A stretch of 50,800 nt of DNA, from IMG/VR virus record IMGVR_UViG_2563366874_000012, one strand, 5' to 3'. This DNA comes from a virus. Taxonomy: Duplodnaviria; Heunggongvirae; Uroviricota; Caudoviricetes. The position numbers and the translations under genes were made by a program. This document shows positions 1 to 50,800 of the stretch, piece by piece. The notes under the pieces were generated by a model. The model had not been told where the DNA came from and did no database searches. It was given only the letters and a program-made list of their open reading frames with translations. Position 1 is the stretch's first letter. Each line of letters starts with the position of its first letter.

Positions 1-1236
1 CTACGATAACCGCGCATTCAACATGGCTATCTGTTCGTCGTTCATGTCATCAATCCACATACCGTAAATTTCATACACCATCTGCGCAGTTTCATGCCCC
101 ATTTGGCTGGCTATAAATGCCGGGTTCGCTCCTGCCGTCAACAGCCAGCAGGCAAAAGTATGCCGCGTATGGTACGGATTACGGCGGCGAATACCAGCAC
201 GTTTTACTGCTGCATTCCACCTTGCCCCCAAACTGCTTACCGAGTAATAAGGTTTTTGTTTTCCGTTACACACCCTGGGCATGAAAACAAAATGCAGTTT
301 TTGCTTTTCGGTTCTGCCGTACTCCCGATGATAAAAGGTGATTTCGCTTTTGCGATGATGCCCGGTCAGTTTGTATTGCTCCTTCAGTGCTTCAAGAGCA
401 GGCTGCAGTAGTGTTACTGTTCGGATCCCGGCATTTGTTTTTGGGGGACCGAACATATCAAGTATCGTCAGGTTTCTTCTGACATTCACTATTCCCTTTT
501 CGAGATCCACATCCTCCCACGCCAGAGCTGCCAGTTCCCCGTGACGAAGTCCTGAGTAAACGGCAAATTTCCACAAGTTCTGGCTCTGTCCTTTTTCACT
601 TTCCATTAATGCATTGAATTCTGTTTTAGATAACGGATCAGGCTTTATTCTGTTTCGCTGTAATTTTTTTACTCCTTCAAATGGTTTGGTTGATATAAAT
701 CCCGACTGATACGCAAAACGCAACAGCGAACAGAGCAGGGCGATATAGTTATCAACTGTGCGCACGGTTCTTCCTTTTTTGTTGGATCTTGGATTATCCA
801 GGTAAAGCGTTTCTCCATGCAGCAGTTCATTCCGGTAGTTTAAGATATCGCTATAACGAATATGTGATATCGGGGTACTTTCACAAATTATTATTCTGAG
901 TGTTTTTAATTGTGATTTCGTTTTCTTCATTGTGTTTGTTGTTAACTCTGTCTCTTTAATTTTTGTCCAGATATCACAAAGCTCTCCGAACGTTTTTATG
1001 ACTCTCGTTGTCACCATTTTTGCCCCAGTGCTGGACTGGGGAAAACGTCTTAAATACTCAAATTCACCGGAGTTTATTTCATGAACTATCAGCGCTCTTA
1101 AATTTCCGGCCTTTTTAATATTACTGTTTGTAATCTCCCAGCCTTTTAATGTTTCCCGACATCGTTTTCCTCGAAACATGAACCAGATGCGAATGTATCT
1201 ACCTCTAATCTCGACACCTGTTGGTAATTTAGACAT
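1..1236 (-). CDS. intR: Prophage integrase, tyrosine recombinase (Rac IntR-like), full length
   Basis: 412-codon ORF whose stop codon is window bases 1-3; N-terminus MSKLPTGVEIRGRYIRIWF; C-terminal region typical of lambda-family integrases; excisionase-like gene directly upstream. Confidence 0.9.
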   Translation of the reverse strand: MSKLPTGVEIRGRYIRIWFMFRGKRCRETLKGWEITNSNIKKAGNLRALIVHEINSGEFEYLRRFPQSSTGAKMVTTRVIKTFGELCDIWTKIKETELTTNTMKKTKSQLKTLRIIICESTPISHIRYSDILNYRNELLHGETLYLDNPRSNKKGRTVRTVDNYIALLCSLLRFAYQSGFISTKPFEGVKKLQRNRIKPDPLSKTEFNALMESEKGQSQNLWKFAVYSGLRHGELAALAWEDVDLEKGIVNVRRNLTILDMFGPPKTNAGIRTVTLLQPALEALKEQYKLTGHHRKSEITFYHREYGRTEKQKLHFVFMPRVCNGKQKPYYSVSSLGARWNAAVKRAGIRRRNPYHTRHTFACWLLTAGANPAFIASQMGHETAQMVYEIYGMWIDDMNDEQIAMLNARLS

Positions 1237-1237
1237 A

Positions 1238-1453
1238 TCATGAGTCTTTGATAAACTGATTTATCTTTGGATAGTTGTACCAGATAATCCCTCGTTTGCT
1301 GTCTGGCTTACCTAAAGGAGATACTCGTTTGAAGTGGAAGCCCTCCACCCAACAGTTCTGGCGGTATGCTTCAATTTGTCTGGCCCCCAGACCAGTGCGA
1401 AGCATCAGGCCGTATTCAACCATCCACTCTTCATTAAAGATTACTTGTGCCAT
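1238..1453 (-). CDS. ydaQ: Excisionase-like small DNA-binding protein (YdaQ/Xis-like)
   Basis: 71-aa [33 protein letters not shown]... placed immediately upstream of int, the canonical xis position. Confidence 0.7.
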
Positions 1454-1531
1454 CGCATCACCTCTGGCAGGCGCCAATGTTAGACTGAAATTGACGCCCG
1501 ATGTTGATTATTAATAATCAGCTATGAAGTT

Positions 1532-1741
1532 TTAATTTGAATACAATGCAATTCTCGAGGACTGAAGTTTCTCGCAATTAAAATTTATCAGTTTTACTTT
1601 CTGCTCTCTGGAAACGCCTGCTTCTTTTTTACCTGAGAGCATTTTTTCGCATTCTGATTTCGTTAGTTTAGATTTTGAATATCTTGTCCAGTTAGTAGGA
1701 GTGCCACCTTCCTTTTCAATAGTGGCGGTAATTTTATACAT
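1532..1741 (-). CDS. ydaC: Small Rac protein YdaC-like
   Basis: 69-aa ORF MYKITATIEKEGGTPTNW...; GGAGGTG Shine-Dalgarno 6 nt upstream of the chosen ATG; overlaps ralR stop. Confidence 0.6.
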   Translation of the reverse strand: MYKITATIEKEGGTPTNWTRYSKSKLTKSECEKMLSGKKEAGVSREQKVKLINFNCEKLQSSRIALYSN

Positions 1742-1928
1742 GAACACCTCCATTATTATTTCCAGTGGTTCGTTTATTCCATCTTTCGAGTGCTTCTTTT
1801 TCACTTCCACCATAACCGGTTCGGGATTCGCATCCGTTACACTTCGCTCGGTAATATCCTGAAATGGCTTTCACCGTTACTGATGGACAACCACAAAATG
1901 GACATGGTTTAACATTGTCATATCTCAT
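1734..1928 (-). CDS. ralR: Restriction alleviation protein Lar/RalR
   Basis: 64-aa ORF MRYDNVKPCPFCGCPSVTVKAISGYYRAKCNGCESRTGYGG with Cys-rich motif; position upstream of recT as in Rac. Confidence 0.8.
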   Translation of the reverse strand: MRYDNVKPCPFCGCPSVTVKAISGYYRAKCNGCESRTGYGGSEKEALERWNKRTTGNNNGGVHV

Positions 1929-1984
1929 AATTTTTCTCATAAAAAATATTTCAAGTTGGCGGTGCATTACACCGCCAGGCTGAA

Positions 1985-2794
1985 TTATTCCTCTGAATTA
2001 TCGATTACACTGTATTCCCCGGTTAATACAGAGGAATCTGCAGGATCGATTGTCAGTGGTTCCTTTTCATCCATTGATACTGCACGCTGGATCTCAATTG
2101 ATACGGGCAGATATTTGAACAGGCGACGAATAGCCGTTTTCTTTGCCATTTCTTCCCAGTGAGTTACCCACGGCCCGTTATTACCAGCTTTACTCAGGCT
2201 GCGCACCAGCTCAATCTGTTTGCGCGTCATAACTTCAAACTGAGTACCTCCGTCTTTCAGTCTTGCGACAGCATAGACGTGGGTAACCGGGGCATCTTCG
2301 TTTTCTCCCGGGCGGTGTATTAACTTTTCATCAAGGCCAAATTCGAAGCTAAACTCGTCACCTTCACGGACAACACGGGCTGACAGGCTGGCGATTTGAC
2401 CAGAACGGCGAGCCAGATCAATCATGCCGCGATAGCCAATGATTAGCTGAACGTTCTTTTTACCGCTCTTTTCGTTTTTATTACCAAAAGGCAGTAAATA
2501 TGCATGACCGAGGGCGCTACCTGGCTCAAGTCCGAGCTGTGAACACTGTACGATCGCACTGACAAAACTCATAGTGTCACAGTTTCCTAACGCCGGAACT
2601 TTACGAATTTCTGTAGTGGCGATACGGATCATACGTTCAGCCGTCATATGGCGTGGAAGAGCTGCTGCCAGTTGCTCTTTCATTGATGGCTGGTTAATAA
2701 AACTAATCACGTCGCTATTTTTAACTGCTGCTGGTGCACGGTTTCCCTGAGTTTTTTGCAGATCGGCTTTTGCGATTGGTGGTTGCTTAGTCAT
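1985..2794 (-). CDS. recT: RecT single-strand annealing recombinase
   Basis: 269-aa product [24 protein letters not shown]...; immediately downstream of recE on the same strand. Confidence 0.9.
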
Positions 2795-5387
2795 TTGCAT
2801 ATTCCTTAGCCCAGCGGGGCAGTGATAATGTCTTAATAGCTGGCCATTCATCGGTATTCAGGCAGTCAGACAGGGTTCGCAGATTGCGGTGATATTCCTG
2901 TTGACCTGCCAGTTTTGCTTCTTCGCCCATCATGAAAATTTCAACCGGATAACGTCCGCATTCAATAGTTGTGCTGGCAACCAGAAAAACGAAAGTTGGC
3001 TGCACTCCAAACAGTGCTTCATAACCGTCACTGTAGAATGCATCCTGAACGTGATAGCGGTAGTCGTAATAAGCGGTTTTGAATCGTTGAATATCCGCCG
3101 TAGTTTTCACGTCCATGATCCAGTGAAATTCAGGGATAATTTTGTCCGGACGGCACCGACACAAAATTCCTGTTTCAGGATCTTCCCAGTAAATTGATGA
3201 TTCAGCGTGTCCGGCGCTTTCAACAAGCCATTGCCCCAGCGGCAAAGCCATAACGCTTTGATACATGAGTTCAATTTTCCGGCCTTCTTCCGCAGTGATA
3301 ACCGTTTTTCCTGTGCTTGCGCATTCCATCAGAAACGCTTTCTCTTCTTCTTTTCCGGCGTTTGTACGGCGGTTAAATTCAGGTGCTACGATAAAGCGGT
3401 TACTGAATTCTTCCGGTTCAAGTACCCGGCAGTGGAAAGCAGTTCCTAAATCGAGCGTTTTTGTCTTTGTGGTGTCCACGGGGGCATTTTTACGCCACAA
3501 ATATAGTGCCGGAGTATCAGCAATGTCATCGAGCTGAGACTTACTGATACCGGGACCCGCGTGGTAATTCTCATTCGAAATTCCGTAATAAATACCTGGC
3601 TCTATGTCTTCTACGATTACGGGATCTGCGACTTCGCCAGTTTCATCACTGCAATCGTGATGCGGATCGCTGCCAGCATTCTCATTGTGCGGATGTTCAG
3701 CGCCTTCCATTTCCTCCGGATCATTTTCCTTAGCTTCAACCTGACTCTCTTCATCGAATGTTTCCTGGTATGTTGCGTCGCCCATCACCGCACCACAGTC
3801 AGGGCAGTTATCCCCGCCAGTCTGGCCGCAGGCATTGCAGGCTATTTCCGGTTCCTGTTGCACTACTGGCTCAGGTTGATTCATATCTGGGCTGGTTTTT
3901 TCCGTTTCTGGCTGGTTCTGGTACACACAATCGCGAGTCTGGATCCCCTTTACCCATTTCGGATCGTTCGGGTCGCTAATTCCGTCAACAAATTCACCAC
4001 GTGATGCAGCAAGCAATTTATCGGCATCGACAGGATTTTTTGATGGAATGTTTTTCCGGGCTTCATGGAGTTCTGCCCGCAGTTCCTGATATTTCGCATC
4101 AACAGAATTTACCTGTGACTGAGCATCCAGCGGCTGCGTGTCCTGATGATGTTCAGTTGCGTCCGGTTCCATTGTTTCAGCCTCTCCCTGTTCAACTGCC
4201 GTTGTTCCAGATGGTTGCGGTTTTTCTTCATCATCCTGTTTTCCTTCTTCTGTTACTCGCTGCGGCATCGGGGCAGAGGAGCGACTGCAGGCAATATCCA
4301 CGATTTCCGGATCAGGGTTGGCATGATCGGTTTCAGTCAGTACTTTGTTCAGATATTCAGTGACGTGCGCGGGGATGACCTCGATCCCAATTGGTGCTTC
4401 TTTTACGGACGCAACCACGATGGCGCGGGAATAATCCAGCCCGCCAGGCATGGTGATGAATTTGTCGCGGAAAACAGAAAAGGGCGGTTTATTTTCAGCG
4501 ATAATTTCCTCAATGCGTTTAGCGTGTGCCGGATGAAGGTTATAGATGTCCAGATCCATTGAACGGGCCAGTACGCCAGTGGCTACGTCGCGCGCCAGTG
4601 ACGTCAGATCGTGTACGAAACCTTCGCCGCGATCGGTGAGGTTTCCGCCGCCAGCATTAGCACCGGAAGCCGTGCGAGTGATGTGTGAAACACGATTACC
4701 CTTCATCCACTCTTTTGTCAGCAGTCCTCGATCGGTGTAGTCAGCGTTCAGGTATGCTTCGAAAAAAGCAGTTATCAGTCCCAGGTTTGAATTACCAGGA
4801 TTAGGGAAAACTTTGTCAGTGTCACGAACCAGTTTGTGGAGTTCGCGAATTTCCAGCGGGTCGAGCAGGCTGGTTTTGTGGGAAACAGCCAGGGCAGTAA
4901 CAGCCGGTAGTTCTTCAGCCCGAGCAATGTGTAATGCCTGGAGTCCGTCGCGTGAAACGTGCGTTACCGGTTTTTCGCTGCCGTGTTGAGCAAGCCAACG
5001 AATGGGCAGTTCCTGGCCAGAAATTGGGAGTAGCATATTCTCCTCAATCTCAGTCATGTCTTCGCCGTTGACGTTGGTATTGCCTTGATAATGAGCGTTG
5101 TCTGGTGCTGCTCCCGGTTTTAGTTCCCATGTCATGGAGTCTTTGCTGAGTTGATAGCGTTCACTCCAGGTAAAATCGATCTCACCTTCAGCGGGCAGGT
5201 CATTAACGACAGGAAAATTCGTGGCAACAGCTTTAAAATAGCTGCTCAGTTTTTTACCTGACTTAACGATCAGGTAGTCCAGAGTGGCACAGGTCGATTC
5301 AAAATCGTTGCTTGCCCACAGGACGACGTCAGGTTCACCGGATGATTTTTTCGCTTTCCGTAACAGGAAGAGTGGTTTTGTGCTCAT
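2787..5387 (-). CDS. recE: RecE exodeoxyribonuclease VIII
   Basis: 866-aa ORF, same length as Rac RecE; acidic central region and C-terminal nuclease domain; recE-recT operon arrangement. Confidence 0.9.
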
Positions 5388-5488
5388 TGTTTTTTAACCT
5401 CAACTCAGATTAAAATTCGTTTTGTTCAGTGAATGATCTTGCCGGATACACACTGTTCATAGCCTGCGCCATACGCAGGCTATTTCTT

Positions 5489-5764
5489 TCAGATTTCACC
5501 TTTTAATTTCATTGCAATTAGAGTTGCCAGAAATTCGGCTTTTTTTTCTGCGGGCAGATTCTTTCCGATATGCACCAGGCACATTTTTTTGACACCTTCA
5601 TCAAGTGTTTTTACGTTGCCTGATGGACCATCGATATCAACCACAGTGAATGGGGTTTCTTTATTTTCTGTTTTAATTACGTAGCCAATGCGCTTTCCTT
5701 CCAGATTCACCTCGTGAACAATGTCATCGGTAGTTACAACAGTGGCTTCATAATTGGTAATCAT
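5489..5764 (-). CDS. racC: RacC small protein
   Basis: 91-aa product MITNYEATVVTTDDIVHEVNLEGKRIGYVIK...; AAGGAG SD 7 nt upstream of ATG. Confidence 0.75.
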   Translation of the reverse strand: MITNYEATVVTTDDIVHEVNLEGKRIGYVIKTENKETPFTVVDIDGPSGNVKTLDEGVKKMCLVHIGKNLPAEKKAEFLATLIAMKLKGEI

Positions 5765-5838
5765 GTTTTTCTCCTTAATTAAGGTTGAGCGAATACCTGC
5801 CATTTCTGGCATAAATTCAGTTTCGAATAGTCAATTAA

Positions 5839-6009
5839 TTAAAGTTCATGTGCCATCTGGTCTTTTTCGGCACAAGCTTCACTGCAATATTTTCTCGGTT
5901 CGTCTTTTGATAAAATCCCGTGCATGAAGTGAAGCATTCTTTCAATAGCTTTGCTTTCTTCAACGTCTTTTTTGCAAAGGTGGTAAGCACATTTTATTTT
6001 CTTAGTCAT
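5839..6009 (-). CDS. ydaE: Small Cys/His-rich (zinc-binding type) protein YdaE-like
   Basis: 56-aa [59 protein letters not shown]; start overlaps kilR stop by 1 nt (TGATG). Confidence 0.6.
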   Translation of the reverse strand: MTKKIKCAYHLCKKDVEESKAIERMLHFMHGILSKDEPRKYCSEACAEKDQMAHEL

Positions 6010-6230
6010 CACCATGACTCCGCCTTTACAGGTAAACCATCACAACCGAGGAAGACTTTAATCATGCGGTCAGTAATGCATGTTTTTGTGGTCAGGTTAC
6101 GAATATATAGTTTTCGCTTTTTAATATTGTTTGCCGAGGCAATATATGTCCGGCCTTCATGAAGAACATAATCGCCAGGAGTCACACACTGACGTGGTAT
6201 TTCATCAGTTCCGAAGTGATGTGCAATCAT
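6009..6230 (-). CDS. kilR: KilR cell-division inhibitor (FtsZ-targeting kil protein)
   Basis: 73-aa [52 protein letters not shown]...; Rac gene order. Confidence 0.75.
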
Positions 6231-6671
6231 AATTATCTCCATTTTTACAAATGAATTTTGTTGATGCGGTGCCTGGTGCCTCCAGGTGACTGCAACCAGT
6301 TAACAATTACAGTCGGCTTTCCCACCCAAACCAATAAGGACTAACATGACTTTTAACTGTGCCACGTGCGCTTAGCCGCATTCACCGCATCACAAAATTC
6401 ACTTTAAAAAGGGCGGACATCAGCCGAACTTCAAGAAAAAAACTGATGCCGCCAGGACTACACACAGCAATGTCGTTATTTACAACCGGAGGCGCACTCC
6501 CACCATTTAAATTTAACAGACAAGACCGACTCTTTATGGATATCGGAAATGCGCCTTCGTGTTGTGCCCGGTTTTATTTCACCACCTCCGGGCTTCGGTG
6601 GTCTCGGCTATACCCCTACAGCGAGAGCTTGTGTTAACATTTCAATACCCTTACAGTTGAGAGTTATTGAT

Positions 6672-7160
6672 ATGTTGGATGTATTTACTCCATTGTTGAA
6701 ACTTTTTGCTAACGAGCCACTCGAAAGACTTATGTATACGATTATCATTTTTGGTCTCACTCTCTGGCTGATACCGAAAGAGTTTGCTGTCGCATTCAAT
6801 GCTTATACTGAAATACCCTGGCTCTTTCAGATTATCGTTTTTGCCTTTTCTTTCGTGGTCGCTATTTCCTTCTCAAGATTGCGAGCACATATTCAAAAGC
6901 ATTATTCATTGCTACCAGAGCAACGAGTATTGCTTCGTTTATCTGAGAAAGAAATCGCTGTATTTAAAGATTTCCTTAAAACAGGAAATCTTATTATCAC
7001 TTCTCCTTGCCGTAACCCGGTTATGAAAAAATTAGAACGGAAGGGCATCATTCAACATCAGAGTGATAGCGCAAACTGTTCTTATTATCTCGTCACCGAA
7101 AAATACTCCCACTTTATGAAGTTATTCTGGAACAGCAGGAGCAGGCGTTTTAATCGTTAG
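6672..7160 (+). CDS. sieB: Superinfection exclusion protein SieB
   Basis: 162-aa membrane protein MLDVFTPLLKLFANEPLERLMYTIIIFGLTLWLIPKEF...; located between kil and the immunity region. Confidence 0.8.
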   Translation: MLDVFTPLLKLFANEPLERLMYTIIIFGLTLWLIPKEFAVAFNAYTEIPWLFQIIVFAFSFVVAISFSRLRAHIQKHYSLLPEQRVLLRLSEKEIAVFKDFLKTGNLIITSPCRNPVMKKLERKGIIQHQSDSANCSYYLVTEKYSHFMKLFWNSRSRRFNR

Positions 7161-7312
7161 CTTACTGTGTGCTTCTCCAACCATCGTCGTGCGCCAGCTT
7201 CGGTTTTAAACGTTTTGCTTTTGGTATACGTCATGGCAGTGAACGTTCCATCCTGGTTGGGGAACACGCCGCACACCAGGGATTCGTTATTGCCGAGGTC
7301 GATTTTTTGCAT
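7158..7312 (-). pseudogene. ydaF: ydaF-like small ORF split across two frames by a 1-nt length change in a homopolymer run
   Basis: From ATG 7312(-): MQKIDLGNNESLVCGVF, then the frame ends after 9 more codons; the -1 frame continues NQDGTFTAMTYTKSKTFKTEAGARRWLEKHTVS*. Break maps to GGG at 7260-7262 (+ strand). Confidence 0.45.
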
Positions 7313-7322
7313 TTTTCGCACC

Positions 7323-7457
7323 TCACATCTTGTTGTTGCGGATAGAGGCTTCTGCCTGCCAGAGATCCCAGTCGTTGCTGCGTAGAGCCTGTACAGCCTG
7401 GCTGTAAGTGATATCGCAACAATCCATCAAATACTGAACTACTTCGTAATGCACCAT
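7323..7457 (-). CDS. ydaG: Small Rac protein YdaG-like
   Basis: 44-aa ORF MVHYEVVQYLMDCCDITYSQAVQALRSNDWDLWQAEASIRNNKM. Confidence 0.6.
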   Translation of the reverse strand: MVHYEVVQYLMDCCDITYSQAVQALRSNDWDLWQAEASIRNNKM

Positions 7458-7624
7458 CTTATCTCTCCCCTTAACGCCGGGTGGCGGAACTGAAACCTGC
7501 TGCACTGCAAAATCTGAACCCTGCCGTCATGTTCATACGCCTCGGGCTGGCTACTTAACCCCTGACCACTGCCTGGTAACTCGAAGTATTGCCCTGCGTT
7601 CTGTGGGGCGGGGTGGGTTGGTAG

Positions 7625-7690
7625 GTATATGATGTACTTTGTGTTCATTGATGTAAAGTACTTTAAGTACATTTTGTGTGTAAAAAAATG
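7625..7690. promoter_or_regulatory. Operator-like repeat cluster downstream of racR (OL-type region)
   Basis: Repeated GTACTTT / AAGTACA motifs (gatgtactttgtg ... aaagtactttaagtacatttt) resembling the ATGTACT motifs on the other side of racR. Confidence 0.35.
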
Positions 7691-7747
7691 AGATGGGATA
7701 AAGTGAAGCACAAACCCGGAGGGGGGAGCTACCGGATTTATGCTGGT

Positions 7748-8167
7748 TTAAGAGGCTTTTTGTTTTTTCTTTCGTGCTAACTCTTCGTAAATTGCATTGT
7801 ACTTCTGTTTTTTCTCCTCAAGAGTTTTTAAAAGTTCATCTGTCTCACTGTCAGGGAGCTCGTCCAGAAGGTCAATGATGATTTTTTGTCTTGGATTTAA
7901 CTCCTGATAGAAACGTACCTGTCCACTTTCTTCTGTATCCTCTCCCAAAAGATAGGTTGGTGTTGTTCCAATGAGTGTTGCTAATTCCCTTAATTTCTCT
8001 CGGCGAGGAATTGTTTCGCCATTAAACCATTTGCTAACCGCTTTTGGTGTTAATTTCATTCGACGGGCAATTTCTGCCTGCCTTCCATGTTGTTCATAAC
8101 CAGCGTTTTCACAGGCTAGCGCAAGCCTACTGGCGAACTCTTTACGCGCTTTATCTTCATGAACCAT
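7748..8167 (-). CDS. racR: Prophage repressor RacR (CI-like, HTH)
   Basis: 139-aa ORF with N-terminal HTH (ASRLALACENAGYEQHGRQAEIARRMKLTPKAVSKW); divergent from cro-like ydaS. Confidence 0.8.
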   Translation of the reverse strand: MVHEDKARKEFASRLALACENAGYEQHGRQAEIARRMKLTPKAVSKWFNGETIPRREKLRELATLIGTTPTYLLGEDTEESGQVRFYQELNPRQKIIIDLLDELPDSETDELLKTLEEKKQKYNAIYEELARKKKQKAS

Positions 8168-8246
8168 AAGTTCAATGATATTCGCTCTTGAATGTACTGT
8201 CAGTTCTGTTATAGCATGTACTCAAAGTTCACATTGTGAGGGTGAT
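8168..8246. promoter_or_regulatory. Divergent racR/ydaS promoter-operator region
   Basis: 79-bp spacer containing two ATGTACT copies (8192-8198, 8216-8222) and the palindrome TCACATTGTGA (8229-8239) just upstream of the ydaS SD. Confidence 0.5.
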
Positions 8247-8501
8247 ATGAACCAGAAAACACTTGAAGATGTAATCAAAACTGTTCGCGTTTCTGTTGTG
8301 GCCGACGTTTGTGGTGTCAGCCAAAGAGCAATCTACAAATGGATGGATAACGGAAAATTGCCTCGCACAGAATATACCGGCGAAACAAATTACGCTGAAA
8401 AAATCGCTCATGCATCAAACGGATTATTTTCTGCCGATGTAATTTTAACTATTGGCAGAAATAAAACTACTACGAAAAAGCTGATGGGAGTTGATTCATG
8501 A
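8247..8501 (+). CDS. ydaS: Cro-like DNA-binding protein YdaS
   Basis: 84-aa ORF MNQKTLEDVIKTVRVSVVADVCGVSQRAIYKWMDNGKLPR (HTH); GAGGG SD; divergent from repressor. Confidence 0.75.
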   Translation: MNQKTLEDVIKTVRVSVVADVCGVSQRAIYKWMDNGKLPRTEYTGETNYAEKIAHASNGLFSADVILTIGRNKTTTKKLMGVDS

Positions 8502-8920
8502 AAATCAAGCATGAGCACATCGAGTCAGTGTTGTTAGCCCTGGCAGCCGAAAAAGGGCAGGCATGGGTAGCCAATGCCATTACTGAAGAATATCTGCGCC
8601 AGGGGGGCGGCGAATTGCCCCTGGTACCAGGCAAGGACTGGAATAATCAGCAGAACATCTATCACCGTTGGTTAAAAGGTGAAACGGAAGCGCAAAGGGA
8701 AAAAATTCAGAAACTGATCCCTGCAATTCTGGCAATCCTTCCGCGCGAGCTGCGTCACCGACTCTGCATCTTCGATACCCTGGAACGCCGTGCATTACTG
8801 GCGGCGCAGGAAGCGTTAAGTACGGCAATTGATGCGCATGATGATGCAGTCCAGGCCGTTTACCGGAAAGCGCATTTCAGCGGCGGCGGGTCTTCCGACG
8901 ATTCTGTCATTGTTCATTAA
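8498..8920 (+). CDS. ydaT: YdaT-like protein (CII-position, toxic-when-derepressed partner of YdaS)
   Basis: 140-aa ORF MKIKHEHIESVLLALAAEKGQAWVANAITEEYLRQ...; start overlaps ydaS stop (ATGA). Confidence 0.7.
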   Translation: MKIKHEHIESVLLALAAEKGQAWVANAITEEYLRQGGGELPLVPGKDWNNQQNIYHRWLKGETEAQREKIQKLIPAILAILPRELRHRLCIFDTLERRALLAAQEALSTAIDAHDDAVQAVYRKAHFSGGGSSDDSVIVH

Positions 8921-8983
8921 GCAAAAGTTTCCATGCTGTTTGTGCTTATTCTAAGCAACCGGGCAGCATCATACGGGGCAATT

Positions 8984-9790
8984 ATGGCCGCATTACCATA
9001 CATGCAACTGTACATAGCTGATTACCTGGCTGACACCATGCATTTGTCAGCAGAGGAGCATGGTGCGTATTTGTTGCTGATGTTCAATTACTGGCAAACA
9101 GGAAAGCCAATACCTAAAAACAGGCTGGCAAAAATTGCCCGTCTGACTAACGAGCGATGGGCTGATGTTGAACCATCCTTGCAGGAGTTTTTTTGCGATA
9201 ACGGCGAGGAATGGGTGCATCTTCGGATTGAGGAAGATCTGGCATCAGTCAGGGAAAAATTAACCAAAAAATCAGCCGCAGGAAAAGCATCTGTTCAGGC
9301 CAGAAGAAGCAGAAAGGAAGCAGATGTTCAAACAAAACAAGAGAGAAATTTAACAGGTGTTCAAACAGATGTTGAAGTGGTGTTTGAACATGATGTCAAC
9401 ACAAAGGCAACTAATAAAGATACAGATAAAGATCTAAAAACAGATCCCCCCCTAAATCCCCCCCGGGGGAATCGAGGTGTCAAAAAGTTTGACCCTCTGG
9501 ATATTGCTTTGCCGAACTGGATTTCTGTCTCGCTTTGGCGTGAGTGGGTTGAATTTCGCCAGGCATTGCGAAAACCGATTCGAACGGAGCAGGGCGCTAA
9601 CGGGGCGATACGGGAGCTGGAAAAATTCCGCCAGCAGGGTTTTTCACCTGAGCAGGTGATTCGACACAGCATCGCCAATGAATACCAGGGCTTGTTCGCG
9701 CCGAAAGGTGTTCGACCTGAGACGTTACTCCGACAGGTTAACACCGTCTCGTTACCGGATAGTGCGATCCCGCCAGGCTTCAGGGGGTAA
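8984..9790 (+). CDS. ydaU: Replication initiation-type protein YdaU (O-protein position)
   Basis: ORF MAALPYMQLYIADYLADTMHLSAEEHGAYLLLMFNYWQTGKPIP...; the frame is open from 8933, so the start is uncertain; precedes DnaC-like gene. Confidence 0.65.
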   Translation: MAALPYMQLYIADYLADTMHLSAEEHGAYLLLMFNYWQTGKPIPKNRLAKIARLTNERWADVEPSLQEFFCDNGEEWVHLRIEEDLASVREKLTKKSAAGKASVQARRSRKEADVQTKQERNLTGVQTDVEVVFEHDVNTKATNKDTDKDLKTDPPLNPPRGNRGVKKFDPLDIALPNWISVSLWREWVEFRQALRKPIRTEQGANGAIRELEKFRQQGFSPEQVIRHSIANEYQGLFAPKGVRPETLLRQVNTVSLPDSAIPPGFRG

Positions 9791-9796
9791 CTGACC

Positions 9797-10543
9797 ATGA
9801 AAAATATTGCGACAGGCGATGTTCTTGAACGTATCCGCAGACTGGCCCCGTCACATGTAACCGCGCCATTCAAGACGGTAGCGGAGTGGCGCGAGTGGCA
9901 ACTTTCCGAAGGCCAGAAACGTTGTGAGGAGATCAACCGTCAGAATCGTCAGTTGCGGGTGGAAAAAATTCTGAATCGCTCTGGCATCCAGCCATTGCAC
10001 CGCAAATGCTCGTTTTCGAATTACCAGGTGCAGAACGAAGGGCAGCGATACGCGTTGAGTCAGGCGAAATCCATCGCTGATGAACTGATGACCGGGTGTA
10101 CAAATTTTGCGTTCAGCGGAAAACCTGGTACCGGGAAGAACCACTTAGCGGCAGCTATCGGGAATCGCCTGCTGAAAGACGGTCAGACAGTGATTGTGGT
10201 TACCGTGGCTGATGTTATGAGTGCCCTGCACGCCAGCTATGACGATGGGCAGTCAGGCGAAAAATTTTTGCGGGAACTGTGCGAAGTGGATCTGCTGGTT
10301 CTTGATGAAATTGGCATTCAGCGCGAGACGAAAAACGAGCAGGTGGTACTGCACCAGATTGTTGATCGCCGGACAGCGTCGATGCGCAGCGTGGGGATGC
10401 TGACAAACCTGAACTATGAGGCCATGAAAACATTGCTCGGCGAGCGGATTATGGATCGCATGACCATGAACGGCGGGCGATGGGTGAATTTTAACTGGGA
10501 GAGCTGGCGTCCGAATGTCGTCCAGCCAGGAATTGCGAAGTAA
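9797..10543 (+). CDS. ydaV: DnaC-like helicase loader / replication ATPase YdaV
   Basis: 248-aa ORF with Walker [16 protein letters not shown] and Walker [10 protein letters not shown]. Confidence 0.85.
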
Positions 10544-10565
10544 TTTTTACCGGGAGAAAAATTTA

Positions 10566-11327
10566 ATGGAGACTGTTTTTGACGCACTGAAAGCAATGGG
10601 AAAAGCCACATCCATAGAACTTGCTGCGCGACTTGATATCAGTCGTGAAGAAGTGCTGAACGAACTATGGGAACTGAAAAAGGCTGGTTTTGTTGATAAA
10701 AGCGCGTACACCTGGCGTGTGGCTGATAACAACGTTCAGCAGGAACAGCCAGCGCAGGCAGAACTGCCGGAAGAAATCACCACAGCAACAGTAGCGAAAA
10801 TCTCAGAGTGCGATTTAACCGCGACGATTGAACAACGAGGACCACAAACGGCTGATGAGCTGGCTACATTGTTTGGTACCACATCACGCAAAGTGGCTTC
10901 AACGCTGGCAATGGCAATCAGCAAAGGTCGTCTGATTCGCGTAAATCAGGGCGGTAAATTTCGTTACTGCATACCGGGCGATAATTTACCAGCAGAGCCG
11001 AAAGCAGCATCGGTAGCGGAAACTGATGGTAAGGCCTTTCCTCAGACCGCAGGTGTTGCGTTACCAGTACAGGAGGCTGCAACACAGGAAGATATTAAAA
11101 CAGAAACTGTGGCGGACATTGTGCAGTCGCTGCCATCGTTTACTGAAACGCGAGCGGATGACCTGGTTTTACCATCACTGCATATGGCAAACCGCGAACT
11201 GCGTCGGGCGAAAAATCATGTCCAGAAGTGGGAGCGTGTCTGCGCCGCGCTGCGTGAGTTGAACAAGCACAGGGATATTGTACGACAGATTACTGATTCT
11301 TCCCGCCATGTTGCATCGGAAAAGTGA
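10566..11327 (+). CDS. Hypothetical protein, N-terminal winged-helix-like region (possibly YdaW-related)
   Basis: 253-aa [47 protein letters not shown]...; the frame is open from 10515. Confidence 0.5.
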
Positions 11328-11342
11328 TTGCCGGAGGCACCT

Positions 11343-11765
11343 ATGGCAAAAGTATTTACACCAGAAGAGCGAGAAAAAATTAAAGGACAGGTTGTTGAAC
11401 TTGTACCTCTGAGCGGTCGCGAGACGTTACGGCAACTGGAAGCCAAGACAGGTGAGACAAGATATCTGATGAGTGTTCTCGCCAGTGAGCTGGTTGCCAG
11501 TGGCGATGTATACAACTCTGGTTACGGGTTATTCCCGTCTGAACAGGCGCGTAAAGACTGGCAAAACGCCCGCAAAAAACTATCGAGGGCAAAGGTGAAG
11601 AAACCTGCTGTAGTTGATCCGGACCTTATCTGGTCATTACCAGACGGAGAAATACGCCGCTATGACAGGCGTCTGAATATAATCTGTCGCGAGTGCCGGA
11701 AGAGCGAAGTCATGCAGCGTGTACTGGCGTTCTATCAGGGTAATTTTCAGGATGTGCTGTTGTGA
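11343..11765 (+). CDS. Hypothetical nin-region protein
   Basis: 141-aa ORF MAKVFTPEEREKIKGQVVELVPLSGRETLRQLEAKTGETRYL...; GGAGG SD 7 nt upstream. Confidence 0.5.
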   Translation: MAKVFTPEEREKIKGQVVELVPLSGRETLRQLEAKTGETRYLMSVLASELVASGDVYNSGYGLFPSEQARKDWQNARKKLSRAKVKKPAVVDPDLIWSLPDGEIRRYDRRLNIICRECRKSEVMQRVLAFYQGNFQDVLL

Positions 11766-11927
11766 GCCAAATTAACAATCAGGGAACTGCGTGAACTGAA
11801 AGAGAAATCATAATCCAAATCTGAATAATTAAATTTAGCACTGTAAATAAAATTTAATCCTTAACCGGAGGGGGGGGGCTGCACCCTCAAAATATTAGGA
11901 GGCGGCCCGAAAGGGCGGTAATGAAAA

Positions 11928-12431
11928 ATGACTGAATTAACCAAAAAGCAATTAATCGAAGAAGCTAAATTAAAAATAGCGATTGAGAAATGCCACCCCA
12001 ATTCAGGGATGGCACGGGTAGAGGGCGAATTATTCAAAATTGCTCTGGCATCGCTGGAAGCAGAGCCAGTTGGTGATTTTTATGAATACAAACCGGATGA
12101 CTGGTATCAGCGTTCGGCTGGAGATAAAGCGCCAAAATGGACGCCACCCTATGCCGTTTTTCCAGCGCCCGTAGTGCCGGAAGAAATGGATTTGCTTACA
12201 TGCCATCTCGATGGTGTAACTGAAACATATGCTGAGGGATGGAACGCTTGCCGCGCTGCCCTGCTTCAGGGCAAAGGGGAGCCCGGGAAACAAGTTCGCG
12301 AATTGACAATGCTGGTTAAACAATTGGTTAGTCAACTGAAGAAACCGAAACCGGGCTGCAAATTGCCGGATAAAGTGATGGACTACCTGGAGCGAAGCGG
12401 ACTTATAAGCGTGGAGGATGTTTTACGATGA
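11928..12431 (+). CDS. Hypothetical protein
   Basis: 167-aa ORF MTELTKKQLIEEAKLKIAIEKCHPNSGMARVEGELFKIAL...; unusual leader with AGGAGG, a GNRA hairpin and a G9 tract upstream. Confidence 0.5.
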   Translation: MTELTKKQLIEEAKLKIAIEKCHPNSGMARVEGELFKIALASLEAEPVGDFYEYKPDDWYQRSAGDKAPKWTPPYAVFPAPVVPEEMDLLTCHLDGVTETYAEGWNACRAALLQGKGEPGKQVRELTMLVKQLVSQLKKPKPGCKLPDKVMDYLERSGLISVEDVLR

Positions 12432-12511
12432 CCTGGCCTGAAGCATTCACAACGGTAGGAATTGCGATGGCGGTGGCGCTGGTGGTGTATTCGATTTGCC
12501 GCTGGGGTTGA
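12428..12511 (+). CDS. Possible 27-aa hydrophobic micro-protein
   Basis: ATG overlaps the upstream stop (ATGA); MTWPEAFTTVGIAMAVALVVYSICRWG, a single predicted TM helix; below the ORF-track size cut-off. Confidence 0.25.
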   Translation: MTWPEAFTTVGIAMAVALVVYSICRWG

Positions 12512-12524
12512 TAATACTAAATAA

Positions 12525-12543
12525 CCAGCCCTTATGGGGCTGG
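12525..12543. terminator. Hairpin between convergent genes (likely terminator for the KilA-N gene)
   Basis: CCAGCCC-ttatg-GGGCTGG stem-loop; U-rich on the minus-strand side (ttatttagtattat). Confidence 0.45.
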
Positions 12544-12551
12544 CTAATCAT

Positions 12552-13325
12552 TTAGAACTGTTCATTGCCATCGAGGTTAGGTAGCATAATTTTTTCAATC
12601 AAGGCGAGAGCCTTTTTGTCCCGGTCAGCGAAGTATTTCGGGGCATATTGCGGCAACCAAATATTGTTAAAATGTTCTTTGAAATCTGCTAAATATTCAT
12701 TTGGGTACAGCCTTGCAGGGTATACGCGACCATCGGGATATTCATGGTCATAGGTAGGGAATGTTTTGGGTTCTACGTTTCTATTATCTCTTAACCATTG
12801 TGAAAATACTCTTCCTTGTGAAATGTCAGGAACCATTTTTTCTGGGAGTGTGTACCCTGCTTGTTCAAGAGGTGCAACCAAGTTGAATGTCAGTTCATTA
12901 AGAATAGAAAAGTGCGTGTGAGGAATTCTACTACGATTAACCATGTACCGTTTTAAATGTACAGGCATTTCTGCTGTAGTTCTTTCCCCTGACATCCATT
13001 CACGAACCCATCTTGAAACCTGGACTGCAAATTTGGGCGATAGCCACTGCGCTAGATTAATAGCGATGTCAGGATGCACCCATGTCCCTTGGTTTTCAGG
13101 TCTTCCACCTTTAAATGATTGAATTAACTCCGATATGGGAATTCCCATATCGCGTGATAATTCGTCAAAAAACTCTTGAGTAGTTTTGAGTCTAGTGTAA
13201 TCAGAGAGCAGTTTGCCCGCAGTTCTACACATTGATGTGGCGTTTATGTAACCATCTTTGGCACGTAAATGTATTATTTCGCCGTCAATTTCACGAGAAA
13301 TCAAAGATAATTGAAAGGATGTCAT
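12552..13325 (-). CDS. KilA-N domain protein (antirepressor-like DNA-binding N-terminus)
   Basis: 257-aa ORF MTSFQLSLISREIDGEIIHLRAKDGYINATSMCRTAGKLLSDYTRLKTTQEFFDEL, typical KilA-N N-terminus. Confidence 0.65.
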   Translation of the reverse strand: MTSFQLSLISREIDGEIIHLRAKDGYINATSMCRTAGKLLSDYTRLKTTQEFFDELSRDMGIPISELIQSFKGGRPENQGTWVHPDIAINLAQWLSPKFAVQVSRWVREWMSGERTTAEMPVHLKRYMVNRSRIPHTHFSILNELTFNLVAPLEQAGYTLPEKMVPDISQGRVFSQWLRDNRNVEPKTFPTYDHEYPDGRVYPARLYPNEYLADFKEHFNNIWLPQYAPKYFADRDKKALALIEKIMLPNLDGNEQF

Positions 13326-13847
13326 TGAAAATTCCTCAAGTTGGAGAGTTCTGGAACATTAAGGCGAGGTGGCAGTAATGCACCATCTGTAATCTTTTGA
13401 TACTGACGTAATCGGGCCTGATGTGCAACGCCTTGCAAGTATGTAACTCATTGAAAACGATCATTTTTATCTATTGACATCAAATGGCAAACTGTCATTG
13501 TGCGGCTATGGCAAGTGGCAAATGCTTATAAATCATATGGATATAAATAGTACAGAAAGAGTTGTTTTCTCTAGGATATGAGTATACGCCCAATGCTGAT
13601 TGGTTGAATTTTGTTCTTGTTTTAAAGGGTAAGAGTTTAAAGTGTTGGCAGTGATGTATTGGATAGTTAGAATTGCTGTGGGTGCTTGAGGCTATCTGCC
13701 TCGGGCATGAACACCAAAGGTAGATAGAGAAAAGCCCCAGTTAACATTACGCGTCCTGCAAGACGTTTAACATTAATCTGAGGCCATATCTATGCGACAC
13801 ATAGAGATTAGCCTCTTGCGGACCGAAAGGTCAAGGAGAAGCAGGCT

Positions 13848-13973
13848 ATGAAGCAGCAAAAGGCGATGTTAATCGCCCTGATCGTCATCTGTTTAACCGT
13901 CATAGTGACGGCACTGGTAACGAGGAAAGACCTCTGCGAGGTACGAATCCGAACTGGCAGACGGAGGCTCTGA
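13848..13973 (+). CDS. Hok/Gef-family type I toxin homologue with divergent, short C-terminus (possibly inactive)
   Basis: 41-aa ORF MKQQKAMLIALIVICLTVIVTALVTRKDLCEVRIRTGRRRL*; matches recalled HokD/Gef through ...CEVRIRTG then diverges and stops about 10 codons early; 19-codon upstream ORF ends overlapping the ATG. Confidence 0.55.
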   Translation: MKQQKAMLIALIVICLTVIVTALVTRKDLCEVRIRTGRRRL

Positions 13974-14055
13974 TTCGTAGACTACTAATCTGAGTAAAAG
14001 ACCCAGCGGGGAAAGAACCACGCCGGGACTAGTTAATAAGATATTTATAGCGTGG

Positions 14056-14397
14056 CTATTCTTTTTTTGCGGTATAGACTTTTTCGCCTGAGAAGTCTGG
14101 AGCTACCCAAAAGTTAATATTAAACTGAGCATCATCGCTTAGTTCAACACGGTGCCAGTATTGTGGTGGGCTTGTTGCAAAAGCGCCAGCATTAATGACT
14201 ACTTTTATCTCCGGTTCAGTAGCATTCTCATCAGCAAAACCATAATATGTTACAGTACCTTCCATCACGCATAACTGTCCAAAAACACCTGCTGCTGTAT
14301 TATGATGTGTTAATAACGCTGAAGGTACGTTCTCTTTTGTGAAGAACGGAGTTGAGCGTTTGATTACCCAGTCTTTAGGAATTCTCTTGTGTGTCAT
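14056..14397 (-). CDS. YeaR-like DUF1971 (cupin-type) protein
   Basis: 113-aa ORF MTHKRIPKDWVIKRSTPFFTKENVPSALLTHHNTAAGVFGQLCVMEGTVTYYGFADE... aligns by eye with E. coli YeaR (RSTPFW...LSVMHG.V.Y.GYADE...FNIDFFVAPE); GGAGGTGG SD. Confidence 0.6.
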   Translation of the reverse strand: MTHKRIPKDWVIKRSTPFFTKENVPSALLTHHNTAAGVFGQLCVMEGTVTYYGFADENATEPEIKVVINAGAFATSPPQYWHRVELSDDAQFNINFWVAPDFSGEKVYTAKKE

Positions 14398-14765
14398 AAC
14401 CACCTCCCATAAAACATGCATTATAAATGCACCTTTTTGAGGGTTATGTCAAGCTGTTATGAAACACATAATTGATATGTTGATTAGAGGAGAAGATAGA
14501 ATCAATATGGTTGTTTTTCGTATAACTATTTGTTTTACTTTTAGTTTGTGCATTCTGTGTGTTAGGAATAACTTATTAAAGTTTAACTAAAAAATCTCGA
14601 TATAGTCCGCATAGATTACTGTTACTGAATCTTATTGTGTGCATTAGTTGTGTTCTGAAATTTCAATTTAATTACTTATGATATATTTTTAACGATAAAT
14701 GTTTTCCGGGTGAAAGACAGTGGGGGATGAGATAAGCAATATATCATTAATCTTGATTATTTCCA

Positions 14766-14825
14766 GGATGCCTTTACTGTGCATATAAATAAATCATATA
14801 CGCATCAAATAATGTAAAGGCATCC
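14766..14825. repeat. Long inverted repeat (12-bp perfect arms, 36-nt spacer) in AT-rich non-coding island
   Basis: GGATGCCTTTAC (14766-14777) and GTAAAGGCATCC (14814-14825). Confidence 0.6.
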
Positions 14826-15046
14826 TTTTAGATATATCTTATCAAATGTTAATGATTTGAGTGGGAAACATGATTCCAGAAACTAATCATGCGGCTACTT
14901 TATAAAAATAATGCCCATATAAAACAGCCAGCGAAAAGGATTACGGATAAAAAAGGAGCGAGATGTGCATAGTTGTTATTTTCCATGTTTAACCACCTTA
15001 AATAATTGATGATGACGGGATGTGCATCTGTAATGCTTTTGTTGAA

Positions 15047-15081
15047 ATGTTATGATAAAAAAGAACTTTTTCATAACATTA
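15047..15081. repeat. Near-perfect palindrome in AT-rich non-coding island
   Basis: AATGTTATGA-taaaaaagaacttt-TCATAACATT; second GATGTGCAT direct-repeat pair at about 14961 and 15020. Confidence 0.5.
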
Positions 15082-15264
15082 AAATGTAATTTATCTAATC
15101 GTTTTTAATAATAAGTGTTGTATTTCTATCCTTGTATCAGCTATTTGATATGTAGTGTTTGTTCATGTTATGTGGAGCTTTACACCATAGCCAGTTTATT
15201 TATACTTTATTCGTCAGCCTGAACAACTGGCATCTGCTGCACTGCGCCATCGAGAGATTGAGAA

Positions 15265-15864
15265 ATGGCGCATATACAACTGGTCAAACAAACCTCTTCT
15301 GGACTACTTCTCCCGGCGACGCCGGAGAGTTGCGATTTTTTGCATCAAATCAAAATAGGCGAGTGGATACACGCAGACTTTAAGCGTGTGCGTAACTACG
15401 CATTCCACAAGCGTTTTTTCAAACTCCTGCAACTGGGATTCGATTACTGGACTCCGGTCGGTGGGGCGATCACGCCTCGCGAACGAAAGCTGGTTTCAGG
15501 ATTCGTTGATTACCTATGTGAATCAGTAGGCCGGGAACATACGCCAGCTCTGAGCGAAGCCGCAGAGCAATATCTGAATACAGTTGCGACACGCAGAACC
15601 CGGGATACGGCATTGCTAAAGTCGTTTGAGGCTTTCCGCGAGTGGGTAACCATTCAGGCCGGATTTTACACCGAGCATCTTTATCCTGATGGTAGCCATG
15701 GGCGTCGGGCGAAATCCATCGCTTTTGCGAATATGGACGAAACCGAGTTTCAGCAGGTTTATAAATCTGTTCTGAATGTGCTGTGGAACTGGATTCTGTT
15801 CCGTAAATTTTCCTCTCCGGAACAAGTCGAAAATGTGACCGCGCAGCTGCTGGAGTTTGCGTAA
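15265..15864 (+). CDS. Hypothetical nin-region protein (possibly DUF1367-type)
   Basis: 199-aa ORF MAHIQLVKQTSSGLLLPATPESCDFLHQIKIGEWIHADFKRVRNYAFHKRFFKLL...; first gene after the AT-rich island, translationally coupled to the next gene (TAATG). Confidence 0.5.
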   Translation: MAHIQLVKQTSSGLLLPATPESCDFLHQIKIGEWIHADFKRVRNYAFHKRFFKLLQLGFDYWTPVGGAITPRERKLVSGFVDYLCESVGREHTPALSEAAEQYLNTVATRRTRDTALLKSFEAFREWVTIQAGFYTEHLYPDGSHGRRAKSIAFANMDETEFQQVYKSVLNVLWNWILFRKFSSPEQVENVTAQLLEFA

Positions 15865-16154
15865 TGGTGGATTTACGTAAAGCGGCGCGGGGGCAGATGT
15901 GCACCGTCAGAATTCCTGGCTACTGCAATCACGATCCGGAAACGTCTGTGCTGGCGCATTACCGACTGGCGGGAACGTGCGGAACAGCGACAAAACCACA
16001 CGATATGCAGGCGGCGATTGCCTGTAGCTCATGCCACGATCTAATCGACGGGCGGGTAAAAACCAGCGATTACACCAAAGAAGAATTACGCCTGATGCAT
16101 GCAGAAGGTGTTTTTCGCACACAAGAAATCTGGAGAAAGGAGGGATATTTGTGA
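15864..16154 (+). CDS. YbcO-like DUF1364 protein (Cys/His metal-binding, putative nuclease)
   Basis: 96-aa ORF MVDLRKAARGQMCTVRIPGYCNHDPETSVLAHYRLAGTCGTATKPHDMQAAIACSSCHD, resembling recalled DLP12 YbcO. Confidence 0.6.
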   Translation: MVDLRKAARGQMCTVRIPGYCNHDPETSVLAHYRLAGTCGTATKPHDMQAAIACSSCHDLIDGRVKTSDYTKEELRLMHAEGVFRTQEIWRKEGYL

Positions 16155-16693
16155 TTTACCCAACGAATACAGGAAAAAGCGGAGAACACCTTCGTCTCGC
16201 CACGCTGGAAAGTGTCTGGATTCAGGGCAAACTGCGTATGTGGGGGCGCTGGTCGTATATTGGCGGTGGCAGGTCAGGAAATATGTTCAATCAGTTGTTG
16301 GCATCCAAAAAATTGACGAAAACAGCCATCAATGAAGCCCTGCGCAGAATGAAAAAAGCGGGAATAGAGAAAGCTGAGCTGGAAGCGTTTTTGCGAGAGA
16401 TGATCAACGGCAAGCAAAAGAGCTGGCTGGCGCATTGTACTGATGCAGAGGCGTTATGTATTGATCGAGTCATAAGTGAGGTGCTGGCAGAGCATCCTGG
16501 ATTGATTAGTGTCCTCCGGCAACGGTATGAAGGACGGGGGATGACTAAGCGCAAAATGGCTGAATTGCTAAATGATGCACATCCTGAGTGGTGTTTTAGC
16601 ACATGCGAAAAGCGAATTGCTAATTGGTTGGCTGTTGCTGAGTATGCCCTATATATTCCCATGCGAGAATCATTTGCTCAAAAAATAGCTTGA
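16151..16693 (+). CDS. Late-gene antiterminator Q-like protein
   Basis: 180-aa ORF from GTG overlapping the upstream stop (GTGA); Cys/His-containing; followed by promoter-like element and short-transcript terminator (PR'/tR' architecture); call is largely positional. Confidence 0.55.
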   Translation: MIYPTNTGKSGEHLRLATLESVWIQGKLRMWGRWSYIGGGRSGNMFNQLLASKKLTKTAINEALRRMKKAGIEKAELEAFLREMINGKQKSWLAHCTDAEALCIDRVISEVLAEHPGLISVLRQRYEGRGMTKRKMAELLNDAHPEWCFSTCEKRIANWLAVAEYALYIPMRESFAQKIA

Positions 16694-16718
16694 TTTTTTA
16701 CGCATAAACTGCTTCAAT
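16690..16718 (+). promoter_or_regulatory. Candidate late promoter PR' (with qut region)
   Basis: TTGATT (16690-16695), 17-nt spacer, TTCAAT (16713-16718), about 60 nt upstream of the tR'-like terminator. Confidence 0.4.
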
Positions 16719-16778
16719 TCCGGTATGCTTCGCAAAGCTGTATCGCGAGGCGAACCAAGCGCATGAACTTTACCAGAA

Positions 16779-16805
16779 CCCGCCATTGAGCGGGTTTTGT
16801 TGTTT
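16779..16805 (+). terminator. Intrinsic terminator (tR'-like)
   Basis: CCCGC-cattga-GCGGG hairpin followed by TTTTGTTGTTT. Confidence 0.55.
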
Positions 16806-16914
16806 CTGGTACTGGTGAACCTGATGTTTCATTTCTGGAGCGCGATTCCTGGCGGAATACCTAGAATCGAGACATTCTGGTAAAATTGTTTTCAGTACAG
16901 GATGTGGAGGTGAG

Positions 16915-17484
16915 ATGAGAGAACTACCTAAAGATTATTTTTTAGGAGTAGATGATGAGCTCGTCGATTATCTTGAAAAACAAGGGGAAGAGACGATACG
17001 AGAGATTCATCTTTCTAACAAAACCAATGTTGAGAATGGATACAAACTTCTGAACATTCAGATTGTTGGAATTGGTTCATCTTTTTTATTGCTGACACAG
17101 AAAACTAATTTCGATTTTCTCACCGCCGGAATTACCTCATTTACATTACTATGGACATGGTGCGCCATTTACTTGGTATGTACTGGTTTATCTGTGAAGG
17201 TTAGGGGCCTGATCAATGCCCCTCCTGATCATATATATCATGAAAAATATAAGGATATGGAGCCCTCGAGCTTTAAAATATTCGCTGATGCAGGATATTT
17301 AGGACCTGATAAGTTATTGCCGCTTATACGAAGGTATCGCCTTGTTGACTTGAGTGATACAGCAAGAGAGTTACTGTTGGAAAATGAGAAAATCCGCACG
17401 AGTCTCGATAAAGCAAGGATGTATACCATCCTTGCTCCGGTAGCGGCGATGTTTATCTCGGCTGTTTTTTTATATGTTCAATGA
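16915..17484 (+). CDS. Uncharacterised membrane protein (moron between Q and lysis genes)
   Basis: 189-aa ORF, GGAGGTGAG SD; hydrophobic segments LLNIQIVGIGSSFLLL, FLTAGITSFTLLWTWCAIYLVCTGL and C-terminal MYTILAPVAAMFISAVFLYVQ; visibly AT-rich. Confidence 0.5.
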   Translation: MRELPKDYFLGVDDELVDYLEKQGEETIREIHLSNKTNVENGYKLLNIQIVGIGSSFLLLTQKTNFDFLTAGITSFTLLWTWCAIYLVCTGLSVKVRGLINAPPDHIYHEKYKDMEPSSFKIFADAGYLGPDKLLPLIRRYRLVDLSDTARELLLENEKIRTSLDKARMYTILAPVAAMFISAVFLYVQ

Positions 17485-17614
17485 CTGAGTCGGCAGAATC
17501 TCCAACAAAAACACGACGTGTAGCAAAGTCTGTAGTACTTTGTGTTGGAGTTGGTTTTGGTGCCACGGGTTGCTGAGGTTTATTTTCACCTTGTGGTTTG
17601 TTTTTTTCAGACAT
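17453..17614 (-). CDS. Possible 53-aa hydrophilic small protein convergent with the moron gene
   Basis: MSEKNKPQGENKPQQPVAPKPTPTQSTTDFATRRVFVGDSADSVIEHIKKQPR; AAGAGG SD 8 nt upstream; 3' end overlaps the moron 3' end by 32 nt. Confidence 0.3.
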   Translation of the reverse strand: MSEKNKPQGENKPQQPVAPKPTPTQSTTDFATRRVFVGDSADSVIEHIKKQPR

Positions 17615-17708
17615 AAAAATCCTCTTTGTTTGAATTGTTACTTTTGGCGATTTAACGATATCAAACACGAGTATATACCGCCAGAAGCTTAATCTGGCAC
17701 TCCATCTG

Positions 17709-17733
17709 GCCCCGGCATGTCCCGGGGCTTTTT
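17709..17733 (+). terminator. Intrinsic terminator upstream of the holin gene
   Basis: GCCCCGG-catgtc-CCGGGGC hairpin followed by TTTTT. Confidence 0.55.
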
Positions 17734-18054
17734 CGTTGTTAGGCTCTGGAAACATCCTCGACTTCTTGTTAGCAAGCCTGAGAGCCTGAATCTTACACTT
17801 AGCACCATCCGAACTCTCGGAGGTGAGGCTTATGAAAATGCACAATGCCCCTCATTCCTGGCCTGACTTACTGGAACTCTTACAAAGTTGGTGGCGTGGA
17901 GATACGCCGCTGGGTGCAGTGGTTATGTCAATTATTATGGCTGGTTTGCGCATTGCCTATTTTGGCGGTGGCGGCGGCTGGAAACGAAAAACGCTTGAGA
18001 TTCTGCTTTGTGGTGCTCTGACGCTGACCTTTGCATCCGCGCTTGGATTTGCCC

Positions 18055-18960
18055 CTATATTTCCAGACATCTGTTATCACTTAACCCATTACAAGCCCGC
18101 TGCCGCAGATATTCCCGTGGCGAGCGATAACCCAGCGCACTATGCGGATGCCATTCGTTATAATGCTCGAACGCCTCTGCAAGGTTCTTTGCTGCCGTTA
18201 ACCCGTCTGGTTTGGGCATGATACTGATGTAGTCACGCTTTATCGTTTTCACGAAGCTCTCTGCTATTCCGTTACTCTCCGGACTCCGCACCGCCGTGTT
18301 CTTCGGTTCAAGTCCCAACATCCGGGCGAACTGGCGTGTTTCATTAGCCCGGTAGCATGAACCATTATCCGTCAGCCACTCCACTGGAGACGACGGAAGA
18401 TCGTTGCCGAAGCGGCGTTCCACCGCTCCCAGCATGACGTCCTGTACTGTTTCACTGTTGAAGCCGCCGGTAGTGACCGCCCAGTGCAGTGCCTCACGAT
18501 CACAGCAGTCCAGCGCGAACGTGACACGCAGTCTCTCTCCGTTATCACAGCAGAACTCGAACCCGTCAGAGCACCATCGCTGATTGCTTTCTTTCACGGC
18601 CACTCTGCCTGTATGTGCCCGTTTCGATGGCGGTACAGCAGGTTTTCGCTCAAGCAACAGCGCATTCTGGCGCATGATCCGGTAAACACGTTTGGCATTG
18701 ATCGCAGGCATACCATCAAGTTCTGCCTGTCTGCGAAGCAGCGCCCATACCCGACGATAACCATACGTTGGCAGCTCTCCGATAACATGGTGTATACGGA
18801 GAAGCACATCCGTATCATCAGTGTGACGACTGCGGCGGCCATCCATCCAGTCATCGGTTCGTCTGAGAATGACGTGCAACTGCGCACGCGACACCCGGAG
18901 ACAACGGCTGACTAAGCTTACTCCCCATCCCCGGGCAATAAGGGCGCGTGCGCTATCCAC
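18055..18960 (-). CDS. insD: IS2 transposase OrfB (InsD)
   Basis: 301-aa [49 protein letters not shown]... with DDE integrase-type core. Confidence 0.9.
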
Positions 18961-19283
18961 TTTTTTGCCCGTCCATATTCAACGGCTTCTTTGAGGAGTT
19001 CATTTTCCATCGTTTTCTTGCCGAGCAGGCGCTGGAGTTCTTTAATCTGCTTCATGGCGGCAGCAAGTTCAGAGGCAGGAACAACCTGTTCTCCGGCGGC
19101 GACAGCAGTAAGACTTCCTTCCTGGTATTGCTTACGCCAGAGAAATAACTGGCTGGCTGCTACACCATGTTGCCGGGCAACGAGGGAGACCGTCATCCCC
19201 GGTTCAAAGCTCTGCTGAACAATTGCGATCTTTTCCTGTGTGGTACGCCGTCTGCGTTTCTCCGGCCCTAAGACATCAATCAT
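18918..19283 (-). CDS. insC: IS2 OrfA (InsC) HTH protein
   Basis: 121-aa [59 protein letters not shown]... Confidence 0.9.
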
Positions 19284-19512
19284 CTGTTCTCCAATGACTA
19301 GTCTAAAAACTAGTATTAAGACTATCACTTATTTAAGTGATATTGGTTGTCTGGAGATTCAGGGGGCCAGTCTAGCGCTTGAGTATGTCGGATGGCCTAA
19401 ATCACTTTCTGTTGCCATTGGTGGTGGGGTGGGGCTGATTGGTGTTGATGCTATTCGTGGTGCGGCAATGAGGGTCATCGGTAACAAGTTCGGTGCCCAT
19501 AAGGAGTAATTA

Positions 19513-19989
19513 ATGCAGACACTTAATTCCCAGCGTAAAGCTTTCCTTGATATGGTGGCATGGTCAGAAGGAACAGATAACGGACGGCAGAAAACCAGAA
19601 ATCACGGTTATGATGTTATTGTCGGTGGCGAACTGTTCACTGATTACTCCGATCACCCCCGCAAACTTGTCACGCTAAATCCGAAACTCAAATCAACAGC
19701 CGCTGGACGTTACCAGCTTCTTTCACGCTGGTGGGATGCCTACCGCAAGCAACTTGGCCTGAAAGATTTTTCTCCAGAAAGTCAGGATGCTGTAGCGCTG
19801 CAGCAGATTAAAGAGCGTGGCGCTTTGCCGATGATTGATCGCGGTGATATCCGTCAGGCTATCGACCGTTGCAGCAATATATGGGCTTCACTGCCGGGCG
19901 CTGGTTATGGTCAGTTCGAGCATAAGGCTGACAGTCTGATTGCAAAATTCAAAGAAGCTGGCGGAACGGTCAGAGAGATTGAGGTATGA
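19513..19989 (+). CDS. Endolysin, lambda R-type lytic transglycosylase
   Basis: 158-aa [56 protein letters not shown]..., near-identical by eye to lambda R; AAGGAG SD. Confidence 0.9.
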
Positions 19990-20450
19990 GCAGAGTAACC
20001 GCGATTATCTCCGCTCTGGTTATCTGCATCGTCGTCTGCCTGTCATGGGGTGTTAATCATTACCGTGATAACGCCATCGCCTACAAAGAACAGCGCGACA
20101 AAAATGCCAGAGAACTGAAGCTGGCGAACGCGGCAATTACTGACATGCAGATGCGTCAGCGTGATGTTGCTGCGCTCGATGCAAAATACACGAAGGAGTT
20201 AGCTGATGCGAAAGCTGAAAATGATGCTCTGCGTGATGATGTTGCCGCTGGTCGTCGTCGGTTGCACATCAAAGCAGTCTGTCAGTCAGTGCGTGAAGCC
20301 ACCACCGCCTCCGGCGTGGATAATGCAGCCTCCCCCCGACTGGCAGACACCGCTGAACGGGATTATTTCACCCTCCGGGAACGACTGGTAATGATGCAGG
20401 CCCAACTTGAAGGTGCTCAGCAATACATAACCGAGCAGTGTTTAAAGTAA
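19986..20450 (+). CDS. Rz inner-membrane spanin
   Basis: 154-aa [48 protein letters not shown]...; start overlaps R stop (ATGA). Confidence 0.85.
20206..20391 (+). CDS. Rz1 outer-membrane lipoprotein spanin, embedded in Rz in the +1 frame
   Basis: 61-aa [64 protein letters not shown] with lipobox LVVVGC and Pro-rich core. Confidence 0.8.
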
Positions 20451-20587
20451 AATCTTAACTACAATATGATTCATTTTGATGATTGTTTCATAAGGAACAG
20501 TGAAGTAAGATCTAAGAGGAGTTAAATTTTATACAGTATAATCATAATATTGCAGCAAGGTGGTTATAATTGAAAGAATATTTAGAT

Positions 20588-22045
20588 ATGAATACATCTC
20601 ATGTAAGAGTTGTTACTCATATGTGTGGGTTCCTGGTTTGGCTCTATAGTCTTTCAATGTTGCCACCAATGGTTGTAGCATTGTTTTATAAAGAAAAAAG
20701 CCTGTTCGTTTTCTTTATAACTTTCGTTATATTTTTTTGCATTGGTGGCGGAGCGTGGTATACAACTAAGAAATCTGGCATTCAATTACGTACCCGTGAT
20801 GGGTTTATTATAATTGTAATGTTTTGGATTTTGTTTTCTGTTATTAGTGCATTCCCTTTATGGATTGACTCAGAACTTAATTTAACGTTCATTGATGCTC
20901 TGTTTGAAGGGGTTTCTGGAATAACAACAACAGGAGCAACTGTAATTGATGATGTTAGTTCATTACCTCGGGCATATTTGTACTATCGGTCACAGTTAAA
21001 TTTTATAGGTGGTTTAGGAGTTATTGTTCTGGCGGTTGCTGTATTGCCATTATTGGGTATTGGTGGTGCAAAGCTTTATCAGTCAGAAATGCCGGGGCCA
21101 TTTAAGGATGACAAACTCACTCCCCGCCTGGCCGATACGTCACGGACACTGTGGATAACTTATTCTTTATTAGGTATTGCTTGTATTGTCTGTTATAGAC
21201 TTGCAGGAATGCCTTTGTTTGATGCTATTTGTCACGGGATTTCCACAGTTTCGCTTGGTGGTTTCTCAACTCATAGCGAGAGTATCGGATATTTTAATAA
21301 CTATTTGGTTGAGCTGGTGGCTGGTTCTTTTTCCCTGCTATCGGCTTTCAACTTCACTCTTTGGTATATTGTTATTAGCAGGAAAACGATAAAACCTTTA
21401 ATCAGAGATATTGAACTTCGTTTCTTTCTGTTAATAGCCTTAGGGGTGATCATTGTTACCTCTTTCCAGGTCTGGCATATAGGTATGTATGACTTGCATG
21501 GAAGTTTTATTCATTCGTTTTTTCTTGCCAGCTCCATGCTCACTGATAATGGTTTAGCTACGCAGGATTATGCAAGTTGGCCCACGCACACGATAGTGTT
21601 TTTGCTGTTGTCAAGTTTCTTTGGGGGATGTATAGGTTCAACTTGTGGTGGAATTAAGTCACTTCGATTTCTTATACTTTTCAAACAAAGCAAACACGAG
21701 ATAAATCAGCTTTCTCATCCCAGAGCGTTGTTGAGTGTAAATGTAGGAGGGAAGATAGTTACAGATCGTGTAATGAGGTCTGTATGGAGTTTCTTTTTTC
21801 TTTATACTCTCTTCACGGTGTTTTTTATACTGGTGTTAAATGGTATGGGATATGATTTTCTTACATCATTTGCAACAGTGGCTGCATGTATTAATAATAT
21901 GGGATTAGGTTTTGGGGCTACTGCATCGTCATTCGGAGTGCTTAATGACATTGCAAAATGTTTAATGTGCATAGCTATGATTCTTGGTCGCCTTGAAATT
22001 TATCCTGTTATTATATTGTTTTCAGGTTTTTTTTGGCGCTCCTAA
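20588..22045 (+). CDS. trkG: TrkG potassium uptake membrane protein (Rac-encoded TrkH paralogue)
   Basis: 485-aa polytopic membrane protein MNTSHVRVVTHMCGFLVWLYSLSMLPPMVVALFYKEKS... with repeated TrkH-type pore segments; AT-rich; TATAAT at 20537-20542 upstream. Confidence 0.9.
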   Translation: MNTSHVRVVTHMCGFLVWLYSLSMLPPMVVALFYKEKSLFVFFITFVIFFCIGGGAWYTTKKSGIQLRTRDGFIIIVMFWILFSVISAFPLWIDSELNLTFIDALFEGVSGITTTGATVIDDVSSLPRAYLYYRSQLNFIGGLGVIVLAVAVLPLLGIGGAKLYQSEMPGPFKDDKLTPRLADTSRTLWITYSLLGIACIVCYRLAGMPLFDAICHGISTVSLGGFSTHSESIGYFNNYLVELVAGSFSLLSAFNFTLWYIVISRKTIKPLIRDIELRFFLLIALGVIIVTSFQVWHIGMYDLHGSFIHSFFLASSMLTDNGLATQDYASWPTHTIVFLLLSSFFGGCIGSTCGGIKSLRFLILFKQSKHEINQLSHPRALLSVNVGGKIVTDRVMRSVWSFFFLYTLFTVFFILVLNGMGYDFLTSFATVAACINNMGLGFGATASSFGVLNDIAKCLMCIAMILGRLEIYPVIILFSGFFWRS

Positions 22046-22182
22046 TATATGGCTGATTTATAATTGTGAGTTTAATATTATGTTGACTCACTCATTGATC
22101 CAATACCTAACTTTACCAGCAACACCTCCGTCCCCAGTAGCACTGGCTGCTGGGGTGCGTTTTATTCATAAAGCAAGGCTGT

Positions 22183-22974
22183 ATGAGCGAGAAATTAAAG
22201 ATAGTCTATCGCCCATTACAAGAATTGTCACCGTATGCGCACAACGCCAGGACGCACAGTACTGAGCAGGTGGCACAACTGGTAGAAAGTATTAAGCAAT
22301 TCGGCTGGACTAATCCGGTGCTGATTGACGAAAAGGGCGAAATTATTGCGGGTCACGGTCGTGTTATGGCGGCTGAAATGCTCAAAATGGATTCTGTTCC
22401 GGTCATTGTTCTGTCTGGCCTGACGGATGAGCAGAAAAAGGCGTACCGCCTGGCAGATAATCGCCTGCCGATGAATGCTGGCTGGGATGAAGATCTGTTG
22501 CGGATGGAGCTGTCGGACCTAATCAATGCTGATTTTGATGTCTCCCTGACAGGCTTCATCCCGACAGAAATTGATGAACTGTTGACGGATGTTTTGCCCG
22601 GTACAGGAAATGAGGAGGAGCCGTATACGACGAAAATTGATACGCCTGTTTATGAGCCGTCGGGCGGTAAACCGGATATCAGTGAACTGTACGACGATAC
22701 GAAAACTCAGGAGCTGATCAGCCGGATACGTTCGGCGTCCCTTGAGCCTGATATTGAGAAATTCCTCCTGTGTGCGGCAGAACGTCACACGGTGTTTAAT
22801 TTCAGCAGAATTGCGGACTATTACGCTCACGCCCCCTCTGAAATTCAGTGTTTTTTCGAGGAGTCGGCGCTGGTGATCATTGATTATCAGCAGGCTATTG
22901 AAAATGGATTTGTCCGGATGACGCAGCGCATGGTGGAGATCATGCATGGTGGTGAGGAGGAGGAATATGCGTGA
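22183..22974 (+). CDS. ynaK: ParB-like nuclease domain protein (YnaK-like)
   Basis: 263-aa ORF MSEKLKIVYRPLQELSPYAHNARTHSTEQVAQLVESIKQFGWTNPVLIDEKGEIIAGHGRVMAA (ParB N-terminal type motif); follows trkG as in Rac. Confidence 0.7.
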   Translation: MSEKLKIVYRPLQELSPYAHNARTHSTEQVAQLVESIKQFGWTNPVLIDEKGEIIAGHGRVMAAEMLKMDSVPVIVLSGLTDEQKKAYRLADNRLPMNAGWDEDLLRMELSDLINADFDVSLTGFIPTEIDELLTDVLPGTGNEEEPYTTKIDTPVYEPSGGKPDISELYDDTKTQELISRIRSASLEPDIEKFLLCAAERHTVFNFSRIADYYAHAPSEIQCFFEESALVIIDYQQAIENGFVRMTQRMVEIMHGGEEEEYA

Positions 22975-23899
22975 TGATTTTTGCGCCTTTATTCTGACTC
23001 ACGGGCGACCGGACAAAGTTCTGACTTACCGGACGTTGCGTCGTGCTGGCTATACCGGGAAAATTTTTATCGTTGTTGATGATGAAGATAAGACACGGCA
23101 TCAGTACATGGCTGAATTTGGTGAACAGGTGCTGGTGTTTTCCAAAGCCGATATCGCCAGTCGTTTTGACGAAGCCGATAATTTCTGTGACCGCCGCTCA
23201 ATTTTTTACGCCCGTAATGCCTGTTTCGACCTGGCAAAACTGGTCGGGTGTAAATACTTCATTCAGCTCGATGATGATTATCACGAGTTCCAGTTTCGGG
23301 TGGATCGCAACTATGACCAGGCCTATTTTCCGATAAGGAAACTGGATGCGATCCTTTCTGAAATGCTGGCGTACTACGAATCAATACCTGCTCTTTCCAT
23401 CGCTATGTCGCAGGGCGGGGATTTTCTTGGTGACAATGGCGGCCATGCTTCGTGGGTGAAACGCAAGGCAATGAACAGCTTTATCTGTTCGGTTGATCGA
23501 CCGTTCTCATTCATGGGGCGCATTAACGAGGATGTGAATACGTACACGAATCTCGGTCGCTGTGGTGAATTGTTTATGACGATCGGTGCTGTCCAGTTAG
23601 GGCAGAAACAGACGCAGAAAAACAGCGGCGGAATGACCGAGCTGTATCTGGATTCCGGAACCTACGTTAAAAGTTTTTACTCCGTCATGTATGCGCCGTC
23701 GTGCGTAAAAATCTCACTGATGGGTGCCAGCCATAAACGCATTCACCATCAGGTCACCTGGAACAACGCTGCAGTAAAAATCCTTCACGAAAAATACAGG
23801 AAGAAGACACCCTGCATATCAATGGGGGTGACAAATGATTCCGTATTCGAAAGTCGAGTCTCTGGCAGCGTGCCGGATGACTGCACAACAAATCGCTGA
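22967..23899 (+). CDS. Hypothetical protein with glycosyltransferase-A-like features (YdaY-like)
   Basis: 310-aa ORF MRDDFCAFILTHGRPDKVLTYRTLRRAGYTGKIFIVVDDEDK...YFIQLDDDYHEF (DxD-like motifs); GAGGAGG SD; overlaps ynaK end by 8 nt; fold assignment is a guess. Confidence 0.5.
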   Translation: MRDDFCAFILTHGRPDKVLTYRTLRRAGYTGKIFIVVDDEDKTRHQYMAEFGEQVLVFSKADIASRFDEADNFCDRRSIFYARNACFDLAKLVGCKYFIQLDDDYHEFQFRVDRNYDQAYFPIRKLDAILSEMLAYYESIPALSIAMSQGGDFLGDNGGHASWVKRKAMNSFICSVDRPFSFMGRINEDVNTYTNLGRCGELFMTIGAVQLGQKQTQKNSGGMTELYLDSGTYVKSFYSVMYAPSCVKISLMGASHKRIHHQVTWNNAAVKILHEKYRKKTPCISMGVTNDSVFESRVSGSVPDDCTTNR

Positions 23900-24086
23900 C
23901 GTTCTGGATGTTGATCTGAACCGACTGAAAGAAAATCGGGAAGCAATGACAGATTTTTATGCGGCCATCCGTAAGGGCAGAGCGAAAGGTGAAGCCGAGT
24001 TACGAGCGGCATTGTTTAAGCTTGCCAGAAAAGGGGATGCCTTTGCTCTGCGCGAACTACTCAGGGTGGATAAAAATCAGGACTAA
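23835..24086 (+). CDS. Small putative DNA-binding protein upstream of the terminase genes
   Basis: 83-aa ORF MIPYSKVESLAACRMTAQQIADVLDVDLNRLKENREAMTDFYAAIRKGRAKGEAELRAALFKLARKGD; GGGGGTG SD; overlaps upstream gene by 65 nt, so start is uncertain. Confidence 0.4.
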   Translation: MIPYSKVESLAACRMTAQQIADVLDVDLNRLKENREAMTDFYAAIRKGRAKGEAELRAALFKLARKGDAFALRELLRVDKNQD

Positions 24087-24089
24087 CTG

Positions 24090-25184
24090 ATGAGCAGACC
24101 GGACTGGGGGGCGTTGCAGCAGGAGTATATTGCTGAATACACCCGCTCCGGTATATCTCCGGTGGCATGGTGTGAAGCAAGGGGACTGAATTACGCAACA
24201 GCCCGTCGTTACATCAAAAAAACTCCGAAAAATGCGCAGACAGAAATGTGCAAAACTGCGCAAAAAAGTGCGCAGAAAAAATCTGCGCAGACTGCACAAA
24301 AGCGGAACGAAAAATCTCAGGAAAAAAAGCCAGTATTCGATGCGGGCCTGAATGAGGGCGACGCGGAGGAATTTTCGTTCTGTCCCGATGAATTCGGCAT
24401 TTCTGACCAGCAGGCTAAGTTTGCGATGCTTGTTGCTCAGGGTAAAAAGCCGACAGAGGCGTACCGACTAGCCGGTTATGAGGGGCAAGGTGCGACAGCT
24501 AATAGCAACGCCAGTCGTATGCTTAGAAATGCCAGGGTTTTTCGCGCTATCAGCTACTTCCGCAATCAGTACCAGAAACGCTATACCGCAGACCTGGATT
24601 TACTAGTGAGTCAGTTGATGGCCATTGTCCTGGCCGACCCCAATCAGCTTGCACAATTTCGCCGTGTTAACTGCCGTTATTGCTGGGGCGAGAATCATCT
24701 CTACCAGTGGCGCGATATAGCAGAATTCGACAAGGCAGCGGCGCAGGCTTCCAGAGATGGCAAACCCGAACCGGAATATGGAGGCCTCGGCTTTGTTGAT
24801 AACGCCATACCCAATCCGGACTGCCCGAAGTGCTGCGGTGAGGGAACGGGACAGCTTTATATGGCTGATACCACTCTGCTTGATGGGGATGCGCGGCAAT
24901 TATATGCAGGGGCAAAATTCGGAAAATTCGGCGTTGAGATCCTGCTGGAGGATAAGGCTGCCGCCCGGCGTGAATTGTTGCGTTTGCTTTCTGCTGGCGG
25001 GGCTTTATGTGCAGATAAGCGGCTACAGGAACTGGAAATTGAACGGCGCAGAATGGAAAACCAGAAGCTGCGCAAAGAGATCGAAACGGTGGAAGATAAT
25101 GAACATCCCCAGCCTGTGGCGATCAATATTAATGTGGTTGATGCCAGAGTAAGGAGTGATGAAGATGATCTCTCCGACGCTTAA
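24090..25184 (+). CDS. Terminase small subunit
   Basis: 364-aa ORF directly upstream of terminase large subunit; segment QQAKFAMLVAQGKKPTEAYRLAGYEGQGATANSNASRMLRN typical of small-terminase HTH. Confidence 0.65.
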   Translation: MSRPDWGALQQEYIAEYTRSGISPVAWCEARGLNYATARRYIKKTPKNAQTEMCKTAQKSAQKKSAQTAQKRNEKSQEKKPVFDAGLNEGDAEEFSFCPDEFGISDQQAKFAMLVAQGKKPTEAYRLAGYEGQGATANSNASRMLRNARVFRAISYFRNQYQKRYTADLDLLVSQLMAIVLADPNQLAQFRRVNCRYCWGENHLYQWRDIAEFDKAAAQASRDGKPEPEYGGLGFVDNAIPNPDCPKCCGEGTGQLYMADTTLLDGDARQLYAGAKFGKFGVEILLEDKAAARRELLRLLSAGGALCADKRLQELEIERRRMENQKLRKEIETVEDNEHPQPVAININVVDARVRSDEDDLSDA

Positions 25185-26466
25185 TGTGCCTCAGGCGCGA
25201 TTTCTTTCAATGCCCCATAAATTTAAAGCCTATATTGCTGGTTTTGGCTCGGGCAAAACATGGGTTGGGTGTGGCGGCATATGCAAGGGGATTTGGGAGC
25301 ATCCAGGTATAAATCAGGGATATTTTGCGCCAACGTATCCCCAAATTCGCGATATTTTTTACCCTACAGTGGAAGAAGTTGCTGATGACTGGGGATTGAA
25401 CGTAAAAATTAATGAGGGAAATAAAGAGGTTCACTTTTATTACGGACGCCAGTATCGGGGAACCACTATCTGCAGATCGATGGAGAAGCCACAAACGATC
25501 GTCGGTTTCAAAATTGGTAATGCGTTGGTGGATGAACTGGACATTTTGCCGAAGGAAAAAGCCAGAACGGCGTGGCGCAAGATAATTGCACGTATGCGTT
25601 ATAAGATTGATGGACTTCGCAACGGTATTGACGTTACAACCACGCCGGAAGGATTCAAATTTGTCTACGAGCAGTTTGTTAAAGCCGTGCGTGAAAAAAC
25701 AGAGCTGGCCTCACTGTATGGTCTGGTGCAGGCATCTACTTTCGATAATGAAAAGAACCTGCCAGCAGATTACATTCCTTCGCTTCTTGAATCATACCCT
25801 CCAGAGCTGATTAAAGCCTATCTTCGAGGACAGTTTACTAACCTGACAAGTGGTACTGTTTACCATCAGTTTGACCGGAAACTGAATAATTGCGAAGAAG
25901 TGGAGCAGCCAGGGGAGCCGATTTATATTGGGATGGATTTTAACGTTGGAAAGATGGCGGGAATCGTCCATGTGCTGCGTTTGGGGCTTCCATGTGCGGT
26001 AACTGAAATCATCAATGCCTACGATACGCCGGATATGATCCGCATCATTAAAGAACGCTTCTGGCTGTATGATGGGAATGATTACCGGAAAGTGAGGGAA
26101 ATTTATATTTATCCAGATGCTTCCGGGGATTCCAGAAAATCAAGTAACGCAAGTACGACGGATATAGCCCAGCTTAAGCAGGCTGGTTTTAACGTTGTGG
26201 TGAACAGCTCGAACCCGCCAGTAAAAGATCGCGTTAACTCAATGAATGCAATGTTCTGCAATGCCAATGGTGAGCGTCGCTATAAAGTTAATGTGAAGCG
26301 TTGCCCGTTATATGCCGAATCTCTGGAGCAACAGGTCTGGGATGAGAAGGGGGAGCCTGATAAAAAATCTGGCAATGATCACCCGAATGATGCCGGAGGT
26401 TATTTCATCGTTAAGCAATTCCCTATTGTCAAACCGACCGGAAGAGTCACATCACTTCGGATTTAA
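25156..26466 (+). CDS. Terminase large subunit (ATPase/nuclease)
   Basis: 436-aa ORF with Walker A YIAGFGSGKTW and Walker B-like VDELD; start may be a few codons downstream. Confidence 0.85.
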   Translation: MMKMISPTLNVPQARFLSMPHKFKAYIAGFGSGKTWVGCGGICKGIWEHPGINQGYFAPTYPQIRDIFYPTVEEVADDWGLNVKINEGNKEVHFYYGRQYRGTTICRSMEKPQTIVGFKIGNALVDELDILPKEKARTAWRKIIARMRYKIDGLRNGIDVTTTPEGFKFVYEQFVKAVREKTELASLYGLVQASTFDNEKNLPADYIPSLLESYPPELIKAYLRGQFTNLTSGTVYHQFDRKLNNCEEVEQPGEPIYIGMDFNVGKMAGIVHVLRLGLPCAVTEIINAYDTPDMIRIIKERFWLYDGNDYRKVREIYIYPDASGDSRKSSNASTTDIAQLKQAGFNVVVNSSNPPVKDRVNSMNAMFCNANGERRYKVNVKRCPLYAESLEQQVWDEKGEPDKKSGNDHPNDAGGYFIVKQFPIVKPTGRVTSLRI

Positions 26467-26468
26467 TT

Positions 26469-27875
26469 ATGGCTGATATATCAACACCCAACCTCGACTA
26501 TAACGATATGCTGGAGGCGTGGGATATTAACGACGCACTGATGGGCGGTACGCTTGAAATGCGCAGGCAGGGGGAAAATTATCTCCCAAAATGGCCTAAC
26601 GAAGATGAAGACGCTTATAAAAAACGCCTGTCTGTGGCTACGCTACTTCCTGTGTATGAAGAAAGCATCAAGCAAAATATTGGGCGCATATTTGCAGAGC
26701 CGACAGTATTGAGTGAGGAAACGCCGGCAAAAATCAGGGAATATGCAGAAAATATCGACATGGAGGGGAGCCGACTGGATGTGTGGGCGCAGCAATTTTT
26801 CAGCCTCGCATTTCAGTATGGTGTGGCACATGCGCTGGTGGACTATCCACGAACGGATATGAAAGAGATTCGGACAAAAGCCGATGAAAACGCGGCCGGT
26901 GGTCGTCCGTACGTTACGATGCTGAATCCACGCCAGGTTATTGGATGGAAATCGAAAGTTGAAAAAGGGAAAGTTGTTCTCACTGATTTGCGTATAAAAG
27001 AGGTCATCATTATTGATGGTGATGATTTCGGGCAGAAGAAGGTGGAGCAGATCCGCCATATTATGCCCCGTCGAGTTGAAATTTATCGACGTAGCGAAGG
27101 CACTAATGGCGAATCTGTCTGGACGCTTCATGAGTCATGGAATACCAGCCGTGATGATATTCCTCTGGTAACACTGTACACGAAGAAAACAGGATTTATG
27201 CGTGGTACACCGCCATTGCTTAATCTTGGCTTGCTGAATATCAAGCACTGGCAAAGCCAGAGCGAGCAGGACAATATTCTTCATGTTGCCCGCGTTCCAT
27301 TGCTGGTGGCCTACGGGCTGGACAGGAATGAAGAACTGACGGTTGGTGCATCCACCGCTACGATTTTTGAGGACAGAACAAAAAATGGCCTCGAATATGT
27401 TGAACATAGTGGCGCAGCGATAGAATCTGGCGAAACATCACTTGAGAAGCTGGAAAATCAGATGCGTCATGCCGGCGCTAAACTTCTGCGTGCTGAAAAT
27501 ACATCCACCAAATCTGTTGATCAGACTAATGAAGAGCGAATGCAGGAAAACTCGCCGCTTTATACAATGGCGAACTCCCTCGAAGATGCCCTCGATAATA
27601 TTCTCCAGATAATGGCGGAATGGATCGGAGAGAGTTGCGGTGGCAATGTGGATGTGCGCACTGAACTGGATGTATCTGCCCAGGTGTTTGACTCATCCTC
27701 CGCGCTGGCTGTTCAGTCATTGCGTCAGGGCGGTGATATACGTCAGATTGATGCGGTTCGGGTGTTGCAGGCGTTGAAATTTATCGATCAGGATTCCCGT
27801 CCAGAGGAAGTGATCGATGAATTAAAAAATCAGAGTGTAATGCTGATGGAAATCAATGATGCAAACCGTGAATGA
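26469..27875 (+). CDS. Portal protein
   Basis: 468-aa ORF immediately after terminase large subunit; size and position typical of a portal. Confidence 0.75.
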   Translation: MADISTPNLDYNDMLEAWDINDALMGGTLEMRRQGENYLPKWPNEDEDAYKKRLSVATLLPVYEESIKQNIGRIFAEPTVLSEETPAKIREYAENIDMEGSRLDVWAQQFFSLAFQYGVAHALVDYPRTDMKEIRTKADENAAGGRPYVTMLNPRQVIGWKSKVEKGKVVLTDLRIKEVIIIDGDDFGQKKVEQIRHIMPRRVEIYRRSEGTNGESVWTLHESWNTSRDDIPLVTLYTKKTGFMRGTPPLLNLGLLNIKHWQSQSEQDNILHVARVPLLVAYGLDRNEELTVGASTATIFEDRTKNGLEYVEHSGAAIESGETSLEKLENQMRHAGAKLLRAENTSTKSVDQTNEERMQENSPLYTMANSLEDALDNILQIMAEWIGESCGGNVDVRTELDVSAQVFDSSSALAVQSLRQGGDIRQIDAVRVLQALKFIDQDSRPEEVIDELKNQSVMLMEINDANRE

Positions 27876-28971
27876 ACGGCTGCGTGATGAATCAATTGCT
27901 CATGCAGTCTGGATATCCCGCTATAGCACTGGCGTGGCTGCCGGAATGGTGAAAATACTGAATGACAGCGATGCGGAACTTACTGCTCGCCTGCTGATAG
28001 CACTGGACAGCCTCGATCCAGGTAGTTTTACCGTTAAGCGCCTGGAGTCACTTCTGGCGAGCGTCAGAGAGGTTAACCGCACTGCTATTAACAGCATGTT
28101 TACCAGTCTCTCCGGAGAGCTGAACGAGCTGGCAATTTATGAGGCTGGTTATCAGTTAAGTCTGTTTGATTCTATGCTACCTGATTTTGTTGCTGATGTT
28201 CACCCTCTGGTTGGTATCTCTCCTGATGCACTTTATGCCGCTGCAATGGCGCGACCATTCCAGGGACGACTGCTCAGTGAGTGGGCCTCAGATCTTGAAG
28301 CGGATCGGCTCAGACGCATAACAAATACAGTGCGTCAGGGTTTTTTGCTGGGGGATACCAATGAGCAGATCGCAAGAAAAATTCGGGGACATGTCAGTAA
28401 GGGATTTCAGGATGGTGCATTGCAGATGAGCCGGGCTAATGCGGCCAGCATTGCAAAAACAGCGGTTGGACATCTTGCTGCTACTGCCCGTGAGAGTTTT
28501 GCCAGCGCGAATAATGATTTGATTAAGGGTAAGCAATGGTTATCAACGCTTGATAATCGTACTACGCCACAATGTCGAATCAGGGATCGCCTCAAATATA
28601 CGCTGAATAATAAACCTGTAGGTCACAGCGTGCCTTATTTGCAGGGGCCGGGAAAAATTCATTTCTGCTGCCGCTCAACGGAAACGTTCATTCTGAAATC
28701 AGCGAAGGAACTGGGTATTGATGTTCGCGATATTTCCCCGGCTGAGCGGGCCAGCATGGATGGCGTGGTGGCCGGAGATACAACCTACAGGGAATGGTTT
28801 TTGCGTCAGCCTTACACCAGACAAAAACAGATTGTGGGGGAAACCCGAGCAAAGCTGATTCGGGATGGTGGTATGTCGCCAGATGAATTTTACACCGATA
28901 AAGGCGAATGGCTGACGCTGAAGCAGCTCCGTGAGCGTGATGCACAGGTATTCAGAAAAGCAGGGATTTAA
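27856..28971 (+). CDS. Head morphogenesis protein (Mu F / SPP1 gp7-like)
   Basis: 371-aa ORF following the portal gene; assignment from position and recalled family features. Confidence 0.6.
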   Translation: MMQTVNERLRDESIAHAVWISRYSTGVAAGMVKILNDSDAELTARLLIALDSLDPGSFTVKRLESLLASVREVNRTAINSMFTSLSGELNELAIYEAGYQLSLFDSMLPDFVADVHPLVGISPDALYAAAMARPFQGRLLSEWASDLEADRLRRITNTVRQGFLLGDTNEQIARKIRGHVSKGFQDGALQMSRANAASIAKTAVGHLAATARESFASANNDLIKGKQWLSTLDNRTTPQCRIRDRLKYTLNNKPVGHSVPYLQGPGKIHFCCRSTETFILKSAKELGIDVRDISPAERASMDGVVAGDTTYREWFLRQPYTRQKQIVGETRAKLIRDGGMSPDEFYTDKGEWLTLKQLRERDAQVFRKAGI

Positions 28972-28990
28972 ATAAATCATTTATTACAAC

Positions 28991-29016
28991 AGGCTACCTT
29001 CGGGTGGCCTTTTTTA
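28991..29016 (+). terminator. Intrinsic terminator-like hairpin (UUCG loop)
   Basis: AGGCTACC-ttcg-GGTGGCCT followed by TTTTTT. Confidence 0.5.
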
Positions 29017-29075
29017 TTGCTGCGATCCGGATGGTGAGCAGCGTAACTGTCGGAAGACTTAAACCAGGTACTAAT

Positions 29076-29840
29076 ATGAAACTGAAAACGGTCGAGATTA
29101 ACGGAAAACAATACGCAGAAATTGATACTGCTGGCCTGCCAGTTTATGTGCACGACGATGGTAAAGAAATTGGCTTCGATGCACCGCTGGCGACAAAAAA
29201 AATTACAGAGCTTAATGGCGAGGCAAAAAATCATCGCCTGGCTAAAGAAGCTGCAGAGGAAAAACTGGCTAAGTTTGCCGCTATCGAAGACCCGAAGAAG
29301 GCGATCGAGGCACTGGAAATGCTGTCAAAAATCGACCAGAAAAAGCTGCTCGATGCGGGACAGGTTGACCAGGTTAAGGCAGAAATTACGAAAAATTTTC
29401 AGCAGCAATTAGATGAAGAAAAGCAACGCTCTCAGATGCTGGAGAAGCAGCTTTACGATTCTATGATTGGCGGTAGTTTTGCGGGTTCAAAATATATTGC
29501 CGATAAAATTGCGATCCCGGCAGATTTATTACAAGCCCGCTTCGGGCAGGCATTCAAAGTGGAAGAAGGGAGGATCGTTGCTTATGACGCTTCCGGCAAC
29601 AAAATTTATTCCCGCGCGAAGCCTGGCGAACTGGCGCAGTTTGATGAGGCGCTGGAGTTCCTTGTCGAAAATTACCCTCAGAAAGACTACATCCTGAAAG
29701 CCAGTGGCAACAATGGCGGCGGCTCCCGTCCGACACAGCATGATATTGGTCAGAAAACGATGAAACGCTCTGCTTTTGATGCACTGGATGTTGCAGGTAA
29801 GCAAAACGCATTGAAAGACGGTATCACAATCGTTGATTAA
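29076..29840 (+). CDS. Scaffolding protein (putative)
   Basis: 254-aa hydrophilic, charged ORF MKLKTVEINGKQYAEIDTAGLPVYVHDDGKEIGF... directly upstream of the major capsid gene; the frame opens further upstream, so the start is uncertain. Confidence 0.55.
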   Translation: MKLKTVEINGKQYAEIDTAGLPVYVHDDGKEIGFDAPLATKKITELNGEAKNHRLAKEAAEEKLAKFAAIEDPKKAIEALEMLSKIDQKKLLDAGQVDQVKAEITKNFQQQLDEEKQRSQMLEKQLYDSMIGGSFAGSKYIADKIAIPADLLQARFGQAFKVEEGRIVAYDASGNKIYSRAKPGELAQFDEALEFLVENYPQKDYILKASGNNGGGSRPTQHDIGQKTMKRSAFDALDVAGKQNALKDGITIVD

Positions 29841-29938
29841 CACATTTGTCAGCTTCCGGATGGGAGCTGGTGTCAGGGCTGGATAGCTCATTACTCCATC
29901 TATTCACAATTACGCAAATTTTTAAGGAATATTTAATT

Positions 29939-31078
29939 ATGGCTGGAAATACCCTGACCGGGTTGATCCCGACTATTTATACCGCCCTGGATGTTGTATC
30001 CCGTGAGCAGGTAGGTTTTATCCCTGCGGTAGCAAAAAACGCAAAAGCTGACGCCGCAGCAAAAGATCAGACGGTAACCGCGCCAGTTGCGCCTGAGGCG
30101 AAAACCGAAGATATCGTACCGGGGCCGTCAGCTCCGAATACCGGTGATCAAAATATTGGCACTGTTGATGTAAAAATTACTAAATCCAAAATGGCACCGG
30201 TTAAATGGAATGGTGAAGAACAACTGGCTCTTGGCCCTTCAGGGACTTACAACACCATTCTGGCTGATCAGTTCAAGCAGGCTTTTCGCGCCCTTGCAAA
30301 CGAGGTTGAGGCTGATCTTGGTGCGTTGTATTTCGGTGCTTCCCGCGCCGTGGGAACCGCAGGGACAACGCCGTTTGGTGTTAAAGATGATCTTTCTGAT
30401 GCTGCTCTGGCTCGTCAGGTTCTGGAGGATAACGGCGCACCGACAACCGATCTGCAGATGGTGCTTGGCTCCACTGCCATTGCTAATTTGCGCGGAAAAC
30501 AGTCTGTATTGTTTAAAGTGAATGAATCCGGCACTGAACAGCTACTGCGTGAGGGCGTGTTGGGGCGTCTGGAGGGATTCAATATTCACAGTTCGGCAGG
30601 TGTGAAACGAGCGCCAAAGGTTGCTGCAACTGGTTATCTCGTGAATGGAGAGAAAAAAGAAGGCGATGTTCTTATTTCCATTGATACTGGTTCGGGGAGT
30701 ATTTCTGCAGGTCAGATTGTTACGTTCGCTGGTGATCCGAATCAGTATGTTGTGGCAGCAGCGACCAGCAATCTGATTACTCTTGCAGCGCCCGGACTGC
30801 GTCAGGATCTGGCCGATGATACTGCCATCACAGTTGTTGGGGCCTTTACTGCAAATATGGCGTTTGATCGCAACGCGTTTCTGCTGGCATCCCGTACTCC
30901 GGCAATGCCGGAAGGTGGCGATAATGCTGATGATGTAATGAATGTTACGGACCCGATTTCAGGGATTACGTTCCAGATTGCACTGTATCGTCAGTATCGC
31001 CAGGTGCGCTATGAAGTTGGACTGGCATGGGGTGTTTCATCAGTGAAGCCGGCACATGGTTGTCTGATTCTTGGTTAA
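29939..31078 (+). CDS. Major capsid protein
   Basis: 379-aa ORF MAGNTLTGLIPTIYTALDVVSREQVGFIPAVAKNAK...; AAGGAAT SD; followed by terminator hairpin. Confidence 0.8.
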   Translation: MAGNTLTGLIPTIYTALDVVSREQVGFIPAVAKNAKADAAAKDQTVTAPVAPEAKTEDIVPGPSAPNTGDQNIGTVDVKITKSKMAPVKWNGEEQLALGPSGTYNTILADQFKQAFRALANEVEADLGALYFGASRAVGTAGTTPFGVKDDLSDAALARQVLEDNGAPTTDLQMVLGSTAIANLRGKQSVLFKVNESGTEQLLREGVLGRLEGFNIHSSAGVKRAPKVAATGYLVNGEKKEGDVLISIDTGSGSISAGQIVTFAGDPNQYVVAAATSNLITLAAPGLRQDLADDTAITVVGAFTANMAFDRNAFLLASRTPAMPEGGDNADDVMNVTDPISGITFQIALYRQYRQVRYEVGLAWGVSSVKPAHGCLILG

Positions 31079-31088
31079 ACATTCAAAC

Positions 31089-31108
31089 GGGGCTTCGGCC
31101 CCATTTTT
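31089..31108 (+). terminator. Intrinsic terminator after capsid gene
   Basis: GGGGC-ttcg-GCCCC followed by ATTTTT. Confidence 0.55.
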
Positions 31109-31120
31109 AATGGGGGGCAT

Positions 31121-31297
31121 ATGGCCGGATTAACTAAAGAGCAAAGAGCACAGCGTGAAGCCGCACAAAAAACGCAAATTGAGTTAGTGGTTATGGTGAC
31201 CGATTATCAGATGTTTCCCGGCGCACCAACTATCGCTAATGTTCATCCTGATGAAGTTGACAACTGGAAGGCTATGGGCTGGAAAACTCAGGAGTAA
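31121..31297 (+). CDS. Possible 58-aa small protein between capsid and connector genes
   Basis: MAGLTKEQRAQREAAQKTQIELVVMVTDYQMFPGAPTIANVHPDEVDNWKAMGWKTQE; below ORF-track size cut-off. Confidence 0.3.
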   Translation: MAGLTKEQRAQREAAQKTQIELVVMVTDYQMFPGAPTIANVHPDEVDNWKAMGWKTQE

Positions 31298-31300
31298 CAC

Positions 31301-31696
31301 ATGATCACTTACGTGACCTGTGATGACGTTGATAATGCGTTTGGGAACGCCTGGACGAGTGAGAACGCTAAAAATAAAGCTGTTTTAATGGCTAATGCCT
31401 GGCTTAATGGCTTCAACCTGAAAATTAACCCATCCCGTATTCCGGAAGAGGTAAAACTTGCGGGAGCATATGCAGCCAGAATTGCCTCATTCGGTAAGTT
31501 GTTTCAGCAGAAAAATGATTCTGGCGTTGTTATCAGTAAAGCCGTGTCGGCTGACGGGGTCAGTGTATCGAAATCATTTTCTGAGTTGCCAGCAAACAGC
31601 ACTGCATTGCTTGAACCCGATTTACAGCTTGCGATAGCACTGCTGAAACAGTACGGACTTAGTCGCTCACAAGTCAGGGTTGTGAGGGGGGGATAA
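31301..31696 (+). CDS. Head-tail connector / head completion protein
   Basis: 131-aa ORF, first of four small co-directional, mostly overlapping-stop/start genes between capsid and major tail genes. Confidence 0.55.
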   Translation: MITYVTCDDVDNAFGNAWTSENAKNKAVLMANAWLNGFNLKINPSRIPEEVKLAGAYAARIASFGKLFQQKNDSGVVISKAVSADGVSVSKSFSELPANSTALLEPDLQLAIALLKQYGLSRSQVRVVRGG

Positions 31697-32079
31697 TGGG
31701 GCTTCGTGACGAGATTCAGTCAGAGGTTGCCGCTGCTTTTGATGAGGATTTAGCGGACGCCGTGAGTGATTTTTCTGGTTCTTACGTTACGCACCGGCAC
31801 TGGGATCCTGTGACGGAAACTGGCGGCGAATCCACCGCAATCTATACCGGGCGAGGCGTGTTGACACGTTATAAGCTGGGCAGAATTGATGGGATTAATA
31901 TTTTGCATGGTGACCTTAAATTAACCGCTCTGGTATGCGAGGTTACGGATAAACCAGCTGTCGACCATATTATTGAGATTTATGATCCTGTATCAAGGCA
32001 GTTACAACGATACGAGGTAATTACAGCAAGTGTAGATCCTTCCGCATCAGTTTACTCTATCCAGTTAAGGAGAGCGTAA
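31696..32079 (+). CDS. Head-tail joining protein
   Basis: 127-aa ORF, TAATG coupling to upstream gene. Confidence 0.5.
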   Translation: MGLRDEIQSEVAAAFDEDLADAVSDFSGSYVTHRHWDPVTETGGESTAIYTGRGVLTRYKLGRIDGINILHGDLKLTALVCEVTDKPAVDHIIEIYDPVSRQLQRYEVITASVDPSASVYSIQLRRA

Positions 32080-32460
32080 ATGGCAAAGGCATGGGATATA
32101 GAACCGTCAATATTTGCCGGGATGATTGAGGAAGATGTAGGGCTGAAGATTCGCTACATCGCTATTCAGATTCTTACTGCTATTGATATTGCTGCTCCGG
32201 TTGATACCGGACGTTTCAGAAATAACAACCTGGTGTCGTTACAGCATCCCGATTTTGGTATATCTGATAACGTGGATCCGAACGGTACGATTGCTGTTCA
32301 GCGTGGGATCGGGGTTATTTCGAAAGCTGCAAATTACGGGGTTATTTATATCCAGAATAACCTTCCTTATGCAGAGGCTCTTGAAAACGGTCATTCACAA
32401 CAAGCGCCAACTGGCGTGTATGCCAACGCTTTTCATGGTGTTTTACAGGCTTACAAATGA
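32080..32460 (+). CDS. Tail completion / head-tail adaptor protein
   Basis: 126-aa ORF in the head-tail joining cluster. Confidence 0.5.
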   Translation: MAKAWDIEPSIFAGMIEEDVGLKIRYIAIQILTAIDIAAPVDTGRFRNNNLVSLQHPDFGISDNVDPNGTIAVQRGIGVISKAANYGVIYIQNNLPYAEALENGHSQQAPTGVYANAFHGVLQAYK

Positions 32461-32849
32461 AGTTTACTGAAATCAGAAATACGGTTATTTCCAGAATGAC
32501 GGCACAGACGATTATTGATGGAAAAGACGTATTGTATCCGAACGGGCCAACGTTCGATCCTTCCGGTAAGTTAATCTGGGCGCGGTTAAGTAATATTCCC
32601 GGGCAAGCTGGAGTTAATGAAATTGGCGCGGGGCCGGTTGTTTATCGCACGGGGATAATCATTATTCAGTTATTTGTCCCCGCAGGTTCTGGTTCAAAAC
32701 TCATTACTGAGACAGCCGATAAATTGCGGGAACTGTTTGAGTTTCAGGATGACGATCGTCTCAGTTACCAGGCTGTTTCCTCAATAGCCGTCGGCGAAAA
32801 GAATGGCTGGTTCCAGCTTAATCTTCAAATTCCATATCGCGCGCTCTAG
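32457..32849 (+). CDS. Tail terminator-type protein
   Basis: 130-aa ORF, ATGA overlap with upstream gene, immediately before the major tail gene. Confidence 0.5.
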   Translation: MKFTEIRNTVISRMTAQTIIDGKDVLYPNGPTFDPSGKLIWARLSNIPGQAGVNEIGAGPVVYRTGIIIIQLFVPAGSGSKLITETADKLRELFEFQDDDRLSYQAVSSIAVGEKNGWFQLNLQIPYRAL

Positions 32850-32875
32850 CGCAATTAATGACATAGGAGGCTCCT

Positions 32876-33838
32876 GTGAGTTCAGGTGCAAAGGTTATCT
32901 CGGCATTTATCCGGGAGACAGTTGCAGGCACTACGCCAGCAAGTGGTGACTGGAGTTTATTAAAACGCACAAGCTGGGGAGTAAAACCCACCCAGAATAA
33001 AGGCGAAAATAATGAGATTGGTGGCTCCCGGATGGCTCAGGGGGCGACGCCTGGCACTGTGGATGTCGGCGGTGATGTTGGTACCAAATTTCGCTGGGGT
33101 CAACATGATGATTTTCTTGCATCCTGTTTCGGCGCGGAATGGTCAGGCGATTCTCTGACAATGGGGAATGAGCGAATAACATTTTCTCTGGCGACCTATG
33201 CGTCCGATGTCGGAATTGCCTCTGTCGTCAGAGGAGCGCAGGTTGGCTCATGGAAAATGCAGATCCCTAACGACGGCGATATTACAGCGACCGTAACCTT
33301 TGCCGGGCTGGGCTGGGAATCAAAGGCCGATGATACGAATTTTATCAAAGGCGAACCTGTGGATAGTGCAGGAAAGTTACGCTATTCGTTTAAGGCGGTT
33401 TCAGCAGTAAGCCTGAATGGTGTTGCCGGAGGTAACGGTTTTTGTATCGACAGTTTTGATATTCAGTTCGATAACAAACTCCAGACACAGCGTTGTATCG
33501 GGACTGGCTCGCCTTATGCAGGAGCAAATATTCCGACTACTTTTACACCGTCCGGTACGGTGACGCTTTCATGGTCTAAAGCCGCGTGGGAAATCTGGAG
33601 TAAAACACTGACTGGAGAAACAGTTCCGTTCAGCTTCACGCTTTCGAATGGAGAGGGGGCATACACTTTCAGTTTCCCGAAGGTTCAGGTGTCAGGTGAA
33701 TGGCCTGATGGGGGTAATACTGACATTATCCAGGTTCAATTGAGCATTACCGCAGCAGATGAAGCACCTACGATAACCAGAAAAAAATGCTCCCCGACTG
33801 CCGTGATCGCAAAAGCCAGTGCTGATGCGATTAGTTGA
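32876..33838 (+). CDS. Major tail (tube) protein
   Basis: 320-aa Gly/Thr/Ser-rich ORF MSSGAKVISAFIRETVAGTTPASGDWSLLKRTSWG... upstream of the tail chaperone G/GT pair. Confidence 0.65.
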   Translation: MSSGAKVISAFIRETVAGTTPASGDWSLLKRTSWGVKPTQNKGENNEIGGSRMAQGATPGTVDVGGDVGTKFRWGQHDDFLASCFGAEWSGDSLTMGNERITFSLATYASDVGIASVVRGAQVGSWKMQIPNDGDITATVTFAGLGWESKADDTNFIKGEPVDSAGKLRYSFKAVSAVSLNGVAGGNGFCIDSFDIQFDNKLQTQRCIGTGSPYAGANIPTTFTPSGTVTLSWSKAAWEIWSKTLTGETVPFSFTLSNGEGAYTFSFPKVQVSGEWPDGGNTDIIQVQLSITAADEAPTITRKKCSPTAVIAKASADAIS

Positions 33839-33850
33839 TTTTCCGTTATT

Positions 33851-33877
33851 CCCCCTGTGGTACTGCACTACAGGGGG
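33851..33877 (+). repeat. Hairpin-forming inverted repeat after major tail gene
   Basis: CCCCCTGT-ggtactgcact-ACAGGGGG; no U-run, possibly an RNA stability element. Confidence 0.4.
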
Positions 33878-33898
33878 ACGCATTGAATGAGGTTATGG

Positions 33899-34348
33899 AT
33901 GTTTATTCTTAATCAGAAAATTATCATCGGTGGAGAACGCTGGTTTACGCCAATGAAGGACTTAAAACCTATAGACGGGTTAAAACTGTTGGTGGCAAGC
34001 AGCGATAACGATCAGTATCGCTCCCGTAATGCATTAATCCGTCGTCACATTGAGAAAATGGATGCCAGTTTGCACGTCGGAACGAAGGAGTTTGATATTT
34101 CAAAGGTTTCCGAGGTAGATTCTGTTGATGATTTACTCATTGATAATGCTGCTCGTTATCTGCTGAAAGACTGGAAAGGGGTTGGTGAACTGGTTAATGG
34201 TGCTGAGGTTGCACTGGAATATACGCCAGAACGAGGGATCGCGCTGCTTAAGCAGAATCCAGAGTTGTACTGGCAGATCCTTGCAGAAGCAGCCAGCATC
34301 GCCCAGGGTAAAGAGCAGCAGAAGCAGGATACGATAAAAAAGCCATAG
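33899..34348 (+). CDS. Tail assembly chaperone G
   Basis: About 150-aa ORF ending ...QQKQDTIKKP*; GAGG upstream of ATG 33899 (frame opens at 33887); slippery heptamer near its 3' end. Confidence 0.6.
   Translation: MFILNQKIIIGGERWFTPMKDLKPIDGLKLLVASSDNDQYRSRNALIRRHIEKMDASLHVGTKEFDISKVSEVDSVDDLLIDNAARYLLKDWKGVGELVNGAEVALEYTPERGIALLKQNPELYWQILAEAASIAQGKEQQKQDTIKKP
34336..34342 (+). other. Programmed -1 ribosomal frameshift slippery site A_AAA_AAG (G to GT)
   Basis: In the G frame the codons are AAA (34337-34339) and AAG (34340-34342), preceded by A34336; the -1 frame is open from 34312 through 34656. Confidence 0.6.
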
Positions 34349-34656
34349 CCGCCCAGCGGTGGTTATCGGAGTTCGGGGGAGAAAGGGGGGAAAAGGCAAG
34401 ATGGAAGCGAGAAAAACTCAGGTTGCCACCGATACCGGAACCAGAAATAGACCCGGTGCTTAAGGAATTGTTGTACGCCTATTCGGTAATATCCCGTGCC
34501 CGACGTTATGCTGGAATGACCGGGGTGCCTTTGCCTTTATCTCTGACAGAGATAAATGAATATTTAGCCACTCATCCGGTATTGATTGAGCGCGATGAGT
34601 TTGAAGCAGTGATCTTTGCACTGGATGACCAGTATTTTCAGGAGCAGTGTGTGTAG
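34342..34656 (+). CDS. T-extension of tail assembly chaperone (expressed as G-T fusion by -1 frameshift)
   Basis: -1 frame ORF ...PPIPEPEIDPVLKELLYAYSVISRARRYAGMTGVPLPLSLTEINEYLATHPVLIERDEF... lacking an independent ATG and SD. Confidence 0.55.
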   Translation, partial: AIAAQRWLSEFGGERGEKARWKREKLRLPPIPEPEIDPVLKELLYAYSVISRARRYAGMTGVPLPLSLTEINEYLATHPVLIERDEFEAVIFALDDQYFQEQCV

Positions 34657-34779
34657 TTGTTAATTACGTACACTCTGTTACAGAGATGTGATGGTGTCTT
34701 TAATTAAATCGATGATGCTCCTGGAGAAAAGCATTGCGTGGCCTCGTAATCGCTATATCTACTATTATGTCGCCTGAAA

Positions 34780-34799
34780 CCCACTTCGGTGGGCTTTTT
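34780..34799 (+). terminator. Terminator-like hairpin upstream of tape measure gene
   Basis: CCCAC-ttcg-GTGGG followed by CTTTTTGTTGT. Confidence 0.45.
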
Positions 34800-34819
34800 G
34801 TTGTCTGGAGTTTTAATAA

Positions 34820-37800
34820 ATGGCAGAGCAAACCTCGCGTCTCGCAATAATTATTGATAGCACTGGAGCAAAAAATAATGCTGACAATCTGACCTCCTCA
34901 TTAGTCAAAATGACGCAGGCCGGGGAAACTGCTGCAAATAGCGCAGGGAAAGTGACTAAGGCAACAGAAGATGAGAAGAACGCGCTCGCAAAATTAAAAG
35001 CAGCTATTGATCCAGTTGGTGCCGCAATTGATACTGTCGGTCGACGCTATTCTGAATTAAAGAAATTTTTCGATAAAGGGCTTATTGATAAAGAAGAATA
35101 TGAATTTCTTGTCCGTAAACTTAATGAAACCACAGAGGAATTGAGCGGGGTTGCGCAAGCGCAGAGAGAAGCCGAGAAGGCCGGAAAACTTGCTGCCGCC
35201 CAGCAGGAAGCGCAGACTCAGGCCTTTCAAAGAATGCTGGACAAGATCGACCCTCTGGCTGCGGCGCTAAGAAATCTTGAACAACAGCAGGATGAACTTA
35301 ATGCTGCGTTTGCATCCGGGAAAATAAATGGTTCTCAGTTTGAGAATTATAGCCGAAAAATACAGGAAACACGGCGAGAGCTTACCGGAGAGGCTCAGGC
35401 AGAGCGAGAAGCAGCAAAAGCGCATGATGAACAGGTTGCTGCTTTGCAACGTCTGATTGCTCAACTTGACCCTGTCGGAACTGCTTTTAATCGTCTGGTA
35501 GAACAACAGAAACAGCTCAATGAAGCAAAAGCTAAGGGGATGCTCTCTCCTGAAATGTATGAGGAACTTTCTGGAAAACTTCGTGCTATGCGGAGTGAGC
35601 TTGAGGTTACTCAATCTCAATTAAGCAAAACCGGAATGTCGGCAAAACAAACGGCTTTTGCTATGCGCATGTTGCCTGCACAAATGACGGATATTGTTGT
35701 TGGGTTGTCCACTGGTCAGTCGCCTTTTATGGTGTTAATGCAGCAGGGCGGCCAGCTAAAAGATATGTTCGGTGGGATTGGCCCGGCGATCAAAGGTGTT
35801 GGTTCTTATGTGCTGGGATTAATTAATCCTTTTACCCTGGCCGCAGCAGCCGTTGGCGTCTTAGGGCTGGCTTACTATAAAGGCTCTCAGGAGCAGGACG
35901 AATTTAATAAGTCTCTTATTCTTACCGGAAATCAGTTGGGGACAACCAGCGGGCAATTGGCCGATATAGTTCAACGTGCCGGGAATGCGGCTGATTCGAC
36001 AACTGGCGCTGCGGCGGCAGTATTAAACCAGCTTGTGCGTTCGGGAAAGGTAGCGAGCAGTTCGCTGGAGCAAGTGACGACAGCGATAGTAAAAACGAGC
36101 GAAGTAACAGGAATATCAACCGAACAACTGGTTAATGACTTCAATGAAATTGCAAAGGATCCTGTCAGTGCCATATCAAAACTTAATGATCAGTACCATT
36201 TTCTGACAATTGCGACTTATAACCAGATTAAGGCGCTACAGGATGAAGGGAACCAGCAGGAGGCCGCCCGCATTGCGACAGAAGCATACTCATCCTCAAT
36301 GATCCAGCGCACCAACCAGATTAAAGAAAATCTTGGTTATCTTGAGACTGCATGGAAAGCTGTCGCAGACTCCGCAAAATGGGCATGGGATTCCATGCTG
36401 GATATTGGCCGTGAGGCCTCCCTTGATCAAAAAATCTCAGATGTTCTCCGTCAAATTGATGAAATAGAAAAAAATACCCGACCCGGAGTTTTCGGGTTAG
36501 GTGGCATTGGAGATGGCGGAGCTCAAAATAAAAGGCTGGCACGATTAAAGCAGCAATTGGGCGTACTTCAAGCAGAAAAAATTGCTCAGGACGTACTAAA
36601 TTCATCAATAAACGATTACAACAAGCGACAACAGGAAGGAATTGAACTCAGACAGAGAGCAGATGCCTTTTCAAAACAATATCAGACCCGGGAGCAGCAG
36701 AGAGCTAGTGAACTTGCAAAACTGGAAAAACTAAAGAGTCAGTATTCAAAGGAAGAATATAATAATCTTATCGCTCAAATAAATGAGCGTTATAAAGATC
36801 CAAAGCAACCAAAGGCGAAAGGTTATTCGGATGATGCTGCCCAACGAATGATTGATCATCTGAATCAACAGAATGCGTTACTAAGTTCACAAACTGAATT
36901 AACCGTTAAATTAAGTTCCTCTGAACAGGAACTGGTTAAGTGGCGTCAGCAGATTGCCGACCTGGAGTCACGACCGTCATCGAAATTAACCAAGGATCAG
37001 AAATCGCTTCTCTTACACCGGGAAGAAATAACCGCGTTGATGGAGAAAAATGTTGCGATTGAAAAAAATAACAGGCTAATCAAGGAATCCGCCGAAATAG
37101 CTGCATGGCGTGATTCATTGCAGGCTTCGATTGATAATCGTCAACAGGGGTATGATATTCAGATTGCTGGTTATGGGGTTGGCGATAAAAATCAGCAACG
37201 CCAGCAGGAATTACTGCGGATTGAACGTGAATATAACAATCAGCGTCTGCAACTTGAACGTGACTATGCAGATAAATCCCGTGGGATGTCAAATCATGTT
37301 TTTCAGGAGAAAATGCAGGCTCTGAATGATGCTCTGGAACGAGAAAAAGAAATTGTCAGACAGAAAAACGAGCAGCTCGATATTCAGGCAGGAGACTGGG
37401 TTAGTGGTGCCTCCCAGGGATTCAATAACTGGCTGGATGACACTAAGGATATCAGTGAGCAGATAAAATCAACCACGACTCAGATGTTTGATGGAATGAC
37501 CGATGCGCTGGGTGATTTTGTCACGACAGGCAAAGCAAATTTTCGTTCTTTCGCTACTTCCGTGATTTCGGATCTTAGTCGAATAGCATTAAAGGCTTCA
37601 ATTACTGGGATTTTCGACAGCATTAGTAACAGTTCTTCTGGGGGGATTTTAGGAACTATCGGGAGTGCTATTAGTAAATTTATTCCGAATGCAAAGGGCG
37701 GTGTTTATGAGTCTCCGTCATTGAACACGTATTCGAACGGTATTTATGATTCCCCGCAATTTTTTGCTTTTGCAAGAGGGGCTGGTGTTTTTGGTGAGGC

Positions 37801-38053
37801 TGGTCCGGAAGCCATTATGCCATTAACACGAACTTCCGATGGTTCTCTTGGTGTCAGAGCTGTTAATAGTAAAAGTGGTAATGGAGGCGGAGATATTACC
37901 TATGCCCCTGTATACCAAATCACTATTCAAAATGACGGCCAGAATGGAGAGATTGGCCCTCAGGCAATAAAAGCACTTATGGGGATGGTTGATCAGCGGG
38001 TGCAGGGCAATCTGTTAAATATGCGACGTGATGGGGGAATGTTAAGTGGCTAA
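34820..38053 (+). CDS. Tail tape measure protein
   Basis: 1077-aa ORF, N-terminal coiled-coil-rich region, following G/GT; corresponds to Rac tmpR position. Confidence 0.85.
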
Positions 38054-38384
38054 TACGGAAGAATTTCACTGGTTACCAGAGGATGGAATGAAAACAGAAA
38101 ATAAACCATCGATAAAAACTGTAAGATTTGGCGATGGTTATGAGCAACGAAGTCCAAATGGACTTAATCATTCTCTGCGCGTTTTCACCTGTGATTTCAA
38201 AGTTGAGGCGAATGAACGTGATTCATTTGAAAAATTTTTAGCCCGGCATGAAGGCTATAAATCTTTTTTTTGGCGCCCGCCGGGTATTAACAGAAAAATC
38301 AGAGTGGTGTGTCGAACGTGGTCAGCGACAGAACATATCACCTATACCGATTTTTCGTGTCAGTTTGACGAAGTGGTGATCTGA
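38046..38384 (+). CDS. Minor tail protein M
   Basis: 112-aa ORF (GTG start) ...[35 protein letters not shown]... aligning by eye with lambda gpM. Confidence 0.75.
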
Positions 38385-39082
38385 TGCAGGACATACAACA
38401 GGAAACGCTGAATGAATGCATTCGTGCGGAGCAGTCGGCCAGCGTGGTGCTCTGGGAAATCGACCTGACCGAGGTAGGCGGGGATCGCTACTTTTTCTGT
38501 AATGAGCAGAACGAAAAAGGTGAGTCTGTCACCTGGCAGAGTCGGCAGTATCAGGCCTATCCCATTCAGGGGAGTGGATTTGAGATGAACGGCAAGGGCA
38601 GTGCTGCCCGTCCGACACTGGCGGTCTCTAACCTGCACGGCATGATCACCGGGATGGCGGAAGATCTGCAGAGTCTGGTCGGCGGAACGGTGGTCCGGCG
38701 TAAGGTTTACGCCCGCTTTCTGGATGCGGTGAACTTCGTCAACGGAAACAGCGAAGCCGATCCGGAGCAGGAGGTGATCAGCCGCTGGCGCATCGAGCAG
38801 TGCAGCGAACTGAGCGCGGTCAGTGCCTCTTTTGTACTGTCCACGCCGACTGAAACGGATGGCGCTGTTTTTCCGGGACGTATCATGCTGGCCAACACCT
38901 GCACCTGGACCTATCGCGGCGATGAGTGCGGTTATAGCGGTCCGGCGGTCGCGGATGAATATGACCAGCCGACGTCCGATATCACGAAGGATAAATGCAG
39001 CAAATGCCTGAGTGGCTGTAAGTTTCGCAATAATGTCGGCAACTTTGGCAGCTTCCTTTCCATTAACAAACTTTCGCAGTAA
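38384..39082 (+). CDS. Minor tail protein L
   Basis: 232-aa ORF with C-terminal Cys cluster (CTWTYRGDECGYSG...CSKCLSGCKF) as in lambda gpL. Confidence 0.8.
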   Translation: MQDIQQETLNECIRAEQSASVVLWEIDLTEVGGDRYFFCNEQNEKGESVTWQSRQYQAYPIQGSGFEMNGKGSAARPTLAVSNLHGMITGMAEDLQSLVGGTVVRRKVYARFLDAVNFVNGNSEADPEQEVISRWRIEQCSELSAVSASFVLSTPTETDGAVFPGRIMLANTCTWTYRGDECGYSGPAVADEYDQPTSDITKDKCSKCLSGCKFRNNVGNFGSFLSINKLSQ

Positions 39083-39087
39083 ATCCC

Positions 39088-39831
39088 ATGACAGAGACAG
39101 AATCAGCGATTCTGGCGCACGCCCGGCGATGTGCGCCAGCGGAGTCGTGCGGCTTCGTGGTGAGAACGCCGGAGGAGGAAAGATATTTTCCCTGCGTGAA
39201 TATCTCCGGTGAGCCGGAGGAGTATTTCCGGATGTCGCCGGAGGACTGGCTGAGTGCAGAAATGCAGGGAGAGATTGTGGCGCTGGTCCACAGCCACCCC
39301 GGTGGTCTGCCCTGGCTGAGTGAGGCCGACCGGCGGCTGCAGGTACAGAGTGATTTGCCGTGGTGGCTGGTCTGCCGGGGGGCGATTCATAAATTCCGCT
39401 GTGTGCCGCATCTCACCGGGCGGCGCTTTGAGCACGGGGTAACGGACTGTTACACGCTGTTCCGGGACGCTTACCATCTGGCGGGAATTGAGATGCCGGA
39501 TTTTCATCGCGGGGATGACTGGTGGCGTAACGGTCAGAATCTCTATCTGGATAATCTGGAGGCCACAGGGCTGTATCAGGTGCCGTTGTCAGCGGCGCAG
39601 CCGGGCGATGTGCTGCTGTGCTGTTTTGGTTCATCGGTGCCGAATCATGCCGCCATTTACTGTGGTGACAGCGAGCTGCTGCACCATATTCCTGAACAAC
39701 TGAGCAAACGAGAGAGGTACACCGACAAATGGCAGCGACGCACACACTCCCTCTGGCGTCACCGGGCATGGCACGCATCTGCCTTTACGGGGATTTACAA
39801 CGATTTGGCCGCCGCATCGACCTTCGAGTGA
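39088..39831 (+). CDS. Tail assembly protein K (MPN/JAB plus NlpC/P60-type)
   Basis: 247-aa ORF with HSHPGG motif; lambda gpK-like; 3' end overlaps I by about 100 nt. Confidence 0.8.
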   Translation: MTETESAILAHARRCAPAESCGFVVRTPEEERYFPCVNISGEPEEYFRMSPEDWLSAEMQGEIVALVHSHPGGLPWLSEADRRLQVQSDLPWWLVCRGAIHKFRCVPHLTGRRFEHGVTDCYTLFRDAYHLAGIEMPDFHRGDDWWRNGQNLYLDNLEATGLYQVPLSAAQPGDVLLCCFGSSVPNHAAIYCGDSELLHHIPEQLSKRERYTDKWQRRTHSLWRHRAWHASAFTGIYNDLAAASTFE

Positions 39832-40370
39832 AAACGGGGTCCGAAGCCATCCGGGCGCTGGCCATGCAGATCCCGGCATTTCGTCAGAAACTGAGCGACG
39901 GCTGGTACCAGGTACGCATTGCCGGGCGTGATGCAGGTGAAACCGAATTGTCTGCCCGTCTTAATGAGCCGCTGGAAAATGGTGCCGTGATCCATATCGT
40001 GCCGCGTCTGGCAGGAGCCAAAAGTGGCGGTGTGTTTCAGGCTGTGCTGGGGGCGGCTGTTATGGCGGTTGCTATATGGATGCCGGGGGTAGGAATTATG
40101 GCGAGTAATCTGCTGTTTTCTCTCGGTGCCAGTATGACGCTTGGCGGTGTTGCACAGATGCTGGCCCCTAAACCCAAAACCCCCCGCACACAGACAACGG
40201 ATAACGGCAAACAGAACACCTATTTTTCTTCACTGGATAACATGGTTGCCCAGGGCAATGTTCTGCCGGTTCTGTACGGTGAAATGCGCGTGGGGTCACG
40301 CGTGGTTTCTCAGGAGATCAGCACGGCAGACGAAGGGGATGGTGGTCAGGTTGTGGTGATTGGTCGCTGA
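39729..40370 (+). CDS. Tail assembly protein I
   Basis: 213-aa ORF MAATHTLPLASPGMARICLYGDLQRFGRRIDLRVKTG... matching recalled lambda gpI N- and C-termini. Confidence 0.75.
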   Translation: MAATHTLPLASPGMARICLYGDLQRFGRRIDLRVKTGSEAIRALAMQIPAFRQKLSDGWYQVRIAGRDAGETELSARLNEPLENGAVIHIVPRLAGAKSGGVFQAVLGAAVMAVAIWMPGVGIMASNLLFSLGASMTLGGVAQMLAPKPKTPRTQTTDNGKQNTYFSSLDNMVAQGNVLPVLYGEMRVGSRVVSQEISTADEGDGGQVVVIGR

Positions 40371-40390
40371 TGCAAAATGTTTTATGTGAA

Positions 40391-40409
40391 ACCGCCTCCG
40401 GGCGGTTTT
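40391..40409 (+). terminator. Terminator-like hairpin between I and J
   Basis: ACCGCC-tccg-GGCGGT followed by TTTATCGTTT. Confidence 0.45.
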
Positions 40410-40430
40410 ATCGTTTATGGAGCATGACGA

Positions 40431-43400
40431 ATGGGTAAAGGCAGCAGTAAGGGGCATACCCCGCGCGAAGCGAAGGACAACCTGAAGTCCACGCAGCTGC
40501 TGAGTGTGATCGATGCCATCAGCGAAGGGCCGGTTGAAGGTCCGGTGGATGGATTAAAAAGCGTGCTGCTGAACAGTACGCCGGTGCTGGACAGTGAGGG
40601 GAATACCAATATATCCGGCGTCACGGTGGTGTTCCGGGCCGGTGAGCAGGAGCAGACACCGCCGGAGGGATTTGAATCCTCCGGCTCCGAGACGGTGCTG
40701 GGTACGGAAGTGAAGTACGACACGCCGATTACCCGGACCATCACGTCGGCAAACATCGACCGTCTGCGCTTTACCTTCGGTGTGCAGGCACTGGTGGAAA
40801 CCACCTCAAAGGGGGACCGGAATCCGTCGGAAGTCCGCCTGCTGGTTCAGATACAGCGTAATGGTGGCTGGGTGACGGAAAAAGACATCACCATTAAAGG
40901 CAAAACCACCTCACAGTATCTAACATCGGTGGTGGTGGGTGACCTGCCGCCGCGCCCGTTCAATATCCGGATGCGCAGGATGACGCCGGACAGCACCACA
41001 GACCAGCTGCAGAACAAAACGCTCTGGTCGTCATACACCGAAATCATCGATGTGAAACAGTGCTACCCGAACACGGCACTGGTCGGCGTACAGGTGGATT
41101 CGGAGCAGTTCGGCAGCCAGCAGGTGAGCCGTAATTATCATCTGCGCGGGCGTATTCTGCAGGTGCCGTCGAACTATAACCCGCAGACTCGGCAATACAG
41201 CGGTATCTGGGACGGAACGTTTAAGCCAGCATACAGCAATAACATGGCCTGGTGTCTGTGGGATATGCTGACCCATCCACGCTACGGCATGGGGAAACGT
41301 CTTGGTGCGGCGGATGTGGACAAATGGGCGCTGTATGTCATCGGCCAGTACTGCGACCAGTCAGTGCCGGACGGCTTTGGCGGCACGGAGCCGCGCATCA
41401 CCTGTAATGCGTACCTGACCACACAGCGCAAGGCGTGGGATGTGCTCAGTGATTTCTGCTCGGCGATGCGCTGTATGCCGGTATGGAACGGGCAGACGCT
41501 GACGTTCGTGCAGGACCGACCGTCGGATAAGGTGTGGACCTATAACCGCAGTAATGTGGTGATGCCGGATGATGGCGCGCCGTTCCGCTACAGCTTCAGC
41601 GCCCTGAAGGACCGCCATAATGCCGTTGAGGTGAACTGGATTGACCCGGATAACGGCTGGGAGACGGCGACAGAGCTTGTTGAAGATACGCAGGCCATTG
41701 CCCGTTACGGTCGTAACGTCACGAAGATGGATGCCTTTGGCTGTACCAGCCGGGGGCAGGCACACCGCGCCGGGCTGTGGCTGATTAAAACGGAGCTGCT
41801 GGAAACGCAGACCGTGGACTTCAGCGTGGGCGCAGAAGGGCTTCGCCATGTACCGGGCGATGTCATTGAAATCTGTGATGATGACTATGCGGGTATCAGC
41901 ATCGGCGGGCGCGTGCTGGCGGTGAACAGCCAGACGCGGACGCTGACGCTCGACCGTGAAATCACGCTGCCATCCTCCGGCATCACGCTGATAAGCCTGG
42001 TTGACGGACAGGGGAATCCGGTCAGCGTGGAGGTTCAGTCCGTCACCGACGGCGTGAAGGTAAAAGTGAGCCGTGTTCCTGGCGGTGTTGCTGAATACAG
42101 CGTATGGGGGCTGAAGCTGCCGACGCTGCGCCAGCGACTGTTCCGCTGCGTGAGTATCCGTGAGAACGACGACGGCACGTATGCCATCACCGCCGTGCAG
42201 CATGTGCCGGAGAAAGAGGCCATCGTGGATAACGGGGCGCACTTTGACGGCGACCAGAGCGGCACGGTGAATGGTGTCACGCCGCCAGCGGTGCAGCACC
42301 TGACCGCCGAAGTCACCGCAGACAGCGGGGAATATCAGGTGCTGGCGCGATGGGACACGCCGAAGGTGGTGAAGGGCGTGAGCTTTATGCTTCGTCTGAC
42401 CGTGGCAGCGGATGACGGCAGTGAGCGGCTGGTCAGCACGGCCAGGACGACGGAAACCACATACCGCTTCACGCAACTGGCGCTGGGAAACTACAGGCTG
42501 ACAGTCCGGGCGGCAAATGCCTGGGGGCAGCAGGGCGATCCGGCATCGGTATCGTTCCGGATTGCCGCACCGGCAGCGCCGTCGCGGATTGAGCTGACGC
42601 CGGGCTATTTTCAGATAACCGCCACGCCGTATCTTGCCGTTTATGATCCGACGGTACAGTTTGAGTTCTGGTTCTCGGAAAAGCGGATTGCGGATATCAG
42701 GCAGGTTGAAACCACAGCCCGCTATCTTGGCACGGCGCTGTACTGGATAGCTGCCAGTATCAATATCAAGCCGGGCCATGATTATTATTTTTACATCCGC
42801 AGTGTGAACACCGTTGGCAAATCGGCATTCGTGGAGGCTGTTGGCCAGCCGAGTGATGATGCATCCGGCTATCTGGATTTTTTCAAAGGAGAGATAGGGA
42901 AAACCCATCTGGCTCAGGAGTTGTGGACGCAGATTGATAACGGTCAGCTTGCGCCTGACCTGGCTGAAATCAGGACGTCCATTACGGATGTCAGTAATGA
43001 AATCACGCAGACCGTCAATAAGAAACTGGAAGACCAGAGTGCAGCGATCTAGCAGATACAGAAGGTTCAGGTTGATACAAATAATAACCTGAACAGCATG
43101 TAGGCTGTGAAGCTGCAGCAGATGCAGGACGGACGCCTTTATATCGCGGGTATTGGTGCCGGTATTGAGAACACCCCTGACGGCATGCAGAGTCAGGTGC
43201 TGCTGGCGGCAGACAGGATTGCGATGGTTAATCCTGCGAATGGCAACACAAAGCCGATGTTTGTTGGTCAGGGCGATCAGATATTCATGAACGAAGTGTT
43301 CCTGAAATATCTGACGGCTCCCACCATTACCAGCGGCGGTAATCCTCCGGCATTTTCCCTGACACCGGACGGGCGGCTGACGGCGAAAAATGCCGATATC

Positions 43401-43910
43401 AGCGGTAGCGTGAATGCGAACTCCGGGACGCTCAACAACGTCACGATTAACGAGAACTGTCGGGTTCTGGGAAAACTGTCCGCGAACCAGATTGAAGGCG
43501 ATCTCGTTAAAACAGTGGGCAAAGCTTTCCCCCGGGACTCCCGTGCACCGGAGCGGTGGCCATCAGGGACCATTACCGTCAGGATTTATGACGATCAGCC
43601 GTTTGACCGGCAGATTGTTATTCCAGCGGTGGCATTCAGCGGTGCCAGACATGAACGGGAGAATAGCGATACTTATTCGTCATGCCGCCTGATAGTGAAG
43701 AAAAACGGGGCTGAAATTTATAACCGAACGGCGCTGGATAATACGCTGATTTACAGTGGCGTTATTGATATGCCTGCCGGTCACGGTCACATGACGCTGG
43801 AGTTTTCGGTGTCAGCATGGCTGGTAAATGACTGGTATCCCACAGCAAGTATCAGCGATTTGCTGGTTGTGGTGATGAAGAAAGCCACCGCAGGCATCAG
43901 TATCAGCTGA
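40431..43910 (+). pseudogene. Host specificity / central tail fibre protein J interrupted by two in-frame TAG codons
   Basis: One reading frame: 873 codons, TAG (43050-43052), 16 sense codons (QIQKVQVDTNNNLNSM), TAG (43101-43103), then 269 further codons [23 protein letters not shown]...; the track's downstream ORF starts at GTG 43107 with no SD. Confidence 0.8.
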
Positions 43911-43929
43911 ATTTTATAACCCCAATACG

Positions 43930-43953
43930 GGCGTCAGAAATGACGCCTTTTTT
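43930..43953 (+). terminator. Intrinsic terminator after J
   Basis: GGCGTCA-gaaa-TGACGCC followed by TTTTTT. Confidence 0.55.
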
Positions 43954-43977
43954 ATTGCAGAAAAGCGAGAGGTAATT

Positions 43978-44577
43978 ATGCGTAAATTATGTGCTGTTAT
44001 TCTGTCCGCAGTAGTCTGGCTGGTTGCCGCTGGTACGCCAGCGAGCGCAGCAGAGCATCAGTCCACACTAAGCGCCGGGTATCTTCAGACCCATACTGAT
44101 ATGCCCGGCAACGATGACCTGAAGGGCATTAACGTGAAATACCGTTATGAATTTACGGACACGCTGGGGCTGGTGACGTCATTCAGTTATGCCAATGCCA
44201 AAGATGAGCAAAAAACGCATTACAGCGATACCCGCTGGCATGAAGATTCAGTGCGTAACCGCTGGTTCAGCATGATGGCGGGGCCGTCTGTACGCGTGAA
44301 TGAATGGTTCAGTGCTTATGCGATGGCAGGTGTGGCTTACAGCCGTGTTTCAACGTTCTCCGGGGATTATCTCCGCGTAACTGACAGCAAGGGGAAAACG
44401 CACGATGTGCTGACCGGAAGTGATGACGGTCGCCACAGCAACACGTCTCTGGCGTGGGGGGCTGGCGTGCAGTTTAACCCGACCGAATCCGTGGCCATTG
44501 ATATTGCTTATGAAGGCTCCGGCAGTGGTGACTGGCGCACTGACGGTTTCATCGTGGGTGTCGGTTATAAATTCTGA
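43978..44577 (+). CDS. lom: Lom-like outer membrane protein (Ail/Lom family), intact
   Basis: 199-aa ORF with signal peptide MRKLCAVILSAVVWLVAAGTPASA and C-terminal beta-barrel signature ...GFIVGVGYKF; flanked by terminators on both sides. Confidence 0.8.
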   Translation: MRKLCAVILSAVVWLVAAGTPASAAEHQSTLSAGYLQTHTDMPGNDDLKGINVKYRYEFTDTLGLVTSFSYANAKDEQKTHYSDTRWHEDSVRNRWFSMMAGPSVRVNEWFSAYAMAGVAYSRVSTFSGDYLRVTDSKGKTHDVLTGSDDGRHSNTSLAWGAGVQFNPTESVAIDIAYEGSGSGDWRTDGFIVGVGYKF

Positions 44578-44604
44578 TTAGCCAGGTAACACAGTGTTAT
44601 GACA

Positions 44605-44630
44605 GCCCGCCGGTTCAGGCGGGCTTTTTT
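44605..44630 (+). terminator. Intrinsic terminator after lom
   Basis: GCCCGCC-ggttca-GGCGGGC followed by TTTTTT. Confidence 0.55.
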
Positions 44631-44999
44631 GTGGAGTGGATATGGCAGCAGTAAAAATCTCAGGTGTGCTGAAAGATGGTGCGGGAAAACCAATACAGAA
44701 CTGCACTATTCAACTGAAGGCAAAGCGTAACAGCACCACGGTACTGGTGAACACGGTGGCCTCTGAAAATCCGGATGAAGCCGGGCGTTACAGCATGGAT
44801 GTTGAGCATGGCCAGTACAGCGTCATCCTGCTGGTTGAAGGTTTTCCGCCTTCACATGCCGGGACCATTACCGTCTATGAAGGCTCCAGACCAGGTACGC
44901 TGAATGATTTTCTCGGTGCCATGACGGAAGATGATGTCATGCCGGAGGCATTGCGTCGTTTTGAGGCAATGGTGGAAGAAGTGGCACGCAACGCCGAAG

Positions 45000-45650
45000 C
45001 CGCCTCTCAGAGCGCAGCGGCGGCAAAGAAATCCGAAACTGCAGCGGCATCATCGAAGAACGCGGCGAAAACCTCAGAAACGAATGCAGCTAATAGTGCA
45101 CAGGCGGCAGCGACCTCAAAGACTGCATCGGCAAACTCCGCGACAGCAGCCAAAAAATCAGAAACCAACGCGAAAAACAGTGAGACAGCCGCAAAGACGA
45201 GCGAAACCAACGCAAAGTCCAGCCAGACGGCAGCGAAAACCAGCGAAACGAATGCTAAAGCCAGTGAAACTGCGGCAAAAAACAGCCAGGCTGCAGCAGC
45301 TGAAAGCGAGAGCGCGGCAGCCGGTTCTGCGACTTCAGCAGCTGGATCAGCAACTGCTGCGGCTAACAGCCAGAAAGCTGCGAAGACGAGTGAAACTAAC
45401 GCAAAGTCCAGCCAGACGGCAGCGAAGACCAGCGAAACGAATGCCAAAGCCAGTGAAACTGCGGCGAAAAGCAGTCAGGATGCAGCGGCCCAAAGCGAGA
45501 GTGCCGCAGCCAGTTCTGCAAGCGCGGCGGCTGCTTCTGCCACTGCATCAGCTAACAGTCAAAAAGCAGCAAAAACCAGTGAAACCAACGCAAAGGTGAG
45601 CGAAACAGCGGCTGCGAACTCAGCGAAAGCATCGGCAGCAAGCCAGACGG
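45000..45650 (+). repeat. In-frame tandem repeat region within the tail fibre gene
   Basis: Reiterated AAKTSETNAK(S/A)S(E/Q)TAAK units; about 120-bp near-identical DNA segments around 45213-45330 and 45393-45510. Confidence 0.6.
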
Positions 45651-46763
45651 CAGCTAAAGCAAGCGAAGATGCAGCCAGAGAGTACGCAAGCCAGGCTGCG
45701 GAGCCGTATAAATATGTCTTACAGCCGCTGCCTGATGTGTGGATACCATTTAACGATTCGCTGGATATGATTACGGGCTTTTCGCCATCATATAAAAAAA
45801 TTGTTATTGGTGACGATGAAATAACGATGCCTGGCGACAAGATTGTTAAGTTTAAACGTGCATCGAAAGCAACCTATATTAACAAATCTGGTGTGCTGAC
45901 AGAGGCTGCCATTGACGAGCCACGATTTGAACGTGATGGCCTGCTTATTGAGGGGCAAAGAACAAACTACATGCTCAATTCGGAAAGCCCTGCCAGTTGG
46001 GGGCGATCGTCAAATATGGATGTGCCCGAAACAGGGACGGATAATTTTGGTTTTACCTATGGAAAGTTTGTCTGCAACGATTCTCTGATTGGGCAAACCT
46101 CAGCCATTAATATGGCATCAATTGCTGCAACAAAGTCAGTTGATGTCTCAGGCGATAATAAACACGTGACAACCTCATGTCGTTTTAAAACAGAACTGCA
46201 GGTAAGGTTGCGTATCCGGTTTGATAAATATGACGGTAGCGCAACAACTTTTCTTGGTGATGCGTATATTGATACACAAACGCTTGAAATTAATATGACA
46301 GGCGGTGCTGCCTCAAGGATTACAGCGAGAGTCAGAAAGGACGAAGCTACCGGATGGATTTTTGCAGAGGCAACAATTCAGGCAATTGATGGGGAGTTAA
46401 AAATAGGCTCTCAGATACAGTATTCTCCTAAGCAGAGCGGGGCAACCGTATCTGGTGACTATATTTATCTGGCCACCCCACAAGTAGAAGATGGGCCTTG
46501 TGTATCATCTTTTATTATATCAGGAGCGACGGCGGCGACCCGCGCAAGCGATATAGTTACAGTTCCAATTAAGAATAATCTTTATAATCTTCCTTTTACG
46601 GTTCTTTGTGAGGTACATAAGAACTGGTATAAAACGCCAAATGCAGCGCCACGTGTTTTTGATACCGGCGGTCATCAAACCGGAGCGGCTATTATTCTTG
46701 GCTTCGGTCGTTCAACAGATTACGACGGATTTCCTTATTGCGATATTGGGTAATGACTCCAAC

Positions 46764-47267
46764 TTATTGATAGTGTTTTATGTTCAGATAATGCCCGATG
46801 ACTTTGTCATGCAGCTCCACCGATTTTGAGAACGACAGCGACTTCCGTCCCAGCCGTGCCAGGTGCTGCCTCAGATTCAGGTTATGCCGCTCAATTCGCT
46901 GCGTATATCGCTTGCTGATTACGTGCAGCTTTCCCTTCAGGCGTGATTCATACAGCGGCCAGCCATCCGTCATCCATATCACCACGTCAAAGGGTGACAG
47001 CAGGCTCATAAGACGCCCCAGCGTCGCCATAGTGCGTTCACCGAATACGTGCGCAACAACCGTCTTCCGGAGCCTGTCATACGCGTAAAACAGCCAGCGC
47101 TGGCGCGATTTAGCCCCGACATAGCCCCACTGTTCGCCCATTTCCGCGCAGACGATGACGTCACTGCCCGGCTGTATGCGCGAGGTTACCGACTGCGGCC
47201 TGAGTTTTTTAAGTGACGTAAAATCGTGTTGAGGCCAACGCCCATAATGCGGGCAGTTGCCCGGCAT
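46764..47267 (-). CDS. insB: IS1 InsB transposase ORF
   Basis: 167-aa ORF ...[43 protein letters not shown]... Confidence 0.9.
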
Positions 47268-47461
47268 CCAACGCCATTCATGGCCATATCAATGATTTTC
47301 TGGTGCGTACCGGGTTGAGAAGCGGTGTAAGTGAACTGCAGTTGCCATGTTTTACGGCAGTGAGAGCAGAGATAGCGCTGATGTCCGGCGGTGCTTTTGC
47401 CGTTACGCACCACTCCGTCAGTAGCTGAACAGGAGGGACAGCTGATAGAAACAGAAGCCAC
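47186..47461 (-). CDS. insA: IS1 InsA
   Basis: 91-aa [94 protein letters not shown]. Confidence 0.9.
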
Positions 47462-47792
47462 TGGAGCACCTCAAAAAAACCATCATACGCTAAATCAGTA
47501 AGTTGGCAGCATCACCCGATATTGGAGGAGCTAACAGACGGGTAAACGAAAACGCATCGCTTGAAAAAATGGTTATGGGGATGCGTGTAAAGTCAGAGCA
47601 GTCTACGTGCTCAGTAAGTAACGGGCATATATCCAGCGAAACAAAAACCACATGGTCCTGTATTCAGAACACCGCAATTATCCGTATTGGAGGCCAGACT
47701 ACAGCCGGGTTACGTCATTTATTTGGTCATGTCAGGAATTTCAGAATATGGCACAAGGCATTGACTGATGCTCAGGTGGGGGAGTCAATCTA

Positions 47793-48074
47793 ATGAAAGA
47801 TTTAACACTCAAATTTGCCGACAGGGCCGACTTTTCGGCCTTTATGGAGAGTATTGGCTATTATGATGACGAGTCGATGCAGGATGATATTCTTATTGAC
47901 GTGATAGGTAACGTGTACAAAGAAACCGGAGAACTGACTGAAGATGGCGAACCGGTATGTGTTAAGGAAGACGGATATTTTGTAAACGTGCGCATCATTA
48001 ATGATTCGCAAATATCGTCATTATTCGATGAATACGTGGTTGCTGTTGAGCATCAACTTCGTGGCTGGATGTGA
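47793..48074 (+). CDS. Hypothetical acidic small protein coupled to the tail fibre genes
   Basis: 93-aa ORF MKDLTLKFADRADFSAFMESIGYYDDESMQDDILIDVIGNVYKETGELTEDGEP...; ATG overlaps stf stop (TAATG). Confidence 0.45.
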   Translation: MKDLTLKFADRADFSAFMESIGYYDDESMQDDILIDVIGNVYKETGELTEDGEPVCVKEDGYFVNVRIINDSQISSLFDEYVVAVEHQLRGWM

Positions 48075-48083
48075 GGAAGAAAA

Positions 48084-49124
48084 ATGGCTACATCGACAGT
48101 AATTCCTGATGACATCAAAACGCTAAAATCCGACGTTAGCAAATTAAAAAACGATCAAGGAAGCTACGCAACAAAATTATATGTAGACAGCAAAGATGAA
48201 ATCGTTGGTGACTGGTCTGCTTCATGGTATCAGCAGGTATTGCCAACTAGCGGAGCTATATTTGGGAGAAAACTCCGCTCAACTCACAGGACGGCAGGTG
48301 TTGAGGATGCGTATTGCGAACTATACCTCAAAAAATGGATAGACAGTCCAGGTAACGCAATGGCGCGCCTTAACCTGAACGATAACGGGACAAACATTTG
48401 CTGGGACTTTACCAACCTTTATGGCGGTACGATGATTTTTCCCGGTGACAGCGGATACCTCAAAATGGGTAACTGCCTTATGTCATACAGCAAGCGTGGA
48501 AGTAACGCGCTTATTAAATTTGATTACACCGACACATTACAGATCAAATATGCCAATCATGGGTCAACCATGACATTAAACACACAGGGAACCGCTTATG
48601 CTGGTGTTACTGCTCAATTGTGGGGCAACTCCAGCCGTCCTGTTGTTTATGAAGTCGGTGTTGATGGTGGCGCTTATATGTTCTATGCGCAGAAAAATAC
48701 CGATAACACCTATATGTTAAGCGTTAATGGTGCATGTCATGCCACCGCATTTAACCAGCATTCCGACCGGGATCTGAAAGACAACATTCAGGTGATCGAT
48801 AATGCAACCGACCGCATCCGTAAAATGAACGGCTATACATACACGCTTAAAGAAAACGGTATGCCCTATGCTGGTGTCATTGCACAGGAAGCTCTGGAAG
48901 CAATCCCAGAAGCTGTAGGTTCCGCAATGAAATATCAGGACGGTGCAAGCGGATCGGAAGGTGAAGAAGGTGAACGTTATTACACAGTAGATTATTCTGG
49001 TGTTACTGGCTTGCTTGTTCAGGTAGCCAGAGAGTCAGACGACAGAATAACAGCACTGGAAGAAGAAAATGCAGAATTAAAACAAAGATTATCTGCAATT
49101 GAGGCGACGCTTGCGTCTAAATAA
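48084..49124 (+). CDS. Tail fibre / tailspike-type protein with C-terminal intramolecular chaperone domain (peptidase S74-like)
   Basis: 346-aa ORF; C-terminus ...SDRDLKDNIQVIDNATDRIRKMNGYTYTLKENGMPYAGVIAQEALEAIPEAV...YTVDYSGVTGLLVQVARESDDRITALEEENAELKQRL resembles the autoproteolytic chaperone of phage fibres. Confidence 0.6.
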   Translation: MATSTVIPDDIKTLKSDVSKLKNDQGSYATKLYVDSKDEIVGDWSASWYQQVLPTSGAIFGRKLRSTHRTAGVEDAYCELYLKKWIDSPGNAMARLNLNDNGTNICWDFTNLYGGTMIFPGDSGYLKMGNCLMSYSKRGSNALIKFDYTDTLQIKYANHGSTMTLNTQGTAYAGVTAQLWGNSSRPVVYEVGVDGGAYMFYAQKNTDNTYMLSVNGACHATAFNQHSDRDLKDNIQVIDNATDRIRKMNGYTYTLKENGMPYAGVIAQEALEAIPEAVGSAMKYQDGASGSEGEEGERYYTVDYSGVTGLLVQVARESDDRITALEEENAELKQRLSAIEATLASK

Positions 49125-49130
49125 TATTAA

Positions 49131-49153
49131 GGGGCCGAGCGCCCCGTTTTATT
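49131..49153 (+). terminator. Intrinsic terminator after second fibre gene
   Basis: GGGGC-cgagc-GCCCC followed by GTTTTATT. Confidence 0.5.
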
Positions 49154-49166
49154 GGGTAGGATGAAA

Positions 49167-49460
49167 ATGGATATAACACCTTTCCTTCATGCACTTTGTG
49201 CTGTGGCTGCGCAGGTACTGGTTGGTCTTTTTACCGGAAACTGGGCTTACGGGGCGATAGCCGGTTGTACGTTCTTCATTGCTCGTGAACATACCCAGGC
49301 AGAATATCGCTGGATTGAAATGTTCGGGCATGGCAAGCGTATGAATATGCCGTGGTGGGGTGGTTTTGATCCGCGCGTGTGGGATGTGGCAAGCCTGATG
49401 GATTTTTCTGTGCCGGTGGTGGCTTGTCTGCTGGTCTGGCTGTTGGTTAATCGTGGGTGA
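49167..49460 (+). CDS. Hypothetical small membrane protein
   Basis: 97-aa ORF MDITPFLHALCAVAAQVLVGLFTGNWAYGAIAGCTFFIAREHTQAEYRW...SVPVVACLLVWLLVNRG with two hydrophobic segments; AGGATGA SD-like upstream. Confidence 0.4.
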   Translation: MDITPFLHALCAVAAQVLVGLFTGNWAYGAIAGCTFFIAREHTQAEYRWIEMFGHGKRMNMPWWGGFDPRVWDVASLMDFSVPVVACLLVWLLVNRG

Positions 49461-49923
49461 AAAAGGGAGTTGTAAACGCAACACAGGAAGAGGTGCCGCT
49501 TCAGGTTGCTGGGAATAAGCGCCGGGGTCTGTTAAATCATGCCAATACGCTAATCGAGCCAGATATTGAGTAGCCTGCAGTCCGTCATGGCGTAATCGTT
49601 TTGTGATATGCTGCACGCCGTATGCAAGGAGCATGATTGCGCTCGGCTGGCGAGCGCTCGATAGTGCTACTATTGAATGATTGCTAGTCTAGGCGGATTG
49701 TACTTAAGTAATATGACGGTTCAAGGCGTTTAATCTGAAACCAGCCACATATTAGCCTTTTCAAACATTTCCTGAACACTCAGGCTTACCTGCTCTTTCT
49801 CGTGCTTGCTGGCATTTGTGTTGAGCGCCGGTGAATACTCTTACTCAACACTCCCAGAATTATATCTGTTGCATCAGGCAGACCATCAAAATTCTTTTGT
49901 CATAAACGAGTTCCACGAATAAT

Positions 49924-49942
49924 GTGCCCTATGGTAGGGCAC
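49924..49942. repeat. Perfect palindrome GTGCCCTA-tgg-TAGGGCAC in non-coding region
   Basis: 8-bp arms with 3-nt centre; 64 nt downstream of the stop of the minus-strand gene at 50006; no U-run, so operator-like rather than terminator-like. Confidence 0.5.
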
Positions 49943-50005
49943 TATTGATATGAATGAGTAGCTAAAAAGATTTTTCGTTATGTATTAATGTATCTGTCAC
50001 TTATT

Positions 50006-50800
50006 TTATAGTAAAGATGATATGCCAGCAAGAAATGGAGTAAATACTGTAATGTGTGCAGATACATTATTAATAAAGTCCTTATATGCTTCTTTAAAAC
50101 AGCCGCTTTGGTGACTGGCTGCCAGTGCCTGTACATTATCTATAAGGTGTGATTCTGTCGCGCCATCAAAGTTTTTCGATTTTATTGCCTCAATCATTTC
50201 ATTAAATATTGTGGGCTCATTATAATTTGTCGTAGTAGTTGCCGTAGCACCTGAAGAATGTATATTGATACTAGAACCGGAAATTCCACTGACATGAATA
50301 TTAGCTTCTTGTTTCATAAGAGGTAAACCATTCTCCATCTTGTATAGGTCACTATCTTGTAGCATCTGCAATGTGATACGTACTGCTGCTAATAGTTGTT
50401 CTTGCTTTTTGAATAAGGAACACATCTGTTCTACAGACCAAAGCTGAACTGCATTTTCTTCGCATGTTTTTTTAGCTATATTTGGCACTTCCGAATCATA
50501 ATTACCATAAACCCAAGTGTCCTTGAATCTTTCGATAATAGCTGTCAACGTTGGAAATTTACTGAAATCACTATTAATGGATAGTAACTCATCAGACATA
50601 TAAAGTGCCATATCTCTGCCTTCCGCATATACTGCTTCCACTTTATTCCGTGTTGCAAATGGTATTCTTGAAATAAAACGAAAATCCTCTTCATTTTTTA
50701 AATGGACCCAGTCTTTATCAAAACGGCTAAATTCGTACCCTATCGATAACAGTCTACTTATATATTGGGCTACTGATTCCAAATCTTTTCTTATGTCCAA
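50006..50800 (-). CDS. AT-rich hypothetical protein, 5'-truncated by window edge
   Basis: ORF open to the window end (at least 264 codons); C-terminal hydrophobic tail HITVFTPFLAGISSLL; composition much more AT-rich than the phage structural genes. Confidence 0.45.
   Translation of the reverse strand: MDIRKDLESVAQYISRLLSIGYEFSRFDKDWVHLKNEEDFRFISRIPFATRNKVEAVYAEGRDMALYMSDELLSINSDFSKFPTLTAIIERFKDTWVYGNYDSEVPNIAKKTCEENAVQLWSVEQMCSLFKKQEQLLAAVRITLQMLQDSDLYKMENGLPLMKQEANIHVSGISGSSINIHSSGATATTTTNYNEPTIFNEMIEAIKSKNFDGATESHLIDNVQALAASHQSGCFKEAYKDFINNVSAHITVFTPFLAGISSLL

Follow-up and report, generated by a model that had tools for sequence, protein, structure and literature searches.

The DNA at positions 47793–49460 of the window, i.e., of the whole 50,800-nucleotide stretch that was analysed (Caudoviricetes; IMG/VR record IMGVR_UViG_2563366874_000012), probably encodes the outer half of a composite side tail fibre, either two-segment or branched. 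The host element is a decaying E. coli prophage, and the module is ordinary and widely shared: several phage families have a lateral-fibre module of three genes, of which it is the usual distal part. The original prediction had described the locus as a swapped receptor-binding cassette downstream of an IS1-disrupted fibre, and all of the features that it had named are present at their predicted positions. They are ordered along the window as follows.

44636–46753, plus strand: Stf-like side tail fibre, codons 1–705, ending at a TAA created by the IS1 junction
46749–47516, minus strand: 768-bp IS1 element carrying insA/insB in this orientation; a 793-aa ORF reappears when it is excised
47517–47793, plus strand: severed 3' end of the fibre gene, codons 706–793 plus stop, the end of a lectin-like (Laminin_G_3-like) domain
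47793–48074, plus strand: 93-aa acidic fibre accessory protein (phrog_1361), whose start overlaps the fibre stop
48084–49124, plus strand: whole ORF of the 346-aa protein (phrog_4563 with C-terminal Peptidase_S74)
48084–48188, plus strand: aa 1–35 of the 346-aa protein, a putative docking/coiled-coil segment beginning MATSTVIPDDIKTLK..., assigned from cross-family conservation
48189–48761, plus strand: aa 36–226 of the 346-aa protein, beta-rich receptor-binding region, assigned from allelic variation, AlphaFold strands and PHROG tail-fibre matches
48762–49124, plus strand: aa 227–346 of the 346-aa protein, S74 intramolecular chaperone domain, assigned from Pfam PF13884 and the S16 gp37 alignment
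49131–49145, plus strand: short GC hairpin with GTTTTATT behind it, weakly terminator-like, assigned from the sequence and a shuffle test
49167–49460, plus strand: 97-aa three-helix membrane protein (phrog_1443; AlphaFold model)

The 93-aa, 346-aa and 97-aa proteins have hundreds of conserved homologues each, and they are thus real genes rather than chance ORFs. The locus occupies the same position as lambda Stf/Tfa, after J and lom, and its fibre has the same N-terminal Stf domain. In contrast to lambda, Stf has here a lectin-like end and is followed by the extra 93-aa and S74 genes, with no Tfa-type chaperone; the predicted lack of lambda's fibre-assembly gene agrees with Pfam, NCBIfam and PDB searches, in which no Tfa-type gene was found. 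The upstream fibre (phrog_1419) starts with a phage_tail_N tail-attachment domain at aa 5–134 (Pfam PF08400, E = 7.1e-67) and continues as an Ala/Ser-rich shaft with a 63-aa repeat and then a conserved junction segment, aa 358–460. An NCBIfam GTA_spike_fiber match covers aa 437–637.

The 346-aa protein matches phrog_4563, 'tail fiber protein', over its full length (E = 3.5e-220) and Peptidase_S74 (PF13884) at aa 227–278 (E = 2.6e-14, 53.7 bits against a cut-off of 22). Ser227 (48762–48764) and Lys232 (48777–48779) lie in the motif HS|DRDLKDNI, of which SDRDLKDNI aligns with SDRRIKKDI of S16 gp37 (PDB 6F45). Both residues are at least 90% conserved in 28 homologues, among which the S74 domain is near-invariant and G264, I266, A267 and Q268 of the GVIAQ motif at aa 264–268 (48873–48887) are invariant; a C-terminal helix spans aa 304–345. 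PMC3742440 describes the roles of such a Ser/Lys dyad, with the lysine five residues past the cleaved serine, and of GVIAQ as a trimerisation motif. Pfam match, catalytic dyad on alignment, GVIAQ and helix together bear out the S74-type chaperone that had been proposed. K1F endosialidase, T5 pb1 and S16 gp37 have the same PF13884 domain, the dyad five apart, GVIAQ and the C-terminal helix, but in these proteins one long chain includes the virion anchor as well, whereas here the domain belongs to a short separate distal piece.

Upstream of the chaperone domain, aa 1–35 are the sole part common to all distal-protein alleles across phage families, with a low-confidence helix predicted at aa 11–23 (AlphaFold, pLDDT about 45–56). 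Beta strands are predicted in aa 36–226, where aa 36–160 are variable and the distal tip, aa 160–226, is more conserved. The AlphaFold2 monomer model, built on the 28-sequence alignment, is poor (pLDDT 56.9, below 50 in the chaperone region), and a Foldseek search with it against the PDB returned nothing significant, with a weak match to T4 gp34 (E = 7e-3, TM 0.2).

The exchange of alleles was followed in 80 IMG/VR loci whose 93-aa gene is at least 94% identical. Stf residues 461–793 have at least five alleles in this set and the distal protein at least three, in free combination, and Stf 358–460, the 93-aa protein and the distal N-terminus are conserved. At least three classes of the 346-aa gene sit between near-identical 93-aa and 97-aa flanks; aa 36–226 are 63–70% identical between alleles, or without detectable identity, inside these constant flanks. 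The 346-aa cassette is also found in a virulent Nonagvirus at 94% DNA identity. Because the Stf C-terminal domain and the distal protein swap alleles independently, the 346-aa gene is, as judged from these comparisons, a real second host-range cassette. The prediction of a host-range module thus stands as regards an exchangeable cassette, but not as regards a self-standing or lambda-specific swapped fibre, since the same three-gene module is found in several phage families.

All four genes are found intact, at about 98% DNA identity, in phages that have been isolated (Tritos, 2G7b, PhiR63_1 and HannyBb), of which Tritos and 2G7b are lambdoid. Virulent phages have homologous sets of fibre C-terminus, protein of about 92 aa and distal protein, namely the T1-like KarlJaspers, VogelGryff and ESCO3 of the Queuovirinae and the T5-like IrisVonRoten, and the order of these sets, i.e., fibre C-terminal region, ~92-aa gene and protein with distal motif and chaperone, is matched at this locus. 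The fibres of these phages are alike only over the C-terminal ~430 aa, where residues 358–460 are the best-kept stretch, and the sole common features of the distal proteins are the M(A/V)T.T.IP.DI..LK motif and the C-terminal S-x4-K chaperone domain.

The closest described system is that of IrisVonRoten (Tequintavirus, BASEL), in which Gp22, Gp23 and Gp24 have the same three-gene order. In the BASEL-2 paper, Gp24, with an intramolecular chaperone, is placed by a multimer model as the distal receptor-binding protein on the proximal fibre Gp22, which has a galectin-like C-terminus. Compared with the genes studied here, the proximal fibre is about 63–80% identical over the last ~240 residues and 26–80% over the ~430-aa region, the small protein (92 aa) is 39% identical, and the distal protein likewise has the N-terminal motif and the C-terminal chaperone. 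However, Gp24 has 574 aa, two receptor-binding domains and a T shape, against the single short 346-aa form here, and IrisVonRoten is virulent and T5-like, with another tail-attachment end and no 97-aa gene. The LtfA/LtfB fibre of the T5-like phage DT57C resembles the proposed arrangement in architecture, being a two-protein fibre in which genetics and cryo-EM place the second receptor-binding protein on the first and not on the tail; ltfA (gp108) and ltfB (gp107) are not listed with a small gene between them, unlike the two fibre genes here.

We think that the following scheme accounts best for these data. The proximal piece would be the Stf-like protein, anchored at the tail tip by its N-terminal domain and ending in its own variable lectin-like domains. 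The 93-aa protein, made in step with Stf through the start/stop overlap, may act on or at the Stf junction, aa 358–460, as an assembly factor or small connector. The 346-aa protein should trimerise with the aid of its own S74 domain, which should self-cleave at Ser227 through the Ser227/Lys232 dyad, giving a mature product of ~226 aa. This product would dock by its conserved N-terminal 35 residues and expose a second receptor-binding domain, exchangeable independently of the first. As judged from related lateral fibres, it probably recognises a surface glycan, for example O-antigen.

The 93-aa ORF is coupled to the fibre stop as had been predicted, its ATG overlapping the fibre TAA (ATGA-type overlap), and the protein is indeed acidic (pI 4.05; 21 D/E against 7 K/R). 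Homologues lie directly 3' of lateral-fibre genes in 183 phage records of lambdoid, T1-like, T5-like, Queuovirinae, Dhillonvirus and rV5-like phages. No match was obtained in Pfam, NCBIfam or the PDB, even at E up to 10, nor in PADLOC, and in the same four resources the 97-aa protein does not resemble a known assembly factor either, in line with the original prediction. The T4 long tail fibre has small hinge proteins, gp35/gp36, and it is conceivable, if somewhat doubtful, that the 93-aa protein is likewise a structural connector of the distal protein to the proximal fibre rather than a folding chaperone. In every family its gene separates the two fibre genes; it is closely coupled to the stop codon of the fibre and is conserved while both neighbours vary. 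However, phage 21-type loci (28 of 78) retain the 92-aa gene without a distal protein, which ties the small protein to the proximal fibre, so connection cannot be its sole function.

The 97-aa protein would be a separate temperate-phage membrane protein at the end of the receptor-binding module. Its predicted membrane nature is in agreement with an AlphaFold model (pLDDT 92.3) of three helices, at residues 4–23, 26–53 and 74–96, of which the first and third are hydrophobic and the second is so in its first half. A near-invariant loop reads AREHTQAEYRWI..FG.GKR.NMPWWGGFD.RVW. The family comprises about 425 clusters at 50% identity, always stand-alone, with the core motif RE..QAEYR.IE; a search of its profile against 1.84 billion representatives gave no domain fusions, and the remote members had no Pfam match. 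Pfam, NCBIfam, PADLOC and the PDB gave no match to the protein itself, phrog_1443 has no function assigned, fold searches returned generic helical bundles only, and a literature search on tail-fibre-linked exclusion proteins turned up no mention of this family.

A factor coupled to the receptor, as first proposed, is unlikely from these comparisons: identity of the 97-aa protein is 88–96% among lambdoid phages and does not fall below about 80% in other temperate phages of E. coli, even where the receptor-binding protein beside it differs or is missing. Strict linkage to S74 fibres is ruled out, the 97-aa gene lying directly after the 92-aa gene in 28 of 78 loci. At least five unrelated tail architectures are represented among the temperate phages that carry it (lambdoid, P22-like, P2-like and others), and the gene stands there at the very end of the receptor-binding module, a position that fits a lysogeny-associated gene. 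We think that the protein most likely acts on a conserved step of the host envelope or of phage entry, and probably without being specific for one receptor.

Whether this amounts to superinfection exclusion is a more tentative matter. It is possible, though on balance improbable, that these small membrane proteins form an undescribed family and are expressed by the prophage to block a conserved step of entry or modify the envelope in a general, not receptor-specific, manner. Besides the highly conserved loop, the distribution points this way: close full-length copies (about 80% identity or more) are found only in temperate phages and prophages, just 3' of receptor-binding genes and often beside int or other conversion genes. 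Examples are the P22-like Gally and 611R6, the copy of the latter adjoining an O-acetylase, an SSU5-like plasmid prophage, a P2/HP1-like Leclercia prophage, phiHAP-1, where the copy lies between tfa and the sheath gene, and a Comamonas prophage, where it follows J; the virulent phages that were examined lack the gene behind this fibre module. Against exclusion, the protein has no similarity to known exclusion or defence proteins in Pfam, PHROG or PADLOC, a crude scan between the hairpin and the 97-aa start revealed no sigma-70-like promoter, a chromosomal, non-prophage copy occurs in Aeromonas, and some virulent phages contain copies that are distant or incomplete. Moreover, its start lies 10–13 nt past the preceding late gene in many loci, so the 97-aa gene is probably co-transcribed with the tail genes.

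As for the 346-aa protein, it most likely hangs on the IS1-disrupted fibre for its anchorage. Were it instead an independent second fibre on the tail tip or baseplate, it would not need Stf and could survive the IS1 insertion. Such a role would suit a separate gene that has a ribosome-binding site and a folding chaperone of its own, and several independent fibres are present in many phages; we nevertheless consider it quite unlikely, as Pfam recognises in the protein the S74 domain alone and no tail-attachment domain, and the distal N-terminus is common to phages with unrelated tail tips (lambdoid, T1-like, T5-like and Seuratvirus), whose only other shared parts are the fibre C-terminus and the 92-aa protein. 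Still less probably, the protein is not part of the virion but serves the upstream fibre as a chaperone in trans, as the annotations 'endosialidase chaperone' and 'putative lateral tail fiber chaperone' in ESCO3, KarlJaspers and VogelGryff and the short alleles of 225–234 aa, mostly chaperone domain, might suggest: S74 domains fold and cleave their own carrier, according to work cited in PMC3742440, ~190 beta-rich residues precede the cleavage site and vary between alleles as receptor-binding domains do, and the upstream fibre ends in lectin-like globular domains, with no triple-beta-helix-type domain detected by Pfam or NCBIfam.

The disruption by IS1 is confirmed: the single copy in the window, a 768-bp element with terminal inverted repeats, insA/insB and a target duplication of 8–9 bp (CGATATTG at 46741–46748 and 47517–47524, flanks CGATATTG(G)), splits a 793-aa Stf-like gene, and its removal with one repeat copy gives a 793-aa ORF that is 98.9% identical to the Stf homologue of phage Tritos. 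The severed end corresponds to positions 702–793 of phrog_1419 (E = 6.5e-40) and weakly matches Laminin_G_3 in Pfam (E = 0.0012). The insertion is, from its sequence context, recent and unique, because none of 5,426 complete RefSeq E. coli genomes contains its junction, and the sequence on its right side shows no difference from uninterrupted copies (100% identity). That the cassette 'remains intact' is correct for its unbroken sequence but is no sign of function, the recent and unique event ruling out a reading of intactness as selection. IS1 severs the last 88 residues of Stf and uncouples the downstream genes and, as gpJ of the prophage also has two amber codons, the cassette is probably idle. 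This is not certain, in that Stf 1–705 keeps the junction segment and reaches into the start of the lectin-like C-terminal region.

The tail of this prophage is already broken in two genes, so the module matters little for the window itself. Its value is practical and lies in phage engineering and annotation. In many lambdoid prophages of E. coli, the side fibre has two receptor-binding parts that can be exchanged independently, and the conserved joints that would hold both (Stf 358–460, the 93-aa protein and aa 1–35 of the distal protein) mark natural splice points at which lambda-type particles could be retargeted. An annotation as 'endosialidase chaperone' or 'hypothetical protein' conceals this two-part architecture, and the 93-aa and 97-aa proteins are common and conserved.

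The terminator predicted between the 346-aa and 97-aa genes is present as a hairpin followed by GTTTTATT, but it is only plausible as such because the hairpin is weak: GGGGC/GCCCC forms five pairs, of about −10 kcal/mol (z = −0.75 against shuffles). It accompanies the 346-aa allele and is missing after the 234-aa allele. From the 346-aa stop there are 27 nt to the listed TTG start of the 97-aa ORF and 42 nt to an ATG, against 10 nt in related loci.

The tail-fibre region of this lambdoid prophage lies at the end of the window, where its features are arranged as follows:

40431–43910: gpJ, first in order
43978–44577: lom, between gpJ and the fibre gene
44636 (start) to 46753 (ORF stop, at the IS1 edge): gene of the side tail fibre, Stf
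46749–47516: IS1, 768 bp, transposase genes on the minus strand, flanked by CGATATTG(G)
47793–48074: 93-aa acidic protein (pI 4.05), its ATG overlapping the fibre stop codon
48084–49124: 346-aa protein, second ORF after the fibre
49131–49145: short GC hairpin, then a T-run
49167–49460: 97-aa hydrophobic protein

The original prediction had described this layout accurately, apart from the terminator that it placed before the last gene: the hairpin is weak, with five pairs and about −10 kcal/mol, and does not rise above shuffled sequence.

The 346-aa protein gives a full-length match to a "tail fiber protein" family in PHROGs, and Pfam places a Peptidase_S74 domain at residues 227–278 (E=2.6e-14, well over threshold). 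Work cited in PMC3742440 gives two sequence hallmarks for this self-cleaving chaperone domain: a dyad of Ser and Lys separated by five residues, where the serine is the site of the cut, and the trimerisation motif GVIAQ. The predicted S74-type chaperone has both, as S227 and K232 (context HS|DRDLKDNI) and GVIAQ (264–268). Dyad and motif can be aligned with the fibre tip of S16 gp37 (PDB 6F45) and are invariant or nearly so among 28 homologues. The AlphaFold model of the monomer is poor (pLDDT 56.9); it has beta strands over residues 39–214 and a long C-terminal helix at 304–345, and a fold search with it returned the T4 gp34 fibre as the only match, a weak one.

The temperate isolates Tritos, 2G7b, PhiR63_1 and HannyBb carry the four-gene set intact, with a DNA identity of about 98%, and among 5,426 complete E. 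coli genomes 338 have it at no less than 80% coverage. The virulent Nonagvirus ESCO3 shares the fibre C-terminus, the 93-aa gene and the greater part of the 346-aa gene at 94% identity. A search with the 93-aa protein as query retrieved 183 phage records, covering lambdoid (including phage 21), T1-like, T5-like, Queuovirinae, Dhillonvirus and rV5-like phages. The gene directly follows a lateral or side tail fibre gene in all seven loci inspected, and most of the records listed place it within or next to a fibre annotation. Alignment of the modules across families revealed clearly homologous small proteins and fibres in which the C-terminal ~430 residues, starting at QPLPDVWIPFNDSL, are the only common part, best conserved at Stf residues 358–460. 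In the third proteins, a common N-terminal motif, M(A/V)T.T.IP.DI..LK, is followed by a variable middle and a chaperone domain with S-x4-K. According to the BASEL papers, the lateral fibres of such siphoviruses may comprise two or more proteins; in IrisVonRoten, Gp24 was modelled as a distal receptor-binding protein on the proximal fibre Gp22, whose C-terminal domain is galectin-like. In DT57C, genetic and cryo-EM evidence indicates that the first fibre protein carries a second one. The locus probably encodes a composite lateral tail fibre of an already known type, here in a defective prophage.

In the arrangement that we propose, Stf would be the proximal fibre, and the 93-aa protein would be made in step with it and act at its junction. 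The 346-aa protein would trimerise via its own chaperone domain, cleave at Ser227 and dock by its N-terminus, displaying a second receptor-binding domain whose receptor, by analogy with related lateral fibres, is likely a glycan. Of 78 loci, 28 are of the phage 21 type and keep the 92-aa gene without any distal protein; this links the small protein with the proximal fibre, and disfavours a role as connector only.

The predicted host-range cassette was borne out in 80 loci from IMG/VR, chosen for a 93-aa gene with 94% identity or more to that of the window. About 70 of them have a third ORF in range, with S-x4-K in all but a few truncated ORFs; most belong to a class of 346 aa, with about 40 loci, or one of 234 aa, with about 25, and these two classes have only the first 32 residues in common. 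The 97-aa gene comes next in every locus extending far enough. Segment-by-segment comparison gave at least five alleles for Stf residues 461–793 and at least three for the distal protein, combining freely between pieces that stay conserved, namely Stf 358–460, the 93-aa protein, the distal N-terminus and the 97-aa protein. At the sequence level, this pattern argues for two independently exchangeable receptor-binding parts on one fibre, and we think that the conserved pieces are likely its contact surfaces.

When IS1 is removed together with one copy of the repeat, a 793-aa ORF reappears, with 98.9% identity to the Tritos Stf homologue. The IS1 junction occurs in none of the 5,426 complete RefSeq E. 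coli genomes, where all matches end exactly at 46749 with a best flank identity of 98.9%, and the source strain appears to be alone in having the insertion. The 3.3 kb to its right are 100% identical to uninterrupted loci, an identity that points to a recent insertion; the intactness of the cassette, which the original prediction pointed out, therefore carries no functional message. The truncated Stf (1–705) retains the junction segment and lacks 88 residues of the lectin-like end, and the 93-aa gene is no longer translationally coupled to it. Moreover, gpJ contains two in-frame amber codons, 17 codons apart:

43050–43052: codon 874, CAG to TAG
43101–43103: codon 891, TGG to TAG

The 97%-identical intact gpJ of E. 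coli TUM14771 has Q and W at these codons. A second tail gene is thus defective, and the tail module is decaying. The Ala/Ser-rich fibre shaft (about 45176–45595) contains a 189-bp (63-aa) direct repeat of about 83% identity. Several RefSeq genomes annotate the same fibre as two pieces, an N-terminal pseudogene and a "phage head spike fiber domain" protein, for which the repeat may be the cause.

The 97-aa protein yields a confident three-helix AlphaFold model (pLDDT 92.3) and no meaningful match in family, defence or fold libraries. Its family, with about 570 close relatives and 425 clusters at 50% identity, consists of stand-alone proteins, each either without a name or annotated as a "hypothetical protein"; from Escherichia to Aeromonas and Comamonas, the loop AREHTQAEYRWI..FG.GKR.NMPWWGGFD.RVW hardly varies. 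The gene keeps a consistent position directly after receptor-binding genes:

Lambdoid phages: directly after receptor-binding genes
P22-like podoviruses: after the tailspike, adjoining int
SSU5-like plasmid prophage: directly after receptor-binding genes
P2/HP1-like Leclercia prophage: directly after an S74 fibre
phiHAP-1: directly after receptor-binding genes
Comamonas prophage: directly after receptor-binding genes

In the P22-like podovirus vB_EcoP-611R6 (3845–4288), a 37-aa remnant with 95% DNA identity to the 3' end of the window's S74 gene precedes the family member, and the 97-aa gene was apparently transferred along with the final part of an S74 fibre gene. A 37-aa ORF similar to this remnant is also present in PhiR47_1 (7947–8390).

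A receptor-matched exclusion or immunity factor, as had been suggested for the 97-aa protein, is unlikely, since its sequence stays conserved (88–96% identity in lambdoid phages, about 80% or more in other temperate phages of E. coli) where the adjoining receptor-binding protein varies or is missing. The gene was not found after the fibre module in the virulent phages examined; partial, distant copies exist in some virulent phages. A 58%-identical member on the Aeromonas rivipollensis chromosome (6001–6309) lies between pirin and RIO1-kinase genes, with no phage genes near it; phages are therefore not the only carriers of the family. The protein may have a general membrane function associated with lysogeny.

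Downstream of the 97-aa gene, on the minus strand, the region 49690–50800 holds a DinI-like pseudogene, labelled from the identical region of TUM14771, and next to it an AT-rich gene for a 264-aa hypothetical protein (50006–50800), for which no Pfam family was found and PADLOC gave a weak match to PDC-M14B (E=0.0017). In related genomes, sitABCD comes next.

What the first reader, a model, noticed from the sequence alone, without database searches (positions are those of the whole stretch)
50006..50800. AT-rich gene of unknown function at the right edge, beyond the tail-fibre genes
A minus-strand ORF is open to the window end (at least 264 codons), has markedly AT-rich composition and a hydrophobic C-terminal tail, and shows no resemblance I can recognise. 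It sits just past the tail-fibre cassette, a region where prophages often carry cargo or defence genes, or it may lie in adjacent genome. A perfect palindrome GTGCCCTA-tgg-TAGGGCAC (49924-49942) lies 64 nt beyond its stop. I could not find attR or a tRNA gene in the 49.5-50.0 kb spacer.
Basis: partly seen in the sequence, partly recalled or inferred. Interest (0 to 1): 0.6.

Follow-up and report, generated by a model that had tools for sequence, protein, structure and literature searches.

The report
Stand-alone prophage cargo gene, probable phage defence
The AT-rich ORF is a complete, real, horizontally mobile single gene carried as cargo at the end of an E. coli prophage. Its N-terminal half is a previously uncatalogued module that in hundreds of other bacteria is fused to classic immune "killer" domains, so it is most likely an untested anti-phage defence gene.

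Summary
Window 50006-50800 (-) is a real gene with 35.6% GC against 47.6% for the rest of the window. It has a hydrophobic C-tail and a unique 8-bp hairpin 63 nt after its stop codon. The gene is not truncated: it starts with TTG at exactly the last base of the window (264 aa).

It lies inside a Rac-site lambdoid prophage, in a variable cargo slot between the tail fibres and sitABCD/attR. E. coli 042 has the same prophage arm without it.

The protein belongs to an unnamed family with no Pfam, NCBIfam, PHROG or PDB relative. The family is under purifying selection (dN/dS 0.11-0.23). It has no conserved neighbour. It occurs as the sole ORF of integron cassettes in three genera, in a P4-like satellite next to beta/cII (inferred defence hotspot), and in prophage accessory slots.

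Its 160-aa four-helix N-domain recurs in about 1,370 cluster representatives from at least nine bacterial lineages. There it is always N-terminal to swappable effectors: TIR, SEFIR, CHAT, PNP and PADLOC candidate effectors.

In our protein the effector position holds a conserved Ser/Thr/Gly-rich segment and a small helical bundle with a hydrophobic tail. Best reading: a single-gene abortive-infection-type defence protein, possibly acting on the membrane. This is inferred and untested.

The parts
50006..50800 (-). Complete CDS of 264 aa plus stop (RefSeq WP_000354607.1, 'hypothetical protein'). The TTG start is at 50798-50800. The Shine-Dalgarno AGGAG lies just outside the window, at equivalent positions 50808-50812.
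   Evidence: dN/dS is 0.11-0.23 in the family.
50321..50800 (-). N-terminal module, residues 1-160: a four-helix-bundle domain. Invariant or near-invariant residues are R4, D6, W31, K35, E38, D39, E55, Y58, G61, M126, Q133 and E156. This is the part shared with the TIR/SEFIR/CHAT/PNP fusion proteins.
   Evidence: AF2 pLDDT is 90-97 over this region. The profile search shows the domain alone in proteins of 300-740 aa. Fusion partners. Conservation.
50216..50320 (-). Residues 161-195: a Ser/Thr/Gly/Asn-rich segment (consensus ..I.VSGVSGSSININS.GATA..). It is predicted disordered but is conserved, and it partly alternates hydrophobic and polar residues.
   Evidence: pLDDT is 43-50. Conservation includes invariant S182 and near-invariant I178.
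50009..50215 (-). Residues 196-264: a small three-helix C-terminal domain ending in the hydrophobic tail ITVFTPFLAGISSLL. It occupies the position that effector domains hold in relatives.
   Evidence: There is a weak match to the C-terminal half of the PADLOC candidate PDC-M14B.
49924..49942 (-). Perfect 8-bp stem / 3-nt loop hairpin, 63 nt after the stop codon. It is the only terminator-like site in the segment. The U-tail is weak (AUUAUUCGUG).
49492..50800 (.). Strain-variable segment of 1,586 bp in all, running to about 51077, beyond the window end. It is absent from the otherwise collinear prophage arm of E. coli 042. It holds a frameshifted DinI/MsgA-like pseudogene (49730-49916, -), the hairpin and the 264-aa gene. 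GC falls from about 50% to 35% near 49850.

Best explanation
A self-sufficient single-gene accessory unit (a prophage 'moron'), most likely an abortive-infection-type anti-phage defence protein.

Shown: the gene is complete, conserved, under purifying selection and consistently more AT-rich than its host DNA. It moves between genomes as a single gene with no conserved partner. It is found in integron cassettes, a P4-like satellite, prophage accessory slots and small islands.

Shown: its N-terminal 160-aa four-helix module is the constant N-terminal partner of interchangeable immune effector domains in relatives from many lineages. These effectors are TIR, SEFIR, CHAT protease, PNP-type nucleosidase, and the effector parts of PADLOC candidates PDC-S54, S66 and S35.

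Inferred: the N-module senses infection or controls oligomerisation, and so gates whatever is attached to it.

Inferred with lower confidence (about 0.3): in this protein the attached part acts on the inner membrane and kills or arrests the infected cell. That part is the conserved beta-prone Ser/Thr/Gly segment plus a three-helix bundle with a hydrophobic tail.

The frequent GTG/TTG start codons fit a product that must be kept at a low level.
For: - **Real and complete gene:**. dN/dS is 0.11-0.23.
- **Foreign composition:** gene GC is below flank GC in 18 of 18 loci.
- **Cargo slot:** a 1,586-bp segment is absent from E. coli 042. Strain 537-20 carries an acyltransferase plus a recombinase remnant at the same place.
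- **Inside the prophage:**
- **No partner gene:** all-vs-all comparison of neighbours in 24 loci, and of downstream ORFs in 20 loci, found none.
- **Sole ORF of an integron cassette:** Stutzerimonas, Photobacterium and a Burkholderiaceae MAG.
- **P4-like satellite:** located between the primase and beta/cII.
- **Edwardsiella prophage:** int-cI region, beside DUF4145 and an AAA_15/21 pair.
- **Other prophage slots:**
- **Viral contigs:** six IMG/VR loci.
- **Neighbours:** they include Septu PtuA, PDC-M01A/B, PD-T4-10_B and AriA/AbiL-type ATPases.
- **N-domain spread:** 1,371 cluster representatives, in lineages from Gammaproteobacteria to Cyanobacteria, Chloroflexota and Planctomycetota.
- **Fusions:** the order is always N-domain then effector. 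Partners are TIR_2/TIR/CAP12-TIR, SEFIR, CHAT, PNP_UDP_1, PDC-S54/S66/S35, bSEFIR and ThsB-like.
- **Start codons:** 17 of 23 are GTG or TTG.
- **Literature:** integron cassettes and P2/P4 hotspots are established reservoirs of single-gene defence systems (bioRxiv 10.1101/2024.07.02.601719; bioRxiv 10.64898/2026.03.17.712381; PMC9122126).
Against: - No experiment exists for any member of the family.
- The protein itself matches no validated defence profile. The only PADLOC hit is a weak partial match to the untested candidate PDC-M14B (E 0.0017).
- Fusion to TIR, CHAT and similar domains shows involvement in conflict systems, but the N-domain could be only an oligomerisation scaffold.
- The C-tail hydropathy is below the usual TM cutoff, and AF2 models the C-domain as a soluble bundle. 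The membrane-effector step is therefore weak.
- The association with defence neighbours is descriptive, without a background control.
- No convincing sigma-70 promoter was found upstream.
- The gene is absent from 50,697 deposited phage genomes and from PLSDB plasmids.
- In E. coli it is clonal: 105 of 5,426 genomes, all at least 99% identical.
Confidence: 0.55

Rival explanations
1. A conflict gene of another kind that serves the mobile element rather than host immunity. It could be an addiction/toxin module, a superinfection-exclusion factor acting at the envelope, or an anti-defence protein.
For: The evidence is the same mobile-element contexts and stand-alone mobility. The hydrophobic tail would also suit an envelope-acting exclusion protein. 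Low-efficiency start codons fit any toxic product.
Against: No antitoxin-like partner is conserved. The effectors fused to the N-domain (TIR, SEFIR, CHAT, PNP) are those of defence proteins, not of known anti-defence proteins. There is no signal peptide or full TM helix for an envelope protein.
Confidence: 0.17
2. A phage lytic-cycle or morphogenesis accessory gene of this prophage, for example related to tail-fibre assembly or lysis, given its place just after the tail-fibre genes.
For: Its position is next to tail-fibre genes. One homologue lies next to a minor-tail gene (L007) and another near a holin (L006).
Against: It is on the opposite strand to the tail genes. There is no PHROG match and no tblastn match in 50,697 phage genomes. 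Collinear prophages lack it (042). Homologues sit in integron cassettes, a P4-like satellite and non-phage islands.
Confidence: 0.04
3. A host-fitness or virulence cargo gene functionally linked to the adjacent sitABCD iron/manganese transporter.
For: It lies about 470 bp from sitD, on the same strand, in a clinical-isolate lineage.
Against: sitABCD occurs at the same site without the gene in E. coli 042 and in strain 537-20. None of the 24 loci in other species carries sit genes or any conserved neighbour.
Confidence: 0.03
4. A decaying or spurious ORF with no function in this strain.
For: The DinI-like neighbour is a pseudogene and an IS1 disrupts the tail fibre, so the prophage is degrading. 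No clear promoter was found.
Against: The full-length frame is intact and at least 99% identical in 105 genomes. There are 23 invariant residues across 44 homologues down to 31% identity. dN/dS is 0.11-0.23. The AF2 model is confident, with pLDDT 87.
Confidence: 0.03

Closest known systems
Single-protein TIR/SEFIR/CHAT defence proteins and PADLOC candidates (bSEFIR, ThsB-like TIR proteins, PDC-S54, PDC-S66, PDC-S35)
   Same: Relatives of this protein carry exactly these effector domains C-terminal to the shared N-module. The logic of a regulatory or sensor module followed by an effector, in one stand-alone gene, is the same.
   Different: The window protein has none of these effector domains. 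The PADLOC profiles cover only the effector parts, and PDC-S54 and PDC-S35 have other N-termini. The N-module is in neither PADLOC 2.0 nor Pfam.
[quoted passage not shown]
   Same: Homologues are the sole ORF of attC-flanked cassettes in Stutzerimonas, Photobacterium and a Burkholderiaceae MAG. Such compact cassettes are documented defence reservoirs (bioRxiv 10.1101/2024.07.02.601719; 10.64898/2026.03.17.712381).
   Different: I found no evidence that this family was among the cassettes tested. The E. coli copy has no attC site: there is no core-site pair and no attC-like fold.
PADLOC phage-defence candidate PDC-M14B
   Same: Its profile length is similar (267 positions). Its C-terminal half (positions 149-239) weakly matches residues 163-251 of this protein. 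Ten of 44 family members hit it, best E 1e-4, and one N-domain relative hits at 1.6e-10.
   Different: The match is marginal and covers only the linker and C-domain. PDC-M14 is a multi-gene candidate, whereas this gene has no conserved partner. PDC-M14 is itself unvalidated.
Small membrane-acting effectors of abortive-infection systems (lambda RexB; TM effectors of CBASS/Pycsar)
   Same: A small, partly hydrophobic module sits where enzymatic effectors sit in relatives. A toxic-product signature (non-ATG starts) is present. This comparison rests on my own knowledge of those systems.
   Different: There is no clear transmembrane helix (hydropathy 1.53, below 1.6), no nucleotide-sensing domain and no partner cyclase. 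No homology was detected.
Prophage-encoded defence proteins Tai (phi80 orf63) and BstA (phage BTP1)
   Same: They are encoded in prophage moron loci and P4-like satellites and act against other phages (PMC11364771, PMC8585504).
   Different: tblastn of this protein against the phage collection found no match at E<=1e-3. That collection includes phi80. I did not confirm that BTP1 is in it.

Membership tests
Unnamed 264-aa family (WP_000354607-like) | Full-length collinear similarity, covering N-module, conserved linker and C-domain, with the same start and end | tested here: met
   85 homologues at E<=1e-3, most about 264 aa and covering 100% of the query. The alignment has 23 invariant columns.
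N-module superfamily (four-helix module fused to immune effectors) | Profile match over residues 1-160 with conserved R4, D6, W31, E38/D39, Y58, G61, M126 and Q133 | tested here: met
   1,371 representatives at E<=1e-3 and 604 at E<=1e-10. Conserved columns persist in the fusion proteins.
AbiTii (Pfam PF18864; suggested by one UniRef name) | Match to the Pfam AbiTii model | tested here: not met
   No AbiTii hit at E<=0.1 in any of the 44 members, including P0067, which carries that name.
TIR / SEFIR / CHAT / PNP single-gene defence proteins | Presence of the catalytic effector domain | tested here: not met
   Pfam and PADLOC scans of the window protein find none. Only relatives have these domains.
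PADLOC PDC-M14 (candidate, multi-gene) | Significant match to PDC-M14B together with the partner gene(s) of the candidate system | tested here: inconclusive
   The match is partial, with E 0.0017 for the window protein and 1e-4 at best in the family. No neighbour is conserved. A direct search for an M14A partner was not made.
Integron gene cassette | A single ORF followed by an attC site with R''/R' cores and an imperfect hairpin | tested here: not met
   For the E. coli copy there is only one R'-like heptamer, at 49849, and no R''. Region 49840-50005 folds no better than shuffles (z -0.84). The feature is met for the homologues in L004, L025 and L027.
Prophage moron / cargo gene | Located inside prophage boundaries, dispensable in collinear prophages, with its own terminator and deviant composition | tested here: met
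   The promoter was not identified.
Validated anti-phage defence system | Experimental protection against phage | not testable with these tools
   No paper mentions the accession. The PDC candidates appear in papers only as PADLOC output.
Tai / BstA prophage defence proteins | Sequence similarity to phi80 orf63 or BTP1 BstA | tested here: not met
   tblastn against 50,697 phage records found no match. phi80 is in that collection. I did not check whether BTP1 is present.

The most novel reading that the evidence does not exclude
The N-terminal four-helix module defines a large class of bacterial immune proteins, spread across many phyla, that no catalogue lists. In this class one constant sensor/regulator module drives interchangeable effectors. 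The E. coli protein carries a so far undescribed effector: a conserved beta-prone Ser/Thr/Gly/Asn segment plus a small helical bundle with a hydrophobic tail. This effector might work by membrane insertion, pore formation, or templated (amyloid-like) self-assembly rather than by enzymatic activity.
Probability: 0.3. Interest if true: 0.7.

Novelty: new variant of a known kind. Interest (0 to 1): 0.55.

Why it matters
If confirmed, this gives a compact 795-bp, single-gene defence candidate in E. coli that can be tested directly. It would also give a name and a function to a module present in more than a thousand protein clusters, from Proteobacteria to Cyanobacteria, Chloroflexota and Planctomycetota, that current defence catalogues (PADLOC 2.0, Pfam) do not recognise.

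Because the same N-module is attached to TIR, SEFIR, CHAT and PNP effectors, finding what triggers it would explain the activation of many predicted immune proteins at once. The non-enzymatic C-terminal module could also be a new effector type.

Locally, the result shows that the right arm of Rac-site prophages carrying sitABCD is a variable cargo slot in clinical E. coli lineages.

Tried and rejected
- **Truncated gene:** rejected. The RefSeq CDS, the Shine-Dalgarno site, the nearby upstream stop and the homologue N-termini all place the start at the window's last base.
- **Adjacent chromosome rather than prophage:** rejected by the K-12 comparison and the integrase at the window start.
- **Known families:** Pfam, NCBIfam, PHROGs and PDB sequence searches (single sequence and profiles) gave nothing significant.
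- **AbiTii lead from a UniRef name:** not reproduced.
- **Conserved partner gene:** none found, including the roughly 200-230-aa ORFs that often follow the gene; they are unrelated to each other.
- **Second 264-aa ORF in the Enterobacter locus:** not a paralogue.
- **Palindrome as att site, operator or attC remnant:** no second copy exists, there is no attC core pair, and the fold is no better than shuffles. The terminator reading is kept as the simplest.
- **C-domain as a widely shuffled module:** not supported. Outside the family it was found only in a few short ORFs.
- **Wider N-domain search with the word-indexed database:** it returned mostly the same family. Contexts of the TIR/CHAT fusions therefore could not be looked up.
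- **Rfam scan of the segment:** only sub-threshold hits.
- **Literature:** no paper mentions the accession.

Full report
**Observation**

The minus-strand ORF at window 50006-50800 exists as described: 264 codons plus a stop. Its GC content is 35.6%, against 47.6% for the rest of the window. The last 19 residues (VSAHITVFTPFLAGISSLL) are the most hydrophobic stretch of the protein. Their Kyte-Doolittle mean is 1.53, slightly under the usual transmembrane cutoff. The palindrome GTGCCCTA-TGG-TAGGGCAC lies exactly at 49924-49942 and is unique in the window, with none found in 100 shuffles. No tRNA gene lies in 48.0-50.8 kb.

One correction is needed. The gene is complete in the window, not truncated. 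Identical DNA occurs in complete E. coli genomes. In NZ_CP128875.1, RefSeq annotates exactly this 264-aa CDS (WP_000354607.1, hypothetical protein). It starts at a TTG that corresponds to the last three bases of the window. An AGGAG lies 7 nt upstream, and only 13 further codons are open before an in-frame stop. Forty-three homologues start at the same residue.

**Where it sits**

The window begins with a Rac-type integrase. It then runs through the lambdoid tail genes: J, Lom, a side tail fibre interrupted by IS1, and a tail-fibre protein with an S74 chaperone domain.

In the complete genome the gene is followed by about 470 bp of non-coding DNA, then sitDCBA, uspF, ompN and ydbK. Compared with K-12, homology resumes only 200 bp beyond sitA. 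That point is about 150 bp inside the annotated right end of Rac, and the homology continues through the ttcC attR remnant and uspF at 99% identity. The gene and sitABCD therefore lie inside the prophage, between the tail fibres and attR. The attR position is inferred from this comparison.

E. coli 042 carries the same prophage arm. Its homology to our sequence breaks at window 49491 and resumes 1,586 bp later. Strain 537-20 has an acyltransferase and a recombinase remnant at the same place. This is a variable cargo slot.

The extra segment contains a frameshifted DinI/MsgA-like pseudogene (49730-49916), the hairpin and the gene. Similarity to phage DinI-like DNA ends at 49831, and GC drops to 35% near 49850. 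The hairpin is the only terminator-like site in the segment and is on the gene's own strand, though its U-tail is weak. No convincing promoter was found.

In E. coli the gene is present in 105 of 5,426 complete genomes. All copies are at least 99% identical and single-copy at one locus. This looks like one acquisition in one lineage.

**What the protein is**

Nothing significant matches in Pfam, NCBIfam, PHROGs or PDB sequences. The same holds for all 44 aligned family members and for profile searches against PDB sequences.

The protein belongs to a family of about 264-aa proteins in Gammaproteobacteria and Burkholderiales. Family members share 31-76% identity with it, and the alignment has 23 invariant residues. 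dN/dS is 0.11-0.23 wherever synonymous sites are not saturated. The gene is more AT-rich than its flanks in all 18 loci examined.

AlphaFold2 gives a confident model (pLDDT 87) with three parts:
- an all-helical N-domain, residues 1-160;
- a low-confidence segment, residues 161-195;
- a three-helix C-domain.

The "disordered" segment is unusually conserved, with the consensus SGVSGSSININS.GATA, and it partly alternates hydrophobic and polar residues.

**The key result**

A profile search of 1.84 billion cluster representatives finds 1,371 proteins at E<=1e-3. In many of them only the N-domain (profile positions 1-160) matches, inside proteins of 300-740 aa.

In a sample of 52 such proteins the remainder is one of the following:
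- TIR (three Pfam TIR families);
- SEFIR;
- CHAT protease;
- PNP/UDP phosphorylase;
- the effector parts of PADLOC entries PDC-S54, PDC-S66, PDC-S35, bSEFIR, ThsB-like and CBASS-type effectors.

In every protein examined individually in which an effector was detected, the order is N-domain then effector. The PADLOC profiles cover only the effector part, and the PDC-S54 and PDC-S35 profiles have different N-termini. The N-domain is thus an uncatalogued module that swaps with other N-terminal modules on shared immune effectors. It occurs in Gammaproteobacteria, Burkholderiales, Campylobacterota, Cyanobacteria, Verrucomicrobiota, Chloroflexota, Deferribacterales, Aquificales and Planctomycetota.

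In the window protein the effector position is held by the conserved linker plus the small C-domain. That part occurs almost only in this family. It weakly resembles the C-terminal half of the untested candidate PDC-M14B.

**Mobility and context**

There is no conserved neighbour in 24 loci, and the ORFs that follow the gene are unrelated to each other. The gene is the only ORF of attC-flanked integron cassettes in Stutzerimonas nitrititolerans, Photobacterium jeanii and a Burkholderiaceae MAG.

Other contexts:
- In Pseudomonas veronii it lies in a P4-like satellite between the primase and beta/cII. P4-like satellites are known to carry defence hotspots (PMC9122126).
- In Edwardsiella it lies between int/xis/exo and cI, beside DUF4145 and an AAA_15/21 ATPase pair.
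- In another E. coli prophage it lies in the nin region.
- It appears on six IMG/VR viral contigs.
- A bulk scan of 150 flanking ORFs shows P2-like, P4-like, integrase and conjugation hallmarks.
- The same scan shows Septu PtuA, PDC-M01A/B, PD-T4-10_B and AriA/AbiL-type ATPases. These counts are descriptive, with no background control.

Seventeen of 23 family genes start with GTG or TTG at the homologous codon. This suggests selection for weak translation, as is common for toxic products.

Integron cassettes are documented reservoirs of compact defence genes (bioRxiv 10.1101/2024.07.02.601719; 10.64898/2026.03.17.712381). I found no sign that this family has been tested.

**Mechanism**

*Shown:* this is a stand-alone, selected, horizontally mobile gene. 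Its N-module is the constant partner of interchangeable immune effectors.

*Inferred:* the N-module senses infection or controls assembly and gates the attached module, so the gene is a single-protein defence of the abortive-infection type. My confidence in a defence role is about 0.55-0.6.

*Inferred more weakly* (about 0.3): the C-terminal part is a non-enzymatic effector that acts on the membrane. The arguments for this are its position in the architecture, the hydrophobic tail and the beta-prone Ser/Thr/Gly segment. The arguments against are that the hydropathy is sub-threshold and that AF2 models a soluble bundle.

**Rivals**

- Another conflict role (addiction, exclusion or anti-defence), at about 0.17.
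- A phage morphogenesis or lysis accessory gene (0.04). Against this: the opposite strand, no PHROG or phage-genome match, and absence from collinear prophages.
- Cargo linked to sitABCD (0.03). Against this: sit occurs without the gene, and the gene occurs without sit.
- A dead ORF (0.03). Against this: conservation and dN/dS.

**Comparison with known systems and novelty**

The gene works like the single-gene sensor-effector defence proteins (TIR/SEFIR/CHAT types, BRiCs, P4-hotspot genes). It is not a member of any catalogued family:
- the AbiTii, TIR/SEFIR/CHAT and Tai/BstA tests were not met;
- the PDC-M14B test is inconclusive;
- the E. coli copy has no attC site.

I rate it a new variant of a known kind. 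The interest is moderate (0.55). The general idea, a defence moron in a prophage cargo slot, is expected. The unrecognised and widely spread N-module and the non-enzymatic C-module are worth testing.

Noticed in passing
window 46764-47516: An IS1 copy (InsB/InsA ORFs on the minus strand, with an exact terminal inverted repeat at 47494-47516) interrupts the side-tail-fibre gene. The reference strain TUM14771 appears to lack it, judged from a coordinate offset. The prophage in this window is therefore probably tail-fibre defective.
   Followed up: partly
beyond the window end; L001 13824-17682 (NZ_CP128875.1): The sitABCD iron/manganese transporter operon lies inside the prophage right arm, between this gene and the ttcC attR remnant. 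Relative to K-12 Rac it sits between Rac positions 1434768 and 1434806.
   Followed up: partly
window 49730-49916 (-): A frameshifted DinI/MsgA-like pseudogene lies immediately downstream of the hairpin. Similarity to phage DinI-like DNA (phi80, Citrobacter phage Chris1) stops at 49831, near the point where GC drops. The AT-rich module may have been inserted into or next to its 5' end.
   Followed up: partly
window 49164-49460 (+): A 98-aa hydrophobic protein follows the tail-fibre gene. It is a strong match to phrog_1443 (unknown function) and is also present in E. coli 042.
   Followed up: no
L001 13455-13777 (window-equivalent about 50904-51226, outside the window): The non-coding stretch between the gene and sitD has 80-95% matches in more than 1,300 E. 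coli genomes, mostly unannotated. A 48-nt piece also occurs near the right end of Rac. The only Rfam hit is sub-threshold (CssrB). It may be a conserved phage-end element or a small RNA.
   Followed up: partly
family-wide (L004, L016-L028, L046-L049 and others): About 74% of the 264-aa-type genes (17 of 23) start with GTG or TTG at the homologous codon, including the E. coli and Stutzerimonas copies (TTG).
   Followed up: yes
window 44900-45650: The side-tail-fibre ORF contains a long Ala/Ser/Thr/Lys/Glu-rich repetitive region (..KTSETNAKSSQTAAKTSETNAKASETAAK..) with a very strong AT skew (up to 0.6).
   Followed up: no
L019 and L020/L048: Vibrio brasiliensis, Aeromonas sobria and an IMG/VR viral contig encode family members with identical N- and C-terminal sequences, which would fit recent transfer between genera. 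L020 and L048 appear to be the same Aeromonas DNA.
   Followed up: no
L016 6903-7604, L020 6945-7580, L023 6820-7428, L026 6412-6993, L019 6941-7579: The ORFs just downstream of family members are unrelated to each other. Several are small proteins with N-terminal TM segments, and one has an RNAWEH (Rx4H, HEPN-like) motif. They may be further stand-alone accessory or defence genes.
   Followed up: no
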